From positions 2,852,001 to 2,916,000 of the forward strand of contig OZ287068.1 in assembly GCA_965645245.1 (NCBI GenBank): a stretch of DNA of 64,000 nucleotides, given 5' to 3'. The notes under the pieces are model-generated. The model was not told the DNA's origin. It saw only the letters and a list, made by a program, of their open reading frames with translations, and made no database searches. Positions within the stretch are counted from its first letter, which is position 1. Each line of letters starts with the position of its first letter. Source of the stretch: Massalongia carnosa. Its lineage: Eukaryota. The position numbers and the translations under genes are program-made. This document shows, piece after piece, positions 1 through 64,000 of this stretch.

Positions 1-1153
1 TCGACGCTGTCCTCAGGAGCGATCTTGATCCCCCTCTAGGAGAAGCGTTTGGTAAAGAGTCAATCTGATAGAGGCTCGAAGCTTTCTAGATTTTTTTCTG
101 AGATGTACTTAGATGAAACAAGGTATAAGGCTCAATATTTAGGGTTTGAGAGTCTTGCTAGGGTGTTTTCTGGGTATACAAGGAACAAAAGCATAAGTAA
201 GGTTTTTGTCTTTCATTTTTTTATCATGTATAAAACTTTAACGTTCTTACCTGGAATCTTTCTCAGCGTGATCTTCTGTTTCTTGAGCGGAACGCTATGG
301 ATTATCGAGCATTAACCTCTTTTAACTGATCTTTGTATCTCATTTTTGGTTGATTCATGTGCCATCGTTGATTTTTCCTGGATTCGATCTGAAAATTTAT
401 GAGGCATTCTATTCTGTTCTGTTCAATCTCATCAGAGGTCGATTAGTCTCTAAAAGCCTGTAGGTCTTGTAGCTTAATTTGCGCTTTAAGACATGATTAA
501 GCCTTTGAGGGAACATAATAACCTCCATCAGAGATGAGCCGCGCATTCGATGTCCGGAAATATCTGCATGAAGAACAGAGGCCAAGCTTTCCGTGGTGTA
601 GACAGCCCTCATTTACGGGGAGTGACGTAGCTTCAGAGCCTGAAGTGAGGTTTTTATACTGTTTGTGGCGACAACATGCGGTTGGTAAACGAGCGCGCTT
701 AAGGCGGCGCTGATCCGATGGCCTCAATTAGGTAATCTTTGCAGCGGGAGACACCTTAAAGTCTTCACTTTTCAACTACAACTTCAGGAACTCGTCAACA
801 CTATTGTACTTGCAAAGCATTCATCACATTTACATAGTATCAAGCTAAAAATCGGTCTCTCTCTCTCCTCAAACCTTGGCCTTCTCGCGGAATCAATGTG
901 CCAACATATTCGTACATCACACTGTTAGATTACCCTGTATCCCAATGTCGAAGAAGTTGCGAATCCACCAAATATCGCGTGCCTGTTTACCCCCTGGAAA
1001 GTGGTTTTTGTTGATTTATGATGACTTATAGCGGCATATATTGTCCAACGTTACTGCAGTTCTATTGTTCCTCCTATTGACTGTTTACTCCGGCGGTTGC
1101 CGATTCTGGCTGCTTAAAGTCAATCCTATTGTCCCAATTGTCTCAGCAAGAAT

Positions 1154-3013
1154 ATGAAGCGCTCTTTGGACATAAGCGAAGAGAAGCCGCGAAAAACCCG
1201 CCGTACAATACCCCTTCGTCTCTCATCCCCTGATACTTCTACAGCTTCTGCACAAGCTCTGAAGATTCTCTTGCAAAATCCAATTCAATTCGTCCCTGCC
1301 ACACAGTTCACAATACGAAATGAACAAGCCATGACTATGAGCCATTTTAGCCAGAAAGAAACGCAGTCACATTCCATAGCTCAAGACGAAAAAAACACGA
1401 CCTCAAGCGCACCTGGGCAGAACGAAACGCAGCTACAGCGGATACGTCAAGAAATCGTGAGCTAAAATTTCCAAGAAACCACTATCTACTTGCTTAAACT
1501 GAATCTACAGGTCGAAAAAATATCGCCGATTTGGAATATACAAGAAAATTCCGTGGTTGAGCCGGGCGGTCTCGTCAATCCACGCAATCTGTGCTACCAA
1601 AATAGCGTTATTCAATGCCTTCTTCATGCCCCGATTTTCGTCAATTGGCTTCAGAACCATCATGTTCGGTGCACGATTAGGTATTGTTTAGCCTGCTCGT
1701 TCAGCCAACTGTCATCTGTATACTGGAACGAGGCAAAAAATGCGCGCCAACTTTACGATCGGCTGCGTCTTCTACGTACTAGAGCTTACCAAGGTAACAC
1801 CGCCTGTGGTGTTTTGCCTATGTCTATTTCTAACTTTTTCATTGAGGTGGTTGGAGTTCTACTAGGCAGGAGGATGCAAATGATTACTATATGGCTATTA
1901 TCACGCGAATGAAGGCACAACTCAAGGCTGAGTAATTGCACCACCGACTCCTGTCCGATACTTCATGCTAATTCTTATCGTAGGGACCGCAACATCATTG
2001 ACGCAATTTTTCAGATGGAGTCGCAGAACATACTCACCTGCCCGAGCTGTGGAAACGTATCCAGCACGGCGTCTCAGGATCTTTCCTTGGGTATTCCATT
2101 TACGCGTTCTAGGGCTTTAATCGAATTGGTTCGGGAACCAGAGGTTTTCGGTCCTGACTCGGTGGATGATGTCGTCTGTGACTCTGAAGCATGTAGATTA
2201 AAATCCTCCCGCCCCCGTACCAAGCTCATCAGCCTTGGCCCAGAGGTCCTCGTAGTACAAATTCGCCGATTCAGCTTTGACCCGAGAACACAAAAGGCCA
2301 GGAAGAAGAACCATTTCATCCCAATACAGGCTCAGCTCGATCTTTCGGATTTCTACAGTCCTGGAACCTTGAAGTACGGCCTTTTCAGTGTGATCCATCA
2401 TTCGGGTAGCTTGACGGGCGGGCATTATGTCAGCGTCGCAGAGGCGCCATCAAAACAATGGCACTGGCTTAATGATTCATGTGTTACTATCTCCTCCTTA
2501 AACGCAGCATTACAATCAACTCCTGAATTCAAACCCTACTTGTTATTTTATGCCAGGATGCGAGGGGCTAACAATCAGCTTTCGACAATTTCTCAAGGCT
2601 CGGGTCAAGAGAATCTGCCACGGATTAGAGCTAGAAATTCTAGTGCCCCATTGGAAAGTGAGTCTTCACTGAAAGCAGGACTGACCAGCGGAAAAGCCAA
2701 CAATCTCTCAACTGGTCAAAAGTCTGATAAGCCTTTACAGAACGGCGAAGGTTCAAAGCCCAACGAGGCAAAGCTCGACGAGCCGGCGGAACCCAGCGAA
2801 GCTTTGAATATCAATAAACCAGAAGCACAGGAGCCTACAAAACCCGAATTAACTCCCAAATCGGACACATCTCTTATGCCTGGCAAGCTCGGCATGTTTT
2901 CGAAACCAGAACTCACTTCAAATCTTCCAAACAATTCATTCTCCAAATCACCGCCCCACGATCCCTCAACCCCCACCCCTTCACCCTCAAAAGAACCTTG
3001 CAAGCGCCTTTAA
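1154..3013 (+). CDS. Ubiquitin-specific protease (USP/UCH, peptidase C19), 4 exons, with a low-complexity Pro/Lys/Glu C-terminal tail
   Basis: Cys box GLVNPRNLCYQNSVIQCL; QEDA motif in a small exon (1847-1929); His box HHSGSLTGGHYVS...WLNDS...PYLLFY. GT-AG introns at about 1457-1510, 1794-1846 and 1930-1983 join the ORFs in frame. Confidence 0.85.
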
Positions 3014-4739
3014 CCCTCAAGCAACTCCGATCCCAAGGCCGACGACGAAACCCCCTTCAAGAAAAAACACTGCTATAATGCCTGCTTCGGGGACAAAGCA
3101 GCCTCCTAAGAGCTGGTGAAGCCACTGTCGAACCCCCCCCGGGGGAAAACACCGCCCAAGAAACCCCAAAATCCTGTCAAAATCCCGCCCAATATGCGTG
3201 CACCCCGCAGTGCCACAACGAGAAGTAACGCTTGCTACGCCGAAGAAGGGAATTGGAGGATACTCCACCCCCAACCAAAAAAATGTTCCTCATCAATACA
3301 ACCATTGCTATCAAAGTCAAGCTGAACAGGTTGTAAAAGGCAGAGGCACCGGCAGCGCCGACGTCGGCAGCAGTAGCAGTAGCGGAGGAGTGGAGGCGGA
3401 AGCGGAAGTAGAAGCTTCGGAAGGGGATGAGGGTTGAGTAATAACAATCCGAGCTAGGAGACTGTGTAGGAATGGGTAAGGGCTTTTACGTTTACCTACC
3501 GCGGGGGGGGGGTTCGTTACTTTGTATCTCCTCTTGCATCGTACAGTTTCATCCATCTCCTTTGTTCTGGGCAACCCTCCCCCTTCAGTACCGCGCAGTT
3601 ATGTATTATCGCCCCGATGGCATCCGCCTTGTTACTTATCATTATCAGAGTTCTGTAATCTAGCGACAGCAGCATGTACATGGCCGAGAAGACTTTTTCT
3701 ATCTATCTAACCTACCTAGTGGACTTGATTTATGAGAGTGAGTGAGTCAGGGAACGGGTAAGTGCACGGTCGGTATGCGAAACCCGCTTCCGATACTGAG
3801 CGAGCATTTGCATCAACCTTGACGATACCGAATGGGATGAAATAAATAGTCCTCCTCAACGGCAATGAGGAAGAGAAGGAGGAAGAGAAATAAAACAGGT
3901 AAATAATAAACATCTCCTGAGTACTATCCACCCAGCCAGTTATTTTTATCTACTCCCAAAACAACGCTATTCTTCACGCATGACTCAACTCCTCAAAAGA
4001 ACCAGCCAGCTACTTCTCAGGCATGGAAAAGAATACAAAATACCCAAATCCAAACCAAATCATGTACTTACCTAGTTATTTCCGCAGCGTCTAGCGACTC
4101 CTATCCCCCCAAATACACTAGTTCTACTTAGCAACAACGATAACGACAACGATCTCCCACCCAGTATCCAAAATAAGTCCTTGCCCCCATCTCCAAGAAT
4201 TCCAGCGCAAAGTATCTAGACACCTGACTTAATCGCCTTCCCTGCACGTTTCTTCGCAAACCCCCCCCCTAACAAGAAACATCCACTTTTACATCACAGC
4301 CCAATACTTCAAGCATTAGTCTGCCTGTTTGCCGACTAGCCTACTGTTGATTTTTGACTTATCTCTTTCCCACTCATCAAGAAAAACCTAACCGTGTGCT
4401 CTCCCCATCGTATCGTGCCTGTGATCATCTGATCGCGTTTCTTCGGCCTTTTGTTGGCATATAAATGGCTGAGCTCTGAACTCAATTCTAGAAGGCCAAA
4501 GTAAGCATCCAAGCTGAAGTTTTTTGTGGCGGTCGTCATCGCACCATACTCAGCTCGCACCCTCTTCCTTCTCCCCTCATAAGGTCCATCTTTAGCGATA
4601 ACCAAGCACTCTACCCCTGGCGAATAGCCACCTTCCCCTCGATGTTCAAGTTCCCAAGCAAGCACCTTGTCGCTCGAAAGACCCTCCGCTCCCTCTGCAT
4701 CCAGCACGTACCCGACTGTTACGGGCTTCGCCGAGTCTC

Positions 4740-5783
4740 CTACGGCGAAAAGTCCATCGCAGGTGCGCAGCGCGACACAGGTCCGAAATACTGCCCGTGC
4801 CGGCCGATCTTGAACCCATGCTTGCCCGAGTTCCCGTGCGTATTGTAAAACCCCTTGACGACCTCGATGTCACCGGGCCCGGGATGCTCGGGATGCGCAC
4901 GGATCCAGTATTCCGGCGACATGTGCACGTAGCCCCAGGAGTGCAAGGGTTGGCGCGGGATGGGATCGCTCATGCTGGTGAGGCGGTAGGAGCGGTCCGA
5001 CTGATCCGTCAAGAAGGCGGCCGTGTGCGCGTTGCCGACGCGGGGGGAGCCGAATGTGAAGAGTTCCGTCCGCCTGGCGAGGTCGTCGTTGTGCTTGCGC
5101 AGCTCGGCCGCAGCGAGGGCGGCAAGGGCACCGCCGAGGGAGTGGCCAGTCACGACGAGGCGGTAGGCCGGATGGTCCTGAACGGCGTGGAGGACCTTGC
5201 TCTTGACGCGGTGGCGCACCTCAGTCCAGGCGTCCCAGAAGCCCTGGTGCACATGGCAGTCGCGGCAGAGGTCCGTCTGGACTCGGAGGACCTGGATGTT
5301 GACCTTCCAGTTCGAGAGCGACTCGGAACCTCGGAAGGCGAGCACGACGAGGCGGTTGGTGTCGTCGATCGCGAGGAACCCCGTGTCGTCGGTCCAGAGG
5401 GTGTTTTCGAACTCCAAGGCGCTGTGCGCCCCGGCAGCTTCGACCAGAGGGCAGTTCCCTGCCTGGCAGGTGATGGCGTCCCCGGAGCCATTGTTGTTGC
5501 CCGCACAATAGGCGGCCGCAGAGTATTGAGCCATCAGCTCGAACTGGTGCAGCAGGTCCGCGGAAACGCCGACAGTCTCTGAGTTCCGCGGGCCTACAAC
5601 GCAGGAACCGATGCCAAAGGGGTGCAGCAGAGTGTGCACGCAAAAAGGTTTCTTCTGGGCATGGTAAATGCCACGGGGGTCCAACAAGAGCGAGGCGGCT
5701 GGGATGCCGAGAGATAGGATGGTAGTCGTAAAGTACATGCACATTGCGACTACCATCATGAGGGAGAAGTTGGATTTAGCCAT
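4740..5783 (-). CDS. Secreted class 3 lipase / feruloyl esterase-like alpha/beta hydrolase, intronless
   Basis: Hydrophobic N-terminus; AQYSAAAYC, VLAFRGSES, VHQGF, nucleophile elbow GHSLGG, TFGSPRVGN, DPIP (Asp) and HGQYFG (His). Confidence 0.92.
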   Translation of the reverse strand: MAKSNFSLMMVVAMCMYFTTTILSLGIPAASLLLDPRGIYHAQKKPFCVHTLLHPFGIGSCVVGPRNSETVGVSADLLHQFELMAQYSAAAYCAGNNNGSGDAITCQAGNCPLVEAAGAHSALEFENTLWTDDTGFLAIDDTNRLVVLAFRGSESLSNWKVNIQVLRVQTDLCRDCHVHQGFWDAWTEVRHRVKSKVLHAVQDHPAYRLVVTGHSLGGALAALAAAELRKHNDDLARRTELFTFGSPRVGNAHTAAFLTDQSDRSYRLTSMSDPIPRQPLHSWGYVHMSPEYWIRAHPEHPGPGDIEVVKGFYNTHGNSGKHGFKIGRHGQYFGPVSRCAPAMDFSP

Positions 5784-6293
5784 CTCGATGTTTGGAGATG
5801 GGAAAGGCTTGATCGCGAGCGTGGATAATATTGGTGGGTTGATGAGGTGAGATTGAAAGACTGATCTATATAATATAAACAGATATACTCAAGTCGATAT
5901 ACTTGTTGCGTTGAGGGTGAAAGAAAAAAGAAAGGATCGAGGAACTGCCATGATATACTACAGTAGAGCTCCAACAACTAGGTAACAACGAAGACTGTGG
6001 GCAGAAGGTGCAAGGGAGTTTCTCAAAGCCCCAATGAGTAAGAACCATGGTCCCTTTAGGCAAGCCCCTTGTCTGTTAAAGAAATGAATGATATCTAACT
6101 CTCGGGTTCTCTAACTTGTTTCTCTGCATCAAAACAAAACTCAATCCATCTATTCTTTTACTCAAAAATGGCAAAAGAGTTCCAAAGGAAGAAACAGTTC
6201 TTTTTCCCTTATATTTCATTCCTTAAGGGGAGGGTTTGAACTGCTTCTTCCAATGTACATCTCTCCTATAAATTAGTACGTTAGTAAATGTCG

Positions 6294-6368
6294 ACGCCCC
6301 GGCGGGGGTTCGAACCGGCGTGGTGTGCGTTTACGTTTGCATCGGCGTTACCGCTTGACTACAAGGCC
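6294..6368 (-). other. tRNA-like sequence (tRNA pseudogene or tRNA-derived SINE head)
   Basis: Minus strand reads GGCCTTG TAGTCAAGCGGTAA (A-box-like) ... GGTTCGAACCC (B-box) ... CGGGGCG. The acceptor-like stem GCCTTG/CGGGGC can form, but the anticodon and T arms are imperfect. Confidence 0.45.
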
Positions 6369-7973
6369 GTTAGTGATAGGATGTTTGCTTAAAAGAAAAT
6401 TTAATGAAGAGAATTTCCTTTTGAGATTTGCAACACTTGCGGCGATTTCGTGCCTGCTAACTAGCGGAGTTTGCCTGCCCCCTGAGTATACCTCCGAGGC
6501 TATGGCCGATAGAAGATAGTTATCGGAGGTGCTTTCCCTGGAAAGAAAAGGGTTATTGTAAAGTTCAGAAAGAGCATTCTAATTTACTTGCTACCCATGA
6601 ATCTCCATGAATCTACAAATATCCTAGATAGCCGATACGAGATATGCTTGTGGTAAAGGAACATATCGTTGGGAATCGAAGAACCATGGAAGCAAAAAAT
6701 ATTCACGGGTGGCATGATTTGGCTATCGTATAGCTTCGAAGAAAGGCTAGCTCTTAGCTTACTCCCAGCTTTGCCACCGGGAAAAATCAGAACATGCGCC
6801 TTCCAAGGATTGCCTGAAGTTGCTAACGTTAAACAGAGTTTAAGGCTATCACTTGAGCAACACCAAAATAGATAGCTAGATATGAGGAAAGAACCCAAAA
6901 TTGGCAAGACTTTGGATCTGGTAGAATGGCTCTTGTGGGATGACGCTCTCAACAAGAAGCAATTCTCGAGGAGCGATGGCAACCGCCTCGTTGGAAGTCG
7001 ATCAGAATCTTACTTTTCGTCCATTCACGCTTCATTTCTTGATTTGAGGCTTATCACGGAATATTTTCTCTGATAGGATTGGAATCCAACACTCATTGTG
7101 ACCTGTTACTATTGTCTTGGATTACTGGACGTCTTAATTCTTTCTTAAAGGGCATGGCTGAACCAGCATGATGGATAAGCCCAAGGTAATAACAATACGC
7201 ATCTCCAAAATGAACACGACTTTTCAAATCAAAAATGCTGCTGCCTTTTGGGAAGTGATTCGGAAATTGCACACCTGGGTGATCATCAAAAGATATACGC
7301 TTTCATGGCTTCAGGAAGACATAAATCTTACATAGAAGTAACACTGACAGGCCCATGAGAAAGACGATAGGAAACACAAGTGAAGATGTCGCTCATTGGA
7401 GATAAAGAAAGCCCGTTGAAGCCCGCGAAGAATTGCTAAGGAAAAAGGTACAGTGTACAATAGCTATGTCCACGAACTACGCGAAACACTCGTCTCTCAA
7501 CGAAGGAATCAGTGCCGGGAAGCAGAGGCACAACCAGAAACAGCCCCCCCCCCCTATATCTTACATGCAGAATACGTACTGGTCATGATGCTTAGAAGTA
7601 TCTGCGAGTCACCAGCCGTCAACAGCATTTCGAATAGAGGTCACACATCTCACTCTCCCCTACAGCTTGTTGGTTGTCTCAGCGGCGACTGAAGAACCAT
7701 CTCGGCTTCTCATGCAAAAGTTGCCGAGCTATAGATTGCATGCTTGAAAAGCTCATGCAATAAATCTTCAGGTCGCTGGTGACAGTAACATGGAGCGGGA
7801 TGACTCCAATGAACCTTATCCCGCGCCCTAAAAAAAAGCCGCAATTGTATGAAAGCCTCCAGGCATTAGTCAATCTTTACAATATAAATCCTTCGATCTC
7901 ATCAATCTACCCACCTCACCTACCTACCGCCAACTCCTTTTCCCCAATTCCCCCCACAAGTCAAAGAAACAGA

Positions 7974-8390
7974 ATGTCGAGAATCCTCACTCCGTTCATC
8001 GCCTCCCGCCTCCTTGTTGGCTTACTAATTGTCACCCTTCTCGAAGTCAGCACGAAACTTCTCCTCCTTCCTCCCTCATCTGGGCCCTTGGTGACCATCA
8101 TGCGCTGCTGCGGCGGGCGCGAATTCGTCCTCGGTGCGCTTCTTTACGCAACCGTGAATGTTAAGAAAGATGGGGAGCCAAGGTTTCAGCGGCAGGCGCT
8201 GCTGGCGGGCGCGGCGGTGGATGCGCTGGACGCGCTGATTCTTGTTGCGTCGTGGGCGCTGGGGGAGATGGGTGGGGCGCCGGCGGTGGTAACTGTGGGA
8301 GGCGCGTGCATGAATCTCTTGATGGGACGGGCGTGTTGGAGGGGGTTGGTGGGAAGGAACGTAGGGGGGAAGAGGTTACAGTACGGATAA
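7974..8390 (+). CDS. Small membrane protein, DUF4267-like
   Basis: ATG at 7974; several hydrophobic helices; GGREFVLGALL and AVDALDAL motifs resemble this family. Confidence 0.55.
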   Translation: MSRILTPFIASRLLVGLLIVTLLEVSTKLLLLPPSSGPLVTIMRCCGGREFVLGALLYATVNVKKDGEPRFQRQALLAGAAVDALDALILVASWALGEMGGAPAVVTVGGACMNLLMGRACWRGLVGRNVGGKRLQYG

Positions 8391-8476
8391 GAGGATAGAC
8401 GCTGTGCGTGTATTTGTACAGTTGGGTTTGGGTTTTTCTTCACTCGATTTAATTTGTTGACTGAGAGACGGGGGTG

Positions 8477-8517
8477 CACACGGGGACCAAAAAAGTTGCG
8501 ACACCAAAATTTTCACC
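8477..8517 (+). mobile_element. Solo terminal-repeat remnant of the CAC-ended Tc1-like family
   Basis: CACACGGGGACCAAAAAAGTTGCGACACCAAAATTTTCACC aligns with the TIR at 10902 (CACGCGGGGCCAAAAAAAGTTCCCACACCAAAAATTTCACC). No partner end was found. Confidence 0.7.
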
Positions 8518-8614
8518 TCGTAGGGGTGGGTTGGTTTATCAGGTATTCGATGCCAAGCATTTTAACTAGTGCGTATCTCCCCGCCCAACGCAGTTCCACC
8601 TCCACTCTCCACCA

Positions 8615-9244
8615 ATGCCGCTCCCCCACCCCCTCACATTTATTTCCTCTCTTTTCTCCTCTCCCACCTGTGGTTCCACTGTTCCAATCTCCCCGGCCAC
8701 AACTCCTCTCCTCCTTACCCTCCATTGCCTCTTCCCGAGCGACCTCCTCCCCGCCCTCGACCTCTTGGACCGCCGCCTTGTTACCCGGTTTGCCCTACAG
8801 GCTCCATCGCTTGTTGCGGAAGCCAATGTCAGCCCCAAGGATTTGCCAAGCCGGCCGCATGAGACACAAAAAACCTCAGTCTACTACGTGCGCTCCTCGC
8901 AACGACCTCGATCAGGCTCTAGGCACAAGATAGCCAGCACTAGCTACGAGGTTAGGCTTCAAGCTTGGAATTGCAGTTGTCCGGCATTCGCATTTGCTGC
9001 GTTTGAGTTTGAGAACGAGGGGGTGAGGGGGGTTACGGAGCGGTGTGATGAAGATGATAGCGAGGGAACCCGGGCAGAGGATAGGTTTGGGGGCTTGACT
9101 TTAGTGGGGAGAGAAGTGCCGGTTTGCAAACATTTGCTTGCTTGTTTGCTGGTTAACAAGGTAGGGGGCTATGAGGATTTTGTAGAAGATAGGGTGGTGG
9201 GGAGGGAAGAGACGGCTGGGTGGGCGGCTGGATGGGGAGGATGA
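8615..9244 (+). CDS. sws1: SWIM zinc-finger protein, Sws1/SWS1-like (Shu complex)
   Basis: YEVRLQAWNCSCPAFAF ... PVCKHLLACLL gives the CxC...CxH SWIM motif in a short intronless ORF. Confidence 0.75.
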   Translation: MPLPHPLTFISSLFSSPTCGSTVPISPATTPLLLTLHCLFPSDLLPALDLLDRRLVTRFALQAPSLVAEANVSPKDLPSRPHETQKTSVYYVRSSQRPRSGSRHKIASTSYEVRLQAWNCSCPAFAFAAFEFENEGVRGVTERCDEDDSEGTRAEDRFGGLTLVGREVPVCKHLLACLLVNKVGGYEDFVEDRVVGREETAGWAAGWGG

Positions 9245-9611
9245 GGTGAGGGATTTCTAACAGCGGAGGATTGACAGAGGACTTGGCCTATGAGAGGATG
9301 AGCGATGCTGCGTTTGCCATCTGCCTAGTATTTCTTCAAGCTGGTCTGGAAATGATTTGAAGGCTCGAAATAACTTTAAGACGACATCAAACTCCGACCT
9401 GACACCTTGCAAGGTCTTTCGAGAGGCGGCAGGTTTGTGCAAATGCCTGAAGGCCCTAAATTTGTCATCGATCTGCTAGAGCCGACCACTCGACCAGCTA
9501 GTCGATGCCAACGTCATTGGGGTATCCTCTATGATACATAGTACTACCCGAGGTCTAGGAATGCCCACATTCCAATCGCTAACCACATGCAAAATCCGGG
9601 TCGTACATCGA

Positions 9612-10771
9612 TTATTTTTCCTTACTACTCTTCTCGTCCTCTTTCTCATCTTTCGCATCTCCATTCAAAATGCCACTAGCCTTTTTGGGGTCCTTCTCAT
9701 CCTTGCCATCTTCCTTCTTAGAGTCTTTTTCTTCTTGCTGATGCCGATTTTGTACCTTGTTCTCTATCAGGTCATGGAAGGCTGTAATTGCTCGTATTAG
9801 ACTACTCAAATATATTGCCATTAGCTGATCGTTCGTCTTTATGCTCATCGCTCGCGCTAGTTCGGTATTCTCGCTATATTGGTTCTCGGATCCGCTAGCT
9901 TGAGGTGTGGCTGTAGGGTTTGATAGGTTAGGAAGGAGATTAAATACGTCTTGGAGGTTGCCTAGTATCGCATGATTGACAGGCAGCTCTCCATCGATGA
10001 CTTTCTGGAGATACTGCCCTATATCTCGTAATCGAAGATGTAGACCTTGGAGCGATTGTAGCTGAGAGGTAATCCGCGTTGAAAGCGTACCGACCGCAAC
10101 ATCCCGGATATCCCGAAGTAGGTGTTCAACTCCTATCTCTTCGGCCTCTTCGGCCTCGATTATTGAAGGGGTATGTACAAAGGTCTTAGTTGTAGTTGTT
10201 CCATCCTAGGGGTAGCTAATCAGCCCGAAGCTCAGCGCCATGCATGAGATTTTGTAATACGTACATCTTTGATTTCTTCCACGGCAAAGTAGGCGTCTGT
10301 AGGCACACCAACCTCCTTGGGCTGTACATCAATGATGACAAGAAGCGGGTTAGGCGTGTATCGTTTGAAAAGCTCATTGATCTCGAGATCGGATGCTCTT
10401 AGTTTAGGCCCCGAGTGATACCATCCAATGAGCTTCTCCCGAGCATTGACTTTTTTGAACATGTCGTTCATCGATTCGACATAGTTATGATCTAAGAACC
10501 ATACTGAGGGATCTTTCTCGTCCTCCTCGAAAGGAACTAAATAACCTAAGTTTAATGAACACGTTGCGCAAAGAAACAGCTACTAACCTGCGAAACTATT
10601 TGACACTCGAACATTCGTTCCGTCATTCTGTCCTAATAAAACGCCAACCACTCGTTTTCGTAGTGTTTTACCAGATCGCCCAAAATGGTCTGCTGCTGAG
10701 AGGAGAACGAGAGGCGCAACAGATACGTTCCGCGTGACAAGTGATAGTGTCTCCGCAGTAGTTGTAGGCAT
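9612..10771 (-). CDS. RPN8: 26S proteasome lid subunit Rpn8 (MPN domain), multi-exon
   Basis: [59 protein letters not shown]; charged C-terminal tail. Confidence 0.97.
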
Positions 10772-10835
10772 CACGGACGAGTTGAGAGATTATGAATGTT
10801 CTTGTATTAAAAGATATGATGCCTCTCGAAAAACC

Positions 10836-10857
10836 GAGCTTCATTTCGGTGAAGCTC
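10836..10857. promoter_or_regulatory. Inverted repeat GAGCTTCA-n6-TGAAGCTC 65 bp upstream of the RPN8 ATG; candidate proteasome-regulon site
   Basis: Perfect 8-bp arms are visible. The GAGCT core resembles the GGAGCT-type element reported upstream of euascomycete proteasome genes (inference). Confidence 0.35.
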
Positions 10858-10901
10858 ATATTGCGCTAGACTCGATTCGGGGCTAGCATAAAGTCGGCCC
10901 G

Positions 10902-12249
10902 CACGCGGGGCCAAAAAAAGTTCCCACACCAAAAATTTCACCCACCCTAAAAATCCTTCTTTTACCCAACTCCCTCATTATGAATAATCAATCATCAATT
11001 AATCGTTCTAGTACACCTGATTTTGATGATCATAACTGTAATCAGGAGTATTCTACGCCCATAAAAGCTAAAGTTCAAGCTGTTGTTGAATTTAATGATG
11101 CTCATAAAATTCTCTATTTAAAGAAGACGTTTTTCGTCATTTCGGCGTGGAACGAATGAGCGGTGATGCCATGCTTTGGGGCGAATCATCCCGTCGATTT
11201 CATCACAACTCGGTCTGGCCAGAGACTCGAGGTAGAAAAAAGCGATTGATTGGGAGACTCTCAAGAGACTGGAGGAAATAATTGAAAATGGAGGTTATTC
11301 AAGCTCGAGCTATGTCCTGGCATCAACTGGCCAAAGAAGTAGGCCTCGTGGGCAGTAATCGAGTGCATTGGCACACCATCAGAAATACTATGCAGGACTT
11401 GGAACATCACAAATGCATCGTTTGAACGAGGACCTGGATTGCTCCTCATCTTCGTGCTTTAAGACGTACTTTTGCACGAGATAAAATCACCACTTGGACA
11501 TTGGAGGACTGGAATTTGGTTCGTTTCAGCGATGAAGTTCATTTCGGGCTTGGTCCTCAACGCCGATTGCGCATTATACGTCGACCGGGTCAAAGAGATT
11601 GTTTTGACTGCATGCAGGAGGGGAAAGAGCCCGAAGAAAGAGTATAAAGCGTTTTCATTGCTGGGCGTGGGTGGGATGGAATTACAAATCAGATCAGATT
11701 TTTTACGAGGTTCCTGGAAACACCAATGGAAAGATGAGTCAAAGAGTTTATATAGACTCCATTTTGGAGCCTATTGTAAAGCTGTGTCTCGAGGTGAGTG
11801 AACGATTTGTTTTGGAGGAAGATGGTGATTCGGGGCATGGTTCAGCCAACAATAACAACATCGTACGGAAATGAAAGGAAGAAAACGGGTTAAAGTACTA
11901 CTTCAACGCCCCAAAAGCTCCCGATTTGTCCATCATTGAAAACTGCTGGCAGCCCGTCAAGCAGTGGTTATCAAAATCGGATCATTGGGACGATGAGACC
12001 ACTTTAGATGCAATTCGTACAGGGTAGAGGGATCACGTTCCCTAGGAATGGATCAATTCGTTAGTAGAGCAAATGCCACAACGCATGCATGATGTGCTAG
12101 ATAGAGAGGGTAAAATGACAGGACATTGAGCGATTTTTGTTGCATATAGTCGTGTATAATAGTGATTATTCATGATGAGGGAGTTGGGTAAAGAAGGATT
12201 TTTAGGGTGGGTGAAATTTTGGTGTGGGAACTTTTTTTGGCCCCGCGTG
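10902..12249 (+). mobile_element. Tc1-like (IS630/Tc1/mariner, DD38E) DNA transposon, full length, degenerate transposase, ~85-bp TIRs, 5-bp TSD GCCCG
   Basis: Ends CACGCGGGGCCAAAAAAAGTTCCCACACC... and ...GGTGTGGGAACTTTTTTTGGCCCCGCGTG. GCCCG lies at 10897-10901 and 12250-12254. Fragments FSDEVHFG, VLEEDGDSGHG and PDLSIIENCW are interrupted by stops and frameshifts. Confidence 0.93.
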
Positions 12250-12522
12250 GCCCGTTACCTGTCGTTCTTTCCATGCAGCTTCTCCTTTCTAAATAACTCT
12301 TACGTAAACTCTGCAGGGACACTGACAGAGACTTAATTTAATGCTCTCTACTAGATTTGATACAGTTATCATGTTAAAGCTTTTTAAAATGGCTGAGCCA
12401 TCAAACTCATAGCCAATTAATGAATTGATAACCAAGGAAAGTATTAAATTTAACGTGCTCTTCTAATGCCCTGGTCTCGTGTGGAGTAAGCAAGCAAGTA
12501 TGCACACAGTAAGAGACTTGAT

Positions 12523-14726
12523 TCATGCTGAACCACTCCGCTCTTTGGGAAGCCTTGCTGCAGACAGAGAATCGTCATTGCGCTCTTTGAAGGGCGCCAC
12601 CGTAGACAGCCCCCAAAAGACGACGAGTGCAACGATAAACCCAAAGAAGTATGAGAGGGCATATAAATGGTCCCAACCAGAACCATTGGCTGTTCCCCGA
12701 ACCTGACGAGCAAATCCAGCTGGTTAAATGGGTCAGTATTTGCAAAGTTCTAACCAGGACTAAAACTAGTCATTGGTACTAAGGGAGAAACATACGTAGA
12801 AGTGGCCAAAGACCCATGGCCCATGCTGTGAACGCACGCCAGTTGAAGCCTTTCGAATACCAATAGGCCGATGTCTTATTGCCAACATAAAGATCATCGA
12901 CGTATAAATTCTGCTTGCGGACAAGAAAATAATCGGAGATTAATATACCGGTCATTGGACTCTAAACACCATCAGCTCGAGAATCAGACGGTGGATTTAC
13001 CAAATAGCCATGCCTACCAAGAACACAGACCATGTAGAAAGCACTATTATGAAGGTTGTAGGTTGACTAGGGAGATATTAGATGAATTCGCCTCAAATAA
13101 CCATGGAGGTTGGATATACGTCACATAGTTCCATGGACAGGCAGCTACCGCAATGATACTTAATATAAAGCTTCCACGTCGGATATTGATATATTTTGGA
13201 CACAACGCTGCTAGATCCATTCCCCCGGAAACGCAGTTGAGCACAATGCAAAGCGCCATTTGGCTGGCAAGCAAACCCAACCCTGCAAAGAACGTCCCAG
13301 CTCTTGCACCAGATGACGCACTCCTCTGCTGGATTGTAAGAAGTAGCAAGAATGGATTCCAAAGATAGCCACCGTAAAGAGTCGCAGTTGCTGAGGTGAT
13401 AAGAAGGCCGCAGAGCGCAGTTATACAAATTGTCAATGGTGCCGTGATAGCTTGGCCGAATAGAGCAGCATTGGGGGTTTTGGCGTATCGTGTCCAATCT
13501 CCAAGAACAAGCAGAAGCTATCAGCCATCGGATTGGCAATTCGCCGAAAATATAACAAATGTAGGTTGTTTACCTGATTGCCCGAGACAACCGCTGGCAA
13601 AGGTCCCAAAAATAGACTGTAGCCCATAAAGCGAATTCCAATGGAGAACACTTCCTTTTTCCGACGGTCCTGTGTGGATTAAACTTCCAGCTCCATGAGC
13701 TGTAAGAAGCGACCAAATCAAGATACCAAACATTGTAGAGGTGATCATGGCGAACGAAACCTACAGTCAGGTTAACGAACTAAAATAGAAGCGCATAGGG
13801 AGTATCACTCTAAGTGGCACCTGCAGCCTCTCTGGAGGAATGAGGAGACATGGAACTATGACGTTATCAGAATATCCATTGACGAATAAAGGGGTAGCTA
13901 CCAAAAACTGCCATGAAAATGAAGAAACAGATTAAGGATGAGGTGTCGACATGAGCGGATAAGGGCAAAGTATTTCTCATGCTGAAGAACTTGGGCCCGA
14001 TCAAGGCCCCGAGAATTATCTTGATGGCTAGATCGACTATAGTTAGTATACCATATCACGAGGTAGAAACTAACTCACATTGACCGCCCCAATAGGCTTG
14101 AAGCCCCAGCTTTACCCCCATTCAGCCAGTCATTCGAGAACACTGGGAATGCAGATTCTCCAACCCATATGCTCGCAGTCATTATACGATTCAGTACCGG
14201 CCAGAACCCTCCTCTCATACCCCATGAGCTTGATTCTCGAGTCAGCTATGTATTAGCGGAGAGAAAATGCCACATCGTACGCTCTAGATAATACTGTGAA
14301 CCCTAAGTATTGGTGGCTTCCCATCCAACCGGCAACAACGGCAAGAATGGCAGTTAAAAGAGCGACCTAATACCAAGGAATCAGTTAAATCATAATTGCC
14401 AAGTTTAAGCAGCAGTCAACCCACCCCTACAATGACTCCCATACCTTGTCCAACGGACAGCCCCAAGGCTAACAAACTTGAACCCGCGGTCCATGATGTG
14501 GTGTTGACTCCTTGGACAGAGTTAGGATATATTAGCTGGACCAGGAGTCAACCATAAAACCCGTGATCACCCAATATCCAGCGAAACCCTGCCAGGTCCA
14601 TGTCCTCCTTTGATGCGGAATGGGGATTAGATCCCGGTTGCACCAGAAAGTATTCTCATAGTTTGCGTTTTCATCAACCGGACACTCGAGCTGCTTTGCC
14701 CATTGCTTAATTTTCACTTTGGTCAT
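12523..14726 (-). CDS. NCS1 family nucleobase:cation symporter (uracil/allantoin/thiamine permease, Fur-like), many introns
   Basis: NRDLIPIPHQRRTWTWQGFAGYW, DWTRYAK, GMDLAALCPKYINIRRG, PWN, FNWRAF; many transmembrane segments. Confidence 0.9.
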
Positions 14727-15635
14727 GTTTGAGAGCATTATCAATACAACTGCACAAATTTGTATCGTGACTTTTTATTTTTAAAACTATGAGCAGAGAA
14801 ACGGCCTTGAGTTCTCCCAGCTAAACTGCGGGGATTTCTTCTGATTTATATCAGAAGAACCTGCGAAAAGCACCGATGAACAATAAGCACAGCTTTGGAG
14901 CGCCTGAATAAGCTTGCATTGCATATTGGAGCGGTGTCCATGATAAAATTTCTGCTTCAGAGATTGGCTGCATACACATACCTCACCTCAACCTGCGTTG
15001 AGGAAGCGGGGGTGACGGATTCAAGTAACAGATGACTACGTGATACGATAGGATCTAGCGTTTTTGGTTAGTAATCTTGTAGTAGCTTCAATGGATGCAT
15101 AGACTCGAAGAGACACGTACCTATTGGTTGGTAATATATACTAGGGGAATTTTCAAAATGAGTACTAGTTATTAATACCATAGCACAGTCTTGAGATGCG
15201 ATTTGTTTAGCTTTTTATAATGTTAAAAAATCAAATGTGAGGTGAAAAGGTTTGGGTGGATGGCTTACCTAGATATACTTCTATCACGTGACTTAGCCTT
15301 CGGCTCGACGATATCGGTGAAACGAAAACAATTGTTTGTGCATGAAGGTAACCATTCAAAATTGTTGGATATCTAAGGATTATATATCAGTCTTCTGCAA
15401 TTGCAATCTTTGGAATGACAGAATGGTTTGAGACATCAGTTGAGCATATTCCGTGCTAAGAGCTCTGAAAGCGGGCATGGCGCGCTAGCCCTGCGCTTCG
15501 GGCGGAGAGACCTTTAGACATCCTGGTCGTGTAACTTTTCCCAACCACACCAACAGATCAGACTGCCAGCAGGCTTCCCATTGATAGACCTCTCCATCTG
15601 CCTTGGTCAAGCACTCTCATATATTTCCCTCTAAC

Positions 15636-16645
<1,010 letters not shown>

Positions 16646-17707
16646 GCTGCACCTCGAAATCCCCCGAAATCATGGCGAACCGTTGAGAATGCCCAATCAG
16701 TGAAGGGGCGGTGGATGCCATGTTTCTGTGATATCCATGTGGAAATTCTGGGCCCTGTGCTTTGAGGTAAGCATTGGAAACACCATCTGACTCCTGGTGT
16801 ACTCTGTATACTACATGTATCTCTTCAGTAGTCGCTTTTAAAATCCATCGTCGAACATCGGTATGAGCTTTAGCCACGATGATTCCAAACTACAAATTCA
16901 GCACATAAACAGAATGAGCGCTTTCGCTGCGCTCGATGAAGGACGTATTCTTTTCGTAAAAGTACGCTGAATACGAAGATGACGATTGGGTGAACAAGCT
17001 CTCAGATATCAAATAGGACCTGCTCTTTCCTCTTAATTCCATGCCAATTCCAACATTTACAAAACCAAGTTTCGCCTTTGGACTTCCCGGACCCAGAATA
17101 ACGGTGGGCTTCCAACCTTTCACCTGTGTATTCACCAAACCTTGTTTCAAACTCATTGTTCATTTCATCCGGCCTCGTCGTCCTTCCCTATCTGCTTCAT
17201 ACATACATTGCACATTCTAGCACCTCTTCTAAAGCTTGATTTTGTGTACTGAAGGATTTCTATCCCTCCGTCATTCAGTCCTTTGAGCCCTAAGAACATC
17301 TCTTAAGCGAGGTCACGAGATGTAAGTGAGACCCAGGGCGCATCACATCTCTTATTATGTCGACGTTGTCATACATACACGTTGACTGCGTTCTGTGACT
17401 TCGTCCAGGTGAACCTTCCATCACATCTTCCACTTGTATTACAGACTACATATTACCCGAACATATCAAGGCCATACCTTCATCTTTCGATCACAACGAC
17501 CTGCTCTCTCGTCCTGTTTACTCCCTGTCGTACCTTGGGGTATTGGCTGCCACAGGATCTTCCTTGTCACGTTTCGATTTGTTTTCAGCCTAGTGTACCC
17601 CTCCATCTTATTTATATCTATCCGAGCTCAATCACTCACAAAATATCTTTTACAGGTATTCAACTCTTGAATCAAGACGCACTGTCCGCGTAGCACGTTC
17701 CGCCTCC

Positions 17708-18076
17708 ATGGCCCCCCATGTTCCTTCCGGATCCCACCTGCCAACGATCTGGACTAAAGATATGGACCACGCTATCTGCAACCTCGAAGCCCTTGGCACC
17801 CTCGATTCACGTCTTATCATCCGAGGACTGAAGATGAGATTTCCCATTGAGCTGATGGATGTAGTGATAACTCCTGATGCCATCGAACGTCGTATTATGT
17901 GTTTAGATTTGTCGGAAAATAACTATTTTGTGGGTGGTATGAAAGACGCGGTTCTGCGCGCCGAGGCTCTGGGTTTTGCTTTGCCACCCATGGACTTTGA
18001 AAAATATACCAGGAAGCCTGAGCCAGTCGTTCAAGTGAGCAATAGTTTAAGGGCTTATCATTCTATGAGATCGTAA
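17708..18076 (+). CDS. Hypothetical protein (first exon; the 3' end is probably spliced further)
   Basis: ATG in good context, protein-like composition (WTKDMDHAICNLEA...), GTGAGC donor near 18036. No family recognised. Confidence 0.45.
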   Translation: MAPHVPSGSHLPTIWTKDMDHAICNLEALGTLDSRLIIRGLKMRFPIELMDVVITPDAIERRIMCLDLSENNYFVGGMKDAVLRAEALGFALPPMDFEKYTRKPEPVVQVSNSLRAYHSMRS

Positions 18077-18355
18077 CAAGTCGATGAGGTGGGAAAGCTG
18101 CTTATGTTCGCCAGGACACAGCTATCACTCCTGTTGCAACACCAAAGGGTCGAGGTCTGAGAATTATCAGTAAAGAAAACGCTCCGGTTGAGAGAATAGT
18201 TAGTGCCGAGGTAATTTGGGAGCCTGATCTGTGATATCTGATTGAATACTTATAGAGGCAGCGGTACCCTGGAAACGGTAATGAGAGCGGGATAATAATG
18301 GGCAAAGGTAACAATAATGTAAGGCCCAGATTCTAAAGTCATCAATTGAACAAAT

Positions 18356-18562
18356 AGCTGATCCTGTGTGGAAAGAGCCTTAGCCGCCCTGCCATAAATC
18401 CTACCAACAGTAGGTCAGGGTTCAAAGCGGCGTTAGGCATCGGCAGTGAAAACAGCCAGGCTGGCTCCCCTGGCGTTTCCCCTAATAGCTGCGGCATTAA
18501 AAAGGAGCTTCGCTCACATACACCACGCGCCTACGGTAGTTAGGCTTCTGGCCTCAGTTTTT
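18356..18562 (+). ncRNA. Candidate structured ncRNA or SINE-like element (~205 nt, oligo-T terminated)
   Basis: Closing stem AGCTGA/TCAGTT, stem TGTGTGG/CCACGCG and several internal hairpins; B-box-like GGTTCAAAGC; T5 run at the 3' end. Confidence 0.55.
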
Positions 18563-19725
18563 CTATGTGCATATGCGCCCCTTTTTAAGCCATGGTCGAA
18601 TATTTGTATCTGCTCGGCGATAGAGGGGTAAAGTAGGTCACTGATTAGATATGGAAAGCGTGGTATTTTGAGAAGATCGGAGGGCGAAAGGGATTCATCA
18701 GCGATAGCTACCAAGCTCGAGTTATGTTATTCAGCCTATAAACACCGATTTCGTGCGTGCGCCTTATTTCACTTAACAACACTTTTCATCTCACTTCTTT
18801 CCAAATCACCACAGCCGTCCCTGCTCCTGCCTTTCTTCTCCTACAATCATCTATATCCTATTACCCTACCTTCACAAATTATATCACGCACATAATACCT
18901 TTGCGTCTCTCAACTTAAGCACCTCTTCAGCAGCTCAAGAATGTGAATAAAAGGTGTCGTAATCCCTATCCTCACATAGTCGATAGTAATGCTGTATATA
19001 ATGTCCAGATGATAGATCTTATAGGTTAATGGAAGAGGCCAGAGCCAGGAAGTATTTATGAAGTCAATTTCGAATAAATCCGTTTTAGCTCGTCGATGTC
19101 TTTCATCTATCCATCGGTCAAGTTCTTCTTCATTACTCTATATCCATGACTGCTGATCTCTATCTGTTCGTCTCTGGCGTTTAAGCCACTTTCCTCTTCA
19201 AGTATATTGTAAGAATCGAAGGACAACCCTAGTTTTACTTCCTCTAGGACCATTTCTGAATTTTAGTCTTAGCATCGGTAAGATAAAATAATAATGCTTG
19301 AAACCTGTAACTCTCTTTAAAACTATGATTGTGAATTAAGATGTAGATAAAGTGAAAAACTAGTTCTCTAAAAGCTCATGACTAAAACGTGCTTTTTAAG
19401 GATGTACCGTGGACAAATTTTGAAAAGGGGCTATAAAGTTTAGAAATTGAAAAGGGGTGTTGAGACCCTGACTTAGTATTAATACCCTCGACCTTCGAAC
19501 CTACATACCTATGCTCGATTATTCTGTAAACCATCGCACAATCCTTGATAGGAGATATTGGGTACAAAAAATCCCATCACCCGATCACGTCGAGCTGCTG
19601 ATCCATACATCGGCCAGTCAAATCATTGACCTTACAGAATCACGTTCATCATCGCCTACAGCGCTACCAAGTTAAACGCCCCGTTAGCCTCATTGAACTT
19701 ATCCTCGTAAGCGGACAATCCTGAA

Positions 19726-20293
19726 TTGCTGGAGAGTAGGGTAGACGCCGAGGATGGCAATAAGGAAGGCGATCCGAAGCCAGTCTACGAGTATAAATTA
19801 GTACAATATCTGGACATACCAGGTTATGAATTTGAAAGTTTGGAGAACAAGGAAGTCCTCGGTATCTTCACGGACGTGAAGAAAGCCAACGACGCCCTAT
19901 TCCGACACCATGAGCTCATCGCCGCGCTTCCGCGATAAACCTCCTCCGTCGGAAGCAAATCCGACGTGATGACGTGGATCTCCATGTATCACAGCGGAGC
20001 CTGGAAACGAAGTAAAATGCGCCTGGTGATTGAACGGGCCGTGTAGATCTCGCAAGCGCCGCGCAAGGTGTATGCGGTCCGCCGGGATGATCGGAAGGAC
20101 ATGTGCAGATCCAACCAAGAAGGGGTTCTCGAGGACGTCTCCACCGTGGGTATTTATCAAGATCTGGACTCTGCCGTCCAAGCGCCTGAAGCAGGGGCCT
20201 GGGAAAATCTGCGAAGATTGAGATCCGAGCAGCTTTGAGCAAGACGATTCGGAGAGGGATGGGAGGCCGAGAATTCAGCTCCTGAACCATGAT
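19726..20293 (+). pseudogene. Decayed gene with two similar beta-beta-alpha-like segments
   Basis: One reading frame continues through TAA (19936) and a later TAG. It encodes VYEYKLV...VLGIFTDVKKANDAL and KVYAVRR...TVGIYQDLDSAV, followed by an apparent frameshift. Confidence 0.45.
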
Positions 20294-21249
20294 GAGGGCA
20301 TCTTGATATGTCTCAGCATATCTTCACAAAATCTTTATTGAGCGGCGGCGACGACGGAGGCAGTTTGATACAATCATGGTGTCGTGGTTTCAGGTATATA
20401 TAAATAGTGATAAAATCTCTATTTTTATGTACATCAAGAAATTCTCTCTCTCTTTTTTTTCTTGAATTTTTCCCCCAGTCCTGATACTTTCCCTAAAACC
20501 TGGCGCCATCAAGGCTCTACTATTATTCCCCGACCATCTTTTTACCACGAAAGATTAGCCCAACAGATGGTCTCCTGCCTAGAGTATCCGTAGGAGGTAC
20601 GTCTTTCATACTCTGTCTCAACACCCTCACAAATACTATGTGCAAATCCCTTTTCGTTTTTCATCGTACTCTCTACATCCTCTCGATCCCCTCTAGGCTA
20701 GCCTGACGCTTTTTCACCTTTTGTTTCAGCAGCTTCCTTCCGTTATGAGGGAATGGGGGGGGAGAGGATAGATGTAATAGCCCAAAAGGGGGGGCGGTAG
20801 ATTGAAGAAGACGAGAAGGCAGCAGAGGCCTTAGGTAAGGGGAGGGGAAGCGAGGCGGAGGAGAGCTGATATAGATAGGGCGAGGGAGAAGAGGGCTAGA
20901 AAGAAATAAACGATATGGGTTTTCATAACGGAATGAGGGCGAGGAAGGTCGGTAAAGATATAGCAAGCAGCAATGAGAAAGTTCAAAAACGGAGTGGAGG
21001 CTAGGGGATACGTAGTCAATAGTTCGTGCTCCAATAAACAGACATACACCCCTACCCTACCCTGTGTAAGTAGACAACCCCAAAAATACCAACCTTCTTT
21101 CCCATCCGAATAAACCCCGGGGAGGAAGGGGCTGCATGCGCAGTTAAACAGCCCCAAAAGACTTGCTCATTTACTCACTCCCATCCATCTCCCACCCCCA
21201 CACGCAAACCCCACAAACAACCCCTACCTCGACCATTACTGCTACGTAC

Positions 21250-21285
21250 GACGACGATGACGACGATGACGACGACGACGACGAC
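21250..21285. repeat. (GAC/GAT)n microsatellite
   Basis: About 12 tandem GAC/GAT units in an intergenic low-complexity region. Confidence 0.85.
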
Positions 21286-22080
21286 TACACAACAGCTATG
21301 CTTAGGGGTTTCTTCTCTTTCTTTGCACCAATCACTAGGCCCAGGCGCGGGGAATGGAAGTAGGGCCCCTGCGACAGGACTGGAGAGAGTTAGGTAGCGG
21401 AGTAGGTAGCGGGGGGGAGTGGGGATAATTGGTACGGTATAGTGCTGTGGCGAAGTATGGTTAGGGGGGAAACGCCATGGAACGAACCCGGGGAATCCGA
21501 ACGAGGGATGGCAAGATGAAACTAAGCATTATGCTTACTTTAAATGAATGGTGGCGTCCAGAGCACAGAAGATCGGCGAAAGCAGATGACTCAGTGTCTT
21601 GCCAGGCAAATAGGTATATCTAGCCAGAATTCCGGAGGATGCACCAGTCGAGGAGAAGAAAGGGAGAAAGACAAGGGGAATAGCGAAAAATACAGTCATC
21701 AGGCACAAACGTTGAAGTCATCCGTGTCAGCAGAAACAAATTATATGCATAGATTGGAAATATGTTTCGATTTTCATTTTTGATATCTGGAAAGCTGAAA
21801 ACAGCGCCGGGCACACCGCACGGTGCTAAGCGCTCGAATACCCTCGGCAAGAGGAATAATGGATTGGGAAGAGGATCGTATAGAATAGAGAAGAGAGGAA
21901 TCACCTCTCGTAAGGGTAAGAGTAAAAAGATTGCCTCTTAACGCAAGGGTAAAAATCAAACGCCAAGAACATAAGGTAGAGAATTGTCACGGAAAACCTG
22001 CCGTGCTATGTGCTGTAATCGAACTGTGGCGGAGAGGAGCGGCGCTACTACCATATGATGCGTGTTGGTCACGGAGAGTA

Positions 22081-24375
22081 TCAAGCCTTGATCTCCTTGG
22101 GCATCTTCGAGCGTAATGTATTGATATCAGTCATCTAAAACTCCCGACAATCAGCAAAAGTCACTTCACGAGGTAAGTTTCGCTGCACGAGAGTAACAAA
22201 CCGCTGCTTTCCGTTTTCCCAGTACAGAATCCGGGGTCAAAGTCCTCAACGGTGTGTTGCCTCCCTCCTTCTTCACCTCAGAGTGACAGCTGGCATGATA
22301 GACTCGAGCACCAATCTTCACGGCATCCATCCATACAAAATCCTGCGCCTCCTCGTTCCAAGAGGTCTCAAAATTCTCTTGGCAGATGGGGCAGGGGGCG
22401 CTAGCAAGGGTAGAGTCATCAGGAACAGGTATGTATTTATTTTTGGGGTCATTCTTCGCCGCAATGGCGGCCGCCAGTGCTTTGGACTCCTCTATACCAT
22501 TGGCCGACCCTTCGACTCCTGCTTCGTTACTGTCCCTATACTTAATCCACTCCTGGCATGTTTATTAACGGCAAGGCCTTTGTAAAATGCTACCTTATTG
22601 GAGTGACTCACCAGCTCATCTACATACCAGCTGCGGCTCTGCCCTCTCTTTGCAGAGTCGGCAAGCCTCTGATTCGTTCGGAAATGCCAGTCAAGGTGCC
22701 TAGCTTTCTTTGCTCTTCCTTCTTCTGTTGCGAGATAACGTCGACCACAACTCCAGCATTGGTTCGGTTGAGCTTCGTATAATGTTGATATCAAATGAGG
22801 TCGACGTCTAAATTTTATAAGCAACTAATAGCAGCACAAACCGGGAGTACAAAAACGTACATTTTTAGAGATGCTGAAGAAAGCTGGACATCATTACGTA
22901 TCTCGATGGCTGTAGGTCTTGTGAAGTTAACAGAAGGTAAAGGTGGTGTTTGTGCTACACCTGTTGGGGGCGGAAACAGAAAAGAGGGTTGAGGAGGATG
23001 GGAAACACTGTTCACTGGTGTTGAAGGATTTGGTGGCAGTATACCAGCTGCTCTGAGCGACGCCATCAATGAAGTCTCGCCTATCACAGATGCAGGAACA
23101 AGAGTTATGGGAGGTTGTGATGATGGCAATTGAGTTGGCCGTAGGGGAATCTGCGGAACAGGTGGGGTTGGTTGGGACTTTGCCACCGAGTTTAAAAGGT
23201 CTGCTAATGCGTTAGATGACATCAGCGCCTGCAGATCTGGCTGTTGCTGTACTACAGGTAGAGGAGCAAGGGGGGGTGCCAGTGGGAGAGCCGGCTTTGG
23301 TACATTAACTGCCTGTCTTCGCGACGCAGCTAGCTGTGCAACTTGATCGCGGATCTGCTGTATTTGATCCGGAGGAAGTTGCTGACTTTTGAGGATGCTT
23401 TGAAGGTCGAATAATGCTTTCAACTGCCCTTGAATTGCTGGGTCCCAAGGGTTGGCTGCAAATTCATTCCTTGTGGTTGTGATTAAATCTGCTATATCCC
23501 GATGCAACGAATCTAAATTTGGCGATGGTTGTGGCTGCTGTACTGGTTGCTGTTGATACGATGTTGGAATTGGTTGAGGAGGCTGATACTGTGGATATGA
23601 TGTATACGGGGAGCGTGTCTTGCGCCACTCGTTAGCTAATTTCACAATATTGGACTTATCAACAACTCACTTGCATGTGGCCGTTCTGTAGGTTTTGTGG
23701 CGTATATACTTGAGCAGGAGGGGGCTGATACCGTCCACCGACTTGAGGCGGAGTGGGAGTGTTCTTCCAAGTTGCGGATGGTGTGGTGGTTGAACGTACT
23801 CTGGACATCATTTCTTGCTGAGACTTTGCCTGCAGCTGTTGCTGCTGTACGGCTAGTGTCCGTGCTTTGATTAGAGCATTCTCGATGGGTCTGGTAGTTT
23901 CAACCGGGAACACAGGCCGAGGATCCAAGGACCCAGGAACTGGTTCTTTCCAAGTCTTGAGCATCTCGTCCAATTTCTTGCGTACCTGATTGTTTACCAA
24001 ACTATACGCATTCATAAAGGTTTGATAGAGGTTGCGACCAAGGAAGAGTGTGTAAGGCGTCCCGACATTCTTGACAATGGAATCGAGAACATACAAAGCT
24101 GGGAGTTTACGATCGGGAGGCGTCTATCAAGGTTTTGTCAGAACACAAACTGAAACCCTCGACTAACAGACTATTGCCACAGTCTATGAAGAGGTCTCGG
24201 CACTCACGTTTCGAATATGGTTCTCCAAGACCCTAGATATTGCCATGCCATGCTCTGTGTTCTCCTTGGCAATAACTGTTAAATTGCTGATTTCATATCG
24301 CGAGTTCATAGTGAGATCTTCAAGAGAATTTTTGTAGTCTTCTGCGACCTCGTCGGACGGAAGTCCGGCAGACAT
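22081..24375 (-). CDS. PCF11: mRNA cleavage/termination factor Pcf11
   Basis: CID (LEDLTMNSRYEISNLTVIAKEN, YVLDSIVKNVG), zinc finger CWSCGRR...HLDWHF, Clp1-binding GQSRSWY, and second zinc finger CPICQE...YHASC. Confidence 0.95.
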
Positions 24376-26816
24376 GATGGATTGTGGATTGTAGGTGTGA
24401 TGGTGGTGGTGGTGGTGGTGATGGAAGGGCTCTGAATAAATGACTGGGGAGTTAGGAGGGAGTGCAGAGAAAAGAACACCTCTGGTGCGCGAACAATATG
24501 ATGGCGGGAAATCAGAAAGTGTTATTGATGTTTCGCTTTTTGAGCCCAACAACAAGCAAAAAGTGGCTGTCAATAGAGACCCCAGCAAAAGAAAAGCACG
24601 ATTGTTTTGAGTCGCTGCTAGCTAGACTTCCATATGGTATATGAACGTGTGACAAGAGCAAATGCTGGCTCGACACCACGATCCCTCCTCACATCAACAC
24701 CATCTCCCACCCAATGTCAATAAAGGTCGTTTCAAGCCCAGCCTACCTACACCTTGCGACCGAGCGAAAAATTCTGTGCAGTGAAAAGCTAGACGACAAG
24801 AGAAGAAGCATCAAGGGTTGTAGTACACGGTGATTTTTCTCAGTAAGTGTGAAAGTGTATAGGAGGGATATATCGAGGGTAATGTTTGTCTTCGAATGTT
24901 GTAAGACGAATTGAGACGGAATTTGGTAGAACAATGAAGCTTCCGTACTCTGTACGTAAAATTAATGCGACTAACGCGACTAGTGCGACTAATAACACTC
25001 TACGGAGTACTCTGTAAGGCTTAGCGGTTTATGAGTCAAGGGGAATCTGTGAAGCTAAACTACTTCGGCTGTATGAATGCCGGTCACTGTTGCGTCATTT
25101 GGTCACCTCTTGTACTTAAGGAGCTCTTCCACCCTAATACAACCTTAGCCATAACCCCAAAAAACATTCCATACCTCAAGCATGCGGTCTCTTCACCTGA
25201 TCGCTTTCCTTACGCTTCTACTGCTGGGATTTAGCGCCAACATTGACCCGGATCATCGAGTCCTCATCACCTACCCCAAAGACACCTCTTCATCCTTCTT
25301 AGATAGTGTCAGGACCCGTATCGAAGCCGCTGTACGTTAAAAAAAAAAACCAAGATCTATCTGATGCGATCACTGAGGTTAACACAATTCTTCAATAAAG
25401 GGTGGCGAAATCCTTCATGAATTTGGTCTGTTCATCCTCCTGTTGCACGCCGCATGGGATCCTATGTCGACAATGATCTGCTAACTTCCCCTTTTATAGA
25501 TCTTATTAAGTAATGCCCGCCATCATAGCCATCTGCATCTGTCTCGTCTCAAGAAGGATCAAAAGCACTAACATTAAACAATAGGGGCTTCGTTGTCAAA
25601 GTCTCGGCAAAAGCGCTTGTAACATTCAATACTCCTCCTTTAATCTCAGGGCCTGAGCCCACGATCGAAGACGACGGCCCTGTGCAAATCCTACAGGAAT
25701 CAATATAATGAGAGGGGTTGAGCTAACATAAGCTGTTCATGAGACTGTATACTTGAGGTCGATTTCCGGGAGTTTAATGCTGAATATGAGATACCCGAGC
25801 TTGGAAAGTCCGGCGTTTTGGCGCGCTTGCTAGGCTGTTTCTCTTCAGGGCAGGTGGAAAAGAGATTATTTTATCTTTTCCAAAAAAAAAATCAGGAATA
25901 CAAATATACCTCATGAAGCACCTCAGCGGAAGGTCTGAATCTAATATCTTACCTTTACATCTCTTACTGCCTTTCATGTTGAAAACATCAACCTTTTCAA
26001 TTTTCTTTATACTAATTACCTTCTATTCCTCCTCCTATCATACTATTTCTTCTTCTTATTCTCTCTAGTGTAGTGCTGGGAAGGAGACTAAAAGGTAGGT
26101 ATGGAGGTACCGAAGTAGGAAGGAAGTGAGAAAAGAAAGGAATTTAAGGAGAGAATTTTATAGGGAAATAAGAAAAGTGATAGAAATCAGTAGGTAGGTA
26201 TCCAAAGGTTAGAAAGCGAAGGAGAGTCAAGGTTGAAAACACCAAATGCACAAAACATGTGTAATGGGGGGTATACGAGCAAAACCAAATTTCAAGGGGT
26301 TTTGGGAGGCCTAAAGGACGATTTCTTGCAAGTACACTTTATCCTTAATGAAGCAATAAAGCCAAAACCTTTAATCACTGTTTGCCCCGAGTCGACTAGA
26401 ATCTCCCTTAAAACCGGGGATAGATTACCTTCCATAAAGTAGGTATTTCCCAATAAAACCATAGAAAGAGGCAAATAAGAGATCTCCAGCCAAATAGTTG
26501 ACTTTTCTTCCAGTTAGGATAAAGGGGCTGCTTTCCAAAAACGCAAATGTACGATTTTCATATTCAAGCTGAAACGTCTTCTGGAGTGTGTAGTGCACAG
26601 TCTTACGCCCCTGGATTTAAGAACCTAGTCGAATTACAAAGCGCATTTCCCATCATCTCATCCTACAGAAACAACCTCCGAGCTGTCGTAGAGAAAATCC
26701 ACTGCCTCGTGTTCACATTTCAGAACCCAATAGGAAAGAGAGAGCTCTTTCCTCAAACCCCGAAGCCCTAGGCTATGGCGCTCCGAATCTTGCTCAAAAA
26801 TTCATATCTCCACGGT

Positions 26817-28342
26817 TTACCTCCTTGGTCCCTTCCCTAACGGTAACGTCTGCCTCGCCTTCATCCTCCTAAATGCGTCCTCGCCGCTTGCCCCCAGTGG
26901 CCTCGAATACACTCCACCTTCCACCCGGTTATTTTTGGGGACAATGGTGTAGGTCTTTGCCTCGTTATCCACCCTCGCGCGGAGCGGATTCTTAACCGGG
27001 GGCGCTAGTGCACGTTCCCGAGCCTGCGCCGCTAGCTCGGCCGTAGTTGGAGTTTTGGATGCTGAGGCGCCGTGCAGACCGTTGCGATGAACCAGTCTAG
27101 TAGTCGGATCGTACTCCGCGCTGACGAGGACACGTTTGCGATAATCGTCACTACGCTTGAGAATCGGCCTGGTCCAATCGCCAAGAAGGCGCTCTGCTTG
27201 GCGTTTGATGGTCAACTCGGGTTTCTTGCTTTTCGTATAGAAGAGGACGACCTTGCCAATGCCGCTGGAGATGAGGGATTCCTTGTCAATCGGGAGTTTT
27301 GCAAGTGAGGCGAAGAGTTCACGCTGAATGTTGTAGGCAGGCAAGCTACCGTCGCTGAGAGGCTCAAGGAAGAAGCGAACAGATTCCAAGAGATTGTTTT
27401 CAGGGTCTACAATAGCGGATTCGACGTCTCGATTGTTGCGGTTCAAGAGCGCAGTCACTTCGGGAAGTAGACACAGCTTATGCTTGGCTGGTCGCGGAGG
27501 CTTTTGATTCCGCGCCTCCACGTCGAGTTCCGCGGCCTCAGACATGCGGTGGCGGAGGGAGGCGATTTCTTCATCTATTATGTTTGTAATATCCTTTTGA
27601 GAGTTTAACTTATTACTAGGAGGCATTAGAGAACCTTTCTGAGATAGACTTACAATTCCATCTCCCCTTCGACGCCGTTTTGTTGGGTTTTTTAAAGCCG
27701 CATCCATTGCTCGATCAAGCGCACGTCTTCGCCCTGGCAAGTAACACATGTGAGACCACAATCCGGCTTGGATCGAATGGGACTAGGCTTTGACTTACTC
27801 TCTTCTGGATCCAATGCCTCTTCATTCTCAGGAGTAGCTTTCCGAACCCTGACCTTATCCCTCCTTACGCTACCCCCACTTTCCGCAGTAGGTTTCTTCT
27901 TTCTAGCCCTCTTTCCTTCTATCTCCTGGCCTCCACTGAAATCATCGTCGTCGTCATCGTCGTCTCGCTTCTTCCTTGTCTTCTTGGGTTTTTCCCGTTT
28001 ACCCTCCTTTTTCTTCTTTTTAATCCCTTCCCCATCGGTAAGTTCTCCATCTCGCTTACGCTTGTGACGACCCAAAAGCCTCACATTATCTTCATCAACA
28101 GCGATCGCTGGTCGATCATCGATGGCAACGTTGGCAGGGTCGAAATCTTCAAATTGAGCTTCGTCGACGTCGGATAGGATGGAGTCGTTATCAGATTCAT
28201 CAGCATCCACGTCAGCAGTAGGATTACTGATAGGTGCAGTGGGGGGGTCATGATCATCATAAAGCAGTTGGTTTGGGTCACCAGGGTCGTGTCCGGCCTC
28301 TGGGAGTGGAGAGAGATCCCTTGAATATGAGCGGGAAGACAT
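26817..28342 (-). CDS. IWS1: Transcription elongation factor Iws1/Spn1
   Basis: Acidic/basic N-terminus; FLEPLSDGSLPAYNIQRELF, SGIGKVVLFY, WTRPILKRSDDY. Confidence 0.95.
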
Positions 28343-28823
28343 GGTGGTGGTTACAAGGATAGAAAGAAAGAAAGAAAGGGAAATCAGAATAAGCAATTGC
28401 TTGCACAAGCTTCAGTTCTGTATGATAGGTGAGATTTGGATCCAAATAATAATATGCAGAATGCCAGATATGATGGAGAATTTTTATAGGTGTTGAAGCG
28501 AATCGACATCTTTGTTTCGAAAGACTCAGCCTAGCCTTATCTGGCTCCTTATTGTATCCACGTTGAACAGACGAGGAAATGTGAGAGAAAACCGAGAGGC
28601 TTCCAGTAAGCTAACTAACCCAATATGAAATGCTTTAGCCAAATTGACCAGACATGACAGGGCGTACCTATTTAGCTAAACCTAATTTGGTGTTTACGTG
28701 CCAGATGAGCCTATGGTACCCTGGCCTTAAACTTGTCGAATATCTTTATATCAAATAATACATCCACCCAAATCTCTCCCCGCCCACGACCATAATTGCG
28801 ATCCATTTCGACTAAAAGCGAAT

Positions 28824-29230
28824 ATGTTTGGCGGCCGTAAGCACCCTAATTGCCTACTATAAGCTCCCAACGATCCCCATCAACTGACTTGCCTTGCAGC
28901 GCCCCCCGATCCCCCGAGCAAAGCCGAGCTCAAGGTGCTTCCTCCTCCCTGTCCTCAACTATATCTGCGCATTTTATCGAGGCAACCTGATAGCTGTAAA
29001 AATCCTCGATGCACCAGAAGTGCTAATTACAGACAGTTCAGGCGGCTGAAGATGAAGCGTATCTGACAGTGCAGAGGGTCGCCATTGGGAGCGTATTCCT
29101 CTATCTATGTAAGCTTACCCATAGCCTGCAGTACCTGTATCGCATGGGTGAGGCGAAGGGGCACTTAGCTGATAATTGATATTGCTGGGCAGCACCATTC
29201 GTTATCGACTACGTTAGGAAATTAATATAA
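28824..29230 (+). CDS. TOM5: Mitochondrial import receptor subunit Tom5 (4 short exons; absent from the ORF track)
   Basis: Exons 28824-28836, 28900-28934, 29042-29108 and 29193-29230 splice to MFGGPPPDPPSKAELKAAEDEAYLTVQRVAIGSVFLYLSPFVIDYVRKLI*, which matches the fungal Tom5 pattern (LYLSPF tail anchor). Confidence 0.9.
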
Positions 29231-29440
29231 TGGATGGAGCCGGGATCGGGGTTCTACGTAAGGTGAAGCTAGGTGTACATTTGTGGAGAAAGGGTTTGCG
29301 GTGTTGGAGCCAAAGGGTTGTAAACTACTGGAGGTGGCATCAATACTGATTTACTACATCTATATTACATATCAGTCACCAAAGCCGGGCGCACCTGAAC
29401 AAAATGAATGTAAAAGCATGCTATTCCTATCCTGGTCTAT

Positions 29441-30983
29441 TTATCTTAAGCTCCCATTAATGGCCGGGGTAGGCTGCTCCCACTCCGCAAAATCCTTCTG
29501 GATTTGCGCCAACTCCTTCGTTAAATGCGACAGCTGCGAATTGTAGTCTTCCAGGATCTATTTCCACCATTAGTCATCTTCACCCTGAAAAATAACGAGG
29601 TTTAGCTTACCTTGCTCGCCCTTTTCATGACCTCCTCGTCAATCTCTAGTCCCTGATCCTGTCCCAAGGTCTTCCCCAATTTCTCCGACTCACGCTGAAT
29701 CTGTCTTCCCCTCTCCCTCACACTCACCATCCTTGCCCAAATCTCTTCTGCCCTCCCATTCAGCGCTGGATCAAACACATTCTTTTCCAGACGTAATATC
29801 TTCTCCCTTAGCATCTCTTCAGCGCCATCCATTGCATAGCCCCTATTCCTAAGCACCTGAACCTTTGCGGCTAAGCTCAAGCATTGATGATTTAATTGTA
29901 GATGCTTTCTCCTGCACTCCGTGGCACGAGCCGAAATCTGCAGATCATGCTTTCTCAACAGATCCGTTAGGCCATTATTTATCTCATGCAGACGTCCTTG
30001 TAGAATTTGGAGACAACCCCATTGCGTCTCCATACGACTTCTCAGCTGACTAAAACCCCTAACTATGACCGGAATAGACCCTGGGGAAGGTCGCTTGCGA
30101 AGCGCCTCCTCCCATTTCACTTCATCATCCTGTGGTCCTGGAGCGTAGAAAGGAGCTTGATCTGGAGATACAGCATTATAGAGATAAGTTTGAAACAGAG
30201 TATCAAGGGATAAGGGGTTCCATTTCGAAGCGGCGGTTTCGATTTGCGAGATTACCGATCTCGGACCTACAGCAAAGGTAATTAGTGTGGCCTCGAGGAT
30301 TATTTAGGAGCTTTGCATGGCATACGGGGTAATGATTCCGAATCCTGCCAAAGCTTTGTCTGGTTTTGCGTAATGGAACCTCCATGATGTAGACCTTGCT
30401 GCTGTTGCTGCTGGGAGGTCTGGTTTGTGGTAGAAAAAAGCGAGCCACTGAATGGATTTTGTTGAGCCTGCGGCTGAGGCTGGTTTGTGCCCGCCCCAAG
30501 CTGTCCAAATATATTAGTACTTCCTAGTTGTGGCTGCTGTTGATTCGGAATGCCGAACATGCTATTCTGTTGGGGCTGTTGATTGGAAGTGCCAAAGGTG
30601 CTGCTGCTTTGTTGAGGCTGCTGCTGTTGCTGTGGTTGGTTAAGACCACCAAATAGGCTAGGGGGCTGCTGTTGTTGTTGTTGTCCAAAAATACCTCCAC
30701 CCAGCTGTTGCTGAGGTTGCGCCGACCCGAAGATTGAGATCGCTTGCTGCGGCTGAGTAGCCGGATTGCTCGTGCCCAAGCCTCCAAAAGGGTTACCTTG
30801 GGATACCGACGTGAATGGGTTCGAGGTTGCCTGTTGCTGATTGCTCGTGCCGGTGGCTAGGGGTGGTGCTAAGGTAAGGGCATTGGGCTTCTTTAATCCG
30901 GCATTCAAAGAGAAAGGACTCGTGGCTTGCGCTGGCTGAGGGGTACCAAACGCTGAAGAAGACGATGGGCCGAATAGTGACAT
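29441..30983 (-). CDS. NUP57: FG nucleoporin Nup57/Nup54
   Basis: SLFG/GIFG/Q-rich N-terminus; KWEEAL..., IPVIVRGF, KVQVLRNRGYAMDGAEE and GRAEEIWARM coiled-coil domain. Confidence 0.9.
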
Positions 30984-31327
30984 ATTTGCTGAGTTTAGAG
31001 AACTAGAAGACAAAATCCAATGCGGACGAGGATGACAATGACGCACTCAGCACGTCAAACCTTCATTCATAGAGCATTCCGTAGTATGGGTTTTCTCATC
31101 GAGATCGTAACCTAAAGAAATATACCTAAAGAACCTCGAGAAGGAAGGATGCCTCACCAACAAGACGGAAGCGGGTCCAGAAGCTCCGACTGTTATTTTT
31201 TTCCCGCGTTGGTTCCCACCGCGCGCTCCTTCCGTCGACCAATCACATGATCCCAGAGAACATCCTCCATCCCTCCAACTCCCCCCACTCCACACTCCCT
31301 TGTTACCTTCCACCCAGCCCTTCAAAA

Positions 31328-32267
31328 ATGGCAGCCCGCCAACCCAAGTATTTCACCTCTCGTTTACTCGAACACCCCTCCTACTCCCTCGATTTGCCTT
31401 CCTTGGAAAGTCCGCATCTCCGCTAACAACTCCCAAAACCACAGATTTAACCAAAAGGTCCTCCTCGACACTACGCCCCTCCCCGACAACGTGCCAAAAG
31501 TGGCCGAAATAGGTGTCAGCTCGGCGCCGTTGCTCAGCGCCTCCTTCTTCATTGGCGCTCGCTGCAAGCCATTCAATGATGACTACATGGTCTGCAAAAC
31601 GGAGGCGAATGGCCGGGGGGAAATCGAGTGTATGCGCGAGGGCAGAAAGGTGACGAGGTGCGCGGCTAGTGTGTGAGTCCCTTTTTTTCATTTGACATGG
31701 AACGATAGCTACAGGTTTTTGGACGGAGGGGCTTTATGGGGCAGGGGACGGAGCAAAGGGTTCGTGAAATCAAGAGCCTGGAAGGCGCGCTCATGGGATT
31801 CTCCTGCGTTTTCTACGTGAAATCCCATCGGCTAATGTTCCCCCCCCCCCCAAGTCTGAACGACATCAACAAATCCTGCCTAGAACAGTTCCGCGCTCAC
31901 TGGGAATGTCTCGAGCAAAACAATCAGCAGCTCTGGCACTGTCGCCCCGCCGAAACGGCGCTCAACGCCTGCGTCTTCGAGAAGCTGGTGCGTTTTCCTT
32001 ACGCTCGTTTCTTTTGTCTTTCCTCATCACTGTTACCATCTTTTACTTCAAGCCTCAAAAGTATCCACCTCCAGTCTCTCGCTTTTGAGGATCGTTGGGT
32101 GAGAACTTACGAGAGAAACAAAGCATGAAGAAAGAAAGAAGAAAAAAGGCTAAATTGTAGAAAAATCAAAACTGCAGAATCTCACTAAAACCATTCCCGG
32201 TACGCCGGCGAATGAAACCCCTGTGCACCTGCGAGAACGGCAGATTTACTCGCAGAATTGGTCGTGA
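31328..32267 (+). CDS. NDUFA8: NADH:ubiquinone oxidoreductase 20.8-kDa subunit (NDUFA8 family, CX9C)
   Basis: SAPLLSASFFIGARCKPFNDDYMVCK...ECMREGRKVTRCA...CLEQFRAHWECLEQNNQQLWHCRPAE..LNACVF; 4 exons. Confidence 0.93.
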
Positions 32268-33009
32268 TGGGGAAAGTTAAGGGAGGGTACTACATTACTT
32301 GAAGGAAGCAGAAAATTGAACATAATGATAAAAGGTGTAATTCGGCTTACAGTCTTCAGCTGTACGGAGTATCTTAAATTCAGTCTCCTCGCGTGCTTTG
32401 TGTTTGCTTTTCTCGTCTTGTGGAGTCATTGGTATGTGCGGAAGATAGACTTACAAAAATTATGATACTGCAAACACAAGGCGAGCATATGGAAAAAAGA
32501 ACGTTCTCGCCGGGGGACAGTATGTATTTCCTGATTGCTGTCTCTATCTACATAGGTAATCTCGTGGCCTTGCCCCGCTTAGATATGCTGTGGCAGAAGA
32601 TGAAAGAGAAGAAAAAGGACGGATTTTTGTGCAACTTTGCTTTCCAGAGCCAACATGGCATCCGCTTTCTAGGGTAAGACAGGGGGCACGGATTTAGAAC
32701 AGAGACACCGAAAGACAGCCGAGATTTTGATCACTTATTTAGATCGAATGGGACCATCTACTGTAACGCAGATAGGTTGAATGAGTTTGCAACCACGTCC
32801 AACCCATGCAATAAAGACTCCTATTATCTGCTCCGACCAGGATCTGAGTACTTATCAAGAAGAGTCATCGGCAATTAAAAGAATGTAGCTTTCGATTTGT
32901 CCTGAAACAGACAGCTGCCAAAAAGAGATGATGGATCACCACATGCAGCGGCTAGGTGGACGTTAGATGGGGCAGTTCATTATAGCCTAACGCTTTCGAA
33001 AAAACCGTT

Positions 33010-36000
33010 TTACCGCGTAAACGCCTTAAGCTCCCGCGCTTGTCTGGCCAAGGTCGCGATTTTTCGTAAAGCTTGGTCGTGTGGGTTTCCCTCGGCGATG
33101 CGCATGTATTCGCCTTCGAGGCGCTGACTGAGCACATCCATGATGCGAGGCGCGACTTCTCGAAGTTCGGGGTCCTGGACCAGTGGAGATGTTAACTATT
33201 TTGCTCTTGTAGATGATTTTAAAGGCTACGGAAATGAGGGGAAACTTACGTTTGGGTCTATGATTGCAAATACCGTTTCTAGCCAAGCCAGACGTTCCAT
33301 AATGTTGTTCTCAAGAGAAGAAGTAACAGCTGCGCCCACCGAGAGAACCACGAGCAGCGGAAGATGCTGGAGATAGGAGGGGTTATAGCGAACTAGGAAG
33401 CTGTCATAAATAGCGGCTTGCTGGTTTGATTGAATCCACTGGAAGAAGCATTAGTTCTCGTAACAGGATCCGCTAGAGCAACACAACTAACCTGGATTGT
33501 ACTCTCTTCAAAGCGACCCTCAATCATCAAATTCGTGATCATTTCTAGCTCCTCTTGTTCGGGCGACCTGGGAGGCAACGAGGACTCGATCGGGCCCTGT
33601 TGGTCATGTCCTTGGGATGAAGCTGCATTATTCGGCCCACCTTGGCGATCTTGGGCCGCTTGTTGCTGCAGCTTAAGAATTTCTTGCTGAAAATCCGACT
33701 GCGCAGCCGCCATCATATGTACGGTCTCCGAAAGCCCACGAACAAGTGCCGTCAACTGATCGACTTTTGCAGCGTCATCTCGACGCTGGATTTCTGCTCT
33801 CCGTAAATGCTCATGGACACGATTTTCTGTATCGACTCCTGAATTTTGTGCCACACTAACGGCCAAATTCTGAAAAGCAGGAATGATCGTATTGTGGAGG
33901 GCAGCATTGAGTTCCTTTTCTACATGACCAGCTACCTTGCCACTGAGTTGCTCGGCGATCATTCGAAGAACATCTGGGTTTTGAACACCATGACTAATAG
34001 CTTCTGGCAAAGCTAGCTTGAGCACCGGGGGAATGATATGCTGTAGCTGCTGAGACAAAATCTCGGAGACTCGCTTATCGAGAACAGATGAGGTAATATC
34101 AGCAATGGATGGGACAACCACCTGTTGAATACTTGTCATGACTATACGCGACAATGCTTTGTCAACATTATCACCCAAAGTGCTCGAAACAAGACGAAGG
34201 ATTGCATCTTGCTTTGCTGCACCGGCAGCGTCCTGAATACGCTTATCCTCGGCGAAACGCTGGTACAGTGAACCTAACTCTCGACTAAGGGCTTTGTTGA
34301 ACTCTCCGGAAACCCCGATTTCAATCTTCTTGAGCTCTTTGTCCAATAAGTCGCCAGTTATACTTAACTGGACAGGCTCGCCATTTCCATTCGGACGGCC
34401 GGGATAGTCGTCCGCCAAAGACCCTGTGAGCTCTGGAGCGTCCCGAGATGTTGTTGTGTAGTTTCCAGGTCGACTTGCCTCCTTTGTTGGACTCGATACA
34501 AATGAGGGTGCTTCCAGCGGCTCTTGCTGAGCTAGGTTGGCGTTAGAGTTTGAGTTGATTGGTTTCTGTGAAGGGCCAGCTGTATTCTCGTTCTCATACG
34601 ACTGATTATCTGCTACTGCTCCCTGGCGCTTCTTCTTTTTCTTCTCTAGCTTTTCAGGGTTGATTTTCGAGGTCACAACGGCCGCAGCGGTGCTAGACTC
34701 TTGGGTCTGGGCATCCCGTCTCGCCGTCGGCATAGGACTCGCTCTAGCTGCAACCTTAGATCGCGTATTTTGTGCTGCGCCAGTAGAAGTCGTGGCGGCT
34801 GGGTTACCGTCACCGTTGTTGGATGATGGATCGCTTAAGTAACCCAACTGGGGCTCTCTCATGTCTTTAACAACAATCAAGCCCTCTTTTTCAGCATCTA
34901 TTGGAATATACACTTTGCTTTCCTTTGACCAACCAAGGTCTTCTCTCTTGATAGCCACGCAGGCAACACCTTTAGAGTGCATTACGTACAATTCAAATAG
35001 CACAGGGTCTTCGGTACCGTCCGTTAACTTCATGGGATCTGTTGGAAATGATACTAACTCAACACTTCGTAACTGGCCGATATTTGAGAAAGTGTACTCT
35101 CTTATACCACTTAGTATCGCTGTAGCTTCTGGCTTAGGCAAGGATGTGTCCTTGTTGGCTAATCGCTGCACGAATTTAGCCTGTGATATCGGAGGAAGAT
35201 TGTATTTTGGTGCGGATAGATGGATCAAATAGATTGAGTTGCGTGTTGGGTGACCAACAACAACTATACCAGAAGTAGGGTGATATGAAACGCTGCAGAT
35301 AGCATCGGACTCTTTCTCGTGGGGAAAATTCACTTCTTGAACAGCCTTGCCCAGACAAAGATCCCAGAGCTGTAAAGTATGATTTTGTTTCATTCCAACA
35401 ACCACATATCTCAGAGCAACGCCTTTGGTATAAGGCCGCGGTTTATCAACAAGAAGAACCGATGTAGGCCACGACTTCTCATTGGTACGAGTGGTCACGA
35501 ATGTCAGAATTGGGAATTTGATATCGATCGGCGGAAGGGCTGAGGGAAACGCATTATCTTCATCCACCAAGTCCCTAATGTCCCAGAATCTGAGTCTCCC
35601 GGTTTTATCCAAAGTTAAGATTGTAGTGTCGTCCTCGCTGAAGGTAAAGTCCTTACCAGCTTTCCCAGTGCTAATTTTTAAAACACGGTCCTTGAAGTAC
35701 TTTTCCGTGTCAACAATTGATCCATCATTGATGGACTTAGATCTACGTGCATGTGCAGGAAAGACAATCTGGATTGATTTTCCCCGTCCGATCGCAAAGA
35801 AGTCTGGGCTTCGACTACTCTTCTTTGCCCGAGTCTTCAATTGCCCGCCGGATGAATTGTCGGAGTGAGCAGGCCATGGTTTGAATATTAAGCCGTTCTC
35901 TTCCATATCATCTGCGAACTGTTCTTCTTCGGGCTTGAAGACAGTTGCCCAGTAGACGGTCCCACTTACACCAGTTGCAATAACGTTTTGAAAACCATGG

Positions 36001-37754
36001 GATCGACTTGTAATGGGTGCCGTTGACACCGAGACATTGAAGATACGATCATGTGTCTCTGCAAAAATATGTTTCGCATTACCATCATCCTGCCGAATGA
36101 CTCTGAGACCACCCGAACGTGGGCTTCCATACACGATGAAGTCGCTAGTTGCAGTTGCAAGAGTTCGGTCAATTTGATCGAATTCTTTTTTCAAACGAGC
36201 AATGTTAGTCACGGAACCATCTTGTAGCGTTAGAGTTGGCAGTTCTCTCTGCTGTATATCAATCGACACGAAAGGTTTCATCGGAAACTGGTAAACCGGG
36301 ACAGCGCGATCAAGCTTGGCTTTTGGTACAGGCCCTTCTCCTTCTGCGCTTTCCCAGTCATTGGCAATAATGCCTTCAGCGGCAGCATCTATAGCATCCT
36401 TGACCACCTCGGCGACAGGTGTGGTCAGATTATCTTCAGGAATGCTTTTGTTGGCATCTTCTTCTAACTCCAACTTCACTTCAGTCGCAAACTCCTCGGT
36501 CTTGTCTTTCAAAGCATGCATCGTGGCTTCTTCAGCGTTTTCCTTTTTGATTTTCAGTTCGCTCTCCTTCTCCTCTGCATTGGCCAATGCAGTCTCGACC
36601 TCTTCGTCCAACTGGCTCCCCACTTCGTTCAAAGCCTGCGCTACCGTCCCTGCGCTTTGACTCGGTGCTCCCATGCCCATCAGAGCCTCAACTTGGCTGC
36701 GCCCATCTCTGAGAGGTGTTGGCGCAGGGGACTCAATACTTTGTAGGACCTCGCTGCTAGAGGGAGTAAGCTTTCTCCTTGAGCTTGTCTGGACAGATAT
36801 CGGGGTAGGCTCAATGGTTTTACGCTTGTTACCATCCCCGTTCAGAGAGCGCGGCTTCGCATGGCGAGGAGAAGAAGCAGCAAGTTGCTCGAAAGGGTTC
36901 ACATAAGTGAAAATAGAGTCCTTCTTAGGCGCCAGCTGAGGCTTTGGTAGATCTTGGGGTTCGAAGGGAGTCGGCTCCCTATCATCGTTGCTACCAAAGA
37001 CTCGAATTGGGGATTCATTACGTGTAGAAGTTGCGCTTCTTTTTTCGCTCGCCGTAGCCGATGGCTGTTCCTTAATGGATTTATCTGTCACGTCTTGTGT
37101 TGAGTCTAGTATGGTTGCCTGTCCACCGCGAGGTCCTTGTATACTAGGGCCTTGCTCAGATGTAGGCGATTGTGCTGCGGCGGTACGGTTCAATAGCTTA
37201 AGCAGATAATCCTGATGATTTGTAGCTGGGGGAGTCGCTGTGTTATCACGAGGTGTAGGAGTAGAAAGCTTGCCCATATATGACGCGACCAAATCGGAAG
37301 CTGATATACCACGTCCATGAACGCTGTGTGTGATTGAACTACCCGTGGAATTCTCTTGTGTAGATCCTGCTGTGACCGGAGGTGGCTGTTGAGAAAGGGT
37401 TTGAGGAGAAGCCGCAGGCGTACTAAATTTGAGAAGGTTTAACAAATTGGCAGTTCGATCTGCATTGGAACGATCACCAGGTGTGGCACTCCGGCTGGTG
37501 CTCAAATTGGAGGGGACACCACGAGGTTGAGACACATTGAGAGAACTTATAGATCCTGGTGACATGGCAGTAGGCTGAAGCTGGTCAGAAGTTGGGTGGT
37601 GAGTCGAGTTGAGGGAGTAAGACTGCCGGTTTGCCGTTGGTGCTGGGCTCCCATCTTTACTCATAGCATAGGTCCTCTCACCAGAAGATCGTAAGCTTGC
37701 GAAAAGACCTTGAAGGTCCGATGCAGGATCAACAACCCCACCAGGACTAGACAT
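33010..37754 (-). CDS. EDC4/Ge-1/Pdc1-like mRNA decapping scaffold (WD40 beta-propeller, coiled coil, C-terminal helical domain)
   Basis: Large ORF with WD-like repeats (LRFWDI, LQLWDL) and a long helical region. Spliced last exons give LPLLVVLSV...MERLAWLETVFAIIDPNDP, resembling the Ge-1 C-terminal domain. Confidence 0.75.
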
Positions 37755-38580
37755 GGTTTGGAGCGCAAAACGCGTGGATGAGACTGGGGGAATACAACGA
37801 GGTACAAAGAAGCACGACGTGCGTATTGAAGGCAGAAAAATGGAGTATTTGGAGGTGGTTGTCATGTACGGAGTAACTACATTAAGATAACCTTTAGTTA
37901 ACTACTCAGTATAGATTAATGCAAAGTGAATTTATATCACGTGAAATAACTAAGCGAATTCACACAAGAGGAGCTCGGCTCAATTGGGCAGCTAACTCAA
38001 ACAACCATCTAGGAGGTCAAACGACTAGCAAATCGACAAATACGTTAGTTACGAACTTTGTAGGTAGGTAGCTATATGATTTTTGGTGAATTCACTACTT
38101 CGTAAAGTGCGAGGGCTATAAAGTCATTGGAATCCTGGTTTCCTAGCTGCCCTTTGATGATGGAAAGTGTTATGCTCTAGATTTTCGTTACACGATGCGC
38201 TTGGGAGGTGGATGGGTGAAGATGGGGATGGAAACGGAAAAGTATCAGCGAAAAGGATAAGTAGGTAGTTGTTGTTTTAGATAAATCTTTCGATAGACTA
38301 GCCCCTATCCAGGTGTTTCTTTGCGTAGCCGAAAAAAAGTCTCGTCATGAATTAAGAGGACTCCTAGTATGCAAGCATTTCAGAATGTAAATTTACAGTC
38401 TACACAGAGATAGAGATGTTTTACCATACATTGAGATTTCGTTGCTCGACTTCCATCGTTGATTGAATCATGCTGGGGAGAACCAATCTCCATTTGAGCC
38501 ACCACTCTTGACATCCCTCAATCGTTAGAAGGTAAACACCCAATTGCACCTCGACTGCGCTTGCCCATAGGTTGCACTCC

Positions 38581-39916
38581 CTACTTACGCGCCGAATCAG
38601 TGAACTTGATGATATGCGATCCTGAAGCCTCACTTGTTCGCATTGATTCAAGATCTTGCCGGTGGGTTCCGCCAGGAGCGACCTCAGTGACGCGGTTGAG
38701 GCTCTCTTGCGTGTCCAGTCGTTGGTGTGGCCCAAGGGACTCAGTATTTGCCTTGGTTTCCGACCGAACTTTCTTTGACCGCGTTCTAAGGCCAAAGCTG
38801 CCACTGTTGCCACTGCCCTTTTTAGTGCTGGTCAAAATGTGGATATCACTCGCGAGCAAGCCGGTTTGAAGGCCATCCATAAAAGGCCTCAGGAAAATAA
38901 AACATGCAAAAATGATGCTTAGATTCATGTTAATCTGCGTGATTACGGCCGTGGAGGAGTCGTCAAAGGGATGATCGTTAGAGTGAGATGTAGATTTTAT
39001 GAAAACCATGCGAATGATGGCAAGGGGGATCAACCTATTAGTTATTAGATACGAGGCTAGTCAGGGTTGTACAAGCTCCTTACAATAGCCTTGCAGCAAA
39101 CGCACTCATGATGGTGGCTTTTCGACTCCAGGGCATTTGAAGGTCAGAAAGTATGTAAATAGGCAACACGATAGTGGCAAGATCGACGAGAATGTCAAAA
39201 GCCCCGATGACACCCCAGAAAGCGGGCTATTTGGATTTTAGTTAACGACCCATTCTATACCAATCGATGTGAAACTAACCTGATTGAAGCATTGATCAGA
39301 GGCTATAGCCCAAGGTCGAGGCGAAGCACATTGAGATGCAATAGCAATCAATGCCGCAACCGTCCAAACGGAGTTTACGGCTACGATAATTCTTCGGATG
39401 GTACGTGGTAAGTTGCTGATCGTGATAGTATCGAGGAAATGTAAGATGGCGAACTTTGGAAGGGAGAGAGACAATATATAAAGAAGCTGCGCAGCATATC
39501 CTGTCTACCCAAGGTGAGCCCGTCAGTTGAAAGCGTTGATGTGGCTCAAGCATTCAAGTTGAAGAACCCACTTTCTCATAACTCTCAAACTGAGACGTTG
39601 TCAAAGAACTGATATGCTGTCCCAAACCAGCTTCGACCTGCTTGCCAGATGCAATGCTTTCGCCTATGGCGGCCAGCTATAACAAACTCTAATCAACATT
39701 CATTCATTGAGTAATTGATGTTGAAAGAACCATGACAGGGCTTACCATTCCGGCAAACATGATGAAGTCATCCCCTTGAGGCCGGCTAATCTTCCTAAAT
39801 TTTGTGATTATCTTCGTCAAGGTGGCCAGACACGCAACCACTAGAGTAATCCAGGTTGCGAGGTTGACCAATGGCCCACGGTTGTCATCTGTTATTCTGA
39901 CCTGTTGCGACGACAT
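38581..39916 (-). CDS. Pth11-like / fungal rhodopsin-domain integral membrane protein
   Basis: DNRGPLVNLATWI...DDFIM, SLPKFAILHFL, QCASPRPW, QINMNLSIIFAC..FLRPF; several introns. Confidence 0.8.
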
Positions 39917-41977
39917 GTCATCGGGACGTGTTTAGTGGTTCAAGAAGAAGGATGGATCTATGCAAGAACATATACTCTGGTGCTGCACGCCAGACTTTAG
40001 GTGTTACAAGAACTTCCAGGGGCATAACGACTGGTTGCTCAAAAGCGCTCTAGTCTTATGGCTTGTCGCCAGTTAAGAAACTGAGCGATCCCTCAGGCTG
40101 AACGAACCCCCGGGTTGAGGAGAGTGATGTACCTCAGTTTTGAATGTTTATCCTAGCCATTCTTTAGCTGGCTTGAATCCTCAGCAGGGATAGATGGTCC
40201 TAAAAGACCCTCGGTTAAGCCTTCAAAACCTACCTACCCGCACTACCACGCCCCGGATTTGATGGCCCGACCCCAGCTTACTTAAAATGTGGAGTCGTTC
40301 AGCTTTAGTTCGATCTTAATTCTGGTTCCGGCCTGGACCCAAAGTTGCCAAAAGCTATGTTTGAGGCCCGCCACCCTGATACCCCCTGACAATCTCATCT
40401 CCATTCTCCACAGATATCTGCTCTTAACAGCGTCAGTGCTCGGTACTCGGTACATATGCTATGTGCAAATCTGCATTTATGAAAACTCTGGCAGGTATAG
40501 ATCTCTAATGCGGGTATTCGTTGATAAAGTTTCCTCCACTGTAGGTGCTCAACTACTTCAAGCACTGTAAATAACGGCTGCGGGTTGGTTCACATAGCGA
40601 ACCCGTAATTATTCCGTACTCCGGACTCCGGACTCATTGGGAGATCTGAAAGCTGATGAGAAAACAAAAAGCCCCGTAACCTCAAGACTAAAGTTGAGCA
40701 GCGGATCGGGCTGAGCTGATTGGCGTAAAATTAGATCGAAAATCCACATAGGAAGTCCAGGATAAAGTTGAACGAAAGTAGTATCCTGTACGAAGTATTT
40801 AGTAATCATATAAAATACCAAGCTGGCACTACTTAAAGTTAGGCTGAAAAAAAGCTTGCCACTTAACTGAACGATCAAGATTGCCCATAATTGCCAACGA
40901 ATGAGCAAGGCAGGCACATACTGTCCCCCCCCGAAACTGAACTCTAGTTAAGAAGATTAAGAAGATTAAGAAGATATATCTACGTTCCCTTTTTAGAGAA
41001 TTCATCTATGGTAGATGGAGAAACGGAGCGGACAGGGCAAGATTTTGTAAAGATATCGAGTACTGTCCCTCGTGGTTATCTGTTTTCTATTCCGATTAGC
41101 TCATTCAGATTGGCGTGCAGCAGGGGTTCCTCACTTTCATTGTCCTTCCCACCTAAACATTCCATCGAAGTATCATAGGTCTATTTACCACGCTACGTTT
41201 TGCACTTAACGGGTTGGTATACACTGATAGGTAGGCATGCTAACCAAAAGTAGGATGGGCTAGACTTCTTTAGTACTCAATCAGATGGATGGAGATAATC
41301 GTCATTTGCCTTCTAAGATTCCCGTTACAGAGCAAGCTGGGATCTTCCTGTGGGGTGTTCTGCCGGCGTCTCTTCCGGGCGTGCTGCCTAACACGCGCCT
41401 AAGTGCTCATACATACTTGCATTGACCACCTCCTCCGCTGAAACCGAGGACTCCGTTCCCTGTAAGAACGTACGCTACTCAGAATCTGCGACTACCTACC
41501 TAATTAGTACTCGTTTGGCTTTCATTCTCATTTTCGTTTTGTTATGTGAAAGTCTTGGGGAGACTAAATGTCATTTTGCAAATTGCTCTTTCCCGTCCCA
41601 TGAATGTCTTTGGTATGAAAAGGTTAATGACGGGACAAAATCCAAACGAAACCTGCCTACAAGCCCCCAAACCTAATATGTAGTACCTCTTACCAAGGCC
41701 TTAGGCATTTGTTAGACTATAACTAACCAAAGCCACTTACTTGGCCTAGCCAAGCCATGCATTTTACAGTTCTCAGAGATTCGAAGAACTTACATCCCCA
41801 ACTACTCTGCGAACTAACGTTATGTATCGTCCCGTTCAATGCTTCCGTCATGGTCTTGAGCCGGATGGTCTTACTCGGCTTTGCTTCTTCCTTCCATATA
41901 AAAAACCCCCCACGATCTGACCAAGATATACATCTCTTGGCAAATCGTCTTCAAGGTTTTGATACTTCACCGCAGTT

Positions 41978-44081
41978 ATGGCAGCAGTTACTAGTGATGT
42001 CGAGAGCCACCCCATGAAGACTCCTTCCTCCATAGTGGCGAGAGTAAATAAGAATTCCGAGAATCATGAAGAATACAACTCCAAATCCAATTCAGATGAA
42101 GCGGAGCTGGCGCATTTTGGCAAGCGTCAGCAGCTCAAAGTAAGTCATTGGGGGACAGCTGCGAGGTGCGCTGTGCGAATGGCTATAGTGACGTATTTTG
42201 GCATGGACTGTAGCGAAGCTTTGGACTTGTCTCTATCACCGGTCTTACGTGCACACTAATGGGAACATGGGAAGGACTCTTCGTGTAAGCTACAGATTCG
42301 AGGAAGATGGCGGAGAAGAAAAGCCCTACTAATTGAACCACAGCGCTTTCGCATCCGGCTTGAACAATGGAGGTCCAGCTGGGCTTGTTTATGGCTATTT
42401 GTTTGCTTGGGTGGGGACCGCGTTGCAGGTTCTGATCTTGGCTGAACTAGGCTCAATGTAAGCAAACCATTGGTCGCATCAGTTTGGTTTTTTATGGCCA
42501 TGACAGGATTCCTCTTTCTGGAGGCCATTACAATTGGTAAGTGGTTCTACAGTTCTATGCGTGGACCCGTAATAAAACTTACTCGACGACAGGGTGGCAA
42601 TTCTTTCGCCGCCGTCGTGCTCCAAATTTCTCAGCTATTTAACAGGTTGGACCAGCGTCATTGCTTGGCAAGCAGGTATGGCCAGCGGCGCCTTCATAGC
42701 GGGCACGATCATTCAAGGCCTTTTGGTTCTCAATCATCCGTCTTACGTTTTCCAGCGGTGGCACGGAACCCTTTTGTTTTTTGCCATCGATGCGTTGGTG
42801 TTGTTCGTCAACACTTACTTGGTTCGTTTGCTGCCAAGAATCGAATCCATAGTGCTTGTGATTCATGTTATTGGGTTTTTTGGGATTTTGATTCCCTTGG
42901 TCTATCTTGCCCCTCATGGCTCAGTACATGATGTATTTGCTACGTTCAACAATGGAGGTGGGTGGAGTAGCACAACGCTCTCCTTTTTTATTGGTATGGC
43001 CACGAGCATTTACGCCTTCATTGGTAGGTCCTCAGTCACGGGCAATGCATGCAGGCTGCAGCTGAAGTATTATAGGTATCGACGCCGCGAGTCATATGGG
43101 TAAGTTCAGAGCATACCCATTCGGCCTATTCGGCCTCACGCGCTTTCGCTTGGGTGAACCTGAAACCGCTAGAAAGAAGATTTACTGACTCCTCGATCAT
43201 AGCTGAGGAGATCGAAGGCGCGGTGATCGTCATCCCCCGAAGCATGATTGTTTCCGTCATCATTAATGGGTGTCTTGGCTTGGGCATGCTCATAGCAATT
43301 CTGTTCTGTTTGGGTGATCTTGAAGCCGCATTGAAGACACCAACTGGATTCCCATTTATTGAAATCTTTACTCAAGCCACAAATTCCAAAACCGGCGGAA
43401 CTCTCATGGTGAGTTAGCTAATTTCCGGGTGTTTAGATGAAAGGTCATATCGCAGAACTTACCGTTCGTGCAGTCTTCCTTGATCATTGCTGCCATCATC
43501 TTTGGCGTTATTGGGTTTCTCGCAACCGGCTCGCGTATGACATGGGCTTTCGCTCGAGAGAGAGGCCTCCCATTTTCCTCATATCTCGCCAGAGTGAGTC
43601 TCTTCCAGCAAGCGCAAACTATTTCGCTAATAACCTATTGTAGGTTGATCCTCGCACAGCACTCCCGCTCTGGTCCATCGGTTTTACAATCCTCGTCAAT
43701 TTGCTCCTCGCTCTGATCAATATCGGCTCTTCAACTGCCTTCAATGCCTTCACTAGTCTCGTCATCGCCGCGTTCTATTCCACGTTCCTAGTATCCGCCT
43801 CGGTCTTGCTGCACAAACGGCTCACCACACCCTCCGCGGAGATCCGCTGGGGCCCTTTTAAGCTTGGGCGCTTCGGGGTTCCGATTAATATTCTAGCCAT
43901 CATGTATAGCATTATCGGCGTATTCTTCTCCTTCTGGCCCCCTAGCGTAACCGTGACAGCGCAGACGATGAATTGGTCCATTGCTGTGTTTGGGGGGGTT
44001 TTGGTGTTTAGTATTGTATTCTGGTTTGCGCACGGGCGCAAAGTTTACACTGGACCTTTGACTGAGATCCATCTTGACTGA
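41978..44081 (+). CDS. APC-superfamily amino acid/choline/GABA permease (Hnm1/Uga4-like), many introns
   Basis: LAHFGKRQQLK, LNNGGPAG, LAELGSM, SYLTGW, HMAEEI, SRMTWAFARERGLPFS, GPFKLG, RKVYTGP. Confidence 0.93.
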
Positions 44082-44709
44082 TGAGATACATTGGATAGAG
44101 CTAGATTTTGATTACTCAAGTCACTCTGTCATGACTCTTTCTTGTTGTCGAGGTGTAAGTTGATGAACTTGTACTTAGCTTCCCGACCTGTGTGTTTCTT
44201 TATAGCACGGTGCAGTTTCCAACCATATTCTGGAAGCGAAGTCTTCCAGCGGATGAAATGAAAAACGAGGTGAGCCTATGGAGCAATGCTAGCGGGCGGT
44301 TCGAGCTGAACTGCTATCCAACCATTCTAAAAAATTTGTTTTAGGCTGTGAAGCTCTTCAATTCAACCTCTCCTTTTCAACTAATGCCTTTACAGTTCTC
44401 ATGGATTGAGATCAGACGTTCTTAAGCGCGTTATCTCGATACTATAATTGAAAAATGTTAGTCTTAGAAATTTCCTCAGCTTTATATTGACCCTTCTCAA
44501 AGAAGCTGCCACTCAACCCCCTTCGGACTTTCTTTGCGCTCTTCATCATTGAACAGCCTTTTAACCTGTAACAATGCTCCATTTAGGCTTTTTGGTCTTT
44601 TATGTGGAGCGGTCATTACAGGGAAAGTTTGTTATCTTATCATTTCATGATCTCTGAGTTTGAGACTAGACTCTTTTTAGGCTTTCAAGGTCTTTTTCGT
44701 TGAACGGCC

Positions 44710-46050
44710 CACGCGGGTGACAAAAAAAACTGCACACACAAACTTTCCCCGCACTTCTATCTTTGCAATCACCCTCAGCATCAATTGATTATATAATCGT
44801 ACCACCATAACTGAGCATGATAATGACGATGATGACGAAGATCATTATCCTACTCCAGTCAAATCAAAAGTTCAAGGTGCTGTCGAATTTTGCGAGCGCA
44901 TGAACATTCCTTACTTCCAAGAGGATGTTTTTCGAACTTTCAATGTCAGTCACCGTCGGGGCTGGGAATTTCTTCGCGATAATTCACCTTCTTCATCTTC
45001 TCGAGGAAGACATAATGATTCAAATCAAGAAGAGACTCGAGGTCGTAAAGGTCTCATTACTCCACGAAAAATTCGAGAAATGGAGCGTCTTTTAGAGGAA
45101 GAGGGCATAGAAACTCGCGCGTTGACTTGGGAGCAATTGGGCTATGAAGTTGGTTTAGACTGCACCGGACGAACAGTTCAGAGAGCTATGGGTACCATGA
45201 ATTATCACAAGTGTGTCTCTTGTAGAAAGGGCTGAGTCAACAAGAAAACAGCGAAAAGTCGAATGAATTGGGCTGAGATTATGCTTCATATATATCCTGA
45301 ATCGGAGGATTGGCATCACGTACGATTCAGTGACGAGGTGCATTTTGGCTGGGGTTCTCAAGGGAAATTACGAATAATTCGTCAATCAGGTACACGATAT
45401 TGTCAGGATTGCATTCAGGAAGCAGACGAACCGAATGAGAAAGATACAAAACGTCATCATTGCTGGGCCTCCGGAGGATACAATTTCAAGTCTGACATAT
45501 AATTTTACGAGATTCCTGGCAATTCGAATGAAAAAATGAGTCAAAAGGCTTACATCGAGCAAATTCTCGATCTCATTGTACTTCCATGGCTACAAGCAGG
45601 TCAGAATTTCGTTTTGGAAGAGGATGGTGATTCGGGTTATGGATCAGGCAAATCAAATATCGTACGCACTTGGAAGGAGAAACATGAACTAAAGCACTAC
45701 TTCAATTGCCCTTCGTCTCCTGCTTTGTCTTTCATTGAGAAATTGCTGGCAGTTTCCAAAACAACATCTTCGTAAATATCCACATTGGGACGATGCGACC
45801 ACTAAGGAGTTGATTTTAGAGGGATGGGGACCATGTTTCGCAGAGACTTATCAACGAAAAGGTAGCTACAATGCCTGACCGTCTCCGAGCAGTTATTTCT
45901 GGTGAAGGTAGAATGACTGGATATTGAATGAAGTATTTCGAATTCAATTGAGTATGTGTTTGATCAAATAATTATCGTGTAGATAGTAGTAAATTTGACG
46001 TGGTAGGATGGGGAAAGTTTGTGTGTGCAGTTTTTTTTGTCACCCGCGTG
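44710..46050 (+). mobile_element. Tc1-like DD37E transposon, full length, degenerate transposase
   Basis: TIRs CACGCGGGTGACAAAAAAAACTGCACACACAAACTTTCCCC and its reverse complement ending at 46050. FSDEVHFG, VLEEDGDSGYG and MTGY* fragments. Flanks CGGCC and GTAAG: no TA and no TSD visible. Confidence 0.92.
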
Positions 46051-46728
46051 GTAAGGAAATGAATTTTTTAATGAACTTGAGATTTGTCCCAATTGAGACC
46101 ATAATAAGTAGCAGAGCACGTGACAGTAGTGCTTTGAGTGCATTGTTCACCATGGGACGCCTCAAAAAAGAATTCAATTTGATGAGTCCAACATCAAACC
46201 ATATATTTCGTACACATGTGCTGTTGGGATGATTCAGCTATCCGGCCTGCAAAGGATGCCTTATCTGGGAATTTGGGAGCACTGAATTTAATTTGATTTG
46301 ACCAGCATTTAAATTCTGGTGACTTTATATCTACACTAGATTATACTAGAAAATATAGCAGAACAATAATAGAGCAGCGAGTTGAGGATAGCAAACGCTA
46401 AGCTAAGTTTTGAGTGATTAAGGCGCCAAACAAAAGCCCGGAAGAAATGGAAAGTCGGCAGGAAAGAGCGCATTTAAGATTATGTCAGACTTCTAGGTTA
46501 AAGTGATTTCTTTCTTTCCAGGGACAAACCTTCAATCATCTGAGTTCTGCCTTCTCCGCTGAAGATTTTCCCCCCACGGATCGGCTCAACCAATTTACCA
46601 TCAACCGCTGGTGCAGCTAGAAAGGCTCTAGAAAACCCAACCCCCAAACGCCCCACGAAACCGTTGATGTTATTGTACAACATCGATAAGCGCACCTGAT
46701 TGTTCTCACCACCATTACTCCCCAAACC

Positions 46729-47305
46729 CTATAACCGAATATAAACGTCCAAGCAGGGTAACCTCCATTCCCGGGCACCCAACCAGCTCCGAATCCATCC
46801 CACACCAATTCCGGTCCATTCAGGTCTAATATCTGCCCTTCGCTTTATCTCTTCCACGGCTGCTCCGGTCAACGCCGAGGCTGTTTGGTTGATTGCTGTG
46901 GCAAGGAACGATGCTTCACCAGCAGGATATCCTCCATTCGAACCAGACCACTCCGATGCTTGGGTCAACGGATTTGGTAACGGTGACGAAAGATGTCGTG
47001 GCTCGAACCAGTTACTATGAACGTCGAAGAAGCAATGGTCGGACCAGTAGCACGAGGATATAAACAGGATTAGGAGTAGTACAGAGCAGTAGACACAGGG
47101 TCGATTAAGGAAGTATGTTAGAAAGAAGAATGATACAACGAATCTAGTTAAACGTTAGTGTATAAGATTTTCTATCAGAACGGGGGCAGCACTGACAACG
47201 GTGATGCATTGGTAGGAATGAAAAGGAGTGGCAGCCAGCTGGGTATCATTAATTATCTTCTTCCACAATAGAATTATTTTAACCTTACCTTCGTAAGCAG
47301 AACAT
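46729..47305 (-). CDS. BLCAP/BC10 (bladder cancer-associated protein) family protein, 3 exons
   Basis: Spliced N-terminus MFCLRSWLPLLFIPTNASP...TYFLNRPCVYCSVLLLILFISSCYWSDHCF follows the BC10 pattern (MYCLQWLLPVLLIP...RKPCTIC). Only the C-terminus appears in the ORF track. Confidence 0.85.
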
Positions 47306-47418
47306 AACTTGCTGTTTGATTACGTTGATATCCTAGATGAAGTTTGGTGAGAGTATTCGAGCTTAAGTGGAGTGCGACTGGCTGCTGTTGAGGGAATTAT
47401 GAACGAACAGACAGATTA

Positions 47419-47483
47419 TCCGTGCCACCCACATCGCTCGGGTCGCCTCGCTTAGGCGACCCGAGCGATGTAGGTGGCACGGA
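47419..47483. mobile_element. 65-bp hairpin MITE-like element flanked by TA
   Basis: TA|TCCGTGCCACCCACATCGCTCGGGTCGCCT-CGCTT-AGGCGACCCGAGCGATGTAGGTGGCACGGA|TA: 30-bp arms with one mismatch. Confidence 0.7.
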
Positions 47484-48828
47484 TAACGCTATAGCCAAAG
47501 GAGATTAGTGAGTGGGGATAGTTACAACGACAAGCTAGTTACAGAGGTTCGTAGTTCGTACCTTTGCGTATAACTACCTTAGCTGAGGTATATGATTTCA
47601 GATCAGAGAGTCTGAATACAACAAGGGCAGTAGTAGGTGGTGTTTTATCTGTTGTATAACTGTTGTTTAATTGTTTGGTCTCAATAAAGATCGATTGTTT
47701 TTCTGTTCGCCTGATACCATTAAATATTCAGACCCTCGCTGTAATAAGGCATCATATACCTATGTACTGGTACTTGACCGTCCAACTGCCTATTCAATCT
47801 CAATCTTCTAGCTGTCTTTTCTAATTGTCGGGTTTTCTACACTATATGATTAAATGCTTGCTTGCTTAGGTACCTACTCCTGTGGAAAGTTATGCACATA
47901 CTATTCTATATTCCGGCACGGTACTCACTGGATCTGTTGTACCCTCGGTTTCGTTTCTCTCTTTTTCTACTAAATGGTGTTATTTTAAGCTGCAAAAAAC
48001 TGGCAAGGACTCAAGAAGCATGTTATTGTTTCATATGTAGTGGAGATATTACTCCGCCTCTTGGAATATGCAATGTTCCTCTAGGCCAGCTTTGTCAGTC
48101 GCTTGGTTTGGTTGCAAGGTGTTTCTTTAGGCATTCATTAACTTATCAATATTTCCATATATTCATTCAGAACAGCTATTACTTAAACTGGAAATTATCA
48201 ACGTACTTTTCAGCTTAGGGATGCATAATTAGGCCCCTTTAAAATACTAGGCTTGAGTGTCAAAAATCTAGTATTTTATGATCCTTGCCTTCACCGGATG
48301 CTGTTGCTATCGGCTCAATGTCCCTGAAGAGTCTGGCAAGTTAAGTAATAAATAACTCCTGGTTTCTTGAGCTATTCGCCTTCTAAAGCCTTGCTCACCT
48401 GCATGTTGATTCAGCATTGGTCCAATATAACCTATAAAACTTCTTCGCTTTGTTTCCAGATTGTTTATTTCTCATCACTGAACATACCGGATGTTAGCCT
48501 ACATCCAAGACTACCCCTTCATCACTCTAGCTTTGACTATCCTACTTTTGGTATTCACGCATAGCGACAACACATTCTCATTATGCCTATCACATTTTGA
48601 AGTTCACCTAAGATATTGTTACACTCAATTCCACCTCACTTCACGTTTGCTTTATCAAAAAGATACAAAACTTCACCAGCCTTTCTGAAGGTGCTAAAGC
48701 TTTATTCTGCGCACTACCTAAGTCTCGCAGTTACTCTAAGCTACAAAAAAAATCGTGTGTTTGTAACTACTCTTCACTTGAACCTAGCGCTTTTCTTTGC
48801 TTATTGGGTCATGACATGATTAGCAGGT

Positions 48829-51800
48829 ATGACTTCTAAGGCCGAGGGATTTGCTGGAAGCCAACCTAAGTCTGAATCGGCGAGTAATGATCTAACACGT
48901 TCCACCCCCATTCAACGTTCGCCATCTCCGAAGCCTTCAGATCTCTTGAACGAGGATGATGAGGAAGATCACTACGGTAGTGAAGATGATGCAGTAATCG
49001 AAGAAGACTTCAATGAGAGGGTCCATGCTATCATTGAAGGCTTTGATACTCCATACAACCCTACAAACGAAGCACTACTGGCACTACCAACATATCATCC
49101 ATCATTCGCCAAAGTTAGAGGTGTGTGTGATGGCATAGTAGCCTTGGCGGCAGAGCTTTTGCAGGACCCTGAATTCAATGACGAGCAGATTCGTGAACAG
49201 CTGAAGTCTGCTCAATCTTTCAAGTATCCTCCTCCCCGAAGGATTGGCATAGTAGGCGAACCTGGTGCTGGTAATTTAGAGCAGTTAAAATACCTTTCTG
49301 CAGCTAACTCTCGAAAAGGCAAGAGCTCATTAATCAACTCGATCCTAGACACCCCTGAACTTGCCCTGGAGGTACCTATTATTCTCAGCTCTAATGCTTA
49401 ACATCTACTAAGTTTTGAAGGGATCGAGCGGAGATGCCTGCACCTCTGTCATCACAGAGTTTCAACAAGCTTGGCCTGGGCAGTTGACCCCGTTTAGAGC
49501 AGAGATTCAATTATTCGAGCCAGAGCAAATAGAAGGTTTGTTGAAGGAACATCATCGCGCATACTGTAATCACGTTTTCGGAGACAAAGATGGTTTCGAG
49601 CAAGATCTGCTCGATGAAATGGAGTTGAAAAGTAAAACAGCTCTTGAGGTGTTTCAGGCACTGTTTGCCGATCATCAAATATTTCGTAATGAAACGGCGG
49701 CAAATAGTTTCTTAGGTGGTAGCAAAAACACAACCGAAGAAGCTGATGTTATCAGCAAGCTTGTCAATTGGACCATTGAATTGGCCTCAAAGCACGACGC
49801 CCAAGATGCCTTAATCTATAAGGACGCCCACACTGCTGCAGACCTCGGGGTAATCATAGAGCCCTTTATAAAAACGACGACTCTTTCAGGGGAGGACGAT
49901 ATACCTTGCCCTTCGGTTTGGCCTATAGTTCAGATTGTAAAGTATGTGCAATAGAACCTTGATTGAGAAAGCCTACTTAACAAGCTGTCCAGGATCGGTC
50001 TTCAGTCGCGTTTGCTCAAACAAGGTCCAGTGATCGCAGATCTTCCTGGTGGGTTGCTCCCCTAGAGAGGACGTCCGCAAACTGAGATATTGCCTTTGTT
50101 TAGGACTGTCCGACATTAACAGGATCAGGAACAGAGCCACTAGAGGCTACATTCATAAATGCCATTTCCTATTTCTTGTTGCTCCGATAAATCGTGTGCA
50201 GACGGCCTTGTTCGTACATCAGCATTTGGTTCATTATTCAAGGCTTTTTAACGTTGGTAAAGTATTGATATGTACGAAAATAGATGTAGGTTGATCGAAC
50301 CCCCAATCTACATAATACTGACATGTAAGAAAATCCCACTCAAAACCAAGCCTCGAGATCTCTTAGCAACAGCTACATCCAAGGCGGAACATGATAAGTT
50401 GTTACTTGCGTATACCAGGGCAGGCGAGAAGAGAAGTCGACTCAAAGCCTTGGTAAAGCCACAAAAGGCCAAGCCAAACAGGACGCAATAAAAAAGATCC
50501 ATCAACTTGAGTTTGTCAATATGATCTATTTCTGTGAAGGCTACTAACATGCTCTTAGAGCTTGGAGAAAGGCATATAAATCTATGTAAAGTACACCCTG
50601 TTCATTTTAAACTCGCCTCTAGAACCTTTGAAATACTGACCAAAGCTTCCAGGAGATGGGAATCCCTTGTCAGGATGAGAAACCAAAAAGTGTGCAGCGA
50701 AATGCGCAAGAAGTACAAGTCGCTGACGACCGATAATACCCCCCTAAACGTGTGATGTGTGGCAAACTCGATATACAAACCCCACAAAGAAGGCTATGAT
50801 AACGATGATATTCCTTTTTCTTTGTCTACAACCGGAATTCCAGGCCTACGCTTCAATATGTTAAAATATCCAGCGAAAGCCAAACTTGATGCATTGAAGC
50901 AGTATTCTGCCGATATTGTACCATCCCTCGTTGATTCAATGAACTCTTGGGCTACTCAGTTCAAGATCCATCGTCGAAAGGAACTTCGGGACATCGTTGC
51001 TAGGCCACGCCAGGTATTACAGGTTCAGGTACTTAATCTTACCTATTTTTTGGCTGATGACGTGCAGAATGCAGAAGGTAAAATAGCTGCATATGTTGAA
51101 GAGTTGACCTCTTTTCTTGAGGAAGGTCTATTGCCAAAGATTAGTTTGTCTTTCACCTCTAGGAGACTTTGGAATCGAGCTAACCATCGCAAGGGCAACC
51201 CGAGCAGAGCTGGAGAAAGCATGGACAGGAAGCGTTTAGAGGTTGGAAAAAGGTGAGATATTTCGACTAATTCTAATCCGAAAATGGCTTATCCTTTGGA
51301 CAGTGGCACAGCTCTACATTTTCGGCATGGTGTCGACACGAAGGTAGCCACTCAACACGTCAAAAACCAAACTACAACTGGAACACTGAGCTGCTCGAGC
51401 CCGTGATTAAAGATCTCACCGAGGCTTGGAATTCTTTTGAAGAGAAAATTAACGAATCAAAGGAGAAGTGCTTCGCTGCACTTATCAGCTTGCTCGATGA
51501 TATCCGACAGGAATTAGCTGGTAAGCCACCAAGGCTCATATCACTCGGTTGTTTGGTCCTTATAATTGACTGCGTGGCAGCGGAGCCAGGCGTTGATGTA
51601 CTAGCAATGGCTCCTTTCTTGAAATCCTTAGCGCTAAAAAGATGCTCATCCGTAAACATCTCGAGAGTTTCTCCAGAAAAGTAGAGCGCGTCGCCAGGTA
51701 AGTGCACGATCTTCCTGCATCTATATTGATAGCTAAGAGTTCCAGCGAAGCGAAGCTTAAGGCGATTTCAGAGGATGACGACTCATTCCAGGTGAAGGCA

Positions 51801-52230
51801 ATTTCGCCTGTGTACTCCAAATGTGGCGCGTTCATCGGTTAGATAGTCTTTCGACCAAAAATGCGTTAAACCGAGCGTTTTTAACAGAATAATAGGCCTA
51901 CATTCGGCGGTGAAACGGACTACGCTACTCGAAGACTATATATCCAAAGGAGAGCCTTACAAATAAATCGGTCCTGGCGTACAAAAGTTTTGAACGCATG
52001 GTGTCACTCCGAGAAGATTGAATTTTTGCGCAGACGTAGAAGCAATATTTGACATGGTCCTTGCTGATTTTGATCGCAGCTTTGTTCTGCAAGAGACCCC
52101 GAATCCTAAACGAGACATTTTGGGTCACCAAATCAGAGAGTTTGTAGTTAACGCTAAAGCAACTCTTGATGGCCCGGTTGAGATGGAGTTTGCGCGGCAA
52201 CGAAGGATTCAGCCTGGTAGGTCTGGCTGA
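48829..52230 (+). pseudogene. Dynamin-like / SLIP-GC-like GTPase gene, multi-exon, with in-frame stops
   Basis: G1 GEPGAGKSSLINSIL, GDACTSVITEF, G3 DLPGLSD, G4 TKID. In-frame TGA at 50753 (PLNV*CVAN), plus TAA at 51964 and TGA at 51991 in the last exon. Confidence 0.75.
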
Positions 52231-53168
52231 ATTGCAGAGTGCGGCTTATCAATAGTCGTTGTCGCTTCACAGGCCTCACTTCTACTTGTGCTCTACCGTT
52301 AGCGGGCGATACCTCTGTTTACCGTGTCACCAAGACATTATGTTTTCACTTATCACTTGTCACGTTCGGAGGAGGATGGCTGATCGCTGGGGTCTTTCCG
52401 CTTGGCGTTGTCCGTTCAAGCTCTGCTTGACTCGCGAACGACCTTGAGAGTCCGTGTTGGCTTTTCCCTCCTCCATGTAGTGGGGAAAATCTCCGATAGC
52501 ATTCTTAGAAACGGACAAGAGCCAAAGCACTGTACATACTCCGTACACAGGGCCTTTAACCTCGAGGTCTAGTTTGACCCGTCACGAGTCCTTTCCCTAT
52601 TTGTCTAAAAGCCTGTAGATAACCCGTCCTGCCCGCGAAGGCGAGTCTGCTCATCTTCTTCTCTATTTCCTCCCCTGCAAGGTTTTGAACTCGGTGGCAG
52701 CGTCCCTCGGTATGTGTAAAATCCTACTCATTTCTCATGCGTCATCACTTTTCGATCCCTATATACTTCTGAATCACCGCACGTGGTTCATAGAAAATTC
52801 GCGTTTGGGGCATTTGGCGGGAGAGCTAGTGGTCACAGGAGTTTCCAATCAATTATGATCTACTTACTACCTATGGCATCAAGATGAAGTGCTTGGGAAA
52901 ATTCGTGTCTCGCTATGGAAAAGAGAGTGTCAGCTTTGCTGATTGGAAAGACCGCGTATTGCTCATGAAAAGGCAGGACTTATTACTGCAGGAACCCCTC
53001 CCCCCCAACCCATTAACTCTTGAACTGCTCTTTCCCTAACACCGAAAAAAAAAACAAGTCTAAGAATCGCAGAAAGCCGAAAACGTCGCTTCTCTTTCTC
53101 CCTCCTCCGAGCTAAAATCATACAACCCCTTCGCGCCTGAAAGTTACGATGAAACGAACCCTGGTATC

Positions 53169-53741
53169 TCAGCAGTTATACGTCAACCTCAACCCTGCTT
53201 GATTACTCTGGTCAAACGACACCGATCCGGCAGCGGTATAATCGCGCCCGATACTCAACCGATAAGTCAAGCGATCCGCACACACGAAAGAGTTTACCAC
53301 CCTCTTCGTCGGCTGCGACGGGTCGCTCTCGAACTGGACCGTCCCGACCTGGCTCACGGCGGCGGGGCTCTGATCCCACGAGACGACGATTCCGGAGCCC
53401 GGATAGCGCGGCAGAGGGTGATCGGTGCTGTAGACGTAGACTTGCGTTTGCCCGGACGAGGTGATGGGATACCCGGCTGGGAAATAGGTTTCGAGCTGGC
53501 AGCCGTGCACGCCAGCGGGGAGGTCGAATTCAATGAACACGTCTTGCTTGTTGGTCGCGCCGGCATCTTGACTGACGGTGAAGCCAGGGAGGTTGGTTTC
53601 ATGCGGCTGAGCTTGGGAGACGCGGCGGACGATGGGATAGGCGGTGGAGCAAGCCGGGGGTGGGGCTTGGGGGCTTGGGGCCGCGAGGACGGCGGCCGCG
53701 AGGAGGGTGGGGAGGAGAAGGATGGCGGCTGGGGAGAACAT
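53169..53741 (-). CDS. Secreted protein, But2 C-terminal-like / cell-wall protein, intronless
   Basis: Signal peptide; motifs FDLPAGVHGCQLETYFP, VGTVQF, VNSFVC and GLRLTYNC*. Confidence 0.75.
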   Translation of the reverse strand: MFSPAAILLLPTLLAAAVLAAPSPQAPPPACSTAYPIVRRVSQAQPHETNLPGFTVSQDAGATNKQDVFIEFDLPAGVHGCQLETYFPAGYPITSSGQTQVYVYSTDHPLPRYPGSGIVVSWDQSPAAVSQVGTVQFESDPSQPTKRVVNSFVCADRLTYRLSIGRDYTAAGSVSFDQSNQAGLRLTYNC

Positions 53742-54873
53742 GGTTTTTGGTTTTTGGTGTTGGAGAAAAGGGGATTGGTTCTTGGGATTTGACTTGGATG
53801 CTCGGCAGGAAAATTAGGCAGGAAGCGAATGTAGATAAGAATTATGGAAGACTAGTTATGAACTGGGTAATCTGTTGATCTGGAAGACAAAGATGCGGAT
53901 GAAGTGGGTAGATTAACAGACAGACACCAGCGCATCTTATATGTTTTACTTAGCCAGGTACCTACAAACATCCATCCTTCCTTCCTATCCCAAAATAGTG
54001 GACAGGATGCCAAGCGTTTGCATTTATCCATCGTCTCCTGACTTCGTATAAAGCGACCATGCCATACCTGCATACCTGCACACCTCACACCTACCTGCAC
54101 ACATACCCTTTGTTACGTTATTGCGCAACACCCGTATCGCCCTCCTTTCACCGCCTTAGTGAAAAACGTTCGGTCCATCCATGAGGCTCAATAATCGATC
54201 GATCCCTCAACTAGTCAGGCTAAGTAAGAAATTCAACCCCAAGGATCGTATAGACAGACAAAAATGAACAGCATGGATCATCTGATCCCCACCCCATCGT
54301 GGAGCAAAGAAATTGTCTGCAGCCCCGGAAATACAATGGATCCCAATGTCTCGGAAGGAATGCAAGAAATGCCAGGAACGTGTGTGCGCGAAAGAACGGG
54401 CGGTGGCTGTGTGTTGGGGAGGGGAAGGACGGGGGAATACGAGGAAAGCTGTCTTGGCCAAAGACAAGACCGATTTGTGTAGCGTGAGTATGGGGCTGAG
54501 TTGGAAGTCGTCTGATCGATAGCGTTATGATCGGGCCTGGTCAATGAGAAGGTAGCCAAGGCTGGAAGTAAGGTTTACGAGGTGAGTTTGGGGTGTTGAG
54601 GGAAGGTCTGATGATGCACAATGAAATGAAGCCTTGGGGGTTAAGGAATTCATGGAGCAATACTCTGTACTCTGTAGATAGTTGGGTATCCATTTTCTTG
54701 TACCAGCTGTTTTAGAGTGAAGCTGGTAAGCCGGATGGGATGAGAGACAAGATAGTTTGCCTTTAACCGAGGACGTGGGCCAAGTACGATCTTATGTTGG
54801 TCAGACCTACCGAGGTTTGCAATGAATCGCGTAACTAGTGATTTGGATACTTACATAAGCATGATGCAGGTTG

Positions 54874-56165
54874 GAAACAGGCAGACACCAAAATAAGCGA
54901 ATATCATCAAATTTGAACTTGCTACCATCTATAAAACAATTACCATCCAGTCATCTTGCCATTCATGTCTAAAACGTCATCTATTCTTTTAGGCATTGAT
55001 TTGATCCATTCATTGATCGTTTCCTGAGAAAGACTGACCCAACCCGCCTTAATTGCAGCTATTGTGATTTCATCATCCCAATGAGGTTGACGACCTACCC
55101 GTTGTTTGGGCAGCTGCCAGCAATTTTCGATAGGAGAAAGATCGGGAGAACGAGGGCAGTTGAAGTAGTATTTTAGCCCATGCTCGTCCTTCCATCTTCG
55201 TACAGTATTGTCCTTCCCCGATCCATATCCTGAATCGCCATCTTCTTCCAACACGAAATTCGGGTCTGTTTCGAGCCATGTTTTTACTACCGGTTCCAGA
55301 ATGAAGTCAATATACACCTTCTGACTCATATTCCCATTCGAATTGCTGGGAACCTCATAAAAAATCAGCTCTGATTTGAAGTTCCACCCCACAGCAGCCC
55401 AACAATGATATCGTTTCTGTTTTTTGTCCTTCTCTTTAGGCTCATGTTGTTCCTGAATGCAATCCTGACACGTACGCTCGCCAGGTTTTCGAATGATGCG
55501 TAGCCTTCGTTGAGGTCCTCGTCCGAAATGAACTTCATCGGAAAAGCAAACTCTTTTCCAATCATTCAACGAGTATGTGTTTCGTTTGTTCCAAGCCCAG
55601 TCCTTTCGTGCAATCATCAAATCTTTCGGGACGTAGGTTTTTATGCATGCGAGACATTTACGATAGTTTCGTTCATGCATCGCTCGTTGTATAGTCCGCC
55701 AGGAGACGGAGGAAGTCTCAGCAGCTGCATTCAGTTGATTCCAGGTCAGTGATCTTCCCTCCAAGCCCCAGGTTTGCAATATTTCATTCATACGATCTAT
55801 CTGCTTCTTTGACAATTTGCGAGGCTGATCACGAGTCTCCGATTTTTTTGTATGACCATGCCGTCGATTAGTTTCTTGATCGTTGAGTATTTCATAACCT
55901 CGAGTATGTCTCACGCCGAAAAACTCGAAAACCTCTCGCTTTGAACGCAAAATCCCTTTCGCCTGCAATAATTCAATAGTGCCCTGAACTTTCGCCTTGG
56001 TAGGAGTAGTATGCTCAGTATTTATAGTGATTCGTGACTCTAGAACAGGCTCCATTGCTTATAAAGAATTGATAAAGGTGTGTATGTACGATGTAAAAAT
56101 TAAAAAACTAAGGTGTGGGTGGTGCGGGGAAATTTTGGTGTCCGCCTGTTTCTGTCACTCGCGTG
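54874..56165 (-). mobile_element. Tc1-like DD37E transposon with intact transposase; one TIR lacks its outer 13 bp
   Basis: The end at 56165 reads CACGCGAGTGACAGAAACAGGCGGACACCAAAAT on the minus strand. The other end retains only GAAACAGGCAGACACCAAAAT (54874-54894). Confidence 0.9.
54940..56055 (-). CDS. Transposase, IS630/Tc1/mariner superfamily (DDE_3-like, DD37E), 371 aa, uninterrupted
   Basis: HTH-like N-terminus; FSDEVHF, VLEEDGDSGYG, SPDLSPIENCW, SMPKRI; 37 residues between the second D and E (counted by hand). Confidence 0.93.
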   Translation of the reverse strand: MEPVLESRITINTEHTTPTKAKVQGTIELLQAKGILRSKREVFEFFGVRHTRGYEILNDQETNRRHGHTKKSETRDQPRKLSKKQIDRMNEILQTWGLEGRSLTWNQLNAAAETSSVSWRTIQRAMHERNYRKCLACIKTYVPKDLMIARKDWAWNKRNTYSLNDWKRVCFSDEVHFGRGPQRRLRIIRKPGERTCQDCIQEQHEPKEKDKKQKRYHCWAAVGWNFKSELIFYEVPSNSNGNMSQKVYIDFILEPVVKTWLETDPNFVLEEDGDSGYGSGKDNTVRRWKDEHGLKYYFNCPRSPDLSPIENCWQLPKQRVGRQPHWDDEITIAAIKAGWVSLSQETINEWIKSMPKRIDDVLDMNGKMTGW

Positions 56166-57001
56166 CCAACGTACTGTGGTATGTCCGACCGCAAAACCTC
56201 GTATTATTGTCAGATATACGTAATGAATGACTGTAAAATTGTCATTTTTCGACGTTTTGACGTCAGACTTTCTGGGTTTATAAGAATCTAAATAGAATTG
56301 GTAAGAAAATATTTCTGCAGTTCTTGTTCTTTAAAAAGTTCATGTGAGATAGACTGATTGCACTTCACATAAAGATCGTACTCGAAGATAACGAAAATAA
56401 AATCACGTAAAATTGCTTTGCAGGTTATAAACACGGATAAACGCTAGACAAAATAAGCAATTGCGTGTTGATCATGATCATGATCATATCAGGCGAAGAC
56501 GCTGCTATGAACATGAAATTTTCACGTCATTAAGTGAGGTCGAAATCGTCGTTGTCTTGATCATAATCTTGAACTGTGCACTCAGATTGTGAAAAGCTGG
56601 GTAGCTAGCTTCTTAACCAAAAGGGACTTGGCCGTGCACGTCCAAGGTGCAGAGGCAAGATGTTGCTAGATTGGATTAACTATGTATAGAACTGTCGAAA
56701 CATACATTCATCGCTTGTTTGAGGCGTGATCTCCGCATCTTGATTTTTGTCTGATATCCAAAGTAACCACCATCATTGTAGGCCTCCGTTGTGACTGTTG
56801 TATAAACAGGTAGTTAGATAGTCTACATAGATAATTCAACTCAATGACAATCATGCCATGCCAATACGTGAATAATCATGCTTGGATTGTGCAAAGCTAC
56901 AGAAGCCGGCGTTTCCTACATAGAGTAGCAAACAACAAAGGTCGTCACGTCCCCCGAGATTATTGTTATTTCGTGAAGCTTTCTCTACAGTCATCACCAC
57001 A

Positions 57002-60000
57002 ATGGCTCCTTCTGATAGGGATATCCTGCCTAATAAGTAAGCATGTCGACTGTATCTACGCATGTTGTATGATGACTGAAGTTCTTTTTCTTAGCATTAA
57101 AGCGTTGAATTATGATATCTCCTTGTATGATCTTGAGCTTGGAGGCAAGTTCAGCTTTCAAGGCACGGTCAAGATTGAAGCAGAGATCACATCGCCCACG
57201 AATAGAATCACGCTCAACTCTATTGATCTTAAGATCCATGGGGCTGAGATATCTGGCGATGGCATCACCCGTAAGATCCAGTTTATGCAATGGTCAAGCG
57301 TTGACTGCATGGCTGACATTCATGCAGCCCAGATGGCATCAGATATTTCTTATCATGCCGAATCTCAACGCGTGACGTTCACGTTCCAAGAGGAATTGAT
57401 TCAGTCGAAGGCTGCCGTATTGCAGATCAAGTATTCAGGTATCATGAACAACACCATGGCTGGATTCTACAGATCAGGCTACAAGCCAGTGGTCAACCCT
57501 GCACCCTCTGTTCCCAAGGAGGGAGGCTATCATTATATGTTCAGCACCCAGTTCGAGTCAAGTGATGCTCGACGAGCATTTCCTTGCTTTGACGAGCCAA
57601 ATCTAAAGGCTACGTTCGATTTCAGCATTGAAATCCCCGAAGATCAGGTGGCGCTGAGCAACATGCCGGAAAGGGGGGTTCATCAAGGCAAAAACGGCCG
57701 CAAAGTGGTGTCCTTTCATCGAACGCCGTTGATGAGTACTTATGTAGGTTTTAATATCATTCGTTTACCTCCTCCAAATATTGAATATCCAGCTGCTGGA
57801 ATTTTTCATCATAATCCATCTTTGGACCCCTTTTCTAGTTTTAGTTCAAATGTTACATGCTCAGCTCTGATGTCTTGACATTAAATGATTCGTAGCTCCT
57901 GGCATGGGCCCTTGGCGATTTGGAGTATGTCGAAGATTTTACGCAAAGAAAGTACAACGGAAGGCGATTACCGGTGAGAGTATATACAACAAGAGGATTA
58001 AAAGAGCAGGGACGTTTTGGGCTCGAAAATGCCCATAAGGTGGTTGACTACTTCTCCGAGGTCGTGAAACCGAATTCCCCCTTGCAACCGATCATGCTAA
58101 CGAGGAAACCGAAATAGATATTTGGCATTGATTATCCATTGCCCAAAGTCGATCTACTGGCGGTCCACGAATTTGTGAGTCGGACCAAGAACCGCTATGA
58201 TCAAATGCATACTTGTTGTAACGACATCTAAGCCGATCATGTGTTATCCTAAGCTGTTTTTTGCAAAGTACGTTAAACTGACACGAGTCTTTCAGTCACA
58301 CAATGCAATGGAAAATTGGGGTCTTATAACATATCGAACCATCGCACTTCTTTATGACGAGGACTCCTCAGACGCCAGACACAAGAACTGGGTAGCCTAT
58401 GTAGTAGCACATGGCAAGTCCTAAGGTCTCCAATTCAGTGCAAATTTCTAACTACACTTCAGAGCTTGCTCATCAATGGTTTGGCAATCTCGTTACTATG
58501 GACTGGTGGAATGAACTGTGGCTTAACGAGGGATTTGCAACTTGGGTTGGCTGGCTAGCGGTCAACCGATTTCACCCAGACCAACTCGTTTGGAGCCAAT
58601 TTGTGGCAGAGGCTGTCCAAACAGCGTTCCAGCTAGATGCGTTACGGGCATCACATCCAATTGAGGTACCTGTCAAAGATGCCTTAGAGGTGGATCAGAT
58701 ATTCGACGCTATTAGCTATCTCAAAGGTAGCTCGGTTATCAGAATGCTTAGCAACCACTTGGGCGTGGAAGTTTTCCTCTCCGGAGTCTCTGGCTATTTG
58801 AAGAGGCATCAATATGGTAAGTTTGGGACTTAGTCTCAGGAGGTCGTTTACTTATTTGTCGACAGGGAATGCAACCACTAAAGACCTATGGGAGGCTTTA
58901 AGCAAGGCATCTGGCAAAGATGTGAATAAGTTCATGGTGAATTTCCTAGCCAAGAACGGTCCTAATATAAAAGCGTGGCTAAAAGAAACCAGGACCCATG
59001 GATCCGAGAAATCGGGTTTCCTGTTCTTACTGTTGCTGAAGAGCCTGGTCAGATTGCTGTTCGCCAGTCGCGGTTTCTCTCCACGGGCGACGTCAAAGCA
59101 GAAGAAGACAAAACCCTATGGTGGATTCCTTTGGGCTTAAAGACTGATGCCCAGGCCAAAGAAGAAGTCGTTGGAGCATTGACGACAAAGGAGGAGATAC
59201 TTCGTAACATCGACGAAACATTCTATAAGCTTAATACCGATCAGATAGGGTTCTATAGAACAAATTATCCACCGGGCCGATTGGCCAAGCTAGGTGCATC
59301 AAAAGATAGGCTTTCTATTGAGGATAGAATCGGGCTCGTGGGTGATGCTGCAGCGCTTGCTATTGCTGGTCATGCAACGACAGCATCACTCTTGACTTTC
59401 CTCGAAAATTTCAAAGATGAGATACATCATGCGTATGTCAAGAGTCAGTCTCTGTACAGGCCTTCACTAACAAGCAGCAGTGTATGGGTGCAGATCATTG
59501 GCACTTTGACTAATATTCGATCTGTCTTTGCCGAAAATGAGAGTGTCGCAAATGGGCTGAAAACGTTCACTTCAAGGCTTGTTGAGGCGGCAAACGAAAA
59601 GATTGGCTGGGAGTTTGGGCCAAACGATGACTACCTTACCGGCCAGGTTCGTGCCTTGCTCATCCGTACTGCGGGTGGCGCAGGACACAAAGGGTAAGTC
59701 GCTGATTGGGGTGTAGAGTGATGGAGACTGAAAAACCTCTATAGGACGGTTGACGAAGCCATACACCGATTCGAAGCATACGCATCGGGTGATACAAAAG
59801 CAATTCATCCTAGCCTGCGGTTGGCGGTTTACGATATCAATGTTCGTGAAGGAGGCAAACCAAAATATGAAGCAATTAAAGAAGAGTATAGCAAAAACAC
59901 TTCAATCGATGGCAAAGAGACCTGTTTGTACGCACTTGGCCGGGTCCAGACGGTCGACTTGGTTCGGGACTTCCTCACTTTTCAATTTTCCGATCAGGTC

Positions 60001-60336
60001 GCCATTCAGGATACGCACAGCGGCTCGATTGCTTTAGCAGCAAATCCAACAGCAAGAGGTGCTATGTGGGGGTGGATCAAAGAAAACTGGGAGACTGTGC
60101 ATAAGAAGCTCTCGGGTAATCCGGTCGTCATTGATCGCTATGTGAAGACAAGCCTTGAGAAATTCGCAAGCCATGAAGTGGAGAAAGACATCACCTCGTT
60201 TTTTGCTGACAAGAATACGAAAGGCTATGACCGAGGCCTTGTCCAGGTGTCTGACACTGTTCGCGCAAATGCAAATTACAAAGAACGTGATGAAAAGCTG
60301 ATTCTAGAATGGCTCAAGGCTCACGGGTACGTCTAA
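57002..60336 (+). CDS. APE2: M1 family zinc aminopeptidase (Ape2/Aap1-like), multi-exon
   Basis: [72 protein letters not shown]1-like C-terminus. Confidence 0.93.
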
Positions 60337-60814
60337 ATCTAGCGACATCGGCTTACGGGGAATATCAAGCAATGATGCTAAGGGATATTTGGAACGTGAA
60401 TGTGACATTTGAGTCGGCATGCCCTTAAAATAGACATGTATTTAAGCCAAAAGAGCTGCTGCCCTGCAGTGGTAGATATTTGATGGCAAACAAAACAATT
60501 ATGGCGCCTGTGACTCTATCACCACTACAAAGGATGATGATCATAAAGTAGAAGTGACATTTGTCACTCACACGGGGTCAGAGGTAGAGTATAAGGCGTA
60601 GCGCCTAAGCTAGAACACTTATGGAGTAGGTCCCCGTTTGTCACTAAGTAATAGGTACTCTTAAAGAAGTGACATCCTCGCTCCTATAGTAACCTAAAGC
60701 CCTCCTCTGTCAGCCATTCTCTGTCAGCGCATCTTCTCCTGGCTCAAGAGACTTTTTTATCTGACTGACAACTATTCCTCAACCCTTTCCGCCACTCGTT
60801 ATCGAATCGTCAAG

Positions 60815-61788
60815 ATGAATCCAGAGTGGTAAAAGGTCCTCTTACACGGAAGAAAAAGTACAGAGTACTAACATCACTGATCGAATAGAGTTATTTCCTC
60901 GAGACTGAAGCCAGAACATACCCTACTTTTGTAGTCTTCTTCATATGGATAGATTACTTCATGGAGCAGTCGGCAGCTTAGCTAACGAGCTTTCACTTGC
61001 AGATATGACTATCTATTCAAGCTCCTCTTGATTGGGGATTCCGGGGTTGGAAAGTCATGTCTATTGCTTCGGTTTGCCGATGATACATACACTGAAAGCT
61101 ACATTTCCACTATCGGGGTGGATTTTGTACGAGCTCCCATCCAACAAGCTAAAATTTCGCAAGGTGAGCTGACAACGATGGACAGAAAATCCGAACAATC
61201 GAGCTTGATGGCAAGACCGTAAAACTTCAGATCGTACGTAACGCAGTCAAGACAAACTTTCCAAGCTTATGCTTCTTCAGTGGGATACGGCGGGTCAGGA
61301 GAGATTCCGAACTATTACATCCTCATATTACCGTGGAGCGCATGGGATCTGTGTAGTCTACGACGTGACAGATATGGACTCGTTCAACAACGTTAAGCAG
61401 TGGCTTCAAGAAATCGACCGCTATGCTACAGAAGGCGTAAACAAACTCCTCGTGGGCAATAAAAGCGACATGTCGGATAAGAAAGTCGTTGAGTATACCG
61501 TCGCAAAAGTAAGTCTTACCGCTAGATTTCGACATGCCTGTCTTCTATCTATAGAGCACTGAATCGTTGACCTTTGCATTTACCACGCAACAGGAATTCG
61601 CCGATAGCCTTGGCATCCCATTTCTAGAAACATCGGCTAAGAATGCCTCCAATGTTGAACAAGCCTTTTTAACAATGGCACGACAGATCAAGGAGCGAAT
61701 GGGCACCACAACGGCCAATAACAAACCGACAGTGCAAGTCGGGCAAGGTCAAGGTGTGCAGTCAGGATCAGCGGGCGGCTGCTGCTAG
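60815..61788 (+). CDS. YPT1: Rab1/Ypt1 GTPase
   Basis: [54 protein letters not shown]-terminal GGCC. Confidence 0.98.
60826..61002 (+). other. Putative [D3,4] spliceosomal twin intron (stwintron) as YPT1 intron 1
   Basis: Internal intron 60829-60888 (GTAAAA...TACTAAC...TAG) splits the outer donor. Its removal yields GTG+AGT = GTGAGT. Outer branch GCTAAC and acceptor CAG at 61000-61002. Confidence 0.8.
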
Positions 61789-64000
61789 AATGAGAAACGA
61801 TGTTTTTGGGAGGAGCCATGGATGACATGGGGGGCGGACGCCACAAATTGCATGATGAGTTCGAGAACTATCGGCAGGAGGGCCGAAAACTTCTCTGCGT
61901 GGGTCAGGCTTGCCATGTATCGTTTACTATGAGTTTTGTGTCTGTGGCTTATGGAAGGGAGTCGGGCGATGTGTGCGTTTTAGACCAGTACATTTCTTCC
62001 ACCTTCTCTTTTTCTCTTAAGTGGAGCTTCGGAGGCGAGAATGAAGCTGTCGATAAACCCTTCTTCGCTTTTTAATGGGCTCCGGGTGGGAAGGAGCTTG
62101 TCGCAGTTAGTTCCGGGTTTCATTTTCTGGGATCACGTTTTACTCCCTTCAAATGCCACCAATCAACTATCTCCATTTATTTAACCTTTCCACAAAGCAA
62201 ATCAATTTCATCTATTAAATCATATCTGTAACTTTACAGATACAGAATATCTGCCATTCTTCCTTCGCTTCAACCTTCACACTAATTAACTGCCATGTCG
62301 TGTATGTGTATGTAGGTTAAACTCTTCTTCACCGTTTCAGAGCAGTAACTTACAGGTATAGAGAACTTCGTTTCTCATATTCTAAAGAAGTCATCGGGCA
62401 CCATGACTACTCCGTTCGTTTCCAATTATAAGTTCTTAGACAGTATTTAGAAGCGTTTGCTGACGTTGCTTTTCAGTTTTGAAAAACCTGCTCTGCCCAC
62501 CGATACTACTAGGTTCGGGTTTGGGGTTTATCGTATCACAAATTGGCTACGTGAGGAGATGGGACAAGGCTTTAAGGAAGCCAGAGAGGATAGTTGTCTT
62601 CTGAGAAAGGAGATACAAGCGGATGTGTCCTGTGAAAACGGAGGTACAAGATGTGAGCGACAGGATTTCAGAGCTCGATTCAAGATTTATGACGATGTCG
62701 GCCCAGACCATTAAAGAATATAGCAAGAGGAAGAGGTGAGATCATTCAGCGACGTCGAGATAGCATTGTGCGGCATTTACTTCGATTAGCCATCTAAAAT
62801 TCTTCATCTTCTAACCTAATTTCGCTATGTATCACGTATGTTTTCGAGGTATGCTATTTATATCTATATGGGATTCTACAAGAGATCTTTTCTTCAGGTG
62901 TCCTTCTTCCAACACTTCTTTTCCCGTCTTGCTTGGAGTCTTCTCCTTACTTGAGATAACCTTTCGTTAATTCGTTACCACGTCACTGCGGTAACTCGTT
63001 TGTTCATCCGCTCACTCGCTCACGTGAACGCTATGCTTACGTGGATAGGATAAACGGAAAGATGGTGGTTTAATTCATTCTAATCTTGTCTCTCTCCCCT
63101 TCCCCGCCTTCGTCTTTCACTACCTCGCATCCCTCTTCTTTCTATGTCTACCCACTCAAAAGGAAGAGTAAGGTCGAGTAAACTTCAAAATTTACTTAGT
63201 CATCCATCACTTATCTCCCTACTGACTTGCTGACCTACCAATATGGGGAAACCCCATTGTGCAAAACCGCGTATCTCATTTTCATTCCCAACGACGACGA
63301 CGAAGTAGGCCATCAGAGCACCACTGTAACAGCAAATAAAGGGGCTCTTGGAAGCTAAAATTTGGAGCGATGAGGACGAGGAAAGCTCAATAAAAGAGCA
63401 CAGAGTTACAACGAATATAGGCTCCGAAGCACATCAAAAACAGCGAAAAGATGGGTTCACCGGTCTCCTCCATTCTTCCCCTCTGGGCAACCCATATCTA
63501 CCTTCACGTTTCCCACGCCACCGTTCATCCTGACGCTCGTGAAGATTTCAGAGGGCACAGACACAGGCAATGAAGCAAGCCCGGCATTTCTAGGTATTGA
63601 GTTACAGTACCACCGCCACCGCATGGAATGGGATTACAGAAATGGCCCAATTACGTTTGGTCAAGACTTGCTATTTAATTGACCGCTATGGCTCTGTAGT
63701 TTTGTGATGTCCTTTCCCTAAAGGGGGGGCCTCATGTATCTAGAGGGGGGCAGGGGCTGATCAGGCCCCTTTTTTTAGAGGGTGGAGGAACTGCAGGAAA
63801 GGCACGCAAAGAAGCTAGTTTGATAAGGGAAAATATTTGGAATTTCCAAGACCTACATATTATACTAACCCCCTTTTAACTCCGGAGCTGAAGTGCGATG
63901 ATTTCCAGACTTTGAGGTCACGGGCTACAAAGGGTGCTTGAAGTATACCAGGTCAACACTCTCTTTCAGTGGGCTTGGGGAAATGGCTTTCTGAAGGTAT

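What the first reader, a model, noticed from the sequence alone, without database searches (positions are those of the whole stretch)
10897..12254. Tc1-type transposon family with CAC...GTG ends and a 5-bp GC-rich TSD instead of TA
Seen: the element 10902-12249 has long TIRs starting CACGCG and is flanked on both sides by GCCCG. The related copies at 44710-46050 and ending at 56165, and the solo end at 8477, also begin CAC(G/A)CG, and none of the intact ends touches a TA. The transposase motifs (FSDE, EDGD-x-H/Y, PDLSPIENxW) are IS630/Tc1/mariner type. Established: Tc1/mariner elements almost always duplicate TA, whereas 5'-CAC ends with 5-bp GC-rich TSDs are hallmarks of Transib/ProtoRAG/RAG. 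Inference: this may be an uncharacterised fungal ITm lineage with different target capture and cleavage geometry. Caveat: a clean TSD is visible in only one copy; the 44.7-kb copy has none.
Basis: partly seen in the sequence, partly recalled or inferred. Interest (0 to 1): 0.8.

Follow-up and report, generated by a model that had tools for sequence, protein, structure and literature searches.

The report
Fungal Tc1 transposons abandoning TA targets
A lineage of fungal jumping genes related to Sleeping Beauty has dropped its family's textbook habit of inserting only at TA and instead duplicates almost any five bases, which offers a natural test of what sets where and how such enzymes cut.

Summary
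Confirmed and extended. The 1348-bp element at 10902-12249 has ~89-bp TIRs starting CACGCG and GCCCG on both sides. Of 77 two-ended copies examined in the own genome, 57 have an exact 5-bp duplication (47 different pentamers) and none is TA-flanked. The youngest family scores 25 of 25. A contig from another run lacks the element and has a single GCCCG. Metagenome relatives give 21 of 32 exact 5-bp duplications and no TA. The transposase is Tc1-type (DDE_3, Sleeping Beauty/Mos1 fold, mostly DD37-38E), not Transib. Relatives also end in CAAG or CTCG, so the 'CAC' likeness to Transib is incidental. The 5-bp group forms one clade (100/99). Its nearest relatives in the same genome duplicate 2 bp (TA, sometimes TT), so the 5-bp state is derived. 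Two protein changes track the switch: the clamp-loop tip that traps target DNA in Mos1/SB, and WPP replaced by YFN. Paired CxxC motifs do not track it. The target consensus T-D-N|S-C-W-G-S|N-H-A resembles HIV-1's in its flanks. The most likely mechanism is cut-and-paste with a 5-nt stagger (inferred, not assayed). No description was found in ten literature searches. Repbase and Dfam could not be checked.

The parts
10897..10901 (+). left copy of the 5-bp target-site duplication, GCCCG
   Evidence: sequence; single copy in the empty allele
10902..12249 (+). full-length 1348-bp Tc1-type element of the 5-bp clade (family of 9 two-ended copies examined, mean identity 97.8%)
10902..10990 (+). left TIR, about 89 bp, starts CACGCG
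10980..12129 (+). transposase gene, broken by frameshifts and stops in this copy; intact sister L004 encodes 383 aa, DD38E
12163..12249 (-). right TIR, about 87 bp
12250..12254 (+). right copy of the TSD, GCCCG
   Evidence: absent together with the element in run X1
8477..8517 (+). solo 41-bp end of a sister family (CACACGGGGACC...)
44710..46050 (+). diverged family member with perfect 41-bp TIRs, broken ORF, flanks not duplicated
54874..56165 (-). third family member with intact 371-aa ORF (54940-56055); last 13 bp of the 3' TIR missing
10232..10771 (-). 5' exons of a JAB/MPN-domain gene (RPN8 by recalled motifs); the element sits 130 bp upstream of its ATG; host context, not part of the element

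Best explanation
This is a self-encoded, cut-and-paste Tc1-type DNA transposon from a clade of filamentous ascomycete elements that descends from 2-bp (TA) duplicating Tc1 ancestors and has changed its integration geometry. Its 360-385-aa transposase binds the TIRs through N-terminal HTH domains and, presumably as a Mos1-like dimer, excises the element. It then joins the two 3' ends to target DNA 5 nt apart instead of 2, and host gap repair gives a 5-bp duplication. Strict TA recognition is replaced by a weak palindromic preference, T-D-N|S-C-W-G-S|N-H-A. SHOWN: TSD length and variability, empty site, Tc1 fold, one clade, 2-bp relatives, and which motifs changed. INFERRED: the dimer, the 5-nt stagger as the enzyme's own property, and the cause. 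The most likely cause is that the short clamp-loop tip (Mos1 R186/F187, SB H187), which stabilises the sharply bent, base-flipped TA target, was replaced by a longer charged segment, together with WPP becoming YFN before SPDL. That would hold a less sharply bent target across 5 bp. Ser285, at the SB P247 / HIV-1 S119 position, may read T(-3)/A(+7).
For: 57 of 77 own-genome copies have an exact 5-bp TSD, 65 have at most 1 mismatch, none is TA/TA, and there are 47 distinct pentamers. The youngest family scores 25 of 25, with 99.4% mean identity and 19 of 22 full-length copies having 360-361-aa ORFs. The empty allele has one GCCCG. Metagenome relatives give 21 of 32 exact 5-bp TSDs and no TA. Same-genome controls: canonical CAGT-ended Tc1 gave 15 of 16 rows TA/TA, one of them a metagenome locus; the CxxC family 9 of 10 TA/TA; the intermediate family 7 of 10 exact 2 bp and none 5 bp. 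Pfam hits are DDE_3 plus weak HTH_Tnp_Tc3_2, and the top fold matches are SB and Mos1. The clade has support 100/99 with trait columns removed. Motif census: none of 66 clade proteins has WP before SPD and none of the 52 parsed has the SGR/HGG tip, versus 79 and 56 of 107 comparison Tc1 proteins (alignment). Residue roles come from PMC5481204 and PMC8934666 (passages) and the HIV-1 consensus from PMC4005685 (passages).
Against: There is no transposition assay or complex structure. 20 of 77 own-genome and 11 of 32 metagenome copies lack an exact 5-bp TSD, and some fit 3, 4, 6 or 7 bp. The clamp loop (195-221) and linker (146-152) have pLDDT below 50 in the monomer model, so the structural argument rests on alignment. 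The motif-to-TSD link is a single evolutionary event and therefore not statistically independent. TSDs of the basal proteins (P0257, P0250, P0229, P0238, P0248) and of most of the 107 comparison proteins are unknown. Ser at D+3 also occurs in TA-duplicating relatives. The tree root rests on one long outgroup branch and moved.
Confidence: 0.85

Rival explanations
1. The element is Transib/CMC-like, or a chimera: Transib-type ends carrying a passenger Tc1 ORF and moved in trans by another transposase that makes 5-bp duplications.
For: It has CAC ends, a 5-bp GC-rich TSD, and a CCWGG-like core close to the cCASTGg preference reported for Transib-N1_AG (PMC1131882 passages).
Against: The ends are not the CACAATG heptamer and vary to CAAG or CTCG across relatives. 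The ORF fills the element and is intact in young copies. TSD type follows the transposase tree across many diverged families and samples. No Transib or RAG chain appears among the fold matches listed. I did not search the genome for a Transib transposase.
Confidence: 0.03
2. The boundaries are misdrawn, and the 5-bp repeat is part of the element or a by-product of insertion into pre-existing repeats, with a hidden TA or other short TSD.
For: About a quarter of copies lack an exact 5-bp match, and T/A are favoured at -3/-2 and +6/+7 around the site.
Against: There are 47 different pentamers beside invariant ends. Only 14 of 57 TSDs contain TA at any position. The empty allele lacks exactly the element plus 5 bp. 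Two non-matching copies (L049, L050) become perfect GCTAT and ACAGG duplications once an inversion between them is undone.
Confidence: 0.01
3. The enzyme makes a 5-nt stagger, but the cause lies elsewhere than the clamp-loop tip and YFN change, for example in a Zn-bridged CxxC/CxxC dimer interface, the Gly-rich insertion after the second Asp, or a host cofactor.
For: Both CxxC motifs are conserved (all four Cys in 53 of 66) and D2-E spacing is 37-42. The post-D2 region is a known target-contact site in SB.
Against: Both CxxC motifs occur in a TA-duplicating DD34E family. Both CxxC motifs plus a post-D2 insertion occur in the 2-bp intermediate family. Neither feature is therefore sufficient, though either may be a precondition.
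Confidence: 0.11

Closest known systems
Tc1 family (Sleeping Beauty, Tc1; DD34E) of the IS630/Tc1/mariner group
   Same: About 1.3 kb, single ORF, TIRs starting with C, HTH plus DDE_3 domains, SPDL-x-x-I-E motif; SB100X is the best PDB sequence hit (E 1.6e-5) and fold hit (E 6.7e-11).
   Different: Variable 5-bp GC-rich TSD instead of TA; DD37-42E; EEDGDSGHG for QDNAxxH; YFN for WPP; clamp-loop tip replaced; two CxxC motifs.
DD37E/DD38E Tc1 families (TRT, impala, Mosquito, Intruder)
   Same: Similar D-E spacing (TRT and impala as DD37E from PMC7325037 passages; Mosquito and Intruder from search listings only).
   Different: Those are recalled as TA-duplicating. No reference sequences were available, so they are not in my trees, and the spacing varies from 37 to 42 within this clade.
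Non-TA ITm relatives: Tc4/Tc5 (TNA), ciliate TBE1 (ANT), Zator (TWA)
   Same: ITm-related elements that depart from TA (TSDs recalled, not checked in a call).
   Different: Those duplicate 3 bp with fixed T/A; here 5 bp of nearly free, GC-rich sequence, inside fungal Tc1 proper.
Transib/RAG
   Same: 5-bp GC-rich TSD and many ends starting CAC.
   Different: Transib D-E spacing is 206-214 aa with a CACAATG heptamer; here 37-42 aa, Tc1 fold and variable ends.
hAT5/hAT6/hAT7
   Same: Precedent for a TSD-length shift inside one superfamily (PMC12730594 passages).
   Different: hAT has no fixed target dinucleotide to lose; here sequence specificity and stagger both changed.
HIV-1 integrase target site
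   Same: 5-bp duplication with T-D at -3/-2, W at the centre and H-A at +6/+7 (PMC4005685 passages).
   Different: Unrelated element type; the core here is C-C-W-G-G rather than G-T-W-A-C; convergence only.

Membership tests
Tc1/mariner (Tc1 family) | DDE transposase of Tc1/mariner sequence and fold | tested here: met
   Pfam DDE_3 E 2.8e-14; SB100X hit; Foldseek top matches SB, Mos1, SETMAR
Tc1/mariner (Tc1 family) | N-terminal HTH DNA-binding region | tested here: inconclusive
   HTH_Tnp_Tc3_2 matched below its cut-off (E 0.0029 and 3.3e-5); helical N-terminus in the model
Tc1/mariner (Tc1 family) | TIR-ORF-TIR layout of about 1.3 kb | tested here: met
Tc1/mariner (Tc1 family) | TA target-site duplication | tested here: not met
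   none of 77 own-genome and none of 32 metagenome copies TA/TA; empty site
Tc1/mariner (Tc1 family) | DD34E spacing | tested here: not met
   mostly 37 or 38, up to 42; one of 66 rows had 34
Tc1/mariner (Tc1 family) | phylogenetic descent from TA-duplicating Tc1-like elements | tested here: met
   one clade, 100/99, with the 2-bp family L289 on its stem; root uncertain; no named reference transposases in the tree
Transib/RAG | 5-bp GC-rich TSD | tested here: met
   TSD GC 0.635 versus 0.446 in flanks
Transib/RAG | RAG1-core-like transposase with D-E spacing over 200 aa | tested here: not met
   37-42 aa versus 206-214; fold search
Transib/RAG | CACAATG/CACAGTG heptamer end | tested here: not met
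   ends CACGCG, CAAGCG, CAAGTG, CTCGCG
DD37E/TRT, impala, DD38E/Intruder | clade membership with the named elements | not testable with these tools
   no named reference sequences were available from a tool
An existing Repbase/Dfam entry | catalogued with a 5-bp TSD | not testable with these tools

The most novel reading that the evidence does not exclude
This is an undescribed, widespread Pezizomycotina clade of Tc1 transposons in which the conserved bend-flip-trap recognition of TA was lost and the strand-transfer stagger widened from 2 to 5 nt, converging on an integrase-like target geometry. Living intermediates (strict TA, then relaxed 2 bp, then 5 bp) and intact young copies sit in one genome, so a few segment swaps could show what fixes stagger and specificity in Tc1/mariner enzymes.
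Probability: 0.55. Interest if true: 0.85.

Novelty: new variant of a known kind. Interest (0 to 1): 0.72.

Why it matters
TA duplication is used as a defining mark of Tc1/mariner. Re-designing that specificity is a stated goal of Mos1 and Sleeping Beauty work (PMC5481204, PMC8934666, passages), and the SB target-residue mutants described there still preferred TA-centred sites. A natural Tc1 transposase with a 5-bp, GC-rich, nearly free target, with intact young copies and 2-bp relatives beside it, makes the question of what sets the stagger directly testable. It could also supply a gene-tagging tool with a different bias (inference). Pipelines that require TA for Tc1/mariner, or that assign CAC ends with 5-bp TSDs to Transib/CMC, would miss or misfile this group and its MITEs (inference). 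The copy in the window is an insertion polymorphism 130 bp upstream of a proteasome-lid-type gene.

Tried and rejected
(1) CxxC pair as the cause of the 5-bp stagger: rejected as sufficient, because it is present in 2-bp families. (2) Gly-rich post-D2 insertion as the cause: not sufficient, because the intermediate family has one. (3) 'One extra base at the TIR tip relative to CAGT ends': dropped, since the distance from tip to A-run overlaps between groups. (4) Looking for the TSD of basal protein P0250: no relative in viral contigs and no close copy in the own genome (best identities 33-38%); the search did surface the intermediate family. (5) Runs X2, X3 and X5 gave no contig across the site: X2 and X3 contigs end inside the TIRs, and X5 is fragmented at low depth. 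(6) The best-scoring PF13358 loci (L129-L158) gave no usable TIR pairs, so the TSD of outgroup L132 is unknown. (7) The first tree grouped the CxxC-TA family with the 5-bp clade at SH-aLRT 99. With trait columns removed, the root fell between them, so I claim only the intermediate family as on the stem. (8) Literature: ten searches, of which eight sought a prior description and two sought mechanism papers. None of the listings or passages read described a Tc1/mariner group with a 5-bp TSD. Paracoccidioides TremH had an undefined target site but is a 1882-bp, 525-aa element and was not compared by sequence. (9) No complex prediction was run. (10) Earlier scan findings were not available.

Full report
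Observation. The window reads GCCCG at 10897-10901, then a 1348-bp element from CACGCG (10902) to CGCGTG (12249), then GCCCG again. The TIRs are about 89/87 bp with two indels and one mismatch. The ORF of this copy is broken. An intact sister (L004) encodes 383 aa. The 44710-46050 copy has perfect TIRs but unmatched flanks, and 8477-8517 is a solo end of a sister family. The element lies 130 bp upstream of a JAB/MPN-domain gene (RPN8 by recalled motifs) and downstream of an NCS1-type permease.

TSD census in the own genome. The genome is 52 Mb in 25 contigs. Three DNA searches and one end-pattern search gave loci L001-L128. This is a sample: alone counted 159 ends and listed 100. The script found 78 two-ended rows, one a duplicate offset of the same element, leaving 77. 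Of these, 57 have an exact 5-bp duplication, 65 have at most one mismatch and none is TA/TA. Exact matches at other lengths were 4 at 4 bp and none at 6-10 bp. Random re-pairing of flanks gives a mean of 0.94 (maximum 6 in 2000 shuffles). The 57 TSDs comprise 47 different pentamers with GC 0.635, against 0.446 in flanks. The copies fall into 19 clusters at 85% identity. The youngest has 25 of 25 exact TSDs and 99.4% mean identity, and 19 of its 22 full-length copies have 360-361-aa ORFs. MITEs of 243-265 bp share the ends and several have 5-bp TSDs. Against the pattern, 20 of 77 lack an exact match, concentrated in older families (one cluster scores 2 of 7). Two of these (L049, L050) are explained by an inversion between inverted copies, each originally with a perfect TSD.

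Empty site. Four runs were laid on 7000-15500. In X1, labelled a lichen metagenome and differing from the window at roughly 0.5% of flank positions, one 10.8-kb contig runs 8488-10901, then 13 letters equal to window 12255-12267, then resumes at 12269. It lacks exactly the element plus one GCCCG, with a separate one-base difference further on. The other three runs did not bridge the site.

Beyond this genome. Homologues are numerous (243 at E<=0.001; 551 representatives at E<=1e-30). The named ones are from Colletotrichum, Bimuria, Botrytis, Pyrenophora, Ophiobolus and Eremomyces. Of 80 metagenome loci, 43 had no paired ends under my filter, 2 lay at contig edges and 35 had flanks (32 distinct). 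Of those 32, 21 have an exact 5-bp TSD, 2 fit 6 bp, 1 fits 7 bp, 1 fits 3 bp and none is TA/TA. The end filter, C[AT][AC]G, was chosen after viewing an unbiased TIR scan. Among the 35 rows, 22 begin CAAG, 7 CTCG and 6 CACG, so CAC is not invariant.

Target preference. Over 57 sites counted on both strands: T at -3 in 78 of 114, A at -2 in 62, C at -2 in 1, C at positions 0 and 1 in 58 each, and A or T at the centre in 86. The consensus T-D-N|S-C-W-G-S|N-H-A recurs, more weakly, in the metagenome set. Its flanks match the HIV-1 consensus TDG|(G/V)TWA(C/B)CHA (PMC4005685, passages); the core differs.

The protein. Pfam gives DDE_3 and a sub-threshold HTH_Tnp_Tc3_2. The only significant PDB sequence hit is SB100X. 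The AlphaFold model (pLDDT 81.6) matches SB, Mos1 and SETMAR best. The triad is D185, D282, E321, with D-E spacing mostly 37 or 38 and up to 42. Transib has 206-214 aa there and a CACAATG heptamer (PMC1131882, passages), so membership of Transib fails.

Controls and ancestry. The same genome holds three 2-bp groups. Canonical CAGT-ended DD34E elements gave 15 of 16 rows TA/TA (one row is a metagenome locus; the miss is a mispairing). A DD34E family with two CxxC motifs gave 9 of 10 TA/TA, the tenth abutting a 5-bp element. An intermediate family (L289 type) has both CxxC motifs, an insertion after the second Asp and CAAGG ends; 7 of 10 have exact 2-bp TSDs (5 TA, 2 TT) and none 5 bp. A quick tree of 117 rows nested the 5-bp group among Tc1-like proteins. 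A careful tree used 90 rows: 11 composition outliers and about half of the generic Tc1 rows were left out, and the linker, clamp, post-D2 and YFN/WPP columns were dropped. It gives the core group 100/99 and places the intermediate family on its stem at 96/82. The root hangs on one long branch and moved between trees, but 2-bp families lie outside the 5-bp clade under both roots, so one gain of 5 bp is the simplest reading. Of the 18 element-derived rows labelled F5, six (L184, L189, L190, L194, L196, L207) had no verified exact 5-bp TSD of their own. No named reference transposases were available.

Mechanism. Cut-and-paste with gap repair follows from established Tc1/mariner biology. A 5-bp TSD implies a 5-nt stagger (inference). 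In Mos1, W159, R186, F187 and K190 stabilise a sharply distorted target with flipped adenines read by V214 backbone atoms (PMC5481204, passages). In SB, H187 corresponds to R186 and P247 to HIV-1 S119 (PMC8934666, passages). In the alignment, all 2-bp families keep a short K/R/H-S/H-G-R/G-type clamp tip and WPP, or close variants. The 5-bp clade replaces the tip with a longer charged segment and WPP with YFN: none of 52 parsed and none of 66, against 56 and 79 of 107 comparison proteins whose TSDs are mostly unknown. CxxC pairs and the post-D2 insertion predate the switch. I therefore propose loss of the TA trap and a wider, less acute target bend, with S285 possibly reading T(-3)/A(+7). This rests on one evolutionary event, the relevant loops are low-confidence in the model, and Ser at that position also occurs in TA relatives.

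Novelty. Ten searches and passage reads of 14 papers found no Tc1/mariner group with a 5-bp TSD. No paper was read whole. The six held supplement files of PMC7325037 had no hit for five motifs; other files and bioRxiv supplements were not seen. hAT5/6/7 are a precedent for TSD shifts within a superfamily. The 3-bp exceptions Tc4/Tc5, TBE1 and Zator are recalled, not checked. Repbase and Dfam could not be searched and subscription papers are missing, so prior cataloguing remains a real possibility. Verdict: real, a Tc1-derived variant that fails the TA and DD34E criteria, probably undescribed; interest 0.72.

Noticed in passing
L289-L294, L323-L334 (e.g. G000:C4:1141734-1143070): Tc1 family with CAAGGTTGGGTGAC ends and relaxed 2-bp TSD (TA in 5, TT in 2 of 10 pairs), usually in a G-NN-C context; phylogenetically on the stem of the 5-bp clade.
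   Followed up: partly
L259-L275 (e.g. G000:C11:2262327-2263418): TA-duplicating DD34E Tc1 family with asymmetric ends and two CxxC motifs (linker and clamp loop), a possible Zn site; the motifs are absent from most other Tc1 proteins retrieved.
   Followed up: partly
L049/L050 (G000:C12:909 kb and 920 kb): About 10-kb inversion between two inverted copies, shown by swapped TSDs.
   Followed up: yes
L002/L003 (G000:C6:2494661 and 2501308): Two copies 6.6 kb apart sit at the same site of a short repeated sequence (about 100-160 bp shared each side) with the same TSD but opposite orientation: a hot spot or a TIR-mediated flip.
   Followed up: partly
L004:1374-2978: The intact family copy lies at the centre of a 127-bp inverted duplication whose outer ends are ends of a TA-type Tc1 element.
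   Followed up: partly
L105, L326: 5-bp elements inserted at the very tip of 2-bp Tc1 elements; one forms an 8-kb composite with matching TSD.
   Followed up: no
L044, L093, L099: Copies with an extra CA/TG between end and TSD; possibly traces of excision and repair with a 2-nt end overhang.
   Followed up: no
L090, L101, L111, L115, L119, L120: 243-265-bp MITEs with the clade's TIRs.
   Followed up: partly
window 47416-47486: 33-bp near-perfect hairpin with a 5-nt loop.
   Followed up: no
window 10772-10901: The insertion is polymorphic and lies 130 bp upstream of a JAB/MPN (RPN8-like) gene; effect on expression not tested.
   Followed up: partly

Follow-up and report, generated by a model that had tools for sequence, protein, structure and literature searches.

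Intron 1 of YPT1 in Massalongia carnosa as a putative ancient [D3,4] donor-disrupted stwintron

The window analysed here, a 64,000-nucleotide stretch of Massalongia carnosa DNA (assembly GCA_965645245.1, contig OZ287068.1, positions 2,852,001 to 2,916,000), contains a YPT1/Rab1 gene on the + strand with a spliced product of 201 amino acids, running from MNPEYDYLFK to GGCC (Table 1). The product combines a Ras-family domain (PF00071) with a Rab1-type sequence and a C-terminal CC, as expected of Ypt1/Rab1, and its tail is identical to those of Cudoniella, Cadophora and Drepanopeziza entries. The gene is essential in S. cerevisiae (YPT1) and in A. nidulans (rabO). A DNA search of the species' own genome (52.16 Mb) with positions 60700-61900, using a program that skips common words, returned one match. 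DNA contigs of three runs, possibly the window's own source, cover 60500-62000 with zero letter differences, and the contig of a fourth run, from another study, matches wherever it is present, its coverage omitting 60813-60878; none of the four runs contains a splice joint. Upstream of the gene, within 59800-60336, a reading frame stops at 60336, and its end, judged by eye, looks like the PF11838 and PF01433 aminopeptidase sequence in P0119, a model from Pyrenodesmia that joins an aminopeptidase part to Ypt1. This likeness suggests a conserved gene order together with a fusion artefact arising from a missed first exon.

Table 1. Features of the YPT1/Rab1 gene in window coordinates; a slash marks the split or junction
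Feature	Position	Strand	Details
Coding exon 1	60815..60825	+	ATG AAT CCA GA = M-N-P plus two bases of Glu4; ATG at 60815
Split external donor, 5' half GTG	60826..60828	+	Base-by-base read
Internal U2 intron, 60 nt	60829..60888	+	GTAAAA 60829-60834, TACTAAC 60866-60872, TAG 60886-60888
Split external donor, second half AGT	60889..60891	+	Rebuilt donor GTG/AGT
External intron, 3' part	60889..61002	+	GCTAAC 60981-60986, CAG 61000-61002
Coding exon 2	61003..61126	+	A TAT GAC ... GVDF; begins ATATGAC
Intron 2, canonical, 59 nt	61127..61185	+	GTACGA...CAG
Coding exon 3	61186..61233	+	
Intron 3, canonical, 47 nt	61234..61280	+	GTACGT...CAG
Coding exon 4	61281..61508	+	97-100% identity to annotated Pezizomycotina Ypt1; Pfam PF00071
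Intron 4, canonical, 85 nt	61509..61593	+	GTAAGT...CAG
Coding exon 5	61594..61788	+	Ends in CC motif and stop

The first intervening sequence, 177 nt in total, differs in organization from the three canonical introns that follow. When all GT or GC donors between 60818 and 61002 were combined with all AG acceptors up to 61039, the only single cut that remains open to the CC-stop was 60826-61002, which begins at the poor donor GTGGTA, in agreement with an earlier note on this DNA which held that MNPE-YDYLFK requires joining of 60825 to 61003 across a non-consensus donor. The same note stated that splicing from the internal donor at 60829 directly to 61003 creates a stop, and this one-step product indeed reads MNPE-stop, as does, with its stop at codon 5, the product of excising 60829-60888 alone (60828 joined to 60889). 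None of the eight ATGs in 60500-61010 opens an unspliced reading into exon 2. The reading frame hence requires the loss of the whole intervening sequence. A base-by-base read further bears out the two remaining statements on the layout, namely that a 60-nt internal intron with TACTAAC and TAG lies between donor nucleotides 3 and 4, with every coordinate correct, and that its excision rebuilds the donor GTGAGT.

The internal intron possesses its own donor, weak in the window, branch element and acceptor, and it interrupts the external donor within its six bases; the rebuilt GTG/AGT fits GURWGY, the donor consensus given in the available text of PMC7138796. The external intron, 117 nt after rebuilding, likewise has its own branch element (GCTAAC) and acceptor (CAG). 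A pattern describing the full [D3,4] motif, composed only after the site was known, matches a single site in the 64 kb (60826), compared to a mean of 0.1 and a maximum of 1 in 40 shuffles.

Based on this arrangement and on the comparisons described below, we propose, with a probability of roughly 0.88, that YPT1 intron 1 is an ancient [D3,4] donor-disrupted stwintron that is spliced inside-out. In the first step, the spliceosome would pair the nearest sites, GTAAAA (60829) with TACTAAC and TAG (60888), whereupon 60 nt would leave and GTG would be joined to AGT. Next, the restored GTGAGT would pair with GCTAAC and CAG (61002), and excision of the 117 nt would create GA/A TAT GAC, i.e. MNPEYDYLFK. 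We infer this splicing order and the intermediate from the observed layout, conservation and frame consequences; the regulatory checkpoint on Rab1 expression suggested in the earlier note would be a speculative addition. Inside-out splicing by intron definition is established for other stwintrons, according to the accessible part of PMC7138796.

To place the window among its relatives, metagenome contigs were scanned with part of exon 4, whereby at least 586 stretches matched, at least 527 were confirmed and 80 were kept. These comprise 60 genomic sequences with a complete intron 1, 7 that are intronless there, and 13 that stand outside the counts (7 with exon 2 without the start, 6 with no exon 2). 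Collapsing the 61 sequences (the window and the 60) by shared 8-mers left 44 distinct ones (the window and 43 orthologs), which are kin drawn from 80 of at least 527 stretches, so that all counts refer to sequences and not to independent events. By inspection, all 60 genomic orthologs read ATG (N/Q) P GA, then GTN, and then GT (GC in the internal donor of a single locus, L137), and in all 60 intron 1 ends with YAG ahead of RTAYGAY. Donor bases 1-3 are GTA in 28 of the 44, GTG in 14, and GTC and GTT in 1 each.

Class membership was approximated by the nearest C-terminal tail among named proteins, a rough proxy whose panel lacks a Pezizomycetes or Orbiliomycetes reference and whose class labels are those we take the tail-matched proteins to have; on this basis the 44 divide into Dothideomycetes (13 plus 2 weak), Leotiomycetes (9, including the window), Sordariomycetes (6), Eurotiomycetes (2), a Lichinomycetes-like sequence (1), four-class ties (5) and sequences with no tail (6). 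The [D3,4] element thus appears to span about four or more classes of Pezizomycotina, and would best be explained as inherited, at a minimum, in the main classes of filamentous ascomycetes. A plain intron at position 1 was found in 0 of the 44 sampled sequences; the complex intron is missing in none of them, and intron 2 in 4. The latter (L097, L116, L135 and L149) are Dothideomycete-like by tail and have kept the twin intron; intron 2 is also absent from L091, L141 and L147.

The internal acceptor was identified using a rule that is blind to the bases downstream: it takes the earliest branch-like element lying 25 nt or more into the intron, and then the first YAG beyond it. The rule returned a site in 44 of 44 sequences, delimiting internal introns of 59-183 nt, and the donor rebuilt across that site carries G at +5 in 43 of 44 and GT at +5/+6 in 40 of 44. 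By comparison, other YAGs of the same introns (n = 171) provide G at +5 in 30 cases and GT in 7, while 300 shuffles of the intron interiors yielded a rule site in a mean of 17.4 of the 44 (maximum 28), G in a mean of 3.7 (maximum 12) and GT in a mean of 0.9 (maximum 6). In L148 the rule misses, picking a different TAG; a second acceptor is located 7 nt further on and is followed by AGT. The second halves of the donor found among orthologs, AGT, TGT, GGT, AGA, AGC and CGT, are all within the donor consensus. Conservation of the internal branch point, the acceptor and the following NGT, for which the earlier note had proposed an alignment across Pezizomycotina, is therefore observed among the orthologs. 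At the other end of the external intron, the last 40 nt contain CTRAY in 34 of 44 sequences and a YTNAY, which is weaker, in 9; one sequence has neither.

The principal alternative is a single reaction from GTGGTA (60826) to CAG (61002), with the inner signals as bystanders or relics in the window species. Such direct splicing yields the correct protein, and weak donors do occur in these genes, 9 of 123 canonical donors being without G at +5. However, GT at +4/+5, as in the direct donor, is present in 0 of the 123, and in a donor matrix constructed from these 123 donors of introns 2-4 (the canonical donors hence being scored in-sample) the mean scores are -1.8 for the direct, 7.7 for the internal, 7.2 for the rebuilt and 7.3 for the canonical donors. 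Direct splicing also leaves unexplained why a branch element, YAG and NGT are kept in otherwise dissimilar introns (43 of 44 compared to at most 12 in shuffled ones), and the window species itself retains a perfect TACTAAC and TAG plus AGT.

Pairing with U1 was assessed as the number of in-register pairs with the 5' end of a candidate U1 from the window genome, in which three U1 snRNA candidates were detected (C3:3019294-3019442, C14:1359852-1360001 and C3:2635327-2635472), all below the Rfam gathering score. Free-energy duplex folding was dropped in favour of these counts, as the direct donor slid into the internal register. In all 44 sequences the rebuilt donor pairs better than the direct one, and in 41 of them the internal donor does so too. 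In the window the counts are 5.5 (direct), 6.0 (internal) and 7.0 (rebuilt), while the ordinary intron 2 reaches only 4.5; given these thin margins and an intron 2 below the direct donor, U1 pairing by itself leaves room for direct use in the window. The internal donor of the window has moreover decayed to the non-consensus GTAAAA, with a score of 0.5 that is the lowest of the 44 internal donors, and the first splicing step may accordingly be slow in this species. Considering all of these observations, we regard direct splicing in the window as unlikely and assign it a slight probability.

A second alternative concerns the joining of the internal donor to the outer acceptor in one step, with a codon-5 stop that is read through or edited so that the protein gains one residue. 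Since only three bases are left behind, failure products of this intron stay in frame, and one-step products have precedents: [D1,2] stwintrons are documented to be mis-spliced in one step between the distal sites (PMC12403724, available text), and in L. starkeyi the [D6,7] stwintron undergoes alternative splicing in one step (PMC7138796, available text). The one-step product stops at codon 5 in 42 of 44 sequences (TAA in 28, TGA in 14), and the intermediate that has lost nothing but the internal intron does so in 38 of 44. In the two remaining sequences, L097 and L103, base +3 is C or T and the one-step product is a full-length protein with an added Ser or Leu; the rebuilt donor of L103 is also poor (GTTAGA, score -0.1). 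We consider these two as candidates for escape from obligatory two-step splicing, judging from their sequence. Obligatory two-step splicing, as put forward in the earlier note, is thereby strongly suggested for the 42 sequences with a stop, including the window, but does not extend to these two orthologs.

Read-through is nevertheless very improbable as a general explanation. The extra codon is missing from all 7 intronless contigs, which read GAA TAC as a junction of the 60825/61003 type predicts; these contigs also lack every other intron within their span, are assumed to derive from cDNA, and are in no case tied to a genomic locus of the same species. The stops are moreover of two kinds, unlike the product of one recoding rule, and read-through offers no reason for a conserved internal acceptor. 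As codon 5 is a stop in most species, wrong or unfinished splicing would instead lead to a four-residue peptide and not to an altered GTPase. Selection for the stop itself is inseparable from selection for the donor, as a purine at +3 serves donor consensus and stop alike.

Two introns around a micro-exon, or recursive splicing with a donor wholly downstream of the internal acceptor, would draw on the GT one base past that acceptor in 40 of 44 sequences, but both are highly improbable, because joining 60828 to 60889 makes the codon-5 stop, the bases past that GT are off the donor consensus (e.g. TAT, TAC, CTC) and three representatives have no GT there (AGA twice, AGC once), the two-intron combinations being argued from sequence and not enumerated by script.

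The first two stwintron reports reportedly date from 2013 and 2015. As far as the open text of PMC5587772, PMC12403724, PMC7138796, PMC5639578, PMC6616335 and PMC9024468 extends, the types named are [D1,2], [D2,3], [D4,5], [D5,6], [D6,7], [D7,8] and [A2,3]. The earlier note listed [D1,2], [D2,3] and [D5,6] as best described, and these are indeed in print, but the list omits the Lipomyces types [D4,5], [D6,7] and [D7,8]. It further called the [D3,4] configuration less commonly reported, a wording at odds with the available text of the open-access stwintron papers, in which no [D3,4] stwintron at all was found. Within that literature, [D3,4] is the only position of the six-base donor without a stwintron found in print, the [D1,2], [D2,3], [D4,5] and [D5,6] types all being published. 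Similarly, no ypt1 stwintron was found in the open-access literature, the word 'ypt1' being absent from the available text of PMC9024468, PMC8469720, PMC12403724, PMC5639578 and PMC6616335, and a literature search, judged by its listings, returned no paper on YPT1 intron 1.

Comparison to the known systems, as they are described in the available portions of the papers cited, highlights both shared and unique features of the YPT1 element. The [D5,6] stwintron of rtnA/AN5404 (PMC6616335, PMC9024468) is likewise located in the first intervening sequence and present across Pezizomycotina classes; it has been linked to alternative splicing and called arguably the oldest stwintron described. The YPT1 element differs in gene and split position, is placed in the near-invariant MNPEYDY start, and has failure products that keep the frame and meet a stop at codon 5. 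As it resides in a housekeeping gene and shows no loss in the 44 sampled sequences, it may rival the rtnA [D5,6] stwintron as the oldest. The bioDA [D2,3] stwintron of Sordariomycetes and Botryosphaeriales (PMC5639578) also consists of an internal U2 intron in the external donor of a conserved gene whose intron position is likewise old, and it too is excised inside-out. However, bioDA is split after base 2, so that mis-splicing shifts the frame, in contrast to the split after base 3 in YPT1; in addition, the internal intron of bioDA has repeatedly been lost, and a plain intron is present in other classes, whereas a plain intron is seen in 0 of 44 YPT1 sequences.

In Lipomyces lipofer, the [D4,5] stwintron of a reticulon-like gene (PMC7138796) has a neighbouring split position and is also the first intron of its gene; its intermediate has been demonstrated experimentally. 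Together with the [D6,7] and [D7,8] stwintrons of sister species, it is restricted to one yeast genus and a poorly conserved N-terminal region, with the split at base 4 or later (PMC7138796). The [D1,2] stwintrons (lipS, a DHA1 antiporter and the sister stwintrons of Hypoxylaceae/Xylariaceae; PMC5587772, PMC12403724) have the two-step logic in common with YPT1; they represent the commonest type, can propagate, and can overlap with [A2,3], resulting in a 1-nt intron shift. The YPT1 element, unlike [D1,2], leaves 3 nt and has no second DNA match in its own genome. Membership in the propagating [D1,2] sister stwintrons was considered and rejected on the split after base 3 and the single genome match. 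With three bases left behind, the YPT1 element represents a clean test system for in-frame mis-splicing, uORF-type control and codon-sized intron shifts.

The origin of the element may lie in a frozen 3-nt intron shift, in which the inner donor would correspond to the apparent outgroup site and the outer boundary to a position three bases upstream. In 28 of the 44 sequences, GAG TA/GT places the inner donor after the second base of a Tyr codon. Plant and Toxocara models with a mistaken start end with SDYLF and an Umbelopsis model with NDYLF; as annotation proxies, these ends point to an inner acceptor for plants, a nematode and a mucoromycete, and the end RYDYLF of a Saitoella model, by the same kind of proxy, points to the outer position in Taphrinomycotina. 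Human RAB1A presumably uses the inner position as well. Outside Pezizomycotina, the position of the intron is read from annotation proxies only, since the outgroup DNA scans yielded, in viral contigs, only intronless-looking Rab relatives (1 locus in one search, 77 in another) and, in prokaryote genomes, 7 matching loci. Two of the latter type, L160 and L161, are short low-coverage contigs in two bacterial assemblies, 91-94% identical to eukaryotic Rab1, and probably represent contamination. The available text of PMC3504004 holds nothing on the Rab1 intron position. Alternatively, the element may have originated by duplication of the first three donor bases, by analogy with the model of PMC7138796 in its accessible part, and GTA/GTAAGT, as present in many YPT1 orthologs, fits this donor-duplication model.

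The external intron contains, in 10 of 44 sequences, an ATG-led open reading frame of at least 15 codons that continues into exon 2; the remaining frames have 1 and 5 such cases, and 500 shuffles a mean of 3.6 (maximum 11). A universal in-frame reading frame of this type was rejected, as 32 of 44 sequences, the window included, have no ATG-led reading frame in the external intron. Coding-like stretches were noted in L083, L094, L120, L123, L137 and L124 (the last 86 nt before exon 2), in L116 and L147, and in L080. Gapless identity at nt 4-45 from the acceptor, taken over six Helotiales-like loci that were picked by eye, is 0.53 in the external intron and 0.28-0.39 in other introns, whereas gapped identity of the same six does not separate them (0.61 versus 0.55-0.61). 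The four of these loci that align gaplessly display 17, 14 and 25 changes at first, second and third codon positions (post hoc permutation p 0.007), and when L116 and L147 are compared over nine codons, a block likewise picked by eye, 5 of 5 changes fall at third positions. Annotated leaders from Cadophora, Lachnellula, Apiospora and Xylariales resemble, by eye, the external-intron peptides. Against a coding role, an in-frame stop separates two ATGs in L137, and L123 has no ATG; several of the loci with such a reading frame also have weak external branch elements.

Taken from the sequences, these patterns hint at a second Ypt1 N-terminus in some relatives, though not in the window species. If the reading frame is real, a half-spliced RNA, or an internal promoter, would give rise to a second Rab1 N-terminus. 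Extending this, the stwintron could act as a conserved switch, the half-spliced RNA being a message of its own that would encode a second Rab1 in several lineages, and the element may also be a frozen 3-nt shift, a scenario that we consider doubtful. In such a switch, the intermediate junction would turn the normal start into a four-codon upstream open reading frame (MNPE-stop), and ribosomes would start at an ATG in the retained external intron, producing a Rab1 whose N-terminus, about 20-60 residues long, would differ; the lineages concerned would be Helotiales-like, Xylariales-like and some Dothideomycetes.

Many mis-started Ypt1 models in databases are plausibly explained by the [D3,4] element. 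Such models begin with MNPEC, with MNPEW-Y-V or with MNPEY running into residues of no relation, or they carry an unrelated leader that ends in RYDYLF, and they recur in Verticillium, Exophiala, Trichoglossum, Lecanicillium, Aureobasidium, Colletotrichum and others, alongside correct MNPEYDYLF models; the sample is biased towards odd models and yields no rate. We also note one contig, L093, Xylariales-like by tail, in which the downstream introns are gone while 279 nt (L093:1-279), closing with a branch element and CAG, are kept ahead of exon 2; two codons upstream of the acceptor there is an in-frame ATG, and the contig ends short of the internal junction. This single contig is possibly a transcript in which the 3' part of intron 1 has been kept, either partly spliced or internally started.
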